Source: Sphyrna mokarran (lineage: Eukaryota). From it: 64,000 bases of DNA. Below, in pieces: positions 1 to 64,000 of the stretch. The notes beneath the pieces were generated by a model. The model was not told where the DNA came from. It searched no databases and was given only the letters and a program-made list of their open reading frames with translations. Made by a program: the position numbers and the translations under genes. Position 1 is the stretch's first letter. Each line of letters begins with the position of its first letter. The stretch is taken from positions 65,906,001-65,970,000 of the forward strand of contig JAGIQG010000002.1 in NCBI GenBank assembly GCA_024679065.1, written 5' to 3'.

Positions 1-1802
1 AATTAGTCTTGCATACACGCCTCCCCCACTATCCTGTTTGACAGAATGCCACAGTAGATCCCAGTAATACTAAAAAAAAATCATTGTCATCACACCTCTT
101 GCAACCAGTAACATGATGCAAGGCTTGGTCCTCAGATATTTGCAAACTATATCAAGAACGTTCTTGGGGAGAGCTTATGAAATATATATTGATGTATGTT
201 GGGAAAGTAACTTGCGATAAGGATACAAAATTGCTGCATAGAGATAAATACAGTCTAACTGCATGGGCAAGGAAGTGGCCAATGGCATATAAATGATAGA
301 AATGTGTACTTTGGAAGAATAGAAAACCTATTTTGAAAAATAAGAGCTAAGTATATGTTGGTAGAAATCTGGATGTTCTCCTAGATAAATCACACAGGAA
401 TCAAATCTGGTGCACTATATATGATGACTCTCCATCCATCCAGGAATAGGCAGGGAACTGCATAATTGACAGGTTGGTGGGGAGGGAATTGGGCCTGCCG
501 GAATGGGGGAGGAGGAAGGAGGTGATGTTAGCAAATGCGCACTGGCCCATTCAGCACTATGCTGCAGGTCTTCTGGGCATGTATAGGCTACCCCCCTGAT
601 TTTTAGCACAATTTATGCCAGTTTCTTTTCCAATCTCCCACTAAAAACGCCCATGTGATTTACTCCAGTTTTCACGCAAGTTCAGCACTTAGACTTTTTT
701 TGGGAGAATCCTGGCCATGGTTTTGATCTACTTGTTTCCTTTATAGGGACTGCAATAAGGATTGATTGTATTGATTCTTATGGCATTCCTCTCACTCCAT
801 TAGGAGAAATAAATTGAGTCAGTGATGGTTGATCTTATTGAAGAGTATAAAGTTCTCAGAAAGCTTGAGTCTCAGGATGTCGGGGGATTCATTTAATTCT
901 GAAATGAGAAATTTCTTCACTGAAAGTTGTAAACCTTTGGAATTGTCTATCTCCAAGGACCATGGTGGTTAGGGACAATAACACAATTCAAGACTGTAAA
1001 CTTTCTGGAACAGCCAGATGCTTTGCTAGAGTGGATGTATGGAAGTGAAGCCAAAAGATTGCAAAGTTTATGTAAGGTGCAAAAGAAGGATTGGAATTAC
1101 CTAGTTTTTCTTTTACATTTTCTATGTATCATTGGCTACTCTAACAAAACATTCAAATATTAAAATTAGACATTCTAATATGCCATTTTGTTTCTATTTC
1201 AAAATAGTTTTGAAAAGTGAGCAATAATCTTAGCAGGAATGTTGACATGAGATGAGTTGTTGATACTTCCACCATGAGTGTTTTGGTACTTCGATATGGA
1301 AGTTGAATGAATTGAGAAATAATATTGGGTTTCTTTCGAGTCCCTTGGCTCTTATTCTGTGTCATTTGAAGTTTCATTAGTTATGCCAGTTGTTTAACTT
1401 TTGATCTGAGGAAATAAACATTATTGTTTAAAACCAGATGCTTAAATGTGGTAAAGTTGGGAGAAGCCATCTGATTAAGATGGGTCTTGCATGGTGTCAG
1501 TTGCTAGTGTGCAATACCCTAGTATCCAGTGTAATATTTGAATATCCTAATAGCTTTTGCAAGTCACTGGGATAATACTTATTCATATCTATATCAATGG
1601 TGAATTGTATTTGGGGAAGAAAAATGTACAGTTACAATGGGTAATTTCAAAATTATTTGTACCTAATTGTATAAGTTTAATATAGTGACAGCTGTTTAAG
1701 AGTTCAGAGAATCACTTTTTTTTTAAATGCACAAATTTATGAAGGAAGTCTGGAGAATTAGAATCAAAAGATTATATAGAATGTACAATGTAGAAACTGG
1801 TC

Positions 1803-2122
1803 ATACATAGTGGTGCAGTAGTTAGCATTGCTACTGCACAATGACAGGGACCCAGGTTCAATGTAGGCCTTGAGTCCCTGTCAGTGTGGAGTTTGCACAT
1901 TCTCCCTCTACCTAAGTGGGTTTCCTCCAGGTACTCCAATTTCCTCCAAAGTTCAAAGATGTGTGGTGTAGGTTGATTGGTCGTGATAAATTGACCCTAG
2001 TGTCGAGGGGATTAGTAGGATAAATATGTGGGATTGCGGAAATAAGGCCTGGGTGGGATTGTGATCGGTGCAGACTCGATGGGCCAAATGGCCTGCTTCA
2101 GCACTGTAGGGATTCTATGATT
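1803..2122 (+). mobile_element. tRNA-derived V-domain SINE (HE1-like), CR1-type tail
   Basis: A/B-box-like head (tggtgcagtagttagc...ggttcaat), V core gtgtggagtttgcacattctccc, tail gggccaaatggcct...ctgtagggattctatga. Confidence 0.85.
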
Positions 2123-3072
2123 GAGTTCTCAACTGCTTGTATAATGGGGAAGTAAAATTTTAATCTATTGCCCAACTGCCACTGGTTGTCAAGAAATGGA
2201 TTTCCACGAAACATTGACTTAATGAATCAAAAAACACTACCCATTCAATTACGGCTGTTATGGTTAGCAGACATTTTGCAGACATGGAATCAAAAATTTA
2301 CAGCACAGAACACCATTCACTCCATCATGTCTGCTGGCTGAGAAAGAACAATTTGCCTAATCTCTCTTGGTCTGTAGCCTTATAGTTTGTGTATTTCTAG
2401 TGCATATTGAAGTACATTTTTTAAATGTGAAGAGCATTTGAAATTTTCACCACCACCTGTGTGAAAAATTCTCTTCAGTAGCTCTGATCTTTCTACCAAT
2501 TACTTTCGAGTCTATATATACTGATTATTGATGTCCCTGCTAAGGGAAATAAATCCTGCTCTTATTTAGACACTGCATAATCTTATACTCAATTAAATTT
2601 TCCTCTCGACATTCTCTGTTCAAAAGAAAACAACTTCAACCTATCCAATCTTGCCTCTTAGTTAAAATTGTGCAGTCCTGACAATATCCTCTCTGTAGCT
2701 CAGTCAACGTTTCTTCTTTTGACTTGGCTGAAAAGACTCGTGCTATTATCATCTAGTCATTTAATAATATAATACAGAACTTGAACATTGCCTTTTTAAA
2801 AAAAAGAGAAATGCCATTGAAACTTTTCCTCTTGCCAAGAAGTATTAGCTGTACCAATCATCAACCTCTTCTCATGCAGGATAAATTGTTGTTCTCTTTG
2901 ACATTTGCTATTCTTGCAAATCCATTCTGATGAGCACAAGACAAAAGCTTTGACAGCACGGCTCTTATTTTTTCAGCTGTACTGTTTCCATTTCTTGAAT
3001 AGTAAATGTGGAAAGTTTCCATCCCCATATTTAGAAAATCTATCTGTGACATACTGTGGATAAATATTGTAA

Positions 3073-3350
3073 GCAGTCTCAATGCCAGATTAAAGGTCAA
3101 CAGGTTTATTCAGAATCATAAGGTTTCGGAGCGCTCTCCTTCATCAGGTGAGTGGAGAGGTAGGTTTCACAAACATGGCATATATAGTAAAGACACAATT
3201 GCAAGATAACGGTTGAAATGAGTCTTTTCAGGTGAGTGGCACAGCGCTCAAAGTTCATGAAGTCAAATAAACCTGTTGGACTCTAACCTGATGTTGTAAG
3301 GCTTCTAGCTGTGCCTAACTCAATCTAGCACTAGCATTTCCACATCATTG
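3073..3350. mobile_element. Penelope-derived short inverted-repeat element with hammerhead core
   Basis: Arms caacaggtttatt / aataaacctgttg; minus-strand CTGATGA-aGGAG-agcg-CTCC-GAAA at 3124-3147. Confidence 0.7.
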
Positions 3351-3494
3351 ATAAACATTGACAAAAAAAGAAAATGTAATTGTGTTTTGATTATTGTATA
3401 GCTACATATTCCTTATTCAAATTAAATTCTTCTGTGTACCACTTTTGATTATCCCAATTCTGGATCTTTCCTTGAATACAAAATCACATCTGCT

Positions 3495-3750
3495 TTTTCA
3501 AGTTACTCTAAAAATCCCCAAGTTACCACACTCTGGCACCTGTTCGGGCACACTGAGGGAGAATTTAGCACGGCCAGTGCATCTAACCAGCACACATTTC
3601 AACCTATGGGAGGAAACCAGAGCATCTGGAGTAAACCTACGCAGACACTGAGCGAACACAGACTCTGCACAGACAGTGGTCCAAGCTGGGAATTGAACAT
3701 GGTCCCTGGTACTCTGAGGCAACAATGCTAACCACTGTGCCACTGTACCA
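3495..3750 (-). mobile_element. V-domain tRNA-SINE (second tail type)
   Basis: Reverse complement of head gtggcacagtggttagcattgttgcctc and of V core; tail end at ~3500. Confidence 0.8.
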
Positions 3751-4029
3751 CAAATGGAATGATCTTCAAACCAAGATTGGAAAGTGAAGAATAAGGCACC
3801 ATCAGGTAGAATTGCTAGTCGAGTATAAAGACAAACAGGATGGACTTGAGTATTTTTGTACCGAACGTTCTATGTTTCTGTCTCGAGATGTGGTCATCAA
3901 AAATCTTTACATTTATTATAATGTTGGAAGTACTATAGCATTCTTGATAGTTATTGTAACTACAGTCTCTGTGATAATCTACAAAACGACATAATTATAA
4001 GGCATAATTATAGGATAATGGAGGGAGAT

Positions 4030-4250
4030 ATAGGAGGTATGTCTGAAGCAGGTTCTTTACTCAGAGAGTGATTGGGATGTGGAATGGACTGCCTGTCGTG
4101 ATAGTAGAGTTGGACACTTAGTAACTTTCAAGCAGTTATTAGATAGGCATGTGATAGGGAGTGGGATAACTTGATCTTGATTTCGGACAAAGCTCGGCAC
4201 AACATTGAGGGCCAAAGGGCCTGTACTGTGTTATACTGTTCCATGTTCTA
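4030..4250 (+). mobile_element. CR1 LINE 3' end fragment
   Basis: aggttctttactcagagagtg (RFFTQRV) and tail gggccaaagggcctgtactgtg...tgttcta. Confidence 0.8.
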
Positions 4251-6256
4251 ACAGCCAGGCAGTTCATTAAGATACTCCATCCAGATGTATTGTATGTTAG
4301 TGAACCATCTGACAGCCATGCAAAGAAACCTGCAGCCCATTGTTTCAAAGGAACTCCGAAAGAGCAAACAAACGAACCTCCAAGAGATCTTGGCCAGAAT
4401 TCTCTGAACCTCGCCTGGAGTTGGGATTCTTCAGTGGATATCTACAATGCGTGGAGATTTAGCTGAGCATCAAATTCTCCATTCTTGCTGGCAGCAGCAG
4501 CGGGGTATGCAAGACCAGCCCTTATTACAGATAACTTAGCTTACTTTTTCAACTTGACAAATGTCTGAATGAAGAGGATGTTTTTCACATGTTAGTTTCA
4601 AATGGTGTAGTTTGTCATGTTTAAATAGTCAATGAGGATAATGACTGAGTCAGAGGATAATGACTTAGAGAGGGAAAGCACTTCCTACCAAAGTAAAGCA
4701 ACTCAAGCTGTTGGCTCTTTTTTCATCAAAACAGATAGTTTAACAAGGGATCTAATTAAAGCATTCAAAATTTGGACATTTTCATGATGCAAATAAGAAA
4801 AGTATTTCCACTTGTAAGTGAAAAAGTAAATATGGCATAATTTTCAGATTATCGCAAAGAATGAGAAGCCAGTTTAGAAGAATATTTAAAATGCAATTGT
4901 TAAGGTGCTGAATGCATTGAATGGTTTTTATATGCTGTATTGCATGGTAGAAAAGTATTTTATCCCCTCGTCCTTTTAATATTACAGCTCCATCAATTTT
5001 GAATTGTTAAGATGTTTGTACACTGATGAAAAGTAGTAGTATTGTCGTGAAAGTTAGTTTCTAAACTAAGAAATAGCAAGTTAAAACAATTGATTTTATC
5101 AGGGTTATATAAATTGTATGAGTTTTGTTCCCATCAAGTTCAAACTGTTCTGCATGTATATAAATGCAACATATATATTGTGAATGTAAGCCAATATATT
5201 ATACACAATATATACCCAAACTGAATTCTTTAATTATGATATTATGGTGCACAATAACTTGTAATGAAATATTCATCTGGTTTAATTTAGTTCGCTGTGA
5301 AACCATTCTTTGTTTGTTTAAGAGCACAGTGCTTATTTTTCTATCTTACTAAAAATTAGAAATCTTGTATCTAGCAGATGGGAAAATTGTTCCATCACAT
5401 TTCAAAGAATCACTCATGCACCAAAGCTTGCAACTGATGGCTCATTTATTCAACATTTAATAAGCATGTGATTCATTCGAAGATAGGTCAGAGAAATTGT
5501 CACTTCGCCTATGAAATTGTCACTATGCATAGGAAAATGTATAAAGTACTATCACTAATCACAAACCAGCCAATTTAATCTCACAAATCTGTTTCAAAGT
5601 TACCAGTCTGAAACCAATCTGAAACTAGCCAGTCAAATCACTTAAGCATTTTTAAAATTATTTTTGTCTTCCTTCCTTGATGCAAATCTGTATATCTAGC
5701 TTAAGGTAGTACAACAAATCTATTTCAAAATTTTGAGATGCTGGAGGAAATAAATCGCTACATTTTGTCATAAAATTGGTCATTTGGTGCCAGGCATGCC
5801 TGGAGGAAGTTTTCATATATAAGATTGCTACTTCTGGACCAGAGACTTATATTCTGCTAAGACTTGAAGTAGAAAATGTTTTTTGAATGCTGGGAGCATC
5901 CAACCCCTTTTTGGTGTATCCCATCTGTATGTGTGAAATGCATTAAGCAGTCACTGTTTTTTGCCTTTTTCCCTGTGGAATTATAGTACTTAAATAGTAT
6001 CATAACTTCTTGCATGAAAACCAAAAGGTTTACAAATTACATTGAGACACGTTTTTTATATTTTATCAAATAAAAATTCTCAAGTAACCGTTATTTGGGA
6101 TTAAGTTTTTTTCGACCTCAGTATTACAAATTGAAACAGTGTGGATGGTGAGTGACCATCAGTTTAAAATGTTGATGACTGAAGACTGTGGAGGTGGCTA
6201 TTCCTAATCTTTATCTGTACTGTGGAGATTTGGGTGAATACAATAAAAGTGTTTCA

Positions 6257-6395
6257 GTACCAGATTAAAGTCCAACAGATATATCTGGAATCATGAGCTT
6301 TTGGAGTGCTGCTACTTCATCAGCTGAGTGGAGCAGTGCTCTGAAAGCTCGTGATTTTGGACTTTAACCTGAGTTGTGAGACTTGTTACTTTATC
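6257..6395. mobile_element. Penelope-derived palindromic element (degenerate)
   Basis: ttaaagtccaa / ttggactttaa arms; mutated hammerhead core. Confidence 0.6.
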
Positions 6396-6409
6396 CATGC
6401 TGATTCTTC

Positions 6410-7640
6410 TAGCTGTTTTTCTGAACCAATTTTCCTTTTTCAGTAATGTCCTTGGACCACCTTTATTATCAGGGTCAATCATCCTCATCCATTTTTTTTA
6501 ATTGTTATGTATCCTGGAATAGTATTTTTCAGTTATCTTATAACCGTGTCTCTGCAAAGGCCCTCAGACTTAAACTGTTGGTCTCTATTTATGCCGCTAA
6601 TGCAGTTAATATTTTGTGAATGCTCTTCACATTCAGATAAAATGGCATCAATTTTATTTTTTCATAATATTCCTTTATACTTTGCATTATTACCATTAAA
6701 CTGTCAATCACTTCCTGTCTTTTTAACTTTTGTCTTTGTCTTTTTAACTTTTTTTGTCTTTGTCTTTATAACTTTTATACCAATATACATTTCCATTGCC
6801 TTGAATTCTATTTTGGGTTTTAAATCTCCTTTCACCCAATTTCCCCTCCTCCTTCACTTTTTAAAGTAATTTTAAAGTAATTTCAATGCACTGATCATGG
6901 TGACTGATGCACTCTTACGTTTGTGTATTCTTTCCCTTCTTATCACACTTCTGGTTACCTTTAGCCATATCGGTAGCCTGCGTTGTCTTTTCTCTTTAAC
7001 TTTTTGAATGTCTCCTTGTGTGAACTCCAACCCATTGTGTGAATTAAAGCCTGCCTTATAACCCTAATTGTATGGTTTTGACAGGATACTGGTTCCAATA
7101 TGGTCTTAAGTGAGCATCATGCCAATACATTAGCTTCTTCTTTCCTCTGTATTGCTGCCGTTCCCATGAATCAAAACCCATTTTTTCCGCATCTGTCTTT
7201 GATCTGTGTTATGCCTGATTGCTTGTGACGACAGAGATTGTTGCCTTTTGATTCTGCTTTTTAATTTGGTCTTAAGCTGCTCATATTCCCTCAACAGGAT
7301 CACTTTCTTAATCCTATGTTTGTCATTGGTACCCATCAGGACCACTACATCTGGATCCTTCCATTCCCATTCCACGTTCATCTCCAATGTCAAGAAGATG
7401 TCCTTAATCCTGATGATGTGCAGGCAACAATCATCAAGACACTGGCAGTAGAGAACATTATTCCCCTAACTAGACTATAAATATATTCGTTTTTACTGCC
7501 TGCACTTGAATGACTCCCTGCAACAGTTCTGGGTCAGTTTGCTCATCCACTCCACTCTTATACACACAAGAACCTTGAACCTGTTGGGAAATTGCAGGGA
7601 TTGGAGGTTCTGAGTTCCCGTATCTGCCTCATTCACTGTT
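6410..7640 (-). mobile_element. Decayed CR1 LINE including ORF1 SGNH-esterase remnant
   Basis: ORF 7130-7393 DPDVVVLMGTNDK...EYEQLKTKLKSR resembles the CR1 ORF1 esterase (VVVHVGTND). Confidence 0.65.
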
Positions 7641-7649
7641 ATTAATTAC

Positions 7650-7990
7650 CCTTGAAATGTATTCACTGTTGTAAAGTATGTCATATGGTGGCCAATTTGC
7701 ATAGGGCAATCTGCCATAAATGATTAAATGGTAAATGACCAGTTAATTTACTTTTAGATATTATTTGAAGGATAACATCAAGATGCTGGGCAAAATCATC
7801 TGTATTTTTTTGAATGGGACTATAGGATCCACAGCACCAATTTGAGAGGATGGAGTCTTAACATCCCATTCAAAAGGCTGAATTTCCACAGTGCAGCACT
7901 CCCTAAATGTGTTAAATTATCTGCTCAATTCTCTGGAATGGGACCTGAACTCTGACCCTTCCAGCTCTGGTTAGAGTGAATGGTGAAGCA
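7650..7990 (-). mobile_element. Deu-domain tRNA-SINE (SacSINE1-like), decayed
   Basis: Reverse complement contains gggagtgctgcactgtgga...ggatgttaa core and a tRNA head. Confidence 0.6.
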
Positions 7991-9687
7991 GTGAGAATTA
8001 AACAATGCTATTTAATGTTAGTTAAAAATAATTATGAATTAAAAAATTTCTCACAATATCATATTAGTGGTAGAAAAGATATGAAAAATATCCAATTTAG
8101 TTGAAAACTGAGTTGCAGTTTGGAACAGGTCTTTCCTACTGCAAGTCTCCTCTGCCAGTCGGTTCCTATAGGAAGCAAAAGAAAATTGCAAAGAGATAGC
8201 AAAAACAAAATGGCACACACCAAAGATTGGCTATTTGTGTAAGTGAAAACTGTTGAACAGTTTGCCAAATACTCTGCGTGACACATTTTGGCTGCTATTT
8301 TAAAACAAATCAACTAAATTAGTGAGCAAAGTATTTTCATGCATATGTTAATAATTACATGGTATAGCCAATGCGTGAACCTATTAAGATCTAAGTATGT
8401 AATGTAGCACTGCCAGATACCTGGCACCATTCCTGGCCTCACTTGACATACATTAGCGTTTTCAACTGCAAGCATAGATTCTAATTTAGAATATATTAAG
8501 AAACAAAATGCACTTTGAGTGAGATGCTCACAGACTTGGCCCTCTAACTCTGCACAAACAGCCAGGATTCAGATTGCATGTGGCCATGTCCAGTTGGTGC
8601 TCGTACATAGCAATGCCCCACAATCGAACAGTTATATGTTTACCTCATGTAGTGTCACTACGTGTGCAGTCGCTGTCATCTTTGCAAATAGCAGAATTGG
8701 CATCAACAAATAACACACTGCTTTAATCATCCAGTTGATTACACCAGCCCTCTGCATCAGCAGGCACGCAGACACACAAAGGTTAATGCAATGAATCCTG
8801 CACTTGGTGAACACATTGATAAAATGTCCAGTGTTATTAACAGAAAGTACGCTGGCCATAAACACTACAACACCAACAACCAGTGTAATCACACATTCAG
8901 TGCATCTGGGCAGGCTGAATACCAGATTCCATTATTTTCTACCACTTAGCCTAGAACTAACTTTCAAATTTTGGCATTTCTTTCCAATAGAAGAAATGTG
9001 TGTGGGGATGGTGGGAAGGAGGAGATGTGAAAGCTGTGTACTAGTAGCTACAGCTTAACCCATGCCTCTTGTTTGTTGAATTGTATGTCACACAACTCTG
9101 TACATAGTTTCCTGTTACGCACACTGTTGTATCTCATGCTACTGAGTCTCCCAACTAAACAGGGAAGGTACAGACCGAATGAGAGTGCAATGATGCCTCT
9201 ACAAGAGAGGTCATGTGGCAGGAGCATGACTTGTCCCGAGGAGCACAGGCAGAACAGTGTTGTATATAGCTGTTGAGCTTGGATAAACTACTTTTGTTGA
9301 AAGTTCTTGTTAACCGTGAGGAAACCCACAATTTTCTCCAGTATCAGTCCCAGTGTGAAGAAGGATTTTGTTTCAACAATTTGAAGATAGTACACAGAAA
9401 ACTGTTGCAACTCAGCATTTAGAAACCCAGAAAGGAATCCATCTCTGAACGAACAATATCATTTTCATTCATCTTTGAATTCTTAGTAGAAACTAAACTT
9501 TGGTAGGATATATTGGAATGGTGATCTCATGTAAAACTTGTTTGGAAATATCATCGAACAGTCTTCAAAAAATCGTAATATTTTCATTGTGCAATGCTAC
9601 TGCATTGTTGTTACACTTTCTAAAAAATTATTATCGAAGATAACTTTGTAAATGTTTTCAACAAAAAGGAATTAAATTGTCTTCTAG

Positions 9688-9895
9688 ATTTTTTGAACAA
9701 GCCTTTAGAGAAGTATGTGAAAAAATTGCAAGTACCTGTTAGGATTTTACGCATGGAACAGCGCTCTGGTTTGATCCGAGCAAGACTGAAAGGAGCAGCA
9801 GCTTCCACAGGACAAGTGATCACATTTTTGGACGCACATTGCGAATGCACATTGGGCTGGCTGGAACCACTACTGGCAAGAATTAAACTGGACAG
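9688..9895 (+). CDS. GALNT1: GALNT1 coding exon (first in window; GT-A catalytic domain with DxH motif)
   Basis: ttctag|AT TTT TTG...GAC AG|gtaaa; 208 nt; (D)[69 protein letters not shown], contains the DAH Mn-binding motif. Confidence 0.97.
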
Positions 9896-10009
9896 GTAAA
9901 AATAATTTAAAGCACAATCATTAAAAGTTTCAGCTGGGCTTCAAATGTTAGTAACATTGTGAACAGGTAACCAGAAGACAAAAAATGAGTTTGCGCTGAA
10001 CAATGATGA

Positions 10010-10320
10010 ATTATTTTTGAAGTGCAGCTACTTTCATTACATAAGGGTGTCATGGACAGCTAATTAAATGAATAACCAACTTTAGTTTATAAAGTTGAAT
10101 GTTTACTAGGTCACTATGCTCATCTTTGAATTTGGCCTGAACAACCTGTACTATGTACCAGCCAGCAGGAACACATCCAAATGATGACATCCTGACAATG
10201 TAGCTCCCCTTCAGTACTGCACAAATGTGTCAGCCTATGTTATGTGTTCAAATCCAGTTCAAGTTCAATATGCAAGTTGAATTCACAATCTGGCAAGAGT
10301 GCTAATAATTGAGCTGAACT
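10010..10320 (-). mobile_element. Deu-domain tRNA-SINE, decayed
   Basis: Reverse complement ataggctgacacatttgtgcagtactgaaggggagctacattgtcag. Confidence 0.6.
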
Positions 10321-10949
10321 GAAACTTCAGACTGACTGCCAATGTTCCGTCTATTAAGTTTTTTTCTGGGCACGGGCCCTTGAAATTTTTTTGCTCAGCT
10401 TCACATGTGCAGTGACTTAAAGTAACCTGTACTCAACCTGCATGGGAATTCCTGGGTTACTGTGCAGCTTAGACAGAACAATGCTGAGTGCTTTTGGTCA
10501 TTAAGGTTTACATTTAAATTCAACATTTTATATTTATTATTTTAGTGTTAGCTGAGCATTATTGCACATAACACATTTTGAGGTCCTGTCAAAAATAACA
10601 CTAATAAAAAATAGGCTTCAAAAATATAAAATCATATCATGTCTCAACAAAGTTATTTTTGATTATTTTGTCTCAGCAAATTAGAAAACTGAATAGATTT
10701 TCTAAACTATAGCTAATAATTAAAGGAAAAGTTTCATTTAATCTGCATATTTAATAATTCTTTATTTAGACATTCTTCATGCCAGTTACTTGTTTGTCAT
10801 TTCCTAGCATTTTGGGAAGTTTGCTCCTCCTGACATCACAGTTTTGCAACATTTCGAACCAGACCCCTGCAGTTTATTGCATTTTTAAAATAGATAGTTA
10901 TAATGTGCTGTAAATTCTTTATTGATATCTAGTATTTTTAATTCTGTTT

Positions 10950-11955
10950 TATTGTTGTTTAGAAAAATAGAAAGTAACAGCTGGAGTGAGGCTATTTGGT
11001 GCTTTAAGCCTACTCTGCCATTTAAAACGATAATGGACATCTATCTTAATGCCATGCTCCCCATACCTCTTGACACCTTCAGAGTCTAGAAATCTATTTC
11101 TTTCTTTAAATATATTCAGTGATCTAGCCTCCAGAGTCTTCTGTGGTAGAGAACTCAATTAGTTCACCATCCTCTGAGTGAAGACATTTTTCCTCATCTT
11201 CATCCTAAATTGCTTATCCTGTATTCTGAGACTATGCCCAGTATTCTCAACTCTCCAATCTACTAAAACAACATTCCTACATCCAGTTTGTCCAAGCCTG
11301 TAGAATTTTAAATATTTCAATTAGGTCCTTCTCATTCTTCTAAATTCTACTGCATACAAGACCAGCCAATCCAATCCAATGTGACAATTCTGCCATCCCA
11401 GAATCACATGCTTACATAGTGGTTACTCTGCTGCCTCACAGCATCTGGGATCTGGGGTCAGTTCCTGGCTTGGGTCACTGTCTAGGTGGAGTGCACATTC
11501 TCCTGATATGTGCGTAAATTTCCTCTGGGTGCTCCAGTTTCCTCCCACAGTTCAAAAAATATGCTGGTTAGATGTATTGGGCGTGCTAAATCCTCTGTGT
11601 ACCTGAACAGGCGATGGAGTTTGGTGACTAGGGGATTTTCATGGTAACTTGATTGCAGTGTTAATGTAAGCCTACTTGTGACACAAATAAATAAACTTAA
11701 AATTAAAAGGATCAATCTGGTGAACCTTTATTGCACACCATTTGTGGCAAATATATTGTTTCTTTGATAAGGAGACTAAAACTGCACTGTATTCCAGGTA
11801 TGGTCTCATTAACATCCTGTCCACCCGCAGTAAGACATCCTTATTCCTTTACTCCAGTCCTGCTGCAATGAAGGCCAACATATCATTTGCCTTCCTAACT
11901 GTTTACTGTATCTACATGCTTGTTTTTTGTGACTGGTATACTAGGACACTTGGGT
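10950..11955 (-). mobile_element. CR1 LINE 3' fragment interrupted by a SINE
   Basis: SLPQKTLEARSLNIFK...RFLD ORF2 C-terminus; PYLEYSAVLVS-like motif near 11770-11805. Confidence 0.75.
11405..11700 (+). mobile_element. V-domain tRNA-SINE (second tail type)
   Basis: tagtggttactctgctgcctcacagc head; tail actaggggattttc...gcagtgttaatgtaagcctacttgtgaca aataaataaac. Confidence 0.85.
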
Positions 11956-12829
11956 AACATTTTTTTCTTCTCTGGTCTTCTCATAGTGCAATTGGTATGA
12001 ACTGACTTAAGTAAGCTTGAACAGACTTAGTAAGCCTGTCAGTACAAAAGAATCTACAATTTTTAGTGCTTGGACACTAGTTTTTCCATAAATACATGCT
12101 CAAATTTCAAGTTCACAAAAAAGATATTTCATAAAGCAATAAATCACTTTAATTTTCTTAGGTGTTCCATCCACAAATAAATAACCCTTGGTATTGCTTT
12201 AATCTCTTGGACTTGTCAGGCAGAATTTTCCAGACCCATCCACCACCGGATTCATGGTGGGCAGGGGATGGAGGACCATGCACAGGTCTCTTGACCTCGG
12301 GCAGAAATTTCTGGCCTTGGGGCGAAGGTGGATGGAAAATCCCACTGGTAATACAAGAATATAAAGACAGAGCAATTGAGTTTCATAGGAAAAGGAGGAG
12401 TAGATCTTTTAGTTCCTTGAGGCTGTTCCACTATTCGATTAGATCATGATTAATATGTGAAATCCATATACCAATTTTTGCTTATATTGCTTAATACATT
12501 TGGTTCGCAAAAATCTATTAATCTTCAATTTTTAAAATTCATGGTTGATCAAGCATCAGTTGGAATTTCTAAAAAATGTTCTTAACTTCCACCACTCTTT
12601 GTAAAGTTATTTAATGTTCATTCCTGAAGACTGGCTCTAACGTTTAGACTTTGTACCCCATTCCTAGTAACCACAATCCTAATTCTAGTACAAACTAACA
12701 TGTTATCGGAATCATCCTGTAAAGAAAACAGTATTTTATAATGCTCCAGATTCTTATTTATTTTAGCTTATATTGGAACCAGGAATCGAGGTAGTCTGTT
12801 AAGCCACATATATTACATCTATACAGAAC

Positions 12830-13220
12830 CTGATCCAAAAAACAATATTCTTGCTACAGTGTGCTTCAGAACTAGCCATGCTCCTAACCAAATTATTCCA
12901 TTATAACTACAAAACTGGCATGTATCCAGCAATATAACAAATTGTCCAGATATGTCCTCCCACTAGAAGCAGGACATCCAACCAACCAATTATTGCCCCA
13001 TCAGTCTACTCTTTTATCAGCAAAGTAATATAAGGTGTTATCAATACTGCTATTAAGTGTCATTTACTGAGCAATAATCTTCTCACTGACACTCAGTTTG
13101 AGTTCTGCCAGGGCTATTCAGTTCCTGGCCTTCGTCCAAACGTAGACAAACAAATTGAATGCAAGTGGTGAGTATGAGAGTAACTGCCATTGACATCAAG
13201 AAAGCATTTGACCAAGAACG
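12830..13220 (+). mobile_element. CR1/L2-group LINE RT fragment
   Basis: aattattgccccatcagtctactc (NYCPISLL) and gccattgacatcaagaaagcatttgac (AIDIKKAFD). Confidence 0.65.
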
Positions 13221-13539
13221 GCATCATTATTTTTGTACTTGTCCACTCATTTTGCCATAATTGGACTGCTCAATCTATTTACTCCTGCACAGGATGCATT
13301 AATAACAACACAGTGACAAAACCAAGAACACACACTGGCTTGTCAGATGTAATACAAAAAAAAGGAGAATTAAAGTGATCCCAAATACTGTTTCTTCCCG
13401 GAAAACAGAATTTGAACTTTTGTTCTAATTTTACTATATCTTTTCAATGTCCAGTGCTTCTATAAAGTATATGGTTACTTTATATGACAAATCCATTTTG
13501 TGATTTCATACTTTCTTAAAGTTGCTTTTGTTCATTCAG

Positions 13540-13710
13540 GAGTACTGTGGTGTGCCCAATAATTGATGTGATTAGTGATGACACATTTGAGTACATGGCA
13601 GGGTCAGACATGACCTATGGTGGATTTAATTGGAAATTGAACTTCCGATGGTATCCTGTACCTCAGAGAGAAATGGATAGAAGGAAAGGAGACCGAACCA
13701 TCCCAGTTAG
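13540..13710 (+). CDS. GALNT1: GALNT1 coding exon
   Basis: ttcag|G AGT ACT GTG...GTT AG|gtaagt; 171 nt; [56 protein letters not shown]; phase fits previous exon. Confidence 0.97.
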
Positions 13711-13949
13711 GTAAGTATGCAATGTGAGCGGTGAAGTACTTTCAAAAGACCGGTTTTCCAATGTTTAGAAAACAATATTGTATCAAAACAAAGTGTAACA
13801 TTTCATACAAATATCTATGGTTTCTTTTTGCTGTACTGATACAATTTGAAATGTCTGATGCGTTTGTTATCGTGTGTCCTTACAGAAAAAGGGGTGTAAA
13901 GGAGAAGATTAGACCAAAGTTCAGAAGTGCAGCAGAAACTAACAAATAA

Positions 13950-14262
13950 ACAGTTCACCTTGGCCTTTTGGCTAAAATTAAGTGTAGTATCGACATGCTG
14001 TACTTGGTTGAAGTCGTTAGGTTATATTTTAGCTTCATTTGAAGCAATTTTTAAAAGCGGCATCTCGGCCTTTTGGCTAAGGTGCAAATGAGACCAAGCT
14101 TGGAGCAGGGGCTATGCCTATTCCAATCAGCTTGGATCATGTAGATCAAGACCAAGATAGGTGAGAGCCCTATCTTGTCAGCTTGGATTGGGAATGTCTC
14201 AATTTGTTAAAACTCTGAATTAGACTTGATTTGATTGAATTGGAATAAAAACAAAAAAAAAA
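13950..14262 (+). mobile_element. U2 snRNA-derived chimeric retroposon (SINE-like; two U2 5'-end copies and an A-tail)
   Basis: 13959-13991 matches U2 nt 8-40 at 30/33; 14063-14081 matches U2 nt 7-25 at 19/19; ends in AATAAA plus A-rich tail at 14244-14262. Confidence 0.7.
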
Positions 14263-16463
14263 CTGCAGCCAACTATCCACACAGTAATTTAATTGAGGCT
14301 GATATTTTACAATTTCCATTATTAAAATGTTGTCAATTCATTTATAAGAGCCAAATCTCTTTCTTTAAGATCCACTTATTATCAGGAATTTTGGCTGTTA
14401 AATTAAAAAATGTTCTGTAAGGGACACTAAGCTCTAATAAAATTCCAATGAAATAAAGTAATATTCATGTAATATGCCTAAAGTGCAAATAATTAAATAT
14501 AAACATGCATAATAAACATCCTACAGCATTTTGACTGTTTATATAATTGAGGTTGTTAAAATAGTGGCATAATTATATTTAAATCTGTATTTTCACTTAA
14601 TGGGTATGTCAAATAAGTAGGACTATTCCTTTCAATCAGGACATACAAATTAAAGTTGTATGAGGCCGTCTTTTGTTAGTTTAAACATTGAAATTAAAGT
14701 AGTAATAAACAACAAAACATTTCAAAAACTGAAATATTTTGAAGCATATTTTCATTTCTTCACTCATCTGTTTCTCTCTTCCTCCACTCAAGTTGTTGCT
14801 CTTGCCTAAATTCACTTCTTTTGGTACCGGGTGCCCTTTATATTCTGAAGTGAGCCTAGACAGTGAATAATGAGTGGTTATTACAGTACTGAGTTTGGCC
14901 ATACCCTTTGATGACATTGACACCTGCAGTGAGGATCATTCTCAGTATTAGGTTTGGCCATTTCATCGTTTTTGTGCTGACCCCAATTGAGATCAGTGAA
15001 TGTGGTTTGGCAGAGAGGGGGGCTTAATGATTGTGTGGAAGAGAAATTTGTTTGCCACTTCAGCTCTATTCCCTGGGGGCAGGCAGTGCCATATGCTGCT
15101 ACTTGCATGGCCCGTACAATGTTCTTCAGTATTGTTGAAGAATACGCAGAAGAGGTTGTTTGTGATGCCACCTGGCATGGGGAATTGAGCTGAGCTTTCC
15201 CACTATCTTCCCAGCTTGGAAAAGCTCAGAAATCTAATGGATAAATTTGCTATGCCATCAATGCAGTCACAGAATCTTTTCTAAATATGCATTCTTCCAT
15301 GGTTATTTGACGACCCCAATTAAAATTGCAGAAGTGGTGAATATATTCTGTAAAGAAGATTACAGATTGCAGTAAATCTCAAGGTTGCCATAAAAGTATA
15401 GATCAAAATTTAATGAGTATAATTCAAATGGAGGGTGAATATTGACATTTTTATTTTGTTAAAAAAAAATAAAGCTGTGCTTACATTTCTGACAAATAAG
15501 ACGTGACCTGAATAGTTCTATACATCATGAAAGATTGGGCATCAACATCCATGTGGGATGATTCCAATCAATGAGTTACTTATTTGAAAGGTTATTAGTT
15601 TAGAATAAACTATTGCAGTAAAGGAGGCAATTGACCACTCAAAATTAGCAGTCACTTTAAATTTATTTCAGTGAATGTGGCATTTAATGTATCAAAAGAT
15701 GCAAAAAAGTTATGATGAAGTGTTCAATAACATTCAGGTAAAGGTTCACTTATAAATAGTGAGTAGACTTGGGCCTTCCGGCAGAGGATCTAAAGCCTGA
15801 AAAGTCTGTCTCCCAATTCTAAGCAACTCCAATCCCCCCCATACTTTTCTGGCTTTAATTGAAGCCAGAAATTGGGCAAGCAGCCAATATATTCTGGGGG
15901 AGTATGTTGGAACCATACATATAATAAAGCTTTAGACTTCATTGTCGCTTTTTACTTTAACTATGGTGGGCAAAAACTTTAGCTGCCTCATAGTGAGAAT
16001 TTGAATTCAGAGATCAGTGCTGTTACATCAATCATCTGATTAGAATTGCCAGCCTGATGAGCTTCCACAGTTGGGAACATTCCATAGACTTTCCCTCAGA
16101 GGCCACCCTTGACTACAAGACCCCAAAATTTTTGTTCTTCATGGTGCACCCTCCTCACCCCTTGACATTACAAATCAGCTTGATCGTCAAGGACTTGACA
16201 GGACCTGCAGCCTTACTAATGGCTCCCCTACCAAGCCTGGATGCCAAACCTCTCAATGTGTGACATGAACCATGGTGGTGACATTGCAAGAATGTCATGA
16301 TATTAAAATTCATTGCGCGTATACAAGAATCTGAATTCCCAGCTTCTACACATCTATTTGACCTATCCATTCCCAAAATGTTGGGTAAATAAAAAATTAG
16401 CCCATTAACTTTTGAAATATTGCCTTGGCTCATATATATGTTTTCAAATGCATTTGTTTTTAG

Positions 16464-16581
16464 AACTCCCACAATGGCAGGAGGACTGTTTTCAATAGAC
16501 AGAGATTACTTTGAACTAATAGGAACATATGATGCAGGCATGGATATTTGGGGAGGAGAGAACCTGGAAATTTCTTTCAGA
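16464..16581 (+). CDS. GALNT1: GALNT1 coding exon (Gal/GalNAc-T WGGEN motif)
   Basis: tttag|A ACT CCC ACA ATG...TTC AGA|gtaagt; 118 nt; [39 protein letters not shown]. Confidence 0.97.
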
Positions 16582-16734
16582 GTAAGTATCTGGTAATTTT
16601 TTTATAGCAGATTAATCTTATTCACTACCACAAGATATTTGTATCATTGTTTCACCAATGTTTATTCATTATTTGTTAATATTTTTAAGGGCTGATTTAT
16701 TTATTGGCTACTTGAAGTGTGGTATTAACCTTTG

Positions 16735-17050
16735 GGTGTCAGCCTTGGTTTGTAGTAATACTTTTGAGCTGATATATTGTGGGTTCAAGCCCCACTGGCT
16801 GGCATTTTAATACAGTTCTCAGGGTGTACTTCCCTGTCTGAAGTACTGACTTCTTTCTGATCAAACATAAATCTAAGGTTGCAAATGTTTTCTTAGATAT
16901 GCATTAAATGTTCCTATTCAAAAAAGAGCAGGAAGTTCTGTTGAATTCTGGCTAACATTTATCCTTCAAGTTACACCAAAAAGATAATCAGGTCATATAT
17001 TAAATTATTGTTTATATAACATTGGCTGCTGTATGATCTTTTAGCCATTG
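16735..17050 (+). mobile_element. Deu-domain tRNA-SINE, decayed
   Basis: gggtgtcagccttggt head, gtgggttcaagcccc B box, aagagcaggaagttct...ctggctaacatttatccttcaa core. Confidence 0.6.
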
Positions 17051-17149
17051 CAGAGACGTGGGGGCGAATTATCCTGTTCTGCCCGCCACATGGTCTGCTG
17101 ACCTTGGGTGTGACTTTCTGGCTTCAGAGTGAAAATCCTGCCCATGGTT

Positions 17150-18745
17150 ACAAGGAGATCAAAACTAGAAACTAAATATTCAGGGGTATGTGACTTTTCG
17201 TAAAGAAAGGATGGTGGGTAGCTTTATTAGTATGACATAGAATGAATACAATAGCAAGAAATGTTCTCAGATCAGAAGATGTAGAATCCATATGAGTGGA
17301 GGGAAGAAATAACAAGGGAAAGAAAACACAGGTTTGAGTATATTACAGGCTACTACACTGTAGGACAGAGAATAAATCCAGGTCAGAAACAGTGTGTTGT
17401 GGAACTTAAATAAAGATAGGTATAAAGGAATGAGAGCAGAGTTGGCTGGAGTGGACTAGAAGAGGAGTTTAGCAGCAAAGACAGTTGAGCAGCACTGGCA
17501 GACGTTACTGAAAATAATTTATGCCTCACAACAAAGGTACATCCCAGTAAGGAAGAGGATTCTAGAAAGGAGATAAATCAAGCATGCTAACCAAGGAAGT
17601 TAAGGATAGTATTAAATTGAAAGCAAAAAAACATATAATGTGGCAAAGATTAATCGTAAGCCAGAGGATTGGGAAAGTCTTTGAAAAACCAACAAAAGAT
17701 CACCAAGAAAATAATAAATGAAGAAGATAAACTGAAGATGAACTGGCAAATAACATAAAAGCTGATAGCAAGAGCTCTTTAAATATATAAAAAGGGAGAG
17801 GTCAAAGTGAACATAGGCCCCTTAGAGAACAAGACTGAAGAAATAATAATGAAGAACCAGGAAATGGCAGAGGAGTTAAATAAATACCTTGTGCTTGTCT
17901 TCATGGTGGAAGACACTAATAACATTCTAAAAATATTATATAATCAAGGGCAGAAGCGGGAGAAGGAAATTAAATACAATAACTATCACAAGAGAAAAAG
18001 CATTATGAACCCAAAGGGCTAAAGGCCAATATATCTGAACATGATGAGTTGCATCCCAGGATATTAAAGGTTTTACAGAGATGGTGGATGCACTGGTGGT
18101 AATCTTCCAAAAATCCTTAAATTATGGAAATAGTTCCAGAAGATTGAATTACTACCAATGTAATGCCCTTATTCAAGAAGGGAGGGAGACAAAAAAAAAA
18201 CAGGTAACTATGGGCCAGTTAGCTTAACTTCTGTAATTGGGAAAATGTTAGAATCCATTATAAAGGATGTAATAGCAGAGCATTTAGAAATGCGTAACAG
18301 AATCAAGTAAAGTTTGCATGGCTTTATGAAGGGGAAATAATTTTAAGTCATCATAACAAATTTATCATTCTTTTAAGTGGTAATGAGCAGGATAGATAAA
18401 GAGGAACCAGTAGACATGATGTACGTTGAAATCCAATGATGAATAAGAGCCCATGTCATTAGCATGAAGAGAGAGAATTGGCTAACTGATAGAAGACATA
18501 GAGTTGGAATAAGTGGTCACTTCCAGGATGGCAACGTGTAACTAGTGGAGTGTCACAGGGATCAGTGTTGGGCTCTCAATTATTTACAATATATATTAAT
18601 AAGTCGGATGAGGGAAATGAATGTCAATTTTGCAGGTGACACAAAAACAGGTGGATAAGCAAGGGGTGAGGATGACACAAAGCATGTGCAGAGGGGATAT
18701 AGACAGATTAATTGAGTGGGCAAAAACTTGACAGATGGAATATAA
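17150..18745 (+). mobile_element. CR1 LINE ORF2 remnant (endonuclease to RT)
   Basis: NIGPLEN...EMAEELNKYL, GNYGPVSLTSVIGKMLE and VTSGVSQGSVLG motifs with frameshifts. Confidence 0.85.
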
Positions 18746-19229
18746 TCAGGGCAATTCTCCAGGGCTGCTAGTCCCAGCCATGATTCCTGATGGTCCATTG
18801 AATTGAGCAAGAGAGCAAAATTGAGATTCTTGCCTGGGGTCAAACTCGATGTGAATCTCCTCGCCTGCTGTATCTGGCGAATCAGGATCTTGTCCAGAAA
18901 GGCTAGGTTAAAACTGATGGGCTGAAAGGTTAAAGGGGAGTTGAGGGGAAATTATTTTAACCACAAAGTGGAGGTGAGGAGGGCTGGAAACAAAAAACGT
19001 CTTTAAAAAAAAATGCAGTGCATTGTAATCCATTAGAAGCACTATGATCTATGGAGCTACTGTTAAGGGCTGAAAACAGAAACCCTTTCAGACATCTGAT
19101 GGAATGAATAGCTGCCCCTTCTGCTATTACTTTTCATAAGTCTATAGCCAATCTGACCCATGAAAGAATCATTTATATCAATTAAATAAGACATCAAAAT
19201 TATTTTGCCATTCTCATATATGAGGATGC

Positions 19230-19537
19230 AGAATCCTGTCCATTTAGTTTGAAACTCACCATAGCAGAAGGTGTAGTTTGAATTCAATTAAAATAAAATC
19301 TGGAATTAAAAAGTCTCATGACCGCGAGACATTTTTGATTGATACAAAAACCCATTTAGTTCACTAATGTCCTTTTAGGGAAGGAAATCTGTCATCCTTA
19401 CCCAGTCTGGCCTACATGCAACTCCCCTTTAACCTTTCAACGTAGTTGGTTCTTAAACGTCCTCGGGAGGGCAGTTAGAGGTGGGCAATAAATGCTGGCC
19501 AGCCAGCAGCATCCACATTCTGTGAATGAAAAAAAAA
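19230..19537 (+). mobile_element. SINE with gggcaataaatgctggcc-type tail
   Basis: gttcactaatgtccttttagggaaggaaatctg body and A-rich end. Confidence 0.6.
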
Positions 19538-19859
19538 GCATTGGCTCATTTAGTATTTCATTGGTTCTTAGAAGTCTGACTTTTATTGTGGCTACCTTGG
19601 ATTGGATTTGAAATTGACCTCAATGTTATAACAATACCATACTTAACAAACGTGCCAGATCCTATATGTGAAAACTTAATCAAAGGATTAGGCTTTTTCT
19701 ACGTGATTTTGCTTTCCCCTCATCAGTGTTCTTAAGAACTGTTAAAATTTCATTGTAATCATTGGCACTCTGGGATAACATGAGGACATTGCAAGAATGC
19801 AAGTCTTTTGTGAGGAAACTATCATAAATTTTAAGCTTCTATGAGTAAGATGGCGGATA

Positions 19860-20145
19860 TTTATTTATTAATGTCACAAGTAGACTTACGTTAATACTGT
19901 GATGAGGTTACTGTGAAAATTCCCTAGTCGTCACACTCTAGTGCCTCTTCAGGTACACTGAGGGAAGATTTAGCTTGGCCAATGCACCTAACCAGTTTGT
20001 CTTTTGAACAGTGGAAGCAAACCAGACCACCCAGAAGAACCACACAGGCATGGGAAGAACATGCAGACTCCTGCACAGACAGTGACCTCAGCCAGGAATT
20101 GAACCCAGGTCTCTGGCACTATAAGGCTAACACTGCTAACCACAT
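19860..20145 (-). mobile_element. V-domain tRNA-SINE (second tail type)
   Basis: Reverse complement of head, V core and tail homologous to 11405-11700. Confidence 0.8.
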
Positions 20146-20616
20146 AGGAGGCATGCAAGGGCTGGTATTGGAGCAACCCTCTGTTCCTGTGTGGGAAGTG
20201 TTTGCCTTTCAATGAATAGATGAGATTGGATATTCGTGAGCATTTTATATGCTAATCTATACCTCTGTGTTTCATTGTACACCAGCTCAAAACCCTAGTG
20301 TATTGTGCCACGCTGATGTTGCTGCATTTGGTACAATTTCAGAACTACACCTCATTCTATTATCATGTGTGTGAAAAATAGAACCACTGAGCTGCAGTTG
20401 CCATGGGATAATCTATTGGCTTGATTCAGTCACACCACGTATTTTAAATGGACGTTGTATGGAATATTAATCTTATAATGAACTAAGTTTTTGGATAGCA
20501 ATTCAGTTATGGGCTTCAATTATTTTTTATTCTCTGGGTTCTTGCTGTAATAGAGACTGCCAGAGGTATATTCACATTATAACTCAAAGATTGGTCTCAT
20601 AAAAGATCCATGATGA

Positions 20617-20940
20617 GGGAGGCACAATGCATAGTGGTTAGCACTGCTGCTTCACATAGCCAGAGACCTGGGTTCAATTCTGACCTTGGGTCACTGTCTA
20701 TGTGGAGATTGCACATTATCCCTGTGTCTGCATGGGTTTCCTCTGGATACTCCGGTTTCTCCCACAGCACAAAGATGTATGGTTACGTTGATTGGGCATG
20801 GTAAATTGCCCTAGTGTCAGGGGACTAGCAAGGTAAATATGTGAGGTTGGGGAATAGGGCCTGGGTGAGATTGTGGTTAGTGCAGACTCGATGAGCTGAA
20901 TGGCCTGTTCCTGCCCTGTGGGGATTCTGTGATTCTATTA
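20617..20940 (+). mobile_element. V-domain tRNA-SINE, CR1-type tail
   Basis: tagtggttagcactgctgc...gggttcaattc head, V core, tail gctgaatggcctg...gggattctgtgattcta. Confidence 0.85.
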
Positions 20941-21229
20941 AATGCTTCCTGCATGAGTGTAAGAGTTGCTTATTCTTCCTTCTGTTATGTTAAAGGCAGG
21001 AAAAGCAAGAAGTGTTCTTGACTTTCTGCTATCACTGATTTGGGAGGCTCGTGTCTGGTGTCATGGGCTAGCATGATTCACATGGGGACATTTTTAAAGT
21101 GATTGAATTTTACAGTGATTGAATCTTGAATCCCAGTGATTATAATGCTGCCGGTGCCAGAGGGAAACACACCAATTTTCCCATTGCCAACAGCACTTAG
21201 AATGCATGTGGTAGAATCACAGCCAGCGT

Positions 21230-22405
21230 AGAAAAATGTGAATTTATGTTCTTCAGAACGAAGAATAAAGCAGCTGAATATTATTTAAATGGAGAAAGAC
21301 TGCATAAATCACAAAAAGCTAGCATGTATGTTCAGGGAGTAGGGAAAGCAAATGAAACCTTTATTTCAAACGGAATGAGATATAAAAATAGGAAAATCTT
21401 GCTAAAACTATACTAATTAGAATTTAACTAGTTAACTATTGAGTCTACCTGTTAGACTGTATCTTGAATACTGTGAACAGTTTTGGTCTCCTTATATAAG
21501 GTGGGATATACAGTCATTGGAAGCAGTCCTGAAAAAAAATCCCTGGGAATGGAGGGATTTTCTTATGAGGAGAGCCAAAGTAGGTTAGGCATGTATTTAT
21601 TGGAGTTTAGAAGAATAAGAGGCAACATTATTGAGATGTGTGGGATTATCCAGGCTTGACAGAGTAGATGCTGAGATGTTTTCCCTTGTGGGAGAGTCTA
21701 GAAAAGAGTTCATAATCTGAATATGGTGTTAGACCTTTAAGATAATAGCGAGGAGAAATTTATTCTGAGGGTAGTGAATCTGTGGATTTATTTTACTCAG
21801 TAAAGATTTACAACACCAATTTTAAATCCAACCAATTTATTTGATAGTAAATCCGCGAGATTTTGACACTATGTTGTGCCTTCGTCAGGCAAATGCAGTG
21901 TTCTGATCTGCAGAGGCACTCATATCCACACAGACAGTTACAGATTGCTGATTAGAATGCGAATCCTTACATCTAACCTGCTATTCAAGTGTTAAAGTGG
22001 CTAACAATGTGTGTGAAGGGAATCCTGAGCATTGGTTAGAGAATTGTGTATTTTGTCCAGACAGCACAGTAAGTGAGGTTTTTTGCTAACCCAGGCAAGT
22101 TACGGGGTTACAGATAGTGTGTCATGAAGCCAAGATCCCTATTAAGACCGTCCTCATGTGTGCGGAACTTGGCTATCAGTCTCTGCTCAGCAACTCTGCG
22201 CTGTCGTGTGTCACGATTTATTTTACCACAGAGAGCTGTTCAATGGTGAGACAGACAGATTTTTAATCAGTAAGGGAATCGAGGATTATGGTGATAAAGC
22301 AGGAAAGTGGAATTGAGGATTATCAGATCAAGTTATGATGTCATTGAATTGCAGAGCGGAGTCAATGGGCCAAATAGTCTATTTCTGCTACTGTGTCTTC
22401 TGGTC
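21230..22405 (+). mobile_element. CR1 LINE 3' end, interrupted by a Penelope fragment
   Basis: LEYCEQFWSP motif near 21465 and tail gggccaaatagtct... Confidence 0.75.
21820..22214 (-). mobile_element. Penelope-like element 3' end (GIY-YIG C-terminus and terminal repeat)
   Basis: Minus strand DTRQRRVAEQRLIAKFRTHEDGLNRDLGFMTHYL*; decayed hammerhead CTGACGA...AAAA near 21865-21890. Confidence 0.75.
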
Positions 22406-22904
22406 TTTTGCATTACCTAACATTACAACAGTGATTAACCACAGAAGATTTTCATTGTCTGTAGAGCATTTTGGGGCATCCCAAGGTTGTGTAAGATGCT
22501 ATAGAAATGCAAATTGTTTTTATTCTGTTAAGTAAATATGAATACTCTGGCTAACATGATTGATAGCTTATAGTTTTAAGCATTAAGTTCTTGGTGTTCA
22601 TTAAATTTAATTGTCAATTTTGAATTTTGGACTTTAGCAACCTAAACCTCATTATATTGACTATTCAGGTTCTTAAAGATCAGCACACATGTTACTGCGC
22701 TTTTAGTGAAACTGTTTTGGCAGCCAACAAGTATCAAGTTTGATTAGTAAATCCACAAGCAACTCTGCTTGGATTCAAATGTTCAAGAATATCTTTGAAT
22801 GCAACCATAGTGTGTCATAACCAGCTTTGTGCTAGTTTCATTATGATTTAAAAATGTTCATTTAACATGTAAGAATAACCTGTAATTTGTTGTATCTTAT
22901 GCAA

Positions 22905-23011
22905 TTCTATATAGTAACTACATTTAAAAGTGCCACATTTAGTAAAACAATTTGTGACATCCCAAAGTTGTGGAAGGAACTATATAAATGCAAGTACTTT
23001 CTTTCTTCTAG
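22905..23011 (+). mobile_element. Deu-SINE/L2-type 3' tail overlapping a GALNT1 3' splice site
   Basis: gtaaaacaatttgtgacatcccaaagttgtggaaggaactatataaatgcaagtactttctttc, homologous to the tail copy at 22460-22512. Confidence 0.6.
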
Positions 23012-23192
23012 ATCTGGCAGTGTGGTGGTACTTTGGAAATTGTTACTTGTTCACATGTTGGCCATGTATTCCGTAAAGCTACTCCTTACACTTTCCCTGG
23101 AGGTACAGGGCAGATAATAAATAAGAATAATAGACGGCTCGCAGAGGTCTGGATGGATGACTTCAAAAATTTCTTTTACATTATATCACCTG
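23012..23192 (+). CDS. GALNT1: GALNT1 coding exon
   Basis: ttctag|ATC TGG CAG...CCT G|gtaagt; 181 nt; [60 protein letters not shown]. Confidence 0.97.
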
Positions 23193-24745
23193 GTAAGTAA
23201 CATCAAATAAGTATTGGAAATTAAAAATAAAATAGTTCCTGATATTTAGCTTCCTAGTTCTTAAAATCACTGGAGAATATTTCGCTCAGTGCGCATCACA
23301 AAATTAAATTTGAAAGATACTTAAAGAATAAAACAGTATTGTTGATTCTCATGGCATCATAAAATGCATTCCAATATTGATTGGTTCTCTTTTTAGGGAT
23401 TTTTTAGAATTGAACATATTGTTACTTTGTATAGTCAACTATGCAAGGCCAAGAGATTTTCTAGTATTGGTGCTTTTGGCACTATTGCATTCAGACTGCC
23501 ATCTGAAAACAATTTATTAAATTGGTAATTTTATTTTCAATGTAGCTTATCTTTGTTCTTCAATCTACCTGGATTTATCTACACTGAAGGAAAAGTGGAT
23601 GTGTTGCCAACTTCAAGACCTATTCAATTGACCCTTTGAGGTGTCACTCACCATTAGCCTGGATTGTTGTGTATTGATTCACATTCCTTCTGTCCCCTTT
23701 GGGAGACACTGCTGCCTTAAGTTAGCAACTTGAGCTGAAATCAGCAACTTCTGTTCTGTTATTTTGAACATTAATGTTCCAATAGTGTTCTCACAACTGC
23801 TCTAGTTCACTCATTTGTAAGACACAATGTTGCTGAAACTTTTCAGATACCTTTCAAAAAGAGATTATCTTAGTATGTTGGGTTACATGACTGTGTATGT
23901 TCTGCACTTGAATGCTAGCTCTTTGGCTCCAGAATATAAAACTATATTTCATTGATAAGAAACGTTTTTTTATTTTAAATGAACAGAAACCCGTTACCAT
24001 AATCTTACATTTCAACAGAAATGAAAAAGCAAAATTGGGCCACTTGTTTTTTTGTTTCAAATTTTAGTTTCCTTCAGTTTATCGACATTTATCATTGCTC
24101 TTTTCAACTGCAAAGTTCTTGTATAAGTTATATTACAAAAGAACATGCTCCTTTGGTATTACAGCTTCATTTTCATACTTAAGAGGCAGGCGGTAACAGG
24201 GTCAGATTTAATGCAGGATTAGTTCTTTAGCATATTGACAATGTATTTGAAGGAAAAGCAACATTGCATCTCTCTCACAGTACCTTTTGCAACAATAACA
24301 GGGATCTGGATCAAAAGTTAATTTGAACTGAAACCTCTGGTAGGTATACAAGAAGATTAATCATTCCTTTGTCTTTTTTTGCCCCCCACTGCTGTCAGTC
24401 CCCTGCCACATCCCCAAAGTAAGGGAGTTTTGAATGAATACCCAGAAATTAAAGCAGAGCTCCTCTATTGCTTAAGGCCCCAAACCAATTATCTGTGTAT
24501 GTATTCTTGTGTTTCCTCTTGAGCTTTTGTGGAAACTTAAAAACATTGTCCAAACAGAAACATGTTTTTTTTTACAGGAAATCTCAAGCAAAATAGAAAA
24601 TTCTAGAAACACTCAAAAGGCTAGCTAATATTAACGGATAAAAGAGATGAGTTAGCATTTTGGGTGCAATTGCTTTCATCTGAACCATTACTACGAATGT
24701 TTTATTTGTTTCATGATTTACAGTGCTCTGATTCTAATTCGACAG

Positions 24746-24885
24746 GTGTTACAAAGGTTGAATATGGAGACATAACAGTGCGCAAAGCGTTAAGACAAAA
24801 ACTGTCTTGCAAACCTTTCTCTTGGTTCCTGGAAAACGTTTATCCCGATTCCCATATTCCAAGGCATTATTTCTCCTTGGGAGAG
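24746..24885 (+). CDS. GALNT1: GALNT1 coding exon (end of catalytic domain and linker)
   Basis: gacag|GT GTT ACA AAG...GGA GAG|gtatga; 140 nt; (G)[46 protein letters not shown]. Confidence 0.96.
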
Positions 24886-26829
24886 GTATGAATTATAGCT
24901 TAAATCTAAAAATGATTGTAATTTCCTCCTTAAAGCATATTTAGGCATAACTAACCTGTAGCTGGGTTGTCACTGTTTTCAATTCATTAATCAGTTGCCA
25001 TTACATAAGCTTTCAATTGACTACTGAATTCAGATTATTGTGACATCACACAAGGTCTGTTTTTTTCTATTGATTACTGATGCATGTTTTCAATTTGTGA
25101 TGCTAACTCTTCATCTAAAGCTGCCTCTACTCTAATCCTAATTTCCATCCCTGTATTATTTCCTATTGTTCGTTTTCAACTATTTTTCTAATTTCCTCCT
25201 CAAATAAAAACCCACTTTAATTGTCATCTCTGATGAAGCATTTCACTTTTTGATAACACTATGTTAAATAAAAATTATTCTACCTTCCTCCTCTAACAAT
25301 TTTTGGTTTAAGTGCTCTGTTGCTCAGTTAATTAACCAGCCTCACTATTTACTCTTTCAAAGGTTCTCATAATAGTGCAACCTCGATTTAATAGTTTTCC
25401 AGTGACACAACCCTCAATTTTTTTCAAGCCCTTTTCATAACTGTAATCTCATTCACATGAATATTTGCCATATTTCCTTAACTCTTCCATATTTCCAGAT
25501 ATACATTCAGTACATCAAAGGCCTAATTTTTATCTTCAACAAATTTAGTATCATTTCCTTCATTTCTTTCACTTTATTAAAAGCCTTACTGTTAATAACC
25601 TATATCCTTTCACTGTTTTTTCCAGTGTTTTATTCACATTTCTCTGCATTCTGTCCTCTATCTGTTCATTATTCCAATTAATATTCCATTATTCCAGCTG
25701 TTTATTATTCAAATTTGTTCTCCTGTAATTTCTTGCATCTTACAAGCATTCTAGTCACCAGCAAATTTTCATATCATTACTCCTGTGTCTCTTTCTAAGT
25801 CAATTATACATCGAACATAAGTGATTCCAGAAATATCCTTACACCACTATCTATTTCCCACTAATCCAAGAGATTTTTGTCAGTTTAAGTGGATTTAGGT
25901 TACAATCAAATTAATACTAACTTTCAGTGAAGTATGATGGATATGCAGTGTGACATTTTCCTACTTTATCCATTAGAACCATGACAAATACCAATAACAG
26001 TTAAATACTATACTCTGTTACTACACTTTTATCCTGCAAATGTTGGAAATCTGAAATGAGATCAAAAAAGATTAGACATGCACAACATTTGACAACATAT
26101 CTCCAACAAGGGAAAAGGCCAACCAACTTTTTGGATTTCTCAATAGACCTTCATTCTGCTATCCTTTGTTTTCACAAATTCTGATTTACCTCTATACTTG
26201 CAACATTAAAACATTCTAAGATTTGTTACATGAAAAATATTGTTTAGAGCAGTTGTAGAAAGTTGTCCACAGATTTTTAACTGAAGAATGAAAATAACAC
26301 CAATTCTTTAAACTGTAAACAATTGTTATAGCAATCTTTATTTCTCTCCCATGAAGACTCATTCATAGTTTTCTGTTCTCCCTTTTTGTTCTGTTCTTTC
26401 CCTCCATTCTGAAGGTAATTTCTTGTTGTAATTCATCACAGATGTCTTCTGGTACCTTTTCCCAAAGTGACTTTGCTCAAGCTTGAGCCAAGATGGTGAA
26501 TTTTTTGAAAGCTATTTGATTATAAATTTTACAGCTGCGCTTGATCTTTTCCTCAGTGAAACACTTCTAGCAGAAACCATTGCACAGTAATCAGCAGCAG
26601 AACTCTGAATGAATAGTTTAGCATTACCTAAGCCAAGGCCAATTGCAGCCACCCTCCAACCTGCCAGAAATCAGCTAACTTAGCACAGAGCAAAAATCAA
26701 ACCCCAAACCTTCCAGTTTAGTATGAATCAACTATTGATTGGCTTACCAAGTGGAGTCACGAGGGAAGTGCACATTTTCAAAAGTTCATCTAGTTAGCTG
26801 CAATATTATTATTTATACTTTTATTTTAG

Positions 26830-26928
26830 ATCAGAAATGTGGAGACAAATCAATGTCTGGATAACATGGCAAGAAAGGAAAATGAGAAAGTGGGAATATT
26901 TAATTGTCATGGTATGGGAGGCAATCAG
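26830..26928 (+). CDS. GALNT1: GALNT1 coding exon (ricin-B lectin alpha repeat)
   Basis: tttag|ATC AGA AAT...AAT CAG|gtgagt; 99 nt; [33 protein letters not shown]. Confidence 0.97.
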
Positions 26929-27756
26929 GTGAGTTGATCTCCGTTTATTTTTGCTTTCTCTGTTTATCAGAGTCTCAGTATATCAAATCAGAATGTATTG
27001 AACAGTGAACATCTCCACAATTAACGTTAGTTGTATGCCACATAATCCACCTGCAGCAATACTAACTGATCCTATTTTCTGTCTGCAACATGGATGCCCT
27101 GCAAGATAGGAAATCTCATCTGCTGACCAGGTAGAGAACACGTTAGATCAATATTGAATGGTTGGGGGTGATCCTGAGCCCATGCTCACTGTCCATGTGA
27201 ATGCCAGCAGGGTTTCGAGATCCTGAATTTGTAGAGCTCACCACTGAGATTGCATCTTGGACCTTCCCCACTCCTTGCTATTTTACATGAATTTCAATAC
27301 ATTTCCATATCAGTAACTCGTCCTCTCACCAGATATTGACCCCCTGCCATATATTAATACCACACCAACATGGTTTACAACAGGTTCACAGATGTGAACG
27401 TATCGTGGGCTCCCGCCGGAGGCATACAGGGAAGTATAGCCCTTGAGGGGAGGAAGAAGTGGTCAGGCAGTGGCCTCACAGTGCCTTTGGCACTGCCTCT
27501 TGGCACAAGCTGGCACTTCTAAGTTGGCATGCCAGTGTGACAGTGCCACCCTGTGCCAAGTAGCTGGCCCCAGTGGGAGTGTCATGGGGGAGGGGGAATT
27601 CATTTAGATGTGGTGGTGGCTGGAAGTGGTCGGAGGCACAGGTGATTCCAGCAATGGCTGTTGCTGGATGGGGGGCAGGTAGTGATAGGTGCTGGCTGTG
27701 ACTGTAGGTGGGTGGCGTAGAGAAGGGCCTGAAAATCATAGTGTAGGGGAACATAA

Positions 27757-27925
27757 GGGGCTGATGATTGGTAGGGGGGAAGCGACAAGGGGCTGATGAT
27801 TGCTGGGGGAAAGCGTCAAGGGGCTGATGACGTGGGGGGACGAGGGGCTGATGACGTGGGGGGGACGAGGGGCTGATGACGTGGGGGGGACGAGGGGCTG
27901 ATGACGTGGGGGGGGACGAGGGAAA
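27757..27925 (+). repeat. G-rich minisatellite, ~24-26 bp unit (aggggctgatgacgtgggggggacg)
   Basis: Four near-perfect and two degenerate units; lies in a GC-rich block (~27100-28240) that is probably a non-autonomous element. Confidence 0.9.
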
Positions 27926-28067
27926 AAGGTGGTGATGAATTGGTGCTGGGGGGAGAAAGTCAGGGGTGAGGACAGGAGTCTTTGAGACCTCCATGACGAG
28001 CTGGGGGAAGACTTATACATGTTCTAATTGGAGCACTCTTTAAATATGGTGTACTGATCTCTATGCA

Positions 28068-28154
28068 GCCTAAAAAAAAATCAAGGTGGTGTGTTTCAAG
28101 CCATTATTCAGCACATTATTGAAACACATCACCTTGATTTTTTTTTTTTTAGGC
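28068..28154. repeat. Long inverted repeat / hairpin
   Basis: GCCT(A)9TCAAGGTGGTGTGTTTCAA - 19 nt loop - TTGAAACACATCACCTTGA(T)13AGGC. Confidence 0.85.
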
Positions 28155-29064
28155 AATGTTATAAGATCTGGAGAGAAAATCAGTGTGTTTCCCTCAACAC
28201 TTTGCCAAACACTTTGCCATTTTGTAGTAACGTTTCCCCAGTGAGTTGATTTGATTGGAAGCCCTTGTAATTCAAAATGTGGCTATTTTGTTAGGACGCA
28301 GGTGCTGAACTAGCTGCACTGCAGAACCATGTTTGACATTGAAAAAGCAAATATTTGCTGAAGCACTATTAAATTCCAAGTTGGGAGAGGCCCTTTTCGT
28401 AGGTTTAAGTTTTTCTGCACAGATCAATGTGCAGCTTTTATCATTTTTATTTGGGGAATTTGGTGTACTCCGGAACTTACCAGCTAACAAAGGAATATAC
28501 AACATTACGGACTGAAAAGATGGAGTTTGGGAAGAACAGAGTTTGAAAAAAAAATGTACTATTTAATGTATTTAAACCTGAGGATTTGGTAATTTATATA
28601 ACAGAGTAATATATTCTGTAAACCAATTAAATGAAATCAATTAAAAAATGTCACAGAAAGATGCATCTAGAGTAAGCCTGTAGTGTTGAAGCTCACATCA
28701 TCCATTAACAATCATAGTGTATGATTACATTAATAGGATTGGAGCTCATTAAAGCTGTCTCCTTGAAGCTTGTTATTTGAACCTGTTCAGCAATGGCATT
28801 TGCTTAATCATCCTATCACTGTATTGCTATAGCACTGAAGGAAATCATTTGATCTGTTGTGTCTATGCTGGCTTTCCAAATGAGCAATTCATTTAATGTT
28901 ATTTTCTCATCGCCTCTGTATCATGCTTCCTTTTCAGAATATTATATTCCTTTTATTTCAATGAGCCTAATATTGTTTTGAAGCATAAAATATATTTCTC
29001 CACATTTGAGAATTTGAATTTTTATTATGTTTACTGATTTAATCATATGTTTTTCATTCTTTAG

Positions 29065-29199
29065 GTGTTTTCCTACACTGCAAACAAGGAAATTAGAACT
29101 GATGACTTGTGCCTAGATGTGTCCAAACTTAACGGCCCTATCATGATGTTGAAGTGCCATCATCTGAAAGGCAATCAGCTTTGGGAGCATGATGCTGTG
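29065..29199 (+). CDS. GALNT1: GALNT1 coding exon (ricin-B lectin beta repeat)
   Basis: tttag|GTG TTT TCC...GCT GTG|gtaagt; 135 nt; [45 protein letters not shown]. Confidence 0.97.
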
Positions 29200-29564
29200 G
29201 TAAGTGTTTTCCATCAAGACATAGCTCGGAAACAAAATTAAGTTTTGAAACTATTTTTCTCAAGTATTGTGCTTGTTGCACAAAAGCAATTATACTAATA
29301 CAGTTAAACTTAAATAAACAAAATGATTCCAAGCATGCAGGTTCAGTTAGTACATGAATTGAAACCAGTTATCTTTAGCTGAAGAACTGCTGTGTGGAAA
29401 TAGTTTCCACAATTCCTAGAATCATAGAACTGGAGAAAGAGTAGTTTAAATATCATTCAAAACAAAAGCAAAATAGTCTTCATCACTGACTATCATTCAC
29501 CTACGGTTTTGTGCACTTTTACTTGGGAAGCTGCTCCTCTCAACTGGCACCTGGTTGTTTAAAG

Positions 29565-29797
29565 TTAAGGTTTTATTTATTAGTCACAAGTAAGGCTTAC
29601 ATTAACACTGCAATGAAGTTACTGTAAAATTTTCCTATTGCCACAGTCTGGTGCCTTTTGGGTCAGTGCACCTAACCAGCACGTCTTTCAGAATGTGGGA
29701 GGAAACTGGAGCACCCGGCGTAAATCCACGCAGACACAGGGAGAATGTGCAAACTCCACACACATAGTGACCCAAGCTGGGAATTGAACCCGGGTCC
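29565..29797 (-). mobile_element. V-domain tRNA-SINE (second tail type), 5'-truncated
   Basis: Reverse complement ggacccgggttcaattcccagcttgggtcact...gcagtgttaatgtaagccttacttgtgactaataaataaa. Confidence 0.85.
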
Positions 29798-29829
29798 AAT
29801 AGGATTCTGATTCGATCTCTTCTACCAAA

Positions 29830-30845
29830 GTGAATCATTGTGTGACTAGATCCTGAACTTGCTTATCCACAGACTACAATCAGTAAGGATAGGCAACAAC
29901 ATCTTCTCGATGATCATTGTTAACACCGATTCCCCACAAGGCTGTGTTCTCAGCTCCTTACTTATGACTGTGTGGCCAAATTCCCCTCCAATTCAATTTT
30001 CAAGTTTGCTGACAACATCACTGCAGTTGGTCGGATCTCAAACAATGATGAGACAGAGTACAGGAATGAGATAGAGAATCTGGTGAACTGGTGCAGCAAC
30101 AATAATCTCTCCTTCAATGTTAACAAAACGAAGAATATTGTCATCGATTTCAGGAAGCATAATGGAGGACATGCCCCTATCTACATCAATGGGGATGAAG
30201 TAGAAAGGGTTGAGAGCTTCAAGTTTTTAGGCATCCAGACCACCAACAACCTATCCTGGTTCCCAAATGCCCATACTATAGTTAAGAAAGCCTGCCAATG
30301 CCTCTACTTTCTCAGAAAACTAAGATAATTTTGCCTGTCAGCTACAATTCTCACCAACTTTTATAGATGCACAATAGAAAGCATTCTTTCTTGTTCTGTC
30401 ACAGTTTGATATGGCTCCTGCTCTGCCTAAGATCACAAGAAATAACAAAAGGTTGTGAATGAAGCCCAATCCATCATGCAAACCAGCCTCCCATCCATTG
30501 ACTCTGTCCACACTTCCTGCTGCCTCGGCAAAGCAGCCAGCATAATTAAGGATCCCAGGCACTCTGGACGTTATTTCTTCCACCTACTTCCCTCGGGGGG
30601 AAAAAAATATAAAATGTTGACGTCACATCAACAAACTTTAGAACAGCCTCTTCCCTGCTGCCATTATACTTTTGAATGGACCTGCCTTGCATTAAGTTGA
30701 TCTTTCTTGACATTCTAGCTATGACTATAACACTACATTCTACGCATTCTCATTTCCTTCTTTATGAATAGTATGCTTCATCTATATGGTGCACAAGAAA
30801 CAATACTTTTCACTACGCCGATACATATGACAATAATAAATAAAA
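29830..30845 (+). mobile_element. Rex/Babar-type LINE 3' end (RT C-terminus and 3' UTR)
   Basis: SPQGCVLS, IFKFADNITAVGRISNNDETEYR...NVNKTKNIVIDFRK...VESFKFLG; tail gacaataataaataaa. Confidence 0.85.
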
Positions 30846-31127
30846 TTTAAAAAGCAAATCACCTGACACTTCTCTATTAGATTCCATCTAGTACTTATTT
30901 ACCTATTCTGCTGTGCCCTGTTGCAATTGATTGATACCATCATTACTAGCTGTTAGCTGTCAGACCTCCCAGTTTGCTATTATCAGCAAATTTTTAAATT
31001 GTATTACAGATTCCAATATCTCAGTCATCTATGTATAACAGAAAATACAGTGGGTCCAGCATTGAACTGTCTATCATCCTCCAGATAAAATGCAGCCATT
31101 TACTATGATTTGCTGTTTTGACTAGAA

Positions 31128-31412
31128 TGGCATGGTAGCACAGTGGTTAGTACTGCTGCCTCACGGTGCCAGGAACCCAGGTTCAATTCCCAACTTGACT
31201 CTCTGTCAGTTCTCTCCATGTCTGTGTGGGTTTCCTTCGAGTGCTCTGGTTTCCTTCCACTGTCTGAAAGATGTGCTGGTTAGATGCATTGGCCATAGTA
31301 AATTCTCCGTCAGTGTACCCAAACAAGCACCAAATGTGGCGAATGGAGGATTTTCACACTAACTTAATTACAGTGTTAATATATACCTACTTATGATTCT
31401 AATAAATAAACT
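31128..31412 (+). mobile_element. V-domain tRNA-SINE (second tail type)
   Basis: ggcatggtagcacagtggttagtactgctgcctcac head and cagtgttaat...aataaataaac tail. Confidence 0.85.
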
Positions 31413-31499
31413 TTAATCTTTAAAACTTTAATTTTTTTGGCCTTCCTTAGACTTGGGGTGGTGCTGGAGAATTGAAACATAAAACCTTGTTCATAAAAT

Positions 31500-31800
31500 G
31501 TCAAGATAAGCCAAGGAACTACAGGCCTGTCAGTTTAACTTTGGTGATAGGAAAAAGTTCTAGAAATAAAATTTCTGGACAAAATTATTTGTCACTTGGA
31601 CAAATGTAGATTAACTAAGAAAAGCCGGTGTATATTTATTGAGGAAAAATCGTGTTTAACTAACTTGTTAGGGTTTCTTTGATGATGCAAATTATTGAAA
31701 ACTGTTGCTGATGTGGTTTATATACATTTCCAAAAGGAATTTGATACAGTGCCAAACAACAACTTTGAGAAAAGTTATAACTCATGGAATAAAAGGGACA
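31500..31800 (+). mobile_element. CR1 RT fragment
   Basis: NYRPVSLTLVIGK, SCLTNLL and DVVYIHFQKEFDTVP motifs. Confidence 0.7.
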
Positions 31801-31879
31801 AGTCAGGTGCAGATCAGAATTCTCTCAAAGCTGGATCCAGGGTTCCCTTGATATTTCAGCAAACTTTTCCAGTAACAGG

Positions 31880-32340
31880 AGTCTATTCAGAAAAGTTAGA
31901 GATGTAATGGGTTTTAAGCAAGTCAGAAGGAGGGCCTGTAATAGGGCAGAAAGCAGGAAAGATTAAGTAACAAAGATTGGCAGGGCATGGCTGAAGTGAG
32001 TGGTAATGGGGCAAGTAAAACAACAAAAGATGAAGTGAGAGTGACAGAACTATGCATAACTGCCATCTGAAAGCAGGAAAAATGAGTGAAAAACTAACAA
32101 AGAAAAATGAAACAAAATGGGATCAAAATTTAAAATTTGCTATTGTTGAGCAGTGATGAGTCTGGAAGGTTTTAAAGTGGCAAGAGCTTAATCAAAAGAT
32201 TAGGTGCTATTCCTCATGTTTGCTTTTGAGCTTCATTGGAACACCACAGAAGAGTGAGGGAAAGCAAGATCTGTCTGGGAGCAAGGTGGAGAATTAAAAT
32301 GTCAGGTGATGTTTCCAATCCTCGTTACCCTTGCCTAACA
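31880..32340 (-). mobile_element. Penelope-like element 3' fragment
   Basis: Reverse complement tgttccaatgaagctcaaaagc...gaggaatagcacctaatctttt (CSNEAQ...EE.HLIF), homologous to 40880-40990. Confidence 0.6.
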
Positions 32341-33204
32341 ACAACTATCAATGCTCCAGAAGTTTCATCCCTATTTTCTCAGCTCTTCTGGGCAAATTCT
32401 GTTTATCCCTAGAGCCCTTTCAATTTGTCTAGGGCTTGCACCATATTTGTACCAATGTCATTGGATCCAGAAGTTTTGCTTAGGTTGCCTCTCTTTTTCA
32501 CACTGGCATGTTTTACGCATCTTCCTTTGCAGATACTTTAAGGAAGTACTCATTCAGGATACTTGTTGTTTTGTGTTTATCCTTGACTTTGAACCTCTCT
32601 TCATTTTTCATATTTTGATTATTGGTTGTAAAATAAAATGCGCAGTTATATTTTATCTACATTTCCTTTGTCCCTTCAGTCACTCATTTAATGTGTTTCT
32701 CCATGATCCTCTATTCATAATAATTGAGCTCTTCCTTTGCAAGATTTAGAGGCCATTTTCTTCATTTCACTTTTAACTTGTCAGTCCATTTAAAAATCAT
32801 GCTAGCTTCATTTAAAGGTGTTCAATTTATTCTCTGCTAAGCTATTGGTAAACATCCTGTTTTGGTTATTCCCTCATTTCTTTGAATTGAAGACTTTTGC
32901 TGTTAGATATGTTGAAGGCCAAGAGCCAGATATCTAAATGCAGAATTGTGTAGCCAATGCCTCTCAGGGCTTTACAACTTCTGTTCCTTGTACTTTGTTA
33001 GGATCATTAATGAATACCATGTCTGAATCAGCGATGCTTCTCATAACATCCTTGAAGCACTTGCCAAATCTTATTCTAAACCACTTGAATTTTCCTGTTG
33101 TATATTGGGTTGCTTCAAGGCTCTTTGTGAGTAGCTTGTTTGCACTCATGTTTTTAATCAGTAGCAATAGACCGAAGAGTACTAGCAATTTCTTTTTTTT
33201 TCAG

Positions 33205-33351
33205 AAATTGACACTGTTACATGTGAACAGCAACCAATGCTTGGATAAATCCACAGAGGCAGACAGCCAGGTGCCCACTATGAAAGATTGCAATGGGAGC
33301 CGCTCACAACAATGGATTCTGCGTAATGTCACGCTTCCTGAGGTTTTCTGA
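33205..33351 (+). CDS. GALNT1: GALNT1 last coding exon (ricin-B lectin gamma repeat, stop codon)
   Basis: tttcag|AAA TTG ACA...TTC TGA; [48 protein letters not shown]; the RNVTLPE(V/I)F end is GALNT1-type rather than GALNT13-type. Confidence 0.96.
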
Positions 33352-33377
33352 TGGGTCAGCTCTGAAGATTTAATGGG

Positions 33378-33395
33378 CTACCTCTGTGCACCTTA
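33378..33395 (+). promoter_or_regulatory. Adjacent let-7 (CTACCTC) and miR-18 (GCACCTTA) seed matches in 3' UTR
   Basis: gggCTACCTCtgtGCACCTTA, 27-44 nt after the stop codon. Confidence 0.5.
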
Positions 33396-33564
33396 CTGCT
33401 AGATTTGTACTTAAATGAACTTCCATTTTAGCAGCTAATAGGTTCCTCCTCTGAGCATGTGGACTCATTTTGAAGGATGTTTAACACAAAACATTTTGCT
33501 CTTAGAACTGTATTCCTTCTTCATGGTTTGAGACTACAGACTTTGGAGAAACTGTGCACACTGA

Positions 33565-33572
33565 TGTTTACA
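33565..33572 (+). promoter_or_regulatory. miR-30 8mer site (TGTTTACA) in 3' UTR
   Basis: actgtgcacactgaTGTTTACA; GALNT1 is a described miR-30 target in mammals. Confidence 0.55.
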
Positions 33573-34591
33573 TTGTTTCTAACTGATTTAAAAAAGGGGA
33601 AAGTGGGGCTGACAAGATTGTTTAAATCTCAGTGAATGAACTTGCACTGTTCATTAAGCAAATATGGTTTAATCTAGGAAGTGGTCCTGACATATCACTA
33701 GTTTCGGCAGCATATCATTGTAATTTAATTGCACAATTGTCGTATTTATATGAAATCGTGACATAACCCCAAAAATGCCCAAAATATTTCAGAACATTTT
33801 GGTTTTTCCGTGGTAACCAATATTACATAATATCAGAGCAAGAGTAATGAATATATATCAAACACTCATTTAAATCACTTTTGTATGAATAAAGATCTAT
33901 TTAACAGGGACCGAATTCATGAGAAAATGAATAATACAATTATGATAACTTTAATTTTGTGTAGATTTTTATACCTCAATGAAGAATTAACCAGTTCTGA
34001 TTTACAAATTGTGAACATGCTGTTTTGTTTGCATTAGCAGTTGTTTCAGTTAACCCTTAATGCAGCATAATAGAAAAGTAGAGGCCACTTAAAGAAAGAA
34101 ATCTGTGCAAACATGTGTTTTTCCTAAACAATCTTATTTTGTTGCTTTTTTCTCCTTCATAATTTCTCACTCTGGTTTTGCAGACTATTGATTTTTGTTC
34201 TTTTGGCTCCTTCCCAAATTATCCTCTAAGAACTGCTGCTATGAACCAGTCAAGGAGCATTTCGCTAACCAACTTTTGAAAGATAGTGAATAAATGTTTC
34301 TGTATAGTTTGGCTTTGTATTCTTGATAAATAATACATTTGCTCATAATGTTAGGATTGTGTGTGGCCTAGGTTCTCTTGGATGTAGATTTTCTTTTTTT
34401 CCATTTTATATATTTTATTTTATAAAACCCATTAAATTCACAATAATAAATGCTCATTCATCAGTTGGACTGAGCTGCAGCTGGAATTTTTGCAGGAAGA
34501 AGTCTTCACACCGTCCATATACCATCTTACCACTCCATTATTTGTATAACTACACTAGATTCTGTGAAATACTGGTGATTGCTTTTTTCCT

Positions 34592-34597
34592 AATAAA
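34592..34597 (+). terminator. Candidate main polyadenylation signal of GALNT1
   Basis: AATAAA followed ~20 nt later by tcatgtgtgtttg, near the end of the repeat-free UTR. Confidence 0.45.
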
Positions 34598-35769
34598 ATT
34601 TTGAAAATGTTTCAGTCATGTGTGTTTGCTACCTATCCATATCAGACAGCAATAAAATATCCAATTTTTACAAGTCCTGTGTTAACTTTATTTTTTGGTT
34701 TCTTTCCCTTTTTTTAATCCCCTTTTCTGTCCTTTCCCAAAAGCACTATTCTTTGGATATTGTTCCATTAGTACTGATGGATGTCCAGAGCCAATAAAAA
34801 AGTAAAGTTCTGCAGATGCTGGAAATAGTCAACATGTTAGGCAACATCTGTGAAGAAAGAAACAAAGTTATTGGCCCGAATTTTACCATTGCGTCCACCA
34901 TGGGAATTGGTGTGGGAAAGAGGTGGACCATGGTTGACTTTGGGGAGGATTTTACACTTTCGGGATAAGCAAGCCTGTAAAATTCTACTGGATGATGCCC
35001 TTGCATGAGACTTTGCAGTACCAATATTTAGCAGCCATTTTTCATGCAAACTCCTTGAGAGTGAGTGTTGGTCTGTGGAATGTGTCATGGTCAAGGTCAA
35101 TTTTGCTATCATCTAGCCATACATTCATAATGTTCCAGCAAGCAATCACTAAATCATTCAGATTTCCTTCTCCCTAACTTGAGCGTTGAGGATATCTGGA
35201 ACATCTCAGTTGCTGGTCCAGCTAACTCCACACAGACTGGAAATTGAACTGGGGCTCTGCAGCAGTCTATTCATTTCAATTTTTGGCAACCTTTGAAACT
35301 TGACATGTTATTTTTACATTCCTTTTGTAGCATTTATACCCAGGTTTAATAGTAAATGATTTTGTCTTATCTCAATTCTTTTTTCTCCCCTTGTCCACAC
35401 ACTTCCCAGTTACATCTGATGCACTCCATTCATTAAACAGTTTCCAAACACCTGGCCCTAACCATCTCCTTTTCAGAGTGGATCTTCCTACATTATCAAT
35501 CCCTACCAGAATGATCTGAGGACTGTTTCCTTGAATGGAATCCCAAACAGTTTCCATTCAATACCACCTTCTTCTGCCTGGATCAACTCACCCTCATGTT
35601 GAACAACATGTCCTTCAACTCTATCTGCACATAAAAGCTGTTATTATGGCTATTTGCATTGGGCCTGGCTATGCCTACTTTTTTGTACAACATGTGCAAT
35701 ATTCTCTGCTCTGATCCAAGTCAAACCTTCCCTAAATCTTTTAACTGAAAAATTTTGTCAATTTATCCC

Positions 35770-36410
35770 TTGAAAGTGGAGCCACAGATGGATAGAGTGG
35801 TGAAGAAGGCATTCGGCATGCTTGGTTTCATCAGAAATTGAATACAGGAGTTGGAACGTCCTGTTGAAGTTGTACAGGACATTGGTAAGGCCACACTTGG
35901 AATACTGTGCACAATTCTGATTACCCAATTATAGAAAGGATATTATTAAACTAGAAAGAGTCAGAAAAGATTTACTGGGATGCCACCAGGACTTGATGAA
36001 TTGAGGTATAAGGAGAGACTGGATAGACTGGTCATTTTTCTTTAAAGTGTAGGAGGCTGAGGGGTGATCTTATAGAGGTTTATAAAATAATGAGGTACAC
36101 AGATCAGCTAGATAGCCAATATCTTTTCCCAAAAGGTAGAGGAGTCTAACATTAAAGGGCATATGTTTAAGGTGAGAGGGGAGAGATTCAAAAGTGTCCA
36201 GAGGGTCAGTCTTCTCATACACAGGATGGTGAGTGTCTGGAACAAGTTGCTAGAGGTAGTAATAGAGGCGGGTACAATTTTTTAAGAAACATTTAGATGG
36301 TTAAATGGGTATGATGGGTATAGAGGGATATGGGCCAAATGGGGGCAATTGGGACTAGCTTAGGGGTTTTTAAAAAAATGGCAGCATAGATAAGTTGGGC
36401 CAAAATTACT
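35770..36410 (+). mobile_element. CR1 LINE 3' end
   Basis: LYRTLVRPHLEYCAQF motif and CR1 3' UTR. Confidence 0.85.
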
Positions 36411-36503
36411 GACACTCTTTCCACTATTGTGTGGTTCATTTTTAACTTGTCCCTTCCTTGCCTTGACTTTATCTCCATTTCTGAGGATATACTATCAACT
36501 AAT

Positions 36504-36747
36504 CCGGTTTCCTCCCACACCCCAAAAAACGTGGTCTTAGGCTGATTAGTGTTAACAAATTGTCCCTAAATTACACACTCCTCAATCTGGTTATAATTCT
36601 CTAAATTTGCACACCTTTATTGTGGAGTCCAATAGGTGTAGACAAAGGTCACAGGAAGAAGAGGGATTGGAATGAGGCACTCACTGAATGATAAAATGGC
36701 AGCATGGGCTGAAGGGCCTGTTTCCTGTGCTGTGTTGTTCTTTGTAA
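36504..36747 (+). mobile_element. 3' end of the CR1/V-domain chimeric family
   Basis: ccggtttcctcccacaccccaaaaaacgtggtcttaggctgattag...acaaattgtccctaa...gggctgaagggcctgtttcctgtgctgtgttgttctttg, matching the reverse complement of 51160-51330. Confidence 0.7.
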
Positions 36748-37045
36748 TTTCATTGCAAGCTCACTGAAGCCCATAATTATCTGGACTATAATTAATCACC
36801 TGCTCTCTTTAAAGATTCTATCCCAGTTTTTCTGTCTCCATCATTCCTATTATGACAATGCAACTACCTTGCTAGTGATAAGTCTTCCATTTCCCTCAAA
36901 GAATTCCCTTCCTCCCCCACCCCTCCAGCCATTCTTCTCCTCTGGTTGACAGGGTCTTTGACCATGTCGATTTCATTTTATGTATTTATGCTCTCACTCC
37001 TTACCCTTCTCCACTCTAGAATCAGAATAGGGTTCTTTTGACTTC

Positions 37046-37677
37046 ATAAAGAAGGCATACGGAGTCTTAGCTTTTATTGGTAGGGGGATTGAATTTCGGA
37101 GCCGCAACGTCATGTTGCAACTGTACAAAACTCTAGTGCGGCCGCACTTGGAGTATTGTGTGCAGTTCTGGTCCCCACATTATAAGAAAGATGTGGAGGC
37201 ATTGGAGAGGGTACAGAGGAGGTTTACCAGGATGTTGCCTGGTATGGAGGGCAGGTCTTATGAAGAGAGGCTGAGGGATTTGAGGTTGTTTTCGTTAGAA
37301 AGGAGGCGGCTAAGAGGGGACCTTATTGAAACATATAAGATGATTAGAGGTTTAGATAGGGTGGACAGTGATAGCCTTTTTCCTAGGATGGAGAAAGCTA
37401 GCACGAGGGGACACAGCTTTAAATTAAGGGGTGATAGTTATAGGACGGATATCAGAGGTAGGTTCTTTACCCAAAGGGTGGTTAGGGAGTGGAATGCCCT
37501 GCCTGCAGCAGTTGTAGATGCGCCAAGTTTGGTGGCGTTTAAGAGGTTAGTTGATAAGTTTATGGAAGAGAAGGGAATGGTTTAGTTTGGAGGGTCATTG
37601 CTTTTTATAATGGTCGGCACAACATCGAAGGCCGAAGGGCCTGTTCTGCGCTGTAATGTTCTATGTTCTATGTTCTA
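37046..37677 (+). mobile_element. Young CR1 LINE 3' end (intact ORF2 C-terminus)
   Basis: ORF 37112-37585 [19 protein letters not shown]...FFTQRVVREWNALP; tail (tgttcta)3. Confidence 0.92.
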
Positions 37678-37904
37678 AAGCACCCCTTCAGCTTCTGTAC
37701 TCAATCAATTCTCTTCTATAGTTTCTGCTATCTTGAATTTGTTCTCCTTAATACATGCATCTTCTACTTTTTTAGGCATTCCAAAAGGACCATTCCCCCC
37801 ATGACACCTCAATTCACCCCTAACTAACCCTTGCCTTTCCAAGCACCTTGCAACACAAGAGTGGGAGATGCAACTTTTATCTCCATTCTCAGGAGTTAGG
37901 GCTC

Positions 37905-38250
37905 CAAACCAGCCTCCCACCCGTTGACTCTTGTCCACGCTTCCCACTGCCTTGGCAAAGTAGCCAATATAATTAAGCACCCCATGCATTCCAGACATTC
38001 TCTCTTCCACCTTCTACCGTAAGAAGAAAAATAAGTCTGAGGTCATGTACCAACTGACTTGAGAATAGCTTCTTCTCTGCTGTCTCAGACTTCTGAATAG
38101 ACTTGCCTTGTATTAAGTTGATTTTTCTCTACATGCTAGCTATGACTGTGATATTACATTCTCCACTCTCTTGTTTCCTTCTCTATGAACAGTATGCATT
38201 GTCTGTATAGTACATAAAAAACAATATTTTTCACTGCATGCTAATACATA
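37905..38250 (+). mobile_element. Rex/Babar-type LINE 3' end
   Basis: Homologous to 30478-30830 (aaaccagcctccca...cattctccactctcttgtttccttctctatgaacagtatgc). Confidence 0.8.
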
Positions 38251-38254
38251 GAGA

Positions 38255-40680
38255 ACAGTGAATAACTCAGCACAGGAAACACACCTAACGAGCCCACGCC
38301 ACCATTTTAACATTCCCACTTCTACCCATGACCCTTGTCTATGTTTATGGAAATCTGTATTGGAACTTAATTGGGGAGCACATCTTTGGGATGTGGGAGC
38401 ACCCAGAGAAAACCCACGCAAGCACACGGAGAATGTGCAATCTTCCACAGATACCGGCCCAAATCCCTGTATCTGCACAGCAACAATGATAGCCACTGAG
38501 CTGTTGTGTTGCCTATCAACTGGTCCAGTTTAAGCATACACTAATGATGTGAAGCACAAGGCTACTCTCTCAAAATCCAAGAGCAGCCCTCTCATGACCC
38601 ATTGCGTGTATGCTCCTTGTTGGACAACAAGGCGGACCGAAGTACCTGTAATAAAAGAGAAATAAGTCAATAACATGGACAACTTATGCAATTCTCAGGA
38701 ATGTCCCAAGGCTTATGATCCCTATTTAAATCAGTCTTCTATATCTTTCCATCCCTATTCCACTCATATGCCTAAGTACCTCTTAAATAACTCCAGCATG
38801 CCTGCCTCCACCACCTCACTTGGCAGTGCATTCCATACTCCCACAACCCTCTGTGCGAAAAACCTCCCTCTAACATCCAAATTATACCTTGCCCCCTCAC
38901 CCTAAGCCCATGACCCCTCGTGATATTTGATTCCAACCTAGGAAAAAGCTTACCACTGTTCACTCTATCTATACTCTATCTATACCTTTCATAATCTTGT
39001 ACAACTCTATTAGATCTCCTCTCAGTCTCCGTCTTTCTAAAGAAAACAGCCCGAATTTGCATACCCTTTCTCGTAACCCAGTCCTTCCATGCCAGGCAGC
39101 ATCCTGGTAAACCTCCTCTGCACTCTCTTCAGGGTCTCCACGTCCTTCTGGTAGTAGGGCGACCAGAACTGGACGCAGTATTCCAAATGAGGTCTAACCA
39201 ATGTTCTATACAACTGCAACATTAAATGCCAGCTCTTCCACTCTATACCCTTTCCTATAAAGGCTAGCATACTATAAACTTTCTTCACAACCTTCTTCAC
39301 CTGTTCTGCCACCTTCAGAGACTTGTTCACCTGCACCCCCAGGTCCCTCTGTGTTTCTATACTCTCAATAAGTCTACCCTTTATCATATCACTCTCCCCT
39401 ACATTCTTTCTCCCGAAATATATCACCTCGCATTTGCCAGGATTAAATTCCATCTGCCATATATCTGCCCAATCTATCAGCCTATCTATGTCCTGTTGTA
39501 TTGCCCAACATTGCTCCTCGCTATCCGCAAGTCCAGCCATCTTTGTGTCATCTGCAAACTTGCTGATCACTCCACTTACTCCCTCTTCCAAGTCATTTAT
39601 ATAAATAACAAATAGAAGAGGTCCCAGTACTGAGCCCTGCAGCACATCAGTAGTGACCGACCTCCAGCTAGAAAAACATCCTTCCACTACTACTCTGTCT
39701 CCTATTACCAAGCCAATTATTTATCCATCTAGATACCTGTCCTTGTATTCCATTAGTCTTGACCTTTTTAACTAACTTCCCACGAGGGACTTTGTCAAAG
39801 CCTTACTGAAATCCGTATAGACGACATCAACGGCTCGCCCTTTGTCCACTGTTTTTGTCACCTTCTCAAAAAATTCTACCAGATTTGTAAGGCACGACAT
39901 CCCTTTAACAAAGCCATGCTGCGTATCCCTAATCAGATCGTAACTCTCTAACTGCCTATATATCCTACCTCTAAGAATCCCCTCCAACAGCTTCCCTACC
40001 ACTGACGTCAAACTCACCTGCCTACAATTTCCAGGGTTATCCCTACTACCCTTTTTAAACAATGGTACAACATTAGCTATTCTCTAGTCCTCTGGGACCT
40101 CACCTGTGTCCAAAGAAGAGACAAAGATTTGTGTCAGAGGCCCAGCAATTTCACCTCGTGCCTTCCTAAGCAGCCTAGGATAAATGCCATCAGGCCCTGG
40201 AGATTTATCAGTTTTAATGCTACCTAGAAGCTCTAACACTTCCTCCCTTGCAATGGATATTTCCCTCAACTGGTCTTCAGTTCCGTCCAAGACAGTACCG
40301 GTCAACAAACCCCTCTGCTTTGTGAATACTGATGCAAAGTATTCATTCAGGATCTCCCCCATTCCCTCAGACTCTAAGCACAGTTCCCCTCCTCTGTCCC
40401 TAAGAGGACTGATTTTTCCTCTAACCATCCTTTTATTTTTAACATAGGTGTAAAAAGCCTTTGGATTTTCCTTAATCCTGTCCGCCGAAACCATTTCATG
40501 CCCCCTTTTTGCCCTTCTAACTCCTCGTTTGAGCTCTCTCCTACTCTCTCTATATTCTTTCAATGCTCTCTCCATTCCCAGTTGCTTAGACCTAACATAC
40601 ACCTCTCTTTGCTTCCTAAACCAAGTCCTCAATATCCCTAGTAATCCACTGCTCTCTAATCCTACGTTACCCATCCTTTC
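38255..40680 (-). mobile_element. CR1 LINE (5'-truncated) with extended chimeric 3' region
   Basis: RT ORFs 39037-39711 (QGSVLGPLLFVIYIND, KFADD), 39772-40062 and 40084-40674; 3' region contains a V core. Confidence 0.92.
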
Positions 40681-41639
40681 TGAGAATAATTAATCAAATT
40701 AGAAAATGCTCCTTGCAATGAAACAGCAGATTACTTTCAAATTAGTATTTTGATATGGAAACCAAACACCCATCAGCTGACTACTTTATGAAATGTCTTT
40801 ATTTGGTTCACACGAGTGGCTTTGAGCTTCCAGTCACACATTGTTTTAATTCTAAGCCCTTTTCCCACTTTGACATTATTGTCCTTGACCTGCAGAAGCA
40901 TTCCAATGAAGTTCAATGCAAGTTCAAGGAACAACTTTATCTTTCGACTAGGCACGTTACAGCTTTCCGGTTCAATGTCATATTCAGCAATTTTAGATTG
41001 TAATCTCTTCCGTTTTATATCCATTTGTTGTTAGTTTTGTTTTCTCTTTGTGCTTTTGTATTTTCCCAGATGACAACTGTTTATAATTCTCCATTCATAT
41101 CTCCTGTAGGCCTGTAATTTGTTTCTTTCCTTGTTCCATTGCTGCTTCATTTGGCCTTGCACTATGAGCTCTTTTATGAGTTTGTTTCTCCTGCCTTCCA
41201 CTCTATGACATAACTTCCCTTTTGTCCTTTTTAATCCTCTTTTCCCAACCCCATCCCTGACTTGACTTGCTTAAAATCTAAATTGTGTCGTATCTAACAG
41301 GACATAGACCTGAAACATTAGCACTATTTCTCTATTCACAGATGCTATTAGATCAGCTGTGTATTTTCAGCACGTTTTTTTTCTTATTCCAGATTCCAGG
41401 CATGTGCAGTAGTTACTTTGGTTCAAAAAGACCACACAACTGCATTTATATAATGCCTTTCATAATCGCTGGATGCCTCTGCTTTAGTTTTAAAGAACGC
41501 TAATGAAGAGTCATCCTGATTCAAAATGTTGACTCAATTCTCTCTCCACAGATTCTGTCAGACCTGCTGAGATTTTCTAGCATTTTCTGTTTTTATTTCA
41601 GATTCCAACGTCCGCAGTAATTTGCTTTTATACTTTTAA

Positions 41640-41970
41640 AGAATAGTCACTTGTGTAAAACAAAATGTGACAGTTAATTTGTTAACAGCAAGCTTCCTCA
41701 AACAGCATTGTGATAATAATCACTATTTATTTATTTATGTGGTGCTGAGGGATGAAGATTGGTGAGGACACTAATGATAATTTGGATCTTTTGCATTTAC
41801 CTGAAAGAGCAGGCAAGTCTTCATTCTAACATCGCAACTGAAAGCTAGCCCTTCCGACAGTATAGCACTGAAGTCTTGACCTTGATTTTTGTGCTGAATT
41901 CTTCAAATGTGTCTTGAACCCACTTCCTTGTGAGTCAAGTGAGAGTGCTAGCAATTGAACCACAGCAGAT
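41640..41970 (-). mobile_element. Deu-domain tRNA-SINE (SacSINE1-like)
   Basis: Reverse complement gctgtggttcaattgctagcactctc...gtgggttcaag...cagcacaaaaatcaagg core. Confidence 0.6.
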
Positions 41971-42814
41971 ATGCTGCATTGGGTGGTGATCTGCTCCAAA
42001 AGGTAGATTCTGCATAGCATTTTTGGAATTAGAGTGATCTCCTGGATTTGTTTTAAATTTCTAAAAAGATCTCTGAGAAATTTTTCAGTTTTAGTCTAGG
42101 CTTTAGTCTGTTCTTTGATTTCTCCCAACAGATTACGTAACTTTTGAGTTTGGTAGCTTGGGGAATGTACATATTATGATACTGAATGAAAAAAAGTGCC
42201 TTATCAGCCTAGGTCAAAATTCAGACTAAATTTCTTCCATCATGTCACGTGTGTTCTGTCTGGAGGTGTGTCCTTGACTCATTGTCTACTAATGTTTCAT
42301 CTGGAGATCTTTCCTTGGCAGGTTTTGCCTGTAGTGATTTGCCATTATCTTTCATTCTCAAGGGCAGGCTGGGAGATAAGTGCCAAGTTTACCCCTACAG
42401 AATAGGAATTGAATCCATATTGTTGCTGTTATTCTGAACAATGTGCTAGTTCTCTCGCCAACTGAGTTAACTAACCTCTTATTAAATTTCTTATGAAGGA
42501 TATAGTGAAAGTAATAAAATTCAACATGAACATATATAGGAGAAACTACACTAGTTATTTCAGTCTATTCCTCAGATAAAAACATAGAAAATAGGAGCAC
42601 AGATCTATCAAAAATTCATCTCTGGGACAAAAGTGATACCCAGGTTACAAATTATCAAATTCGGCCTCTTATAGTTGCCAGGAAAGATAGGAGCCATTGT
42701 ATTGGAGTTGAAGTTTGTTAAAGGGATGGTAGATTATAGTTTTGGTCTTCTGTAGAAATGTTGAAATTAGGAACGGGAGATGCCATTCAGCCCTCTGAGC
42801 CTGCTTCATCATTC

Positions 42815-43060
42815 AAACAACAAAGAGCAAAGAAACAGGCACTTCGGTCTTACAAGCCCGTGCAGCCCATTTTAACACTCAGTGAGTGCCTTATTCAATT
42901 CTTTCTTCGACCAACGACAGTTTTATTTACGTCTAGTGGACTCCACAAAAAAAGGGTGCAAATTTAGGGAATTATATGTTCGCCACATTAAGGGAGATCC
43001 AATTTAGGGACAATTTATGGACACCAATCAGCCTAAAAAGCACGTTTTTGGAGTGTGGGT
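42815..43060 (-). mobile_element. 3' end of the CR1/V-domain chimeric family
   Basis: aaacaggcacttcgg...agggacaattt...ccaatcagcctaaaaagcacgtttttggagtgtggg, homologous to 51160-51320. Confidence 0.65.
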
Positions 43061-43109
43061 GTGTATTTCCAGCATTTTTTTTCTTATTTCAGACTTCCAG
43101 CATCTGCAG

Positions 43110-44620
43110 TAGAATATCCTTCCTCAGATAAGGGGACCAAAACTGTACACAGTATTCCAGATGTGGCCTCAGCAAGACCCTGTATAATTGCAACAACAGT
43201 AAGAAGTCTCACAACACCAGGTTAAAATCTGACAGGTTTATTTGGCAGCACAAGTCACTAGCTTTTGGAGTGCTGCTTCTTCAGCAAGTGAGTGGGAATT
43301 CCTTGTTCCCAAACTCTGTCAAGACATTACTGCTCCTGCAATTGAATCCTTTTGCTATGAAGACCAATATCACATTTGCCATTTTTACTGCCTGCTAACC
43401 TGAATGCTTATCTTCAATGACTGATGTATGAGGACACCCAGGTCCTGTTGCACATTTCACACTCTGAATCTAAAGCTATTCAGATAGTAATCCGCCTTCC
43501 TGATTTTAATGCCAAAATGGATAAACTCATTTATCCAAATTGTATTGCATCCATTCAACTTGTCCAAATCACACTGAAGGATCTCTGCACCCGTCTCACT
43601 GCTTACCCTCCCACCTGGCTTTGTGTGATTTGTACATTTAGCAATGTTACATTTAATTCCCTCATGAATCTTTAATATATGTGGAATAGCTGAGGACTCG
43701 GCACTGATCCGTGTGGTACCCATGTAGTCACTGCGTGCCATTTGTAAGAATGTTTATTCCGACTCTGTTTCCTGTCTGCCAGCCAGTTTTCTACCCATTT
43801 TAATGCACTACCCCAAACCCCATGCACTTTAATTTTACATTAATTTCTTATGTAGGAGCTTTGTTGACAGCTCTCTGCAAATCCAAATAAACCACATCCT
43901 CTGGCTCCCCCTCATCAACTACATTAGTTCCACCCTCAAAGAATTCCAGTGGATTTGTCAAGCATAATTTCATAAATCCATGCTGTGTCTAACTGATACT
44001 GCCACTGTTTTCCAAGTGTTTTGCTATAAAATCTTTGATAACAGATACTAGAAATTTTCCCATTATCGATATCAGGCAGACTGGTCTGTAATTCTGTGTT
44101 TCTCTCTAACTCCCTTTTTAAATAGGGGGGGGGTTACATTAACTGTCCTCCAATCTATAGGAACTGATCCAGACTCTATAGAGTCTGAGAAGATGACCAC
44201 CAATGCATCCACTATTTCTCGAGCCATTTCTTTAAATACTATGGGAGATAGCAGTGCTAACAACTATGTTGCCCTATAGTTGTCTTCACTAACCTTTCCC
44301 TTATATACCTACAGAAACTTTTACAGTTGGTTTTAATGTTCTCTGCAAGTTTATCCTCGTACTTTATTTCCCCTTCTTAATCAATCTCTTGGTCCTCTTT
44401 TGCTGAATTCTAAACAGCTCCCAATCCTCAGGTCCATTGTCTTTCTTGGCCAATTTGTATGTCTTTTCCTTGGATTTAATACTATCTCTAATTTCCCTTT
44501 TAAACCATGATCACCTTTCCTGTTTTACTTTGTGTCAGATAAGTTTAAATGATTGTTGCAATTCACCCATGTGTTCCTTGTATAGTTGCCATTGCCTATC
44601 CACTGTCATCCCTTTAAGTC
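43110..44620 (-). mobile_element. CR1 LINE ORF2 remnant (Penelope arm inserted at ~43199-43310)
   Basis: EMAREIVDALVVIFSDSIESGSVPIDWRTVNVTP and [14 protein letters not shown] motifs. Confidence 0.8.
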
Positions 44621-44799
44621 CACTGTCATCCACAATGCCTGCTGAGTGGAGGCATGAGGAGGCACTGTGGCCCTGAGAATCGAAAGTGGCGAGAGTGTGA
44701 GGAAGAGTGTGAAACTCAGTAGTGACAGTGTATATTCAGAAAATGTAAAAGAAAACCAACATGGTAGCATATAGATGACTGGTCAATGAATATTACAGT

Positions 44800-45950
44800 C
44801 TTATTGTACTCTTTCAGCTAGGGAAGTGAGTTAAACTCAAAGCTGAGAAAGTCTAAATTGCTCTGTCCATGCCATGTGTGGATTAGACTGAATGCTGTCC
44901 AATGTATTTAATGGGAATTATAGCCAGACAACTCTGCTGTTGGGTTGATAATGAGATGATAATTCATTGTGCTGCACGTGTCTCATGGATCCATTGGATT
45001 TCTATCAGCTACAAAAATTTTAGGAATTGTTTTGCAGCAGTTTTAGGCACTTTCTTCAAGTCTATGTGAAAGTGAAGGTCTGAGATGCTTTTTCCACTTC
45101 ATGGAGCATAATGACATTGCCAAATTTGCCGTTTGCCACATTATGGGAAAGCACTGAGGGCCACCCAGATGGAATGTATTTAAACATCACCGATACCAAT
45201 CTCATTGCAGCCTTTAGCTGCATGTTCAAAATCTTTGTGTGATAGCTGCAGGACCATAAGACAGAGTAGCATTCTGCGTCAAAGTAAACCACAGTCGCTG
45301 TTGTAGTACACAGTCTTCTGGCACCCCCATGATGTTCCAACGAGTTTTTAGACTGGGTTCACTCACCTTGGTTTTTATTTTATGGGTGGCATTGATGAGG
45401 TGAGGCTAGTAGGTGAAACTACAGCCCAGGGTAGACCAGCCGTTTTGGGTGGGGGTCATGGATAAGTCACCATGAGGAAATATTGAGTTCTTTCCCAATG
45501 GTATTATTGTTTGGATGGAATGACAATGTATCTTCTTGGAATTGCAGCAGAGGCACTGGTTGTGAAGGCAGCATTCCGGGTAAGTCCTGGTCACCTGTGA
45601 TAGTTCCACTTGCTTCCTCTAGTGCTGGTCTAGCACTGCTGCAATGTCACTGACAGACAAATTTTCAGGATTTAGTGCCAGGCAACTCAGCTGTATAGAT
45701 CTTGGAAAAACCAGCCATTCTTCCAGCAATTTACCATCCTGTCAGCCTTCTGTCTATAGTCTACAAGTTGGTCAATTGGTTATCAATTTGGTAAAACTGG
45801 TTAAACTTGATAAAACAAGTCACACTCTCAAATGAGCAGGCAGGCTTCAGCAAAGGAAGCAGCTGCTCTGCCCAGGATATAATAATGTCTGCCAAGATGG
45901 TTCCAGGAACAGTAAAGGACTGGAGCTGCCTTCCTTGATTCATCAGTTGC
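44800..45950 (-). mobile_element. Ingi/Vingi-like (I-group) LINE remnant
   Basis: ORF 45062-45340 VVYFDAECYSVLWSCSYHT..LNMQLKAAMRLVS...IPSGWPSVLSH resembles the LVYSAAEYCAPVW...QLN..MR.ISG...WLPVLSN RT C-terminus. Confidence 0.55.
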
Positions 45951-47869
45951 ATCTAACACTATCTGCTATGAGGACCTGCTATTGAATCATTCCATAATGC
46001 AAAACTCTTGGATTCCCAATTAAATGTTACTTGCACTTTGTGGGGGGTATTATTAAAGTGATGTAATTCTAGCATGGTTAGGCTGAAACTTGACTCACAC
46101 TGGGTTACCAGGACCTGGTGTCATTGTAAGCCCTTAGAGGGGAATCAGCCTTTTAAAAAGTTATTTCACTTCGAAAATAATTTTGACTGCTTATTTCCAT
46201 AAGAAAGTTTTCATGCCATATTTTAGGTATTAGTTAAACTCATTGGACTGTGTTTATTTGAAATGTGTCCTTAGTAACAGATGTTCTGTTCCAAAACCAT
46301 TTTCATGTAATTCTTTTAATGGCTTACTGTGTTCCTTTGTCACTATTTTGGCACATCAAACCAAATGATTGTGGCCAGAATTTAGAAACGAGTTGGTGCA
46401 AACTAACTGAAGGTTTCAGTCAGACCTCATGATATTTGAGCATTTCTGGAGCTTTTAAAGAAACTGGACAAATTTCACATCCTTCATTAATTCAAAAATA
46501 ATGATGGGAGCTCAGTTTATTTCCTTCTGCTTCGTGCAATTTTAGTCAGGCAATAGCCAACTATATATAAAAAAATGTTTTGGACTTTGATGAGAGCCTC
46601 TTTTGTCCTGCAGTTTGCATGTCCTTTAAACAAAGTATGATATTTTTGCCTCCTGGAATGACTTGGAATATAACATACAATTTTTATGAGGTGTATTTGC
46701 AAATAACAACTTTCAAACAGATTGCATTAGCAGCCAGTAGAAAGTTGCTTTTTACAACTTGCAGCCTTTCTTGGGCTTGTTAGTTCCCGACATAGGAGTG
46801 AGGGGATTTGCCAACAAGAATAATTTCTACCAGAGACTGTTACTCAGAAACTGCAGAAAATGACTACAAGAATGTCATGTCTCCTAGATGAATTTCTAAT
46901 AATCTTATCTTACATTGAAAGCATAGTCTCAGCAATGCATCGTACATCTTTGTTATTTTCTCTTCCTCCTGCTCCTTCTAGATCAAGTACAACAGAGACC
47001 CCAGCATTTCAGGAGGTTACAGGCACTGATCCAGTCCTTAGCATCAACTTAGACACTGGAAACACAAATAATTCATTTCAAAAAGCTCAACCAGAAAAAT
47101 TACCCTGGAGGTAATAGGAGAGGAAATGGGGAAGATTTGGCCAGGCTGTGGACAGACTTTAAGATGACATTATTGCTGGAATTTTATTAAAGGCTGGCTT
47201 GTCCCATAGCTGAGACCAAAAACAGGATCCAAGCCAACCAGAATAGATGACACGTCCCTGAGTTGCATTTTATCGATGGTAAGCAAATTAAGGGCAGTGC
47301 CGGGAGTGACACCCAATTGAGAATGGAAGCTCATGTCCCAGAACTGCAGACCCAATCAGAGCACAATCCGCTTGGCAGCATCGACAGCGCCACTGATAGA
47401 AGTAACCACTGCTGAGGCTGCAGGAAGAAGATAACACACTCCAATATTGAGGCTCCTTCCAAGGCCAGGTAAGCTTCTAATGTAATGTACTGAGTCCTGG
47501 CAGGTAGGACCCATCAACTAGAGGGGTGAATCCACCAGCACTGTTAATGGAGATGCAGGGTGTCCATTGCCAGCAGGATGCTCCTTCCCGGGACATGAGG
47601 CAACAAGGAAGTCTCTTCCTCCTTCACCCCACCCCCAGGAGTTGCTGAATGGTCACCAGGATTTACACGTTAGTCTATCCTGTGCTCTGACGGCCTCCCA
47701 GCATCAGCGAAATGCCACCAGGAGGAGGAAGTGGTCCTTAACTAAATTTTAATTGGCTACTTCATGCTGAGTTCCTGCTGCTAAAGGCTGTCATCTATAA
47801 TATTGAGAACCTCAAGAGGAGGGTGAAATGGATCATCTGCTTATCACTTTTGGCTGAAGTGTAGGGTAG

Positions 47870-48135
47870 GGGAGTTTAAAACAAGAGGGGAGAAATACAA
47901 AAGAGTCCAAAGGGGCAATTTTTCTACACAGAGGATGGTGAATGTTTGTAACGGGCTGCCAGAAGTAGTAATAGAGGTGGGTACAATTTTGTCTTTTAAA
48001 AAGCATTTAGATAGTTACATGGATAAGATGGGTACAGAGGGATATGAGCCAAACGTGGGCAATTGGGACTAGCTTGAGGTAGCATGGATAAGTTGGGCCA
48101 AAGGGCCTGTTTCCAGTAAATCTCTATGACTCTAT
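47870..48135 (+). mobile_element. CR1 3' end
   Basis: Homologous to 36140-36400; tail ctctatgactctatga. Confidence 0.8.
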
Positions 48136-48993
48136 GAAGATGATTGCAAATGCTTCGATCTTGCAGGGCTGTATGAGATTGAGGCTGTTCATGGGGTCTT
48201 CTTCAGTTGCTTAATTGTCCATCACCATTCATGACTGAATGTGACAGGGCTACAGATCATTGTTTAGTTCTGTCTATATCTTTTGCTTTCTCTGTTTAGC
48301 ATACATATAGGGGGCAACTCTCCCAGCTCCCTGCTCGAGCAGCACAGCAGGCCAGGAGGCATCATTGGAGGCTGTTTTGTGGCGTCCCACTGGGCACCAT
48401 GGCCTCTGCGAAAATCCCAGGCAGACTTCCAGAGTAATCGCTTTGTGCTGGAAACTGGCACAGAGCTGATGACCATATGGAAATCGGGATTTACATTTGA
48501 TTAGATAGTCTGGGACTGAAGTCCAAATGTCAGAGATTCATTTTGGAAAGCACACTAAAAAAACTAATGAGATTTACTCTTATTTTCCCACAAATTGGGG
48601 ACTTAGAATTTTTTGGAGAGAATTACAGCCAAGGTCTTGTGGTTGTAGCTTCAGCAAATCAGCATGTGAAATGATTCCCAGAGAGACTAACAAACCAAAA
48701 GGACTGAATTTACAAGATGACTCCAGTGAGAAAACCAATTGACAAGGTTATTTTTCACTTTTAAAACTTTTATTGTAACAATCAAATGCAGAATCAACAT
48801 AAATTAAACCTGAATAAACAGCAAATTGTATATCAACTATAAATTACACATTAAATGGCAGATAAAAGTAAGACAGTTTTACAATTTTACCCAGTAGTCT
48901 ACTAAAGACATATGCCATCAATGTCAGCCACAAAATATTTCTGAAACACTGCCTTTGTCACAAAGTACTTTGGCTCCTCTTCTTCCAAGATTA

Positions 48994-49198
48994 ATCCCCA
49001 GCTGATGCAATGCACAAGTGTCCTGAGTTCCACTGGTATGTTCTTCATTAAAATGGCACGTCTGCAAGTCCTCCTGAATTCTGTTTACGATGATCCATCA
49101 CGGATAGTTACGATGATCCATTGCTATTTTCAAGTAATGGAAATACCTGCCGCAACTGCATATTTGCCTATTCCTAGCTTCTGGATCCAACCTCCGGC
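48994..49198 (+). repeat. Copy 1 of a near-identical 205-bp direct duplication
   Basis: Matches 50775-50981 except for a 2-bp indel. Confidence 0.95.
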
Positions 49199-50774
49199 TG
49201 CATCAGCCTACCTGCACTGAACCATTGGGATCATTGTCTGACTTTGGATGGCTCTGTCCATCACTGTCGTTTTATCTGATTTCAGACAGTTTCAGTTTCC
49301 CAGAAGCTTTTCAATCTCAGTTTCAGTCGTAGTTTTCCCTAGAAAGTAAATAGTTCAGTGCCCTTTTCAAGTTACTCTTTTAGTTTCAACTTTCAATTTC
49401 TCTTTTCAGTTAGGGTCTGTAGCATAACAGGCTAATAGTTAACGTAATGAGATAGCAATGTGTATCATGATGTAACAGTGACAGTGACAATCATGTGTCA
49501 GAGACTCGGTAGAGCAATGGAATAGCCTGAACACAAGAGATGTACTTACCTAAGAACTCATCATGTATATAGTGTTAGTAAAAATAGTGTTGAACAAACC
49601 TACCTGAGTCTAACCTGAACCACTTATGAATAAAAGGAAACCTTCCCAGTATAGATTAGTCCAGAAAATAACCCACAAAACATGGTAGCAGTGCTGGTGA
49701 CACTAACCTAATGATTTGATCCTGTCAACAAAACACCCACGGAGAGAAATTAGAAAAAGATATTTTAAAAGAATCAGAACACTTACCTACTTAGAATCAG
49801 TCGCACCAATTAAAAACTCACAGCTCTTTCCAAAGCGTTGAAGGCCCTCAGAGAATCCTGAGATATTGAGCAGCATTGTGTTTGCTTGCCAAAGAACAGA
49901 TCCACCAGGTTAACTCATTTTTCTATGCAGTAGGACTTGTTACTGACAATATCCTCCTGAGACAGGGATAGAAGAGACCTTTGGGACTTCAAAATTTTCC
50001 TAAAAGCATTTAATGCATATTTTAGCCTAACATACAACCTCATAATCAAATAAACATTACCTAGACAGGCTGAACCTAGGGGGCAAAATCAGGCTACAAT
50101 CCACTGAGATGCCAAAGTTTTGGATGAGTCTTTTATTAGATAGGTCAAGCCGCAAAATCAGATTGGACATTCTACAATAACCCAGCAGAGTGTTTTCAAT
50201 GCAGAAAGACAGACACTTCAAGCAGTTCCATAAATCTAAACATTTTGTCGAAGAAAGCAAGCAAGGTGATGAATATGAAATCCAAGAAATTGGAAAGTTC
50301 CTCGACAAGAGGTTCTTCTCTTGAGGACAAATAAAGAATCAAGTGTTTTGGTCAGTCACTGTAAAAGTTACAGGTTTTCAAACTGACTTCAAAATTAATA
50401 GCAGAGCTGGTGTTACAATTTTAGCTGCTCATTTGAAAAGCTCAAAACGTTCTGCCACAAACATTTAATTGCAAAGTCCAAGTGGTATGAGTCTTCAACT
50501 GAAAGATCAAATAACAATTACCCTTCACCACATGGGGCAATATATCGTGAAGTCCCTCTGTATTGCCTACAATCATAGCGTTTCTTTACTGAGTAGAGAT
50601 GGATGTATTCTTCTGGAAAAGTAGATGAAGACCTATAGCCTGATATCTTTCATGGAGGATTTTCCAAAGTTGGGTGCAAAACCATTGGATTTTCATTCAA
50701 CTACAGCTGGTGAGATTTATTCATTGGCTAGTCAGTCATTCTCCAAAACAGAGACATCATCCACAAGACTCTGG

Positions 50775-50981
50775 ATCCCCAGCTGATGCAATGCACAAGT
50801 GTCCTGAGTTCCACTGGTATGTTCTTCATTAAAATGGCACATGTCTGCAAGTCCTCCTGAATTCTGTTTACGATGATCCATCACGGATAGTTACGATGAT
50901 CCATTGCTATTTTCAAGTAATGGAAATACCTGCCGCAACTGCATATTTGCCTATTCCTAGCTTCTGGATCCAACCTCCGGC
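50775..50981 (+). repeat. Copy 2 of the near-identical direct duplication
   Basis: Matches 48994-49198 except for a 2-bp indel. Confidence 0.95.
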
Positions 50982-51157
50982 CAGATTGTGGAAGTCACAG
51001 TAGACCAGTAGATGTGGAAACAGAAGGCATTGCAACAGATGGTGATCATCTTCCCGAGGACCTTCTAGGTCTAGATTGGCTCTTTTCTGTAGAAGATTAT
51101 GAGGAAGAAGCTGTTGCAGCAATAATGATTCAATGGAAGATAAGATTTTAGAGATTT

Positions 51158-53160
51158 ACAAAGAACAAAGAACAAAGATCAACACAGCACGGGAAACAGG
51201 CCCTTCGGCCCAATGAGCCCGCTCCGCCGTCCTAACGTCTTAATGACATATAGAGACCAATATAGGGACAATTTGTTACCCAATCAGCCTAAGAGCACAT
51301 TTTTGGGATGTGGGAGGAAACCGGAGCACCCGGAGAAAACCCACGCAACCACGGGGAGAACGAGCAAACTCCCGCAGACACAGGCCCAAATCCATGTGTC
51401 TGCACAGCAACAGACATAGTCTCTGAGCTGTCATGTTGCCCATCTGATGGTCCAGTTTAAGCATACACTAACGACATGAAGCACAAGGCCACTCCTGAAG
51501 TAACATACAAGAGCAGCCCTCGCACGACCTGCCGAATGCATGCGCCTTGTTGGTCAACAAGGTGGACCGAATAGCCTGTGGAAACAAATAAAGTATTTAA
51601 ACAGTCCTCCTATATCCCTCTATCTGCAGACTGCTCATGTGTCTGTCCAAGAGACCCTTAAACAACCCTAGCGTGCCTGCTCCCACCACCCCACTCGGTA
51701 GTGCATTCACCCCCACTACCCTTTGTGTGAAAAAATGCCCTCTAATATTCATCTTATACATAGCCCCCCTTACCCTAAGGCCGTGACCCCTCATTCTATC
51801 CGATTCTAATGGTGGAAAAAGCTTACCACCATTTACTCTATCTATACCCCTCATAATCTTATATACCTCTAATAGATCCCCTCTCAGCCGACGTCTTTCA
51901 AGGGAAAACAACCCCAGTGCATTCAATCTTTCCTCGTAAGACAGCCCTTCCATACCAGGCAGCATCCTGGTAAATCTCCTCTGCACTCTCTCCAGGGACT
52001 CCACATCCTTCCGGTAGTACGGCGACCAGAACTGGACGCAGTACTCCAAGTGAGGCCTAACCAACGTTCTACAACTTGCAACATCAAACTCCTACTCTTG
52101 TATTCTATACCCCTTCCTATGAAGGCTAACATACCATACGCTTTCTTTATCACTTTCTCCACCTGTACTGACACCTTCAGAGACTTGTGAACCTGCACCC
52201 CCAGGTCTCTCTGGTCTCTATACTCCGGATAGTTTTACCTTTTATCCTATAACTCCCCTCTACATTATTCCGGCCAAAATGCATCACCTCGCATTTATCC
52301 GGATTAAATTCCATTTGCCATCTATCTGCCCAATCTACCAGCTTATCTATGTCCTGTTGTATTGCCTGGCACTGCTCCTCAGTCCCCGCCAATCCAAGCA
52401 TCTTAGTGTCATCAGCAAATTTGCTGATCACACCACTTACCCCCTCTTCCAAGTCATTCATATAAATCACAAATAGAAGAGGTCCTAGTACTGAGCCCTG
52501 TGGCACACCACTAGTAACTGACCTCCAGTTGGAAAAAGAGCCTTCCACTATTACCCGCTGTCTCCTCCTCCCAAGCCAGTTCTCAACCCATCTACATACC
52601 TGGCCCTGTATCCCATGCGCCTTCACCTTTTCTATCAGCCTACCATGAGGGACCTTATCAAACGCCTTACTGAAATCCATATAGATGACATCAACGGCTT
52701 GTCCTTCATCAACCGTTTTTGTCACCTCTTCAAAAAATTCCACTAGATTCGTAAGGCACGACCTCCCCTTAACGAAGCCATGCTGCGTATCCCCTGATCA
52801 GATCACAGCGCTCCAGATGCTCATACATCCTGTCCCTGAGGATCCTCTCCATTAGCTTACCTATAACTGAAGTCAAGCTCACCGGCCTATAGTTCCCTGG
52901 ATTATCCCTCTGACCCTTTTTAAACCGGTACTACATTTGCAATCCTCCAGTCCTCTGGGACCTCACCTGTGTCCAAAGAAGAGACAAAGATTTGCGTCAG
53001 AGGCCCAGCAATGTTATCTCTCACCTCCCTTAGCAGCCTGGGATAAATACTATCAGGCCCTGGGGCTTTATAAGTCTTTATGCTACCTAAAAGCCCCAAC
53101 ACTTCATCCCTCGTAATGATTATTTCCTTTAACGGGTCCTCAAAATCCTCAAAGCCTCAA
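51158..53160 (-). mobile_element. Young CR1 LINE with chimeric 3' region and 8-bp TSD
   Basis: RT ORFs 52177-52743, 51923-52198 and 51597-52064; tail (tctttgt)n; AGAGATTT at 51150-51157 and 53161-53168. Confidence 0.92.
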
Positions 53161-53409
53161 AGAGATTTGTACACTATTCGAATTTACTGCCAAAAAATAT
53201 GAAGTCTCTTCTTTTTGATTGGTCAACTCTATTTGTGGTCAGAGAAAGAATTTATATACTTATCCCACTGAACCTACCAATGAGATGAATTGTATTTCAC
53301 TAAGTAATCATAGAGTTTTGTTTAGGGAGAACAAAATGCCTGAGAGGATCACACTGCCAGAGCATTGATAGAGTTTGTTATTTTGGGTGAAAGTAAGTTG
53401 ACACTCACA

Positions 53410-53670
53410 CAATGTAGCACAGAGGTTAGCACTGCTGTTTCGCAGTGCCAGAGACCTTTGGTTCAATTCTCGGCTTGGGTCACTGACTGTGTGGAGTTTG
53501 CAAGTTCTCCCCATGTCTGCGTGGGTTTTCTCCCATATTCTAAAAGACGTGCTGGTTCAGTGCATTGACCCAAACAGGTACCGGACTGTAGCGACTAGGG
53601 GAATTTCACAGTCACTTCATTGCAGTGTTAATGTAAGTCTTGCTTGTGACTAATAAATAGACTTAAAACT
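53410..53670 (+). mobile_element. V-domain tRNA-SINE (second tail type)
   Basis: gtagcacagaggttagcactgctg...ggttcaattc head; tail ttcattgcagtgttaatgtaagtcttgcttgtgactaataaa. Confidence 0.85.
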
Positions 53671-54344
53671 TAAATCCAAACTCTTAAATGAGTTACCTTT
53701 CTAAATCTACAGAGCTTCGACAGTTAAAGAATACTGTACAAAAATTTTGTCTGAATTTAATTCTGGAGATTCATTCTGTTTCCGAAGATGTGTTCTTTTG
53801 TTTTCTGATACTGATGCAGTCACCCCATTTTTTACAGTAGAGCAGCCTGAACCAAGTGTGGTAATGTTGCCACTTCCTACGGAAAGTGAAAGTAGTTTCC
53901 TGAGTGGTATTCTAAACTCTTGCATTCTTTGTTTCCTGCGTGTCTGCCAGAGTTTTGTCATTTTTCTTGTTGTCCAGGTTTGTTTGATTCTCAATGTTAA
54001 ATATTCTTTTGACCTTAGTGTAGCGGTGCAGTTCTTTGTTGGAGTTGAAGAGTTACTTCATTTCCACAGGCCTTTCTCCAACATGCTAAGAGGGAGCAGA
54101 CATTTTCTGAGCAAATGCTTGTCTGTATCTTCCTATTCAAGACAGTGTGATTACTGAGGTCCTGCAGCTTTCTTTCTCATATCAGTTTTTCTTTGGGAAG
54201 GTTTCACACTCCTTACAATTTAGTTGTCATAGTGATCACAGCTCAATTCCCAGTAGTTGTGAAAACTGTTGTCCCACTCAGCTGATGATGCTGTCTCCAG
54301 GGAAATGATGGGTACTTGGATGTGTTAAGTCTGAGACTTGAAAC

Positions 54345-54660
54345 CTGAGCAGTGGTTAGCACTGATGCCTCACAACGCCAGGGAGCCAGGTTCAATTCCG
54401 GCCTTGGGTCACTGTCTATTTGAAGTTTGCACATTCTCCTTGTATATGCATGGGTTTCCTTCGGGTGCTCCAGTTTCCTCCCACAGTCCAAAGATGTGCA
54501 GGTTGGGTTGATCGGTCATGCTAAATTGGTGGTATTGTCAGGGAGAATTAGCAGGGTAAATGTGTGGGATTATAGGAATAGGGTCTGGGTGGGATTGTTG
54601 TCGGTACAGACTTGATGGACCGAATGGCCTCCTTCTGTACTGTAGGGATTCTATTATTAT
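54345..54660 (+). mobile_element. V-domain tRNA-SINE, CR1-type tail
   Basis: gcagtggttagcactgatgcctcac...ggttcaattcc; tail ggaccgaatggcctccttctgtactgtagggattcta. Confidence 0.85.
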
Positions 54661-55734
54661 CAGGGAGGTAGTTTCAAAGAAGTCACACAGCAACACAAGC
54701 CACCGGAACATAGAGTTTATTATAGAATTGTGCTTCTACCATTCCAGTCTGTGAATGTCACTCTATGCCCTGGGTCCACCTGACCTTCCTCTGAAAGGGA
54801 ATATGCCTCAAATATATAACTCCATGTATTCAAGACTTCCTCCCAAAGAGCTGAGAACATTGTGGGAGACTGAATCCTTTATGACAGTGACGCAGGTAGG
54901 GGGTGGTAGTGGAGGGAGAAATAGGAATCTGAGTTGGGTAGACCAGTAACAGTAAAGGAGACCACAGAAATTCAGAAAAACAATGTCAATAGTTTCAGAA
55001 ATAGTTGAATGTTATTATTTAAAATGTTCGCATTGTACTTGGGGAAAATGTCACATAATGGCTTACGGTAAAGAGATGGTTGTGCATATTATAATGTCAT
55101 GGTTACATTGACAATCACGTGCTAGAGACTCAGAAGAGCAGCTGGGATAGTCTGCACTCGAGACTGATGCACTTACTTAAGAACTCACCATATATATGGT
55201 ATTCATAAAATTATTTTGAAGTAATCTACCTGGGTCTGACCTGAGTCATTCATGAGTAGAGGGATACTTTCCCAGTTTAGATTAACCCACAAAATAACTC
55301 AAGAAATACAGTCTGTCTCAAAAAATACAAGCTTTGAAAGCACAGATTTTATCACGCTACCCTCTTTGAGAAAAAGAAAGCTATTTCCTGCGGTAAAATT
55401 ATCTTTGCAACAGATTCAAAATACAACACTTTCTGAATGTCATAAACATTTTAACAAATAGTTTATTGTATTTTGTAGACTAGTCTGTATAATTTCACAT
55501 GTCCTTATCTATGGGCTTTATTGAAAGTGTGCATTCCTCATATTTCTTTTTAAAAATCCGTATAGAATGGTGTACAGATTGGGCCCCAGGATAGCATTGA
55601 TAAATGTTTCAAAGGTTTATCATTTGTTCGGTTAATCCTGTCATGAACAACATTGCTGATTGCTGCATGCTGGCTGCTATGAACTGAAACCCAAGAAGAT
55701 ATTTATTCCTGTTGTATTTCTTCTTACTCTCTGG

Positions 55735-56400
55735 ATCCTTCTGTACCATTTAGCACACTGGTAGCACCATACGATACAATTGAGGATGTCCTCAGTGTGG
55801 AGATAGAATTTTATCCCCATTAGGACAGTATGGTGATCATACCTACAGAAGTTGTCATAGATAAATGCATCTGTGACAGGTGAATGCAATGTCCAATCAT
55901 TTTCTTACCTTTAGAGAATCACTTTGGCACATATATCCTTCAGGACTTGGCTCGCTGTTAATAGTGGTGTTACTGAGCAATTCTTAATGATAGATGTTGA
56001 AGTCCACATCCAGAGTAAATTCTGTGCTCTTGCTACTCTCAATGCTTTTTCAAGTGGCATTCAACGTGGAGCAGTAGTGATAGATCAGTTGAGGAAAGGC
56101 GGTAGGTAATAATCAGTTGAAAGCTTCATTGCCCCTGTTTGACCTGATGCCTTGAGATTTCTTGGGTTCAGTGTTAATGTTGACAACTCCCAGGGCCACT
56201 CCGTTCCTGACTCTATCCAAGCTATATCCCACCTTTTTTGATGGGACAAGACTTTTCCGGAAGTGGGATGGAGGAGTCTGAGACATTGGCTGTAAAGTAT
56301 GGTTCAGGGTGTATGATGACGCTTGATTATTCTGTGGAACAGCCCTCCCCAGTCTTGGCACAAGTCCCAGATGTTAGTCAGTGACGCCTTTGCAGGGCTG
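55735..56400 (-). mobile_element. CR1/L2-group LINE APE-endonuclease remnant
   Basis: PVTDAFIYDNFCRYDHHTVL resembles the endonuclease SDH block; DFNIYH-like motif near 55990-56010. Confidence 0.6.
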
Positions 56401-57342
56401 GTTTTGCTTCTGTTGTTCCTGTGTGGTCCAAACAACAGAATTGTTACTTATGTATCCCTATAGTGTTCTGGACAGTGAGCTGAGTCATGGGCCTCATTCT
56501 CTTTAAGTTTGGCTGCTGCATTGTGAGTTTGTAACTGAGGTCATGGCTGTAAATGATAACTTGATTTGCTCATTCTCACAGAGGACCTTCCAACAATGCA
56601 GACACTGTGTACGGGTGCAGAATAAAAGCATCACATCTGCTTCGCTGATAATGTAATTTATTGGAGAATCAGATTTTTGTGATCATAGACTACTTGCCTG
56701 TGTATGTATGCAATTTTGCAGTGCCCCCATTATTGAAAATATATTCAAGCAACAGGGAGATGGAAGCTGTAGTTACTGGAGAGAATTGTGATACTGGAAC
56801 TATTTCCACTCGAGTGGCAAAGTATGATGAAGACCTTAAAAATTTTGAGCAGTTAATAGAGAAAGACAAGTGGCTATCAATTTAAACTTAAATGATGCGG
56901 TGAGATGCTGGGAGGAATTTGAAAGGCTTGTTAGAGTATTGTTAGGAATGCTCTGTCACAAACAATGTTTGAAGAATTGTATGCTGTAAGGGGTGATAAA
57001 TATTTGAAACACAGCAAGATAAAAGACTATGGGAAAGAGAGTCGAGTGATGGGATTACTTTTTGCTAACTATAGCAAAGAGGTATCATGGATAAAATAAT
57101 CTTTCTGTGCTGTAAATATCTATGTTTGTGTAGAGTGGTATTCATTTCTGTTGATCTATATATTTATATCAATAACTGGAGACCTGATGACCAAATGGTA
57201 CCACATATAAAATCCTGGCTCCCTGGAAACACTGGCAGATTTGTATTTCTTTCCTAGTTAATGCAGTCTGAGTCTTCATACATAAACTGTAACTTGTCTT
57301 ATATGGTTAATGTTCCTGAGGTTGTCTGGAAGGATTCTGTTG

Positions 57343-57567
57343 GAAGTCTCACAACACCAGTTCAACAGGTTTATTTGGTAGTAAAGGCCACTAGCTTTCG
57401 GAGCACTGCTCCGTCATCAGGTGAATGGATCTCCCACTCATCTGATGAAGGAGCAACACTCTGACAGCTAGTGGTGTTTACTACCAAATCAACCTGTTGG
57501 ACTTTAACCTGGTGTCGTAAGACTTCTTACTGTGTTTATCCCAGTCCAACGCCGGCATCTCTACATC
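57343..57567. mobile_element. Penelope-derived palindromic element with opposed hammerhead cores
   Basis: Arms gaagtctcacaacaccag..caacaggttt / aacctgttgg..ctggtgtcgtaagacttc; minus core intact at 57396-57420, plus core mutated at 57442-57466. Confidence 0.8.
57396..57420 (-). ncRNA. Minimal hammerhead ribozyme core (Penelope-type)
   Basis: CUGAUGA-c-GGAGC-agu-GCUCC-GAAA. Confidence 0.6.
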
Positions 57568-59649
57568 AGGATTCTGTTGCACAGAGGCCGGATCTGATAA
57601 TGGCTTTCACAGATAAAACCAACACCATCTGCAAGCCAGTCTGTAGCAAGTGACAGAGCTCTGTTACTGACTGTGTGTCTAACTTCCTATCAAACATTTG
57701 GTAGGAGTGGCATGGCCTTTAGACAAATGTTTTTTGGCAACTCACAGCAGCAAATATTCCACCTATAATATTGTTAGACCTCCTCATGAATTGATCTTTC
57801 CCAATCTATATAACGCAACCGGAACACCCAAAGCAACTCTTAGCCTTCAAACTTTGGCAGAAACAATAAATTCAGGAGGAAAGTCTTGCTGAACATCCTG
57901 AATTATTTTTTTACCAAAAGGGCATAAATATACAGAGAAATAAATATATGAGATGTTCAATGCTGATGGACTAAAATAGACATTTTTTTTATTCCAGTAA
58001 CATTGCTCCAAGAATTAGATCAAATCAGATTGAGCATACCGAGTTGTTTCTATGCCAGTTTTATAAGGGAAAGGTGAAGTATGATTAGAGTTGTGTAAGT
58101 CAATGTGAAACTTTATTGTAAGAGCGACACAATGTAAACGTAGGATTAGTTTACCTACGGTGCTGCCTTCTTCCTTTGATAAAATGGGTCTTGCAAAAAT
58201 GGTCTTGCCACAAATTAGATTTTTGAGGTCAAAGATCTGATTTTTCCCACCTATGTTCATTGTCAGCAAGGCTCATCTCCAGCTCTGTAAAAATTACCTG
58301 ATTATATATCACCAATCATTGTACCTTCAGTATCATTGAGTTGTTTTGCTTCTGCATACTGTCGCATGGACAGCTAAATTTAGTGAAATGTGTGTGCTGA
58401 TCTATTTCTATATTTGGAAGTCCTGGGAGAAGTGGTGAAATCCCATATACTTGCAGTAATTTAGGGTTAACTCCGTATTGCACCATGAGAAGAGTTAATC
58501 ATTAAAATAATACATGCTGTTTCATGCTTGGTTGGGAATTAGGTGCAAGTTTTAATTGATTAGGAACTCAATTTGCTGTGAACATGGGAATACGTTGAGA
58601 AGTCGCCAGAACCACAGTGGCATGTTTAATATTATTTTAATAGGACCTTAACAGCTCACAGCGTGTACTTTCAGATGAGTAATTTGAAAAAAATTAGCAA
58701 TTACATATAAAATGTGACAGCTGCTGATTGAATTTAAAGGTTTCTCTACTTGCTGACACCTCTGCCCATAAATGTGTATTTTTAACACAGTGAGAGACTA
58801 TTAAAAGCAACATTGAAGAGGGGTAATAATATTATGGTCTAGCAATTCAATTGGGTCACATCTACCTTTCAAACCAAATGCACTCTGGGACATTTAATAG
58901 GACAGATCCATACACTCATTCCTCTTCATTATGGTACAGGCAGGCAACGAAATTTTCAGGGCCCACAGCTAAAGCATATGCAAGCAGGGGTTTTAATGCC
59001 TATTTGAAACCCTCTTTGTAAAATCATGTTGTCTTGACACAGGACGGACGATACAGGAAAATGCGGTTGACGTGTCCTAACCAGTAGCGCACGAAGAGTC
59101 TTCTGAAGGCCACCACAGAAAATCTTTTTGCAAAATACTTATCTGAATATAGAGCAAGCAGTATCAGGCAGTTTCTCCTTGTCCACAACAGTCTCATTGA
59201 GCATTGCTGGCTTTCCATATCTCTCCTCAAATCATTCCCCTGTCATCCCCCTTGATCTCATTTCTATTGTAAGATTTTACGTTATGTCGTGAACAGACTT
59301 GAGGCTTGTAAACTTTAACAATAGCTGTTTATCAATATCACATAACTATTGTTACAACAAAATAAAAAAGGGTAAACATTTACTCCCATAATTTATCACT
59401 GCAGTCTGGCTCTAACAGGGTTTAGGGTGGATTGAGTGAGGATGTGCTTTGCCAGTATTGCAAAAATCACAATTTCATGCTCCCTAGCATTTCGGGATGG
59501 GGGGTACATTGGAATGATAGGTGGTTGAGAGTTTGTTCCTTTGCATCCCAATGGAATGCAGGTTGTATATTTGGCTGGCTAACAATCTTTCCAATTTCCT
59601 TAATGGGATTTGAGTTGATTAAAAATCCATTCAGAAAATAGAGTTTTAG

Positions 59650-62160
59650 AAGTTTTGTCTTTTGCTTTTAAAGAAAAATCCTTGTGACAACATATACAGG
59701 ATATGATACTGACTATGTGCTAGCTTCACATCGATTTCTACTAGATTTACTATCAAATTCTCCCACTCAAGGGTCAACTTTATGTTGTGCACATGAGCGT
59801 GAAGCTCTAGTTTCACTGCTGCAATTCCTCCTGGTTCTGTGACAACTCCTTGTTCAGTTTGACTCTGAAGTTCAGGTTCAACCTCCTGCTGCTGCTCCTT
59901 CTCCTTTGTATCTTCTGTTCTCAGCATGTTGATGCTCATCTGGAAGCTTGGCTGGTCTGGCTGGAGAAGTCTCATTTCTGCTGTCTACACAGGAACTGGA
60001 ATAACTGTGTCTGCAAGGAATGCAGACATCCCAAACTGAAGTCCCAGTCCAAATGGTCAATTCTGTTCAATCTTCCAGCAATCTCAAGATCTCACTGATG
60101 ACTGCAATGGGTGTTTTGATAGCTTTTGCTGTTTTAAGAAGGTTGAGGGAAACACAAGTGTCCCTGCCCAGGAGAGAAAGAGCTGATTGCAGATGACCTA
60201 CAGAATTTTGTTTTTTCTCTTGTTGCTTCTCTGGGCCGACTCTTGAATCATGTCAATCACTGCTGGCTGGATACATCTGGGATCATTCAGTGGTGCATCT
60301 ACAGCCAGAGGCCTTTCAGCCTTTATTCCTGATCGCTCAGAGCCATCATGTTGGCTTTGGTGTCTAATTTGAAATTTGTGAAGTGTCCCTTTAGATATGT
60401 CAGCGCTCCAAAATTTGAATCTGGGATTTCTCTCAAAAAGTATTGTTGGACTTCTTGATGTAGCTCATTGTTCTCATGGTTAGGCTGATTGGCCATGCTA
60501 AGTTGGCCCAAGTGTCAGGGGGATTAGCAGGGTAAGTGTGTGGAGTTACAGGAATAGGGCCTGAGTGGGATTGTAGTCGGTACAGACGCAATGGGCTGAA
60601 TGGCCTCCTTCTGTTTAGGGATTCTATGACTCATTTGGGATCCTTCACGTATCCTGAGCTTTTGGACTTGCCAGTCTTTTCAAAGTGTCCCAGGTGATTG
60701 CAATGAAAGCACTGCGCAGTGATTGCTAGATACTGCTGACACCCGTGAGGTCTTTTGATTCCATTGCGCTAAGGTGGTCTGCTAACATTTTGTGTTTTGC
60801 TTGGATATTTCCTTATTAATTGGATTGTTGGAGTTGGCCTGTACCACAGTTTAACTTTATCATACAAAATGGATGTGTTTTGCTCGTGGACTTTGTTTGC
60901 CTGACGATTTGGTTGGCTGTTTCCAAAGTCAGACCTTCCTTAGATTGGAGTACATCAGAAAGATCATTGGCCATTCAGTTTCTTAAGGTGTCTGACTTAA
61001 AGTTACCAAGGCCACAGCTTTCAGCCAATCTGTATAACTCATTTATGGAAGAATCTATGGGTTCATCAGGGATTGATCTACCTTTTCCAATTTTGCTCGC
61101 TCCGAACTTTAATTTCTTTTAGGTTAAATTAGGGGTCAAAGGAGTCCAGGAACTCTTCAAGGTAATCAGAAGATTCATTAATTCCTGTCTGACAATTATG
61201 TTATTGGCTATTAGACCTCTGAACACAACAATGTATTAATTTGTTCAACCTCCATTTTCGTATTGAAACTTGATGTTATCATACATCTTAGAAATGCTCT
61301 TCTCCATATAACTCAATTTTGCACCTTGACAGGCCTTTCCTTCTGCCTGAATTGGTCTGGCATGTTTTGATTTACCATCCATGGCAATTTGCAGCACAGA
61401 GACATACAATATTCATTCTTTAAAAATGTTGCTGCAGTGATTGGTTTTTTTCCCTTCCACCATTTGTTGGGATTTGGCAGGTTCCATGACAGTTACAGAA
61501 TCATTTTAAATTTCAGCAATTATACAGAACCTTTTGATTGAATCATTTTAGCCAGCTGGTTGCATTACTGAACTTGCAGAACGTGAGGACAGTTCTTTTG
61601 CTCTGATTTTTCCTTGCATGTGATGGCCATGAGTTAATATGTTAACTCTATATCCAGGCTGCAGTATTGTGCAAATTGTGCTCATTAAAACTCATGTCTG
61701 TGATGCCTGTTAATTGTGTCAAATTTAAAAGCTAATTTTTTGGAATTTGCTCAACCTTTTGCAATCTGGCTAGATCCTTTAACTCTGCTTTTGATCACAA
61801 TCAACCAATTCACTTTATGCTTCATAGTGAATGTTTCTTCTGCTTTCAGCCGCTATGCCCGTGATGGGGCTTCATAGATAAACTCCGGCTGCATTTTCAA
61901 TGTTTTTAAGTTAGGCGCATTTTCTCGGGTTAGACTGCAGTTTCTTTCTTTTATTTGTTGGGATTTTGAGTTTCTTCACCTGCTACCTCCATGTTGTAAT
62001 GTGGTTTATTGTCTCATAAAGAGCTGTAAAGGCTTGCTTGGTTGAACAATAATAACACACATATACAAGATGAAGTCTTGACTAGGTGCTGTTTTCATGC
62101 TGACTTCTACCAGACGAACCATTATACTCTGTTATTCCCATGTGACTCTCTACAGCATAA
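59650..62160 (-). mobile_element. Internally deleted Gypsy element (gag-protease remnant, one LTR)
   Basis: LTR end ...acaaca|TGGAGGTAGCAG at 61992/61991; Zn knuckle AQCFHCNHLGHF (~60680-60717); protease NFKLDTKAN (ORF 60323-60511); LLGRDTCVSLNLL (~60135-60175). Confidence 0.7.
60478..60630 (+). mobile_element. V-SINE 3' fragment, CR1-type tail
   Basis: ggttaggctgattggccatgctaa...gggctgaatggcctccttctg...gggattctatga. Confidence 0.75.
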
Positions 62161-62182
62161 TATGGTGGGAGCGATTTTCATA

Positions 62183-62382
62183 GTAAGAAGTTTGACAACA
62201 CCAGGTTTAAGTCCAACTGATTTGTTATGCTCTGTCTGAGGCCAGAACTCTCCATTCACCTGACGAAAGGGCAAACCCCGAAAGCTTGCGAGTTTACTAT
62301 CAAATAAATCAGTTGGACTTAAACCTGGCATTGTCAGACTTCTTACTGTGTTTACCCCATTCCAACGCCAGCATCTCCACAT
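62183..62382. mobile_element. Penelope-derived palindromic element with hammerhead core
   Basis: Arms gtaagaagtttgacaacaccaggtttaagtccaactgattt / aaatcagttggacttaaacctggcattgtcagacttcttac; CTGACGA-aaGGG-caaa-CCCc-GAAA at 62260-62283. Confidence 0.8.
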
Positions 62383-63214
62383 CGGGAGTGATTTTCCCAG
62401 TCCCACATTAACTCTTAAAGTTCCAAATATCCAAGCACCTCAATAGATCTCCATCATGAGACTGAACCTTGTCAGGATCTACTGGGTGCTATTGCTATTG
62501 ATGCAATGCCTAACATTGAAAGCTTCTTTGCTGGCCAGCTTCCTAAGATACCCAGCAGTTGTCTGGACCTTATAACTCTCATTCAAATGAGGCTCGAGGC
62601 CCAATATCCAGTGAGTTTTGGCTCTTCTTGTTCTGGCATAGGGATTGTTTCTTATATCCAGTTCATGCAGAGCTGCCAATTTAATTAGAAAATACAATCT
62701 TTGGAGCTATTGTAATATATCATTATTGTGTTTATGAGCAGTAGTTAACTGACCACTAAGTATTCCATCACTGGATAATTTTGTCTATCCTTGTCATTCC
62801 CATTGTTTCTGTGGCCTGTGAAATAAGCACAACTGAAAGATGTAACCTTGCCTTAAGCTAAAGGTTTTATAACTACGGTGCTATCCTTGGTTTATTTGTC
62901 ATGATGGCATTGGCCGAGGTCATACCAATAATCTTCACTTCACTCCTGGGACTTTCTGCAGCTCAGTGTAATTTTTGCACTTTGAAGAAAAGAACACCAT
63001 TCTTCCATCTTTCCAACTGATTTTAAACAGCTGAGATGCATTTGAATCTAACGTCAGAATATTTAAAGTCCAGTTTTACAACCCGCAGAGTGGGCTGTAC
63101 AAGGTCGGACAGTATCTGTGGTGGAGATCACTCCATTCATTTGGTGGCAGCACTCGGAAAACCAGATTAGAAACCAACGCTCTGAATCTCGTTGCCCTCA
63201 CTCACTCATTCACT

Positions 63215-63620
63215 GCCTTCATTGGAGTTTAGAAGAGTGAGAGGGGATTTTATAGAAATGTATAAAAATCTAACAAGATTACATAGGGTAGATGCAGAAA
63301 TAATGTTCTTGATGGTAGGTTAGTCCAGATCTAGGGGTCATGGTGTGAGAATAAGGGCTAAACCTTCTAGAACTGAAATGAAGAGAAATTTCTTTATCCA
63401 GAGGATGATGAATGTATGGAATTCACTACCACAGAAAGTAGTTGTGGCAAAAATGTTGTGTGATTTCAATAAGAAATTAGATAAAGCTCTTGAGGCTATA
63501 AGGATCAAGAGGAAGGGGGATCAGGATATTGATTTCCATGATCAATCATGATTGAAATGAATGGCAGAGTAGGCTTCAAGAACCGAATGGTCTACTGCTT
63601 CTAGTTTCTGTGTTTCGATG
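63215..63620 (+). mobile_element. CR1 LINE 3' end
   Basis: RNFFIQRMMNVWNSLPQKVV ORF2 C-terminus and tail. Confidence 0.8.
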
Positions 63621-64000
63621 TTTCTCCAATCTGCCCTGTGCCCCTGAGGTTTCCCAACCCAACAGGCTTGTGCTGGAGACTGCAAGGATTAAAGATTAAT
63701 TTCCAGGACGCTGCTGCAAATGAATCTAGAGAAAAGTGTTGTTTATTTTTCATTTCTGTTGAACACTTTTATCTATTAGTTTTAAAAAATATCGAGTTTG
63801 GAATAAAGACTATTTGACAGTCAAGAATCATCCTATTGAGTCCTGAAGAGTTTTCTCTCTTTTTAATTAAAGTGTGGTTGGTGCAGTGGGAGGCAAACAT
63901 CATATACTGAAATTTCCCTAATACACCCGATCACTAAGCATACCCTCCCACACACACCATTTGTCACTGGTAATTGGGGCTGAGCTATTTTAGAAACAGG

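Follow-up and report, generated by a model that had tools for sequence, protein, structure and literature searches.

A U2-like sequence beside a GALNT1-like exon

Why does an intron of a shark gene contain a piece of U2, a spliceosomal RNA, and is this piece a gene, a chance chimera or a member of a family that multiplies? The question is raised by a segment of the window, the stretch of 64,000 nucleotides of Sphyrna mokarran DNA analyzed here, whose parts are collected in Table 1. The segment lies on the same strand as a coding exon and starts 248 nt beyond its end, close to the ~250 nt given in an initial annotation of this DNA. The match of the translated exon to the GalNAc-T1 chain 1xhb_A fits a GALNT1-like label, which does not separate the gene from GALNT13, a close paralogue of GALNT1.

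The genome's own U2 gene (L031) is the reference for U2 numbering and identity throughout. Against it, the head of the segment matches U2 nt 8-40 at 30 of 33 positions, leaving three changes, and positions 14063-14081, annotated as a second stem-loop I, match U2 nt 7-25 at 19 of 19. The initial annotation had also correctly read a repeated 11-mer (present at 14127 and 14178), AATAAA at 14244 with a tail up to 14262, and the lack of a clear target-site duplication (TSD), none being found at the window copy on re-check. Its U2-like words 3' of the second loop fared less well: the word at 14100-14110 is there but is private to the window copy, occurring in 1 of 92 copies.

An Rfam scan of positions 12000-16000 gave a single match, to U2 at 13954-14149 (33.7 bits, E 3e-4; gathering score 46), and U2 was still the sole match at E up to 1, so that the scan gave no sign of a tRNA, 5S, or 7SL head; no ribozyme matched in this region. 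Runs of four and five T occur inside the element. No match to the U2 promoter was found upstream of the window copy, which is most likely a dead-end insertion without a promoter. Being old and slightly truncated, with nothing suggesting function, the intron copy is probably inert. A functional U2 gene or U2 variant was rejected for this locus given the score below the gathering threshold, a body unlike U2 nt 41-191 and the missing promoter match.

Table 1 Features of the U2-headed element in the window and of the neighboring host exon.
Feature	Positions	Strand	Remarks
Coding exon of the GALNT1-like GalNAc-transferase gene	13540..13710	+	54/55 residues identical to 1xhb_A; AG/GT borders
Whole element, subfamily A	13959..14262	+	~92% to family majority; without U2 nt 1-7 and without TSD
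Head, U2 snRNA nt 8-40	13959..13991	+	Family majority has nt 1-40, 40/40 to the genome's U2 gene
Antisense arm, predicted partner of head nt 10-35	13999..14024	+	21/26 pairs (A), 22/26 (B)
Small hairpin, then A-U5 run resembling an Sm site, without G	14032..14052	+	
Second U2 piece (nt 4-27), predicted stem-loop I with extended stem	14060..14083	+	
Hairpin unit 1 of the tandem ~54-nt duplication	14087..14137	+	Unit 1 vs unit 2: 0/1000 shuffles
Hairpin unit 2, containing the 9-bp inner stem	14139..14190	+	Same comparison of units 1 and 2
Third hairpin, 7 bp in the family, disrupted in the window copy by two G-to-A changes	14196..14213	+	
AATAAA and A-rich tail	14244..14262	+	

A family of U2-headed retroposons

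The window element is one copy of a real family of U2-headed retroposons. A 28-nt motif of its body has 3,492 matches in the genome at ≤3 mismatches (control, 0), a search with the whole element yielded 3,418 candidates, 40 of which were scored and proved near-full at 86-91%, and the junction of head and body of subfamily A recurs exactly 246 times (control, 0). In order to avoid selecting for the head, we picked copies by the body, taking 60 of the first 64 exact matches to the body motif; the four omitted were known headed copies. In this sample 54 of 60 copies start within U2 nt 1-23, 15 of them exactly at nt 1, and six are 5'-truncated, while none of the 60 continues into a longer common element. 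The U2-headed, A-tailed, non-autonomous family that the initial annotation had put forward as a candidate is thereby borne out, as is its expectation for a genome-wide search: about 3,500 copies, a shared 5' end, an A-tail, and TSDs in about one fifth.

The same counts bear on the idea that U2 was joined independently, many times, to the 3' end of a longer LINE, or that the window holds a one-off chimera. The general precedent of U6/L1-type chimeras, as found in the available text of PMC4494074, is the sole point in its favor; 246 copies with exactly one junction, the 3,492 motif matches, and a body-picked sample in which 54 of 60 copies have the head and none forms part of a longer element effectively rule it out.

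The family has a length of about 310 nt including its A-tail. Of 104 copies examined, 92 are near-full and fall into two subfamilies: A (n=78), with a head reaching U2 nt 40 and 92.8% identity to its own majority, and B (n=14), with a head reaching nt 37 and 91.0% identity. The family looks old and quiet, because even the best copy has only 97.3% identity to the majority. TSDs with a score of at least 8, 9-22 nt long, were found in 19 of 90 and 11 of 55 copies, compared to 0.4-0.5% of mismatched flank pairs. No target motif appears 3' of the tail in 90 copies except for a bias toward T at +1, and a mutual comparison of the upstream flanks of 60 copies revealed no common abutting flank but one pair sharing a Tx1 tail. 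Tandem pairs of elements occur nine times among 181 copies. In a survey of sequencing runs, DNA runs of 8 studies and 6 organism codes contained 40-60% of the words sampled from one copy; no run known to be RNA was listed with them, and six runs that may be RNA had small shares.

Two arrangements were seen in passing. At G000:C335:60920617-60921333, two copies stand back to back in opposite orientation, ~100 nt apart. A tail variant in which G/T-rich letters follow AATAAA, like the last bases of the LINE described below, is found at L216, L217, L223, L224, L238, L242, L248, and L252.

Anatomy and predicted RNA structure

The family majority consists of U2 nt 1-40 (40/40), 68 nt of other sequence, U2 nt 4-27 (23/24), a further ~170 nt, AATAAA, and the A-tail. 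The initial annotation had called the element dimeric, a term that we drop because the U2 repeat comprises 24 nt only and the likeness between the 68-nt spacer and the 3' part is not significant, 239 of 1000 shuffles scoring equally; a dimer of two like monomers is rejected on the same count. An origin of the body from the 3' half of U2 (nt 41-191) was also discarded, with 251 (3' part) and 567 of 1000 shuffles scoring equally, and U1 gave no match. The 3' part instead contains a tandem duplication of a ~54-nt hairpin unit (0/1000 shuffles) and a third short hairpin.

The annotated 9-bp inverted repeat at 14153-14177 is present and belongs to a hairpin found throughout the family, where it is spelled otherwise. 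At this inner stem of hairpin 2, two changes of the window copy preserve a base pair, and each arm variant is found in 2 of 92 copies. A perfect octamer, a kind of motif that occurs in snRNA distal elements, is found in the family majority at positions 131-138 (window 14082-14089); it is intact in 67 of 92 copies and altered in the window copy. This octamer may be incidental, since stem pairing accounts for half of it.

The predicted fold of the body is better than that of shuffled sequences (z -2.6 and -3.4). When one subfamily is folded alone and the positions differing in the other are scored, these positions show less pairing than the body does on average (0.37 vs 0.62, P 0.0003; 0.45 vs 0.66, P ~0.006-0.007). 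The differences between A and B thus avoid paired positions, which suggests that the source RNA kept its structure.

A further prediction concerns the head itself. Positions 48-73 of the majority are complementary to head nt 10-35, with 21 of 26 pairs in A (13 Watson-Crick and 8 G-U) and 22 of 26 in B, values equalled by 8 (A) and 1 (B) of 5000 shuffles. This fold is predicted for 76 of 83 copies as well as for the window copy; in the model the head loses its native stem-loop I and nt 24-35 are covered. The initial annotation considered pairing of the U2 segment with U6 or with branch points in pre-mRNA possible in principle; this idea runs contrary to the predicted fold, in which the antisense arm would sequester the head. 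Instead of being an adaptation, the arm might have been left behind by fold-back synthesis. In the U2 head of the LINE the corresponding arm is weaker, with 17-19 of 26 pairs, a value given without a null.

These structural features are also what descent from a remodelled, once-functional U2-variant snRNA gene, retroposed repeatedly as processed pseudogenes, might leave: differences between A and B that avoid paired positions, a body that folds better than shuffles, and an Sm-like A-U5 run between hairpins. Selection on RNA structure would, however, also be expected of a retroposon master. The body shows no significant likeness to U2 nt 41-191 and is followed by an A-tail, and no near-identical intact source is seen, the best copy being that at 97.3%. 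At the interrupted U2 gene on contig C949 described below, moreover, the body is inserted into the gene and does not replace its 3' part, since U2 nt 40-191 follows. We therefore regard such a gene as an improbable source.

A Tx1-like LINE as a probable partner

A Tx1-like LINE in the same genome likely moved the element, judging from the sequence relationships that follow. It has RT and zf-RVT domains and an ORF1 with ZCCHC3-type and CCHC domains; the best homologue of its RT is from a ray (78%), and most RT homologues contain PF03372. Three fragments from its endonuclease region gave no Pfam match. Its copies are mostly dispersed and 5'-truncated, with an average identity to the majority of 91% (20 copies, range 70-96%), compared to 91-93% for the element, and the ages of the two overlap.

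Sixteen long LINE loci were fetched, of which eight reach the ORF1 region. Two of these eight (L336 and L321) start with U2, up to nt 57/58. In L334 and L326, and weakly in L330, the 5' end is U1 and a U2 remnant comes next (L334:4767-4846; L326:4344-4424, oriented; L330:4455-4524), the same stacking of a U1 head before a U2 remnant as in the crocodilian Tx1-2_Crp and Tx1-11_Crp. L332 shows a weak U2 remnant, and L325 and L333 have no snRNA head. The 15-nt TSDs of L321 and L334 enclose the snRNA head, which therefore moved with the LINE. A U2 head up to nt 57/58 would be expected of an insertion at the U2 site with a ~20-bp TSD, read from the U2 promoter; reptile Utopia elements have 20-bp TSDs (PMC4640811, available text).

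At their 3' end, some LINE copies abut U2. Among 21 tail-bearing loci picked by zf-RVT, one has U2 from nt 39 onward 3' of the tail, and junction searches add several more: the junction falls at U2 nt 38/39 in L052/L270, L073, L133, L139, and L156, and a few nt off in L266 and L056. At L133, L139, L156, and L073, U2 nt 39 to ~56-60 has a LINE tail on one side and another truncated LINE piece on the other. Earlier copies seem to receive new LINE insertions in their U2 heads.

The LINE also abuts copies of the element head-to-tail. A Tx1 tail lies ≤60 nt upstream of 8 of 181 copies, two of them from the 60 body-picked copies, with an expectation by chance of ≤2e-4 per copy if 20,000 tails are assumed. 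The likeness of the element body to the LINE 5' UTR is not significant (21-266 of 300 shuffles). For the comparison of the 3' part with LINE 3' UTRs, which the initial annotation had recommended, a weak likeness of the AT-rich tails was found (0-44 of 300 shuffles), but no clear shared tail.

U2 genes and the Keno site

Contig C949 carries a cluster of four intact U2 genes with a repeat spacing of ~8 kb. At C949:17389775-17390226, 39 kb beyond the intact genes, we find U2 nt 4-37, a B-type body, an A-run, and U2 nt 40-191, in this order. Both the ~80 nt upstream and the downstream flank of this interrupted gene are homologous to the intact U2 genes, and the upstream ~80 nt contain a PSE-like word at the expected place. 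Beyond about -80, homology is displaced by an insertion, and 3 nt are gone at the start of U2. The initial annotation had imagined a U2 locus hit by such an element and read from the U2 promoter; this gene is one U2 locus interrupted by the element, with its proximal promoter region kept. Nevertheless, C949 may be only a target and not a source, because its element has 86% identity, the most diverged of the 14 B copies, 3 nt are absent at the start, and the distal upstream region is displaced.

An upstream match to the U2 promoter was seen in 1 of 99 copies scanned, which is the C949 locus. A separate search with the U2 promoter found seven loci, none with the element; it missed the known C949 locus too and is therefore insensitive. 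The hunt for a promoter-bearing master copy, which the initial annotation had advised, identified none by this insensitive search, including for subfamily A.

U2 resumes directly 3' of the element, from nt 38-42, in 7 of 181 copies, five of the seven coming from junction-directed searches; none of the 60 body-picked copies is followed by a long 3' part of U2. Six of the seven lack a promoter, and their target could have been a U2 retrocopy. Targeting is clearest at L265, where a headed copy with its A-tail lies inside a U2 retrocopy, between U2 nt 4-42 and nt 38-114, such that nt 38-42 are duplicated, and a short repeat flanks the whole. U2 resumes at nt 39 also 3' of Utopia and Keno (PMC4640811; PMC6136364, available text), and the two subfamily heads, ending at nt 40 (A) and nt 37 (B), both stop within 2 nt of the Keno cut. 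The link to the Keno site of U2 that had been proposed on general grounds is thus seen in the genome. U2 targeting is nevertheless weak, as indicated by the absence of a motif after the tail in 90 copies and by the single LINE locus among 21.

We estimate at about 0.65 the probability that this family of ~310 nt and ~3,500 copies has been copied by the Keno-like Tx1 LINE and owes its transcripts to a U2 gene into which it had inserted at the Keno site. The LINE endonuclease would nick U2 DNA at nt 38/39, allowing the body to enter a U2 gene, whose upstream Pol II promoter would then yield an RNA starting at U2 nt 1, so that the head is the 5' end of the host gene. Priming by the LINE reverse transcriptase on the A-tail would disperse copies with the head, mainly to sites outside U2, at which they would lack a promoter and be dead ends. 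In the RNA, the predicted pairing of the antisense arm with the head would bury the bases that pair with U6 and branch points, and the RNA would then be harmless to splicing. The inner stem-loop I may be the remains of a former head that lost its place at the 5' end when a headed copy entered U2 again, an event of the type seen in L265. An insertion into a U2 gene would explain the start of the head at nt 1, its end ≤2 nt from the cut, and the lack of an internal promoter.

Alternatively, the heads could have been added by the Tx1 reverse transcriptase switching template to free U2 RNA, with a master read from an unrelated upstream promoter and insertions into U2 genes as a side effect of the leftover target preference of the LINE. 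Template switching is the model of Kojima for SINEU (PMC4494074, available text), and U2 and U1 pieces do cap truncated or full LINEs at varied joints (L273, L018, L334, L326). Insertion at the U2 site cannot supply U1 heads; template switching therefore also adds heads, at least in the LINE. U2 retrocopies without a tail and with TSD-like ends are common, and no promoter-bearing A master was found. Nevertheless, random switching does not predict that the heads of both subfamilies stop within 2 nt of the Keno cut. U2 nt 1 is where 5' ends accumulate; the flanks there are unrelated and share no 5' extension, whereas SINEU-2 has 5' extensions as left by an outside promoter (PMC4494074, available text), and an interrupted U2 gene with its promoter region does exist. 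We consider this origin of the element heads unlikely, although clearly less so than descent from a U2-variant gene. Transcription from an interrupted U2 gene remains our preferred reading, and the position of the heads, ending at the Keno cut and starting at the U2 start, would make this family a concrete answer to the question of how SINEU elements are transcribed.

Comparison with known systems

In the available text of Kojima 2015 (PMC4494074), SINEU-1, -2, and -3 are described from crocodilians only and are moved by Tx1-Mar; their transcription is left open there, U2 having no internal promoter. The shark element shares with them a U2-derived head, an A-tail, a length below 500 nt, thousands of copies, internal T-runs that speak against Pol III transcription, U2 pieces that recur, insertions in tandem, TSDs in some copies, and a probable Tx1 partner; some of the Tx1 families have U1 or U2 heads. 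SINEU prefers Mariner-N4_AMi as target, whereas the visible target of the shark element is U2 at the Keno site; the shark element further differs by its cartilaginous-fish host, one copy under a U2 promoter region, the fold-back arm, and the duplicated hairpins. The family is SINEU-like in structure, by its head, tail, and copy family.

As in Keno and Utopia, U2 resumes at nt 38-39 after the A-tail of the shark element and of its LINE (PMC4640811; PMC6136364, available text). Unlike Keno, the shark element codes for nothing. The LINE lacks the strict U2 specificity of Keno (1 of 21 loci) and, being mostly dispersed, is nearer to the relaxed Tx1-Mar group.

R2 elements are co-transcribed with 28S rRNA genes (cited in PMC4494074, available text), and the shark element, likewise without a promoter of its own, would rely on a host RNA gene. 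R2 excises itself from the host transcript by a ribozyme, whereas the shark element keeps the 5' end of the host as its head. Short, internally deleted derivatives of R2 exist.

The shark SINEs CmiSINE and SacSINE1 are, like the element described here, short, A- or repeat-tailed, and found in cartilaginous fish; unlike it, they begin with a tRNA head containing Pol III boxes and end in an L2 tail (PMC5499810, available text). The word snRNA is absent from the available text of that paper. No U2-headed SINE from cartilaginous fish was found in the literature, including the available parts of PMC5499810, PMC5381603, and PMC5786205; Repbase, Dfam, and most subscription papers lay outside this scope, so a database entry may exist. 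As far as the literature search reaches, the family extends snRNA-headed SINEs beyond crocodilians, and it provides an example in which a captured splicing RNA is predicted to mask itself.

A broader reading, which we put forward tentatively and hold to be somewhat less probable than its converse, is that the LINE and the SINE form a pair without promoters of their own, bred in spliceosomal RNA genes, keeping the 5' end of the host as head and using the cap-and-export route of snRNAs, with the arm of the SINE disarming the captured U2. If true, it would answer how snRNA-headed SINEs are transcribed and would represent a second origin of SINEU-like elements, in cartilaginous fish.

Other U2-derived sequences

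Many U2 retrocopies without a promoter were seen, at L037-L047, L053, L059, and L060 (for example G000:C1548:51502381-51502570). Their 3' ends lie ~35-40 nt beyond that of mature U2, so that the 3'-box region is included, and no A-tail follows; several have TSD-like repeats, and we read them as retroposed pre-U2 RNA. A diverged U2 variant with another upstream region and other stems IIb-IV is found at L052 (G000:C1548:101854485-101854897), broken at nt 38-45 by tandem 3' fragments of the LINE, and pieces of a related variant occur in L267 and L268. Next to the interrupted gene, at G000:C949:17390300-17393607, a truncated Tx1-like LINE abuts nt 46-191 of the next U2 gene copy.

Follow-up and report, generated by a model that had tools for sequence, protein, structure and literature searches.

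Structured RNA elements and splicing in retroelements

LINE splice sites are usually regarded as accidents that kill copies. In human L1, spliced RNAs have been retrotransposed with exact donor-acceptor joins; the available text of PMC5860796 describes these SpIREs as rare intra-5'UTR or 5'UTR/ORF1 events that arise by drift and are likely dead ends. The CR1 LINE family described here resembles them in the retrotransposition of spliced RNA, the exact joins, the rarity and the likely dead-end fate of the products. It differs in having its acceptor downstream of ORF2, with both ORFs inside the intron, and in the persistence of this acceptor, alongside an unclassified three-arm fold and a SINE core, across many subfamilies.

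Retroelements with intron-retaining RNA use structured export elements after the last stop codon, such as the MusD MTE and the LINE-1 3' element (PMC4588558, in the text available), and the CTE route (MPMV/NXF1) works in fish (PMC4338338, likewise). The fold, too, is a predicted RNA structure downstream of the last stop codon and short of the 3' end, in an element whose genomic RNA retains an intron. It differs in being a putative export element, in showing no common sequence motif in the comparison made, and in lying just 3' of an acceptor, which places it in spliced RNA as well.

Another relevant class comprises the tail stem-loops of ZfL2-type stringent LINEs, which are also conserved cis RNA structures in a LINE 3' UTR but consist of a small terminal hairpin bound by ORF2 protein (PMC4176376, partial text). 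The three-arm fold, by contrast, is 120 nt long and ends about 290 nt short of the 3' end, in a family that possesses a tail hairpin besides. HE1 V-SINE/HER1 of sharks and rays is similar in combining a tRNA-head SINE, a conserved core and a tail common with a CR1-type LINE (PMC3747384, partial text). In the present family, however, the SINE body sits inside the LINE UTR, has lost its B box in all but one subfamily and has the fold in front of it, which the free SINEs of the same stretch of DNA do not. The function of the V domain is open according to the consulted portions of PMC4824008 and PMC6887750.

Spliced retrocopies (L1, PMC5860796) and structured 3' elements of several retroelements are thus already known. 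In the literature searched, no description was found of an acceptor after ORF2 kept with a fold, although Repbase or Dfam may hold the family; the available text of a CR1 survey (PMC13343379) mentions neither splicing nor structure, and its supplements may hold the family. The new evidence consists of spliced retrocopies that show use of the acceptor in older subfamilies. Splice-coupled control, if true, would not have been described for CR1 elements before.

The host element and its copies

The window is a 64,000-nt stretch of the Sphyrna mokarran genome (GCA_024679065.1, contig JAGIQG010000002.1, positions 65,906,001 to 65,970,000). It holds two copies of the family, with the following features on the minus strand, in window coordinates:

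51158..53156, minus: 5'-truncated copy of a young CR1 LINE subfamily, the host element (identity to family copies)
51597..53156, minus: 3' portion of ORF2, disrupted in the host copy, ending in the TAA stop 51599-51597 (RVT_1)
51576..51596, minus: polypyrimidine tract followed by the 3' splice site, whose AG is 51577-51576 (sequence; CAG/G conservation)
51569..51575, minus: 7-nt linker and exon start (G, three very variable letters, UUC)
51563..51568, minus: P1 5' strand (folding and pairing analysis)
51545..51562, minus: P2 hairpin, 7 bp with a 4-nt loop, deleted in one lineage
51461..51543, minus: long arm with P3, bulged middle, P4 and variable loop
51543-51536 with 51468-51461, minus: P3 within the long arm
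51519-51506 with 51499-51486, minus: P4 within the long arm
51455..51460, minus: junction strand UUAAAC, unchanged in 8 majority sequences, changed in two sub-lineages
51449..51454, minus: P1 3' strand
51255..51441, minus: tRNA-head SINE remnant, B box lost, conserved core
51158..51220, minus: CR1 3' tail, short hairpin and microsatellite end
38260..40681, minus: second, older 5'-truncated copy, ORF2 stop 38728-38726, AG 38647-38646
38522..38638, minus: second copy of the three-arm fold (fold and model search)

The host copy is 95% identical, from 53156 onward, to a near-full-length young copy (L408) and 94-98% identical to 29 others. Its reverse transcriptase domain is recognizable at 52180-52797 (RVT_1, E 5.6e-29), and an intact 915-codon ORF2 frame with the same stop occurs in copy L112. 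An ORF2 with reverse transcriptase, 5' truncation and a microsatellite 3' end are features of CR1-group LINEs, and the ORF1 translation presumably resembles the esterase-type ORF1 of that group. Both window copies are dead and 5'-truncated, and the fold there is a relic.

An earlier sequence-only reading had found the fold in two copies only. An exact 21-mer from its 3' side gave 8,188 genome matches (control 0) and a P1/P2 pattern gave 5,966, placing the fold in a family with over 8,000 copies. No outside source was found: the exact motif is absent from the metagenome and viral contigs searched. In sense order, the elements carry the ORF2 stop, a spacer, the polypyrimidine tract, CAG/G, 7 nt, the fold, 7 nt, the promoter-less SINE remnant, a variable stretch and the CR1 tail. 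The fold had been placed right after ORF2; it does lie in the 3' UTR, but a spacer and a 3' splice site intervene. Two neighbors of the fold, each 7 nt away, had been overlooked: the splice site on its upstream side and the SINE body on its downstream side.

At the other end of the element, the 5' UTR can be a tandem of ~190-nt units (5' ends of L128, L335 and L337). Every unit contains a splice donor and, ~30 nt ahead of where the leader starts, a TATA-like box. Such tandem units recall monomer promoters.

The predicted three-arm fold

P1, P2, P3 and P4 were found where they had been proposed, at 51449-51568 of the minus strand. This piece folds at -54.5 kcal/mol with z -5.03, a stability matched by 0 of 200 shuffles, and its plus strand has z +0.32. 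The second copy at 38522-38638 reaches -49.3 (z -5.13) on the minus strand; here the plus strand also scores z -4.14. A fold model run over the 64-kb window recovered only these two copies, the next best match scoring 16.9 bits. A long A/T-rich inverted repeat at 28043-28168, a hairpin on both strands, is a weak model match unrelated to the fold.

As isolated 117-120 nt pieces, all eight subfamily majority sequences adopt the identical topology as their minimum-energy fold, with z -2.1 to -6.2 in sense versus +0.7 to -3.3 in antisense. The free energy improves along the young lineage, from -48 to -59, and the P3 pair A28-U106 is A-C in older majority sequences. Within the whole UTR, P1 competes with other pairings and the fold is less certain than as an isolated piece; P1 has a probability of 0.99 in the window's subfamily and of 0.0-0.8 in the six others analyzed. 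A pairing between P2 and the SINE head was also considered and rejected, being possible in some subfamilies and broken in others.

Conservation across subfamilies

Copies were grouped by the upstream spacer or, within the first 100 pattern matches, by diagnostic marks. This gave the older groups A, B, C and O (22-30 copies each), E and G (4 each), Y (30) and Y2 (7). Majority sequences left out 13 partial copies and two misplaced ones, and the yardstick was divergence at four-fold sites of ORF2, taken over its last 300 codons.

Across majority sequences, the fold has diverged about three times less than the four-fold sites. A and Y differ at 14/120 positions of the fold and 30/93 four-fold sites (p 3e-4), O and Y at 17/117 and 30/96, and A and B at 1/120 and 20/103. 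For the close pairs E-Y, G-Y and C-O, fold and four-fold sites were not significantly different. P1, P2 and the junction together show one change in 32 nt where 10 are expected. The spacers flanking the block differ by 12-45% where alignable, and in all 10 pairwise comparisons the spacers on both sides diverged like four-fold sites and the block did not. Just upstream of the fold, the three linker letters flanked by invariant CAGG and UUC vary widely in state.

Divergences of spacer, SINE and tail delimit a constrained unit of ~300 nt that consists of the fold, the SINE head and the SINE core, with the fold as its first module. Since SINE head and core are conserved equally or better, the target of selection may be some other portion or feature of the block. 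Overall, the three-arm fold is probably a selected RNA structure.

Covariation and natural variants

Covariation of the stems is modest to weak. By our own classing, a pair is preserved or created in 12 of the 16 lineage-level changes that fall in stems; with three changes of O sub-lineages added, the figure is 14/19, or 14/20 if A at position 93, which is also A in young copies, counts as a loss. Five to six lineage-level changes break pairs. Private mutations are pair-keeping in 50% of cases, and the lineage-level excess has p 0.03-0.06. Some of the differences between the two window copies, which the sequence-only reading had compared, are private decay (51507, 51485).

Two pairs changed stepwise on both sides, G39-C93 to A-U and C47-G85 to A-U. 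The latter passed through A-G, and U85 occurs in 15/68 copies with A47 and in 4/137 with C47, these copies being related and not independent. Among 25 real copies, the covariation score lay above 500/500 shuffles, a control that ignores relatedness; pairs with two-sided change numbered 4 versus 3.0 in shuffles, a value reached by 168 of 500.

The junction strand, earlier described as invariant, reads UUAAAC in 193 of 241 full-length copies. UUGACC (16) and UUGAAC (13) mark sub-lineages. Inspection by eye suggests a possible pairing of this UUAAAC strand with GUUUA(A) at about 51603-51597, which precedes the AG by ~25 nt. Subfamilies A, B, E, G and Y would allow it, and C, O and the lineage that has lost P2 would not.

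P2 is cleanly missing in 60 copies, of which 53 have one linker mark in common (loci L275-L324). Of the 30 examined first, 29 are joined to ORF2, at a distance of 0-4% to the lineage's own majority sequence (9% for one 66-nt piece). In 19 of 20 longer pieces there is no common indel or stop over 900 codons, the first half being covered by 4-5 copies, and the ORF2 of this lineage appears intact. These data point to a source without a three-way junction that copied itself, at ~1% of the family, and the ~53 copies from this one lineage contradict a strict need for three-way geometry.

A used 3' splice site after ORF2

CAG/G is present in all majority sequences, with a pyrimidine share of 0.71-0.94 upstream. 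The spacer between ORF2 stop and acceptor measures ~20 nt in the window's subfamily and about 80-165 nt in older ones, and spacer deletions always left the last 20 nt before the AG. Predicted accessibility of the AG varies without pattern across subfamilies.

Full-length 5' ends start with a ~44-nt leader followed by the donor TG/GTGAGT, with a TATA-like box further inside. A direct leader-exon pattern gave 12 genome matches (control 1), and 10 of these are retrocopies at separate loci in which 12-44 nt of leader are joined exactly to the acceptor. In five of the 10 clear copies the leader measures 40-44 nt and reaches the element's 5' end. Eight of the 10 show the family tail; they belong to C- and O-type subfamilies, and the leader variant fits the subfamily. 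A pattern with altered AG context gave 81 matches, and the 48 inspected include a leader-exon join in three clear and two short cases. The splice removes ~4,080 nt, both ORFs included. Exact GT-AG joins in retrotransposed copies, the hallmark of SpIREs, are thus found in family members elsewhere in the genome and not in the window copies. The 3' UTR acceptor is real and was joined in vivo to the 5' leader donor in older subfamilies.

Loci L393-L404 (e.g. L394, L396, L403 and L404) are ~500-nt spliced retrocopies with both ORFs gone; they have no internal TATA-like box and look like dead ends.

Microhomology deletion was rejected as the cause of the joins. Although 3-4 letters are common at the join, 88 such 3-mers lie upstream, and the 10 clear joins all use the one canonical donor despite these alternatives. 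Other joins to ORF2-like sequence numbered only two (L132, L147). A strong donor before ORF1 in L128 was likewise discarded, as it is private to that copy and used by 0 of 19 purine-preceded AG joins. A peptide encoded by the exon was dismissed too, no long reading frame being common to all subfamilies.

In the young lineage, the leader donor is GTGAGA or lost in three of three copies (L408, L412, L118), and a second, strong donor lies shortly before the ORF1 start. No spliced young-lineage copy was found among the pattern matches, and these patterns are blind to joins after CTG. As the spliced copies all come from older subfamilies, use of the acceptor in the window's own subfamily is presumed by extension.

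The SINE body and the CR1 tail

We take the SINE remnant to be V-SINE/HE1-like, with HER1 as partner LINE. Its B box is intact in subfamily B only (1/7 majority sequences), the A box is degenerate, and the window copies do not have a head with both A and B boxes. Head and core start of subfamily B are 73-76% identical to three free tRNA-head SINEs of the window. These related SINEs, at 1815-2122, 20623-20934 and 54349-54658, carry A and B boxes and no fold. Between majority sequences, SINE head and core differ by 3-12%, and from old to young subfamilies they have changed less than the fold. The SINE head stays conserved despite loss of the B box, as at 51441-51255 and 38515-38376 of the window, and a new hairpin is predicted there. 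Among six majority sequences, the CR1 tail shows 0/38 changes. This invariant 3' tail is a likelier site of RT recognition than the fold.

Possible functions of the fold

Low divergence relative to four-fold sites and spacers, together with modest pair-keeping, supports the original proposal of a functional cis-acting RNA, with the exception of its ribozyme and nuclease-block variants. In our analysis, the leading reading is a non-catalytic cis element that acts in splicing or in export of intron-retaining RNA, to which we give a rough probability of 0.4. A used splice acceptor beside the fold points to nuclear RNA processing. Production of ORF2 protein and copying in cis are open only to unspliced LINE RNA, and a family whose RNA keeps a usable intron would therefore need a damped acceptor or an export route. 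The fold would open the last exon of the CR1 transcript, 7 nt after the acceptor, and might help unspliced full-length RNA to escape splicing or nuclear retention. Its position from last stop to 3' end equals that of known export elements (PMC4588558, partial text). Because the P2-less source still copied itself, the long arm, and not the junction as such, would carry most of the function. One 5-letter loop motif of the CTE (NXF1) is absent on the sense strand, which is a weak test. Nearness to the acceptor may only reflect joint capture of fold and splice site, and persistence of the fold in the young lineage with its decayed leader donor speaks against a nuclear role. That persistence, like the free energy that improves in the same lineage, favors a cytoplasmic role, namely RNA stability or binding of ORF1/ORF2 protein in particle assembly. 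The fold would then be part of the 300-nt block with the SINE core and the splice site a separate matter. The conservation data fit this equally well, but P2 is dispensable, stringent LINEs bind a small tail stem-loop (PMC4176376, partial text) and the family has its own invariant tail; we regard such a role as conceivable, if rather unlikely. A bolder form of the splicing idea, which we consider doubtful, is that the coding region is kept as a removable intron and that structured exon and acceptor form a switch between full-length mobile RNA and a 500-nt non-coding RNA.

It is improbable that the fold is a passenger, an intron end plus folded exon captured with the SINE, whose low divergence reflects recent block recombination among subfamilies or avoidance of harm. 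Weak covariation, the P2-less lineage, the junction changes, the competing folds in long context and the rarity of spliced copies, which recalls L1 splicing accidents (PMC5860796, partial text), all suit that idea. It is hard to reconcile with flanking spacers that diverged like four-fold sites around a block that did not, with the freely varying linker letters inside invariant surroundings, and with spacer deletions that left the acceptor intact. Alternatively, the spliced ~500-nt RNA of leader, fold, SINE body and tail could itself be the selected product, for example a decoy or self-brake with the fold as head domain. An acceptor kept through all subfamilies, exact joins in several of them and an exon without a conserved long reading frame would be expected of such an RNA, and if non-coding RNA is copied poorly in trans, as we suppose, few copies may hide much RNA. 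However, only 10-12 copies were found and the donor decayed in the young lineage, and we consider this product quite improbable.

Least probable of all, and very improbable, is a new self-cleaving ribozyme, an exonuclease block or a microRNA precursor formed by the long arm. A compact three-way fold with an A-rich junction would suit the former, and the best loose Rfam match pairs the arm with mir-3188, at 25.2 bits versus a gathering score of 93. The Rfam search of the window otherwise returned nothing at gathering score and nothing credible at a loose E-value threshold. The hammerhead ribozyme core consists of CUGANGA and GAAA around three stems. As already stated in the sequence-only reading, hammerhead and HDV consensus motifs are lacking: the sense strand has no hammerhead core in 7/7 majority sequences and no Rfam match, and the other core motifs looked for are absent from it too. 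For an HDV-like ribozyme there is likewise no Rfam match and, by inspection, no conserved upstream partner strand, and the junction strand varies. The 5' ends of 100 copies, selected through the 3' 21-mer, do not pile up at or in the fold. Twelve end inside it at scattered places, 0.12 per 100 nt compared with 0.01-0.15 in ORF2 upstream, an ORF2-like rate. Cleavage at this place would separate the tail from the ORFs, but RNAs of both kinds, full-length and spliced, have been copied uncut. The ribozyme and nuclease-block options thus find no support. Likeness to pieces of 5S rRNA and the HCV IRES was rejected because of different pairing roles and no Rfam support.

The family supplies natural mutants in its P2-less lineage, junction variants, B-box loss and donor loss. 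Together with a reporter design that is at hand, they make it possible to test what the fold does and what the V domain does in an RNA.

Other repeats in the window

A more distant CR1 ORF2 fragment of ~70% identity lies in opposite orientation at 37046-37503 on the plus strand. In addition, 48994-49198 and 50775-50981 form a 205-nt direct repeat with 99% identity, 1.8 kb apart.
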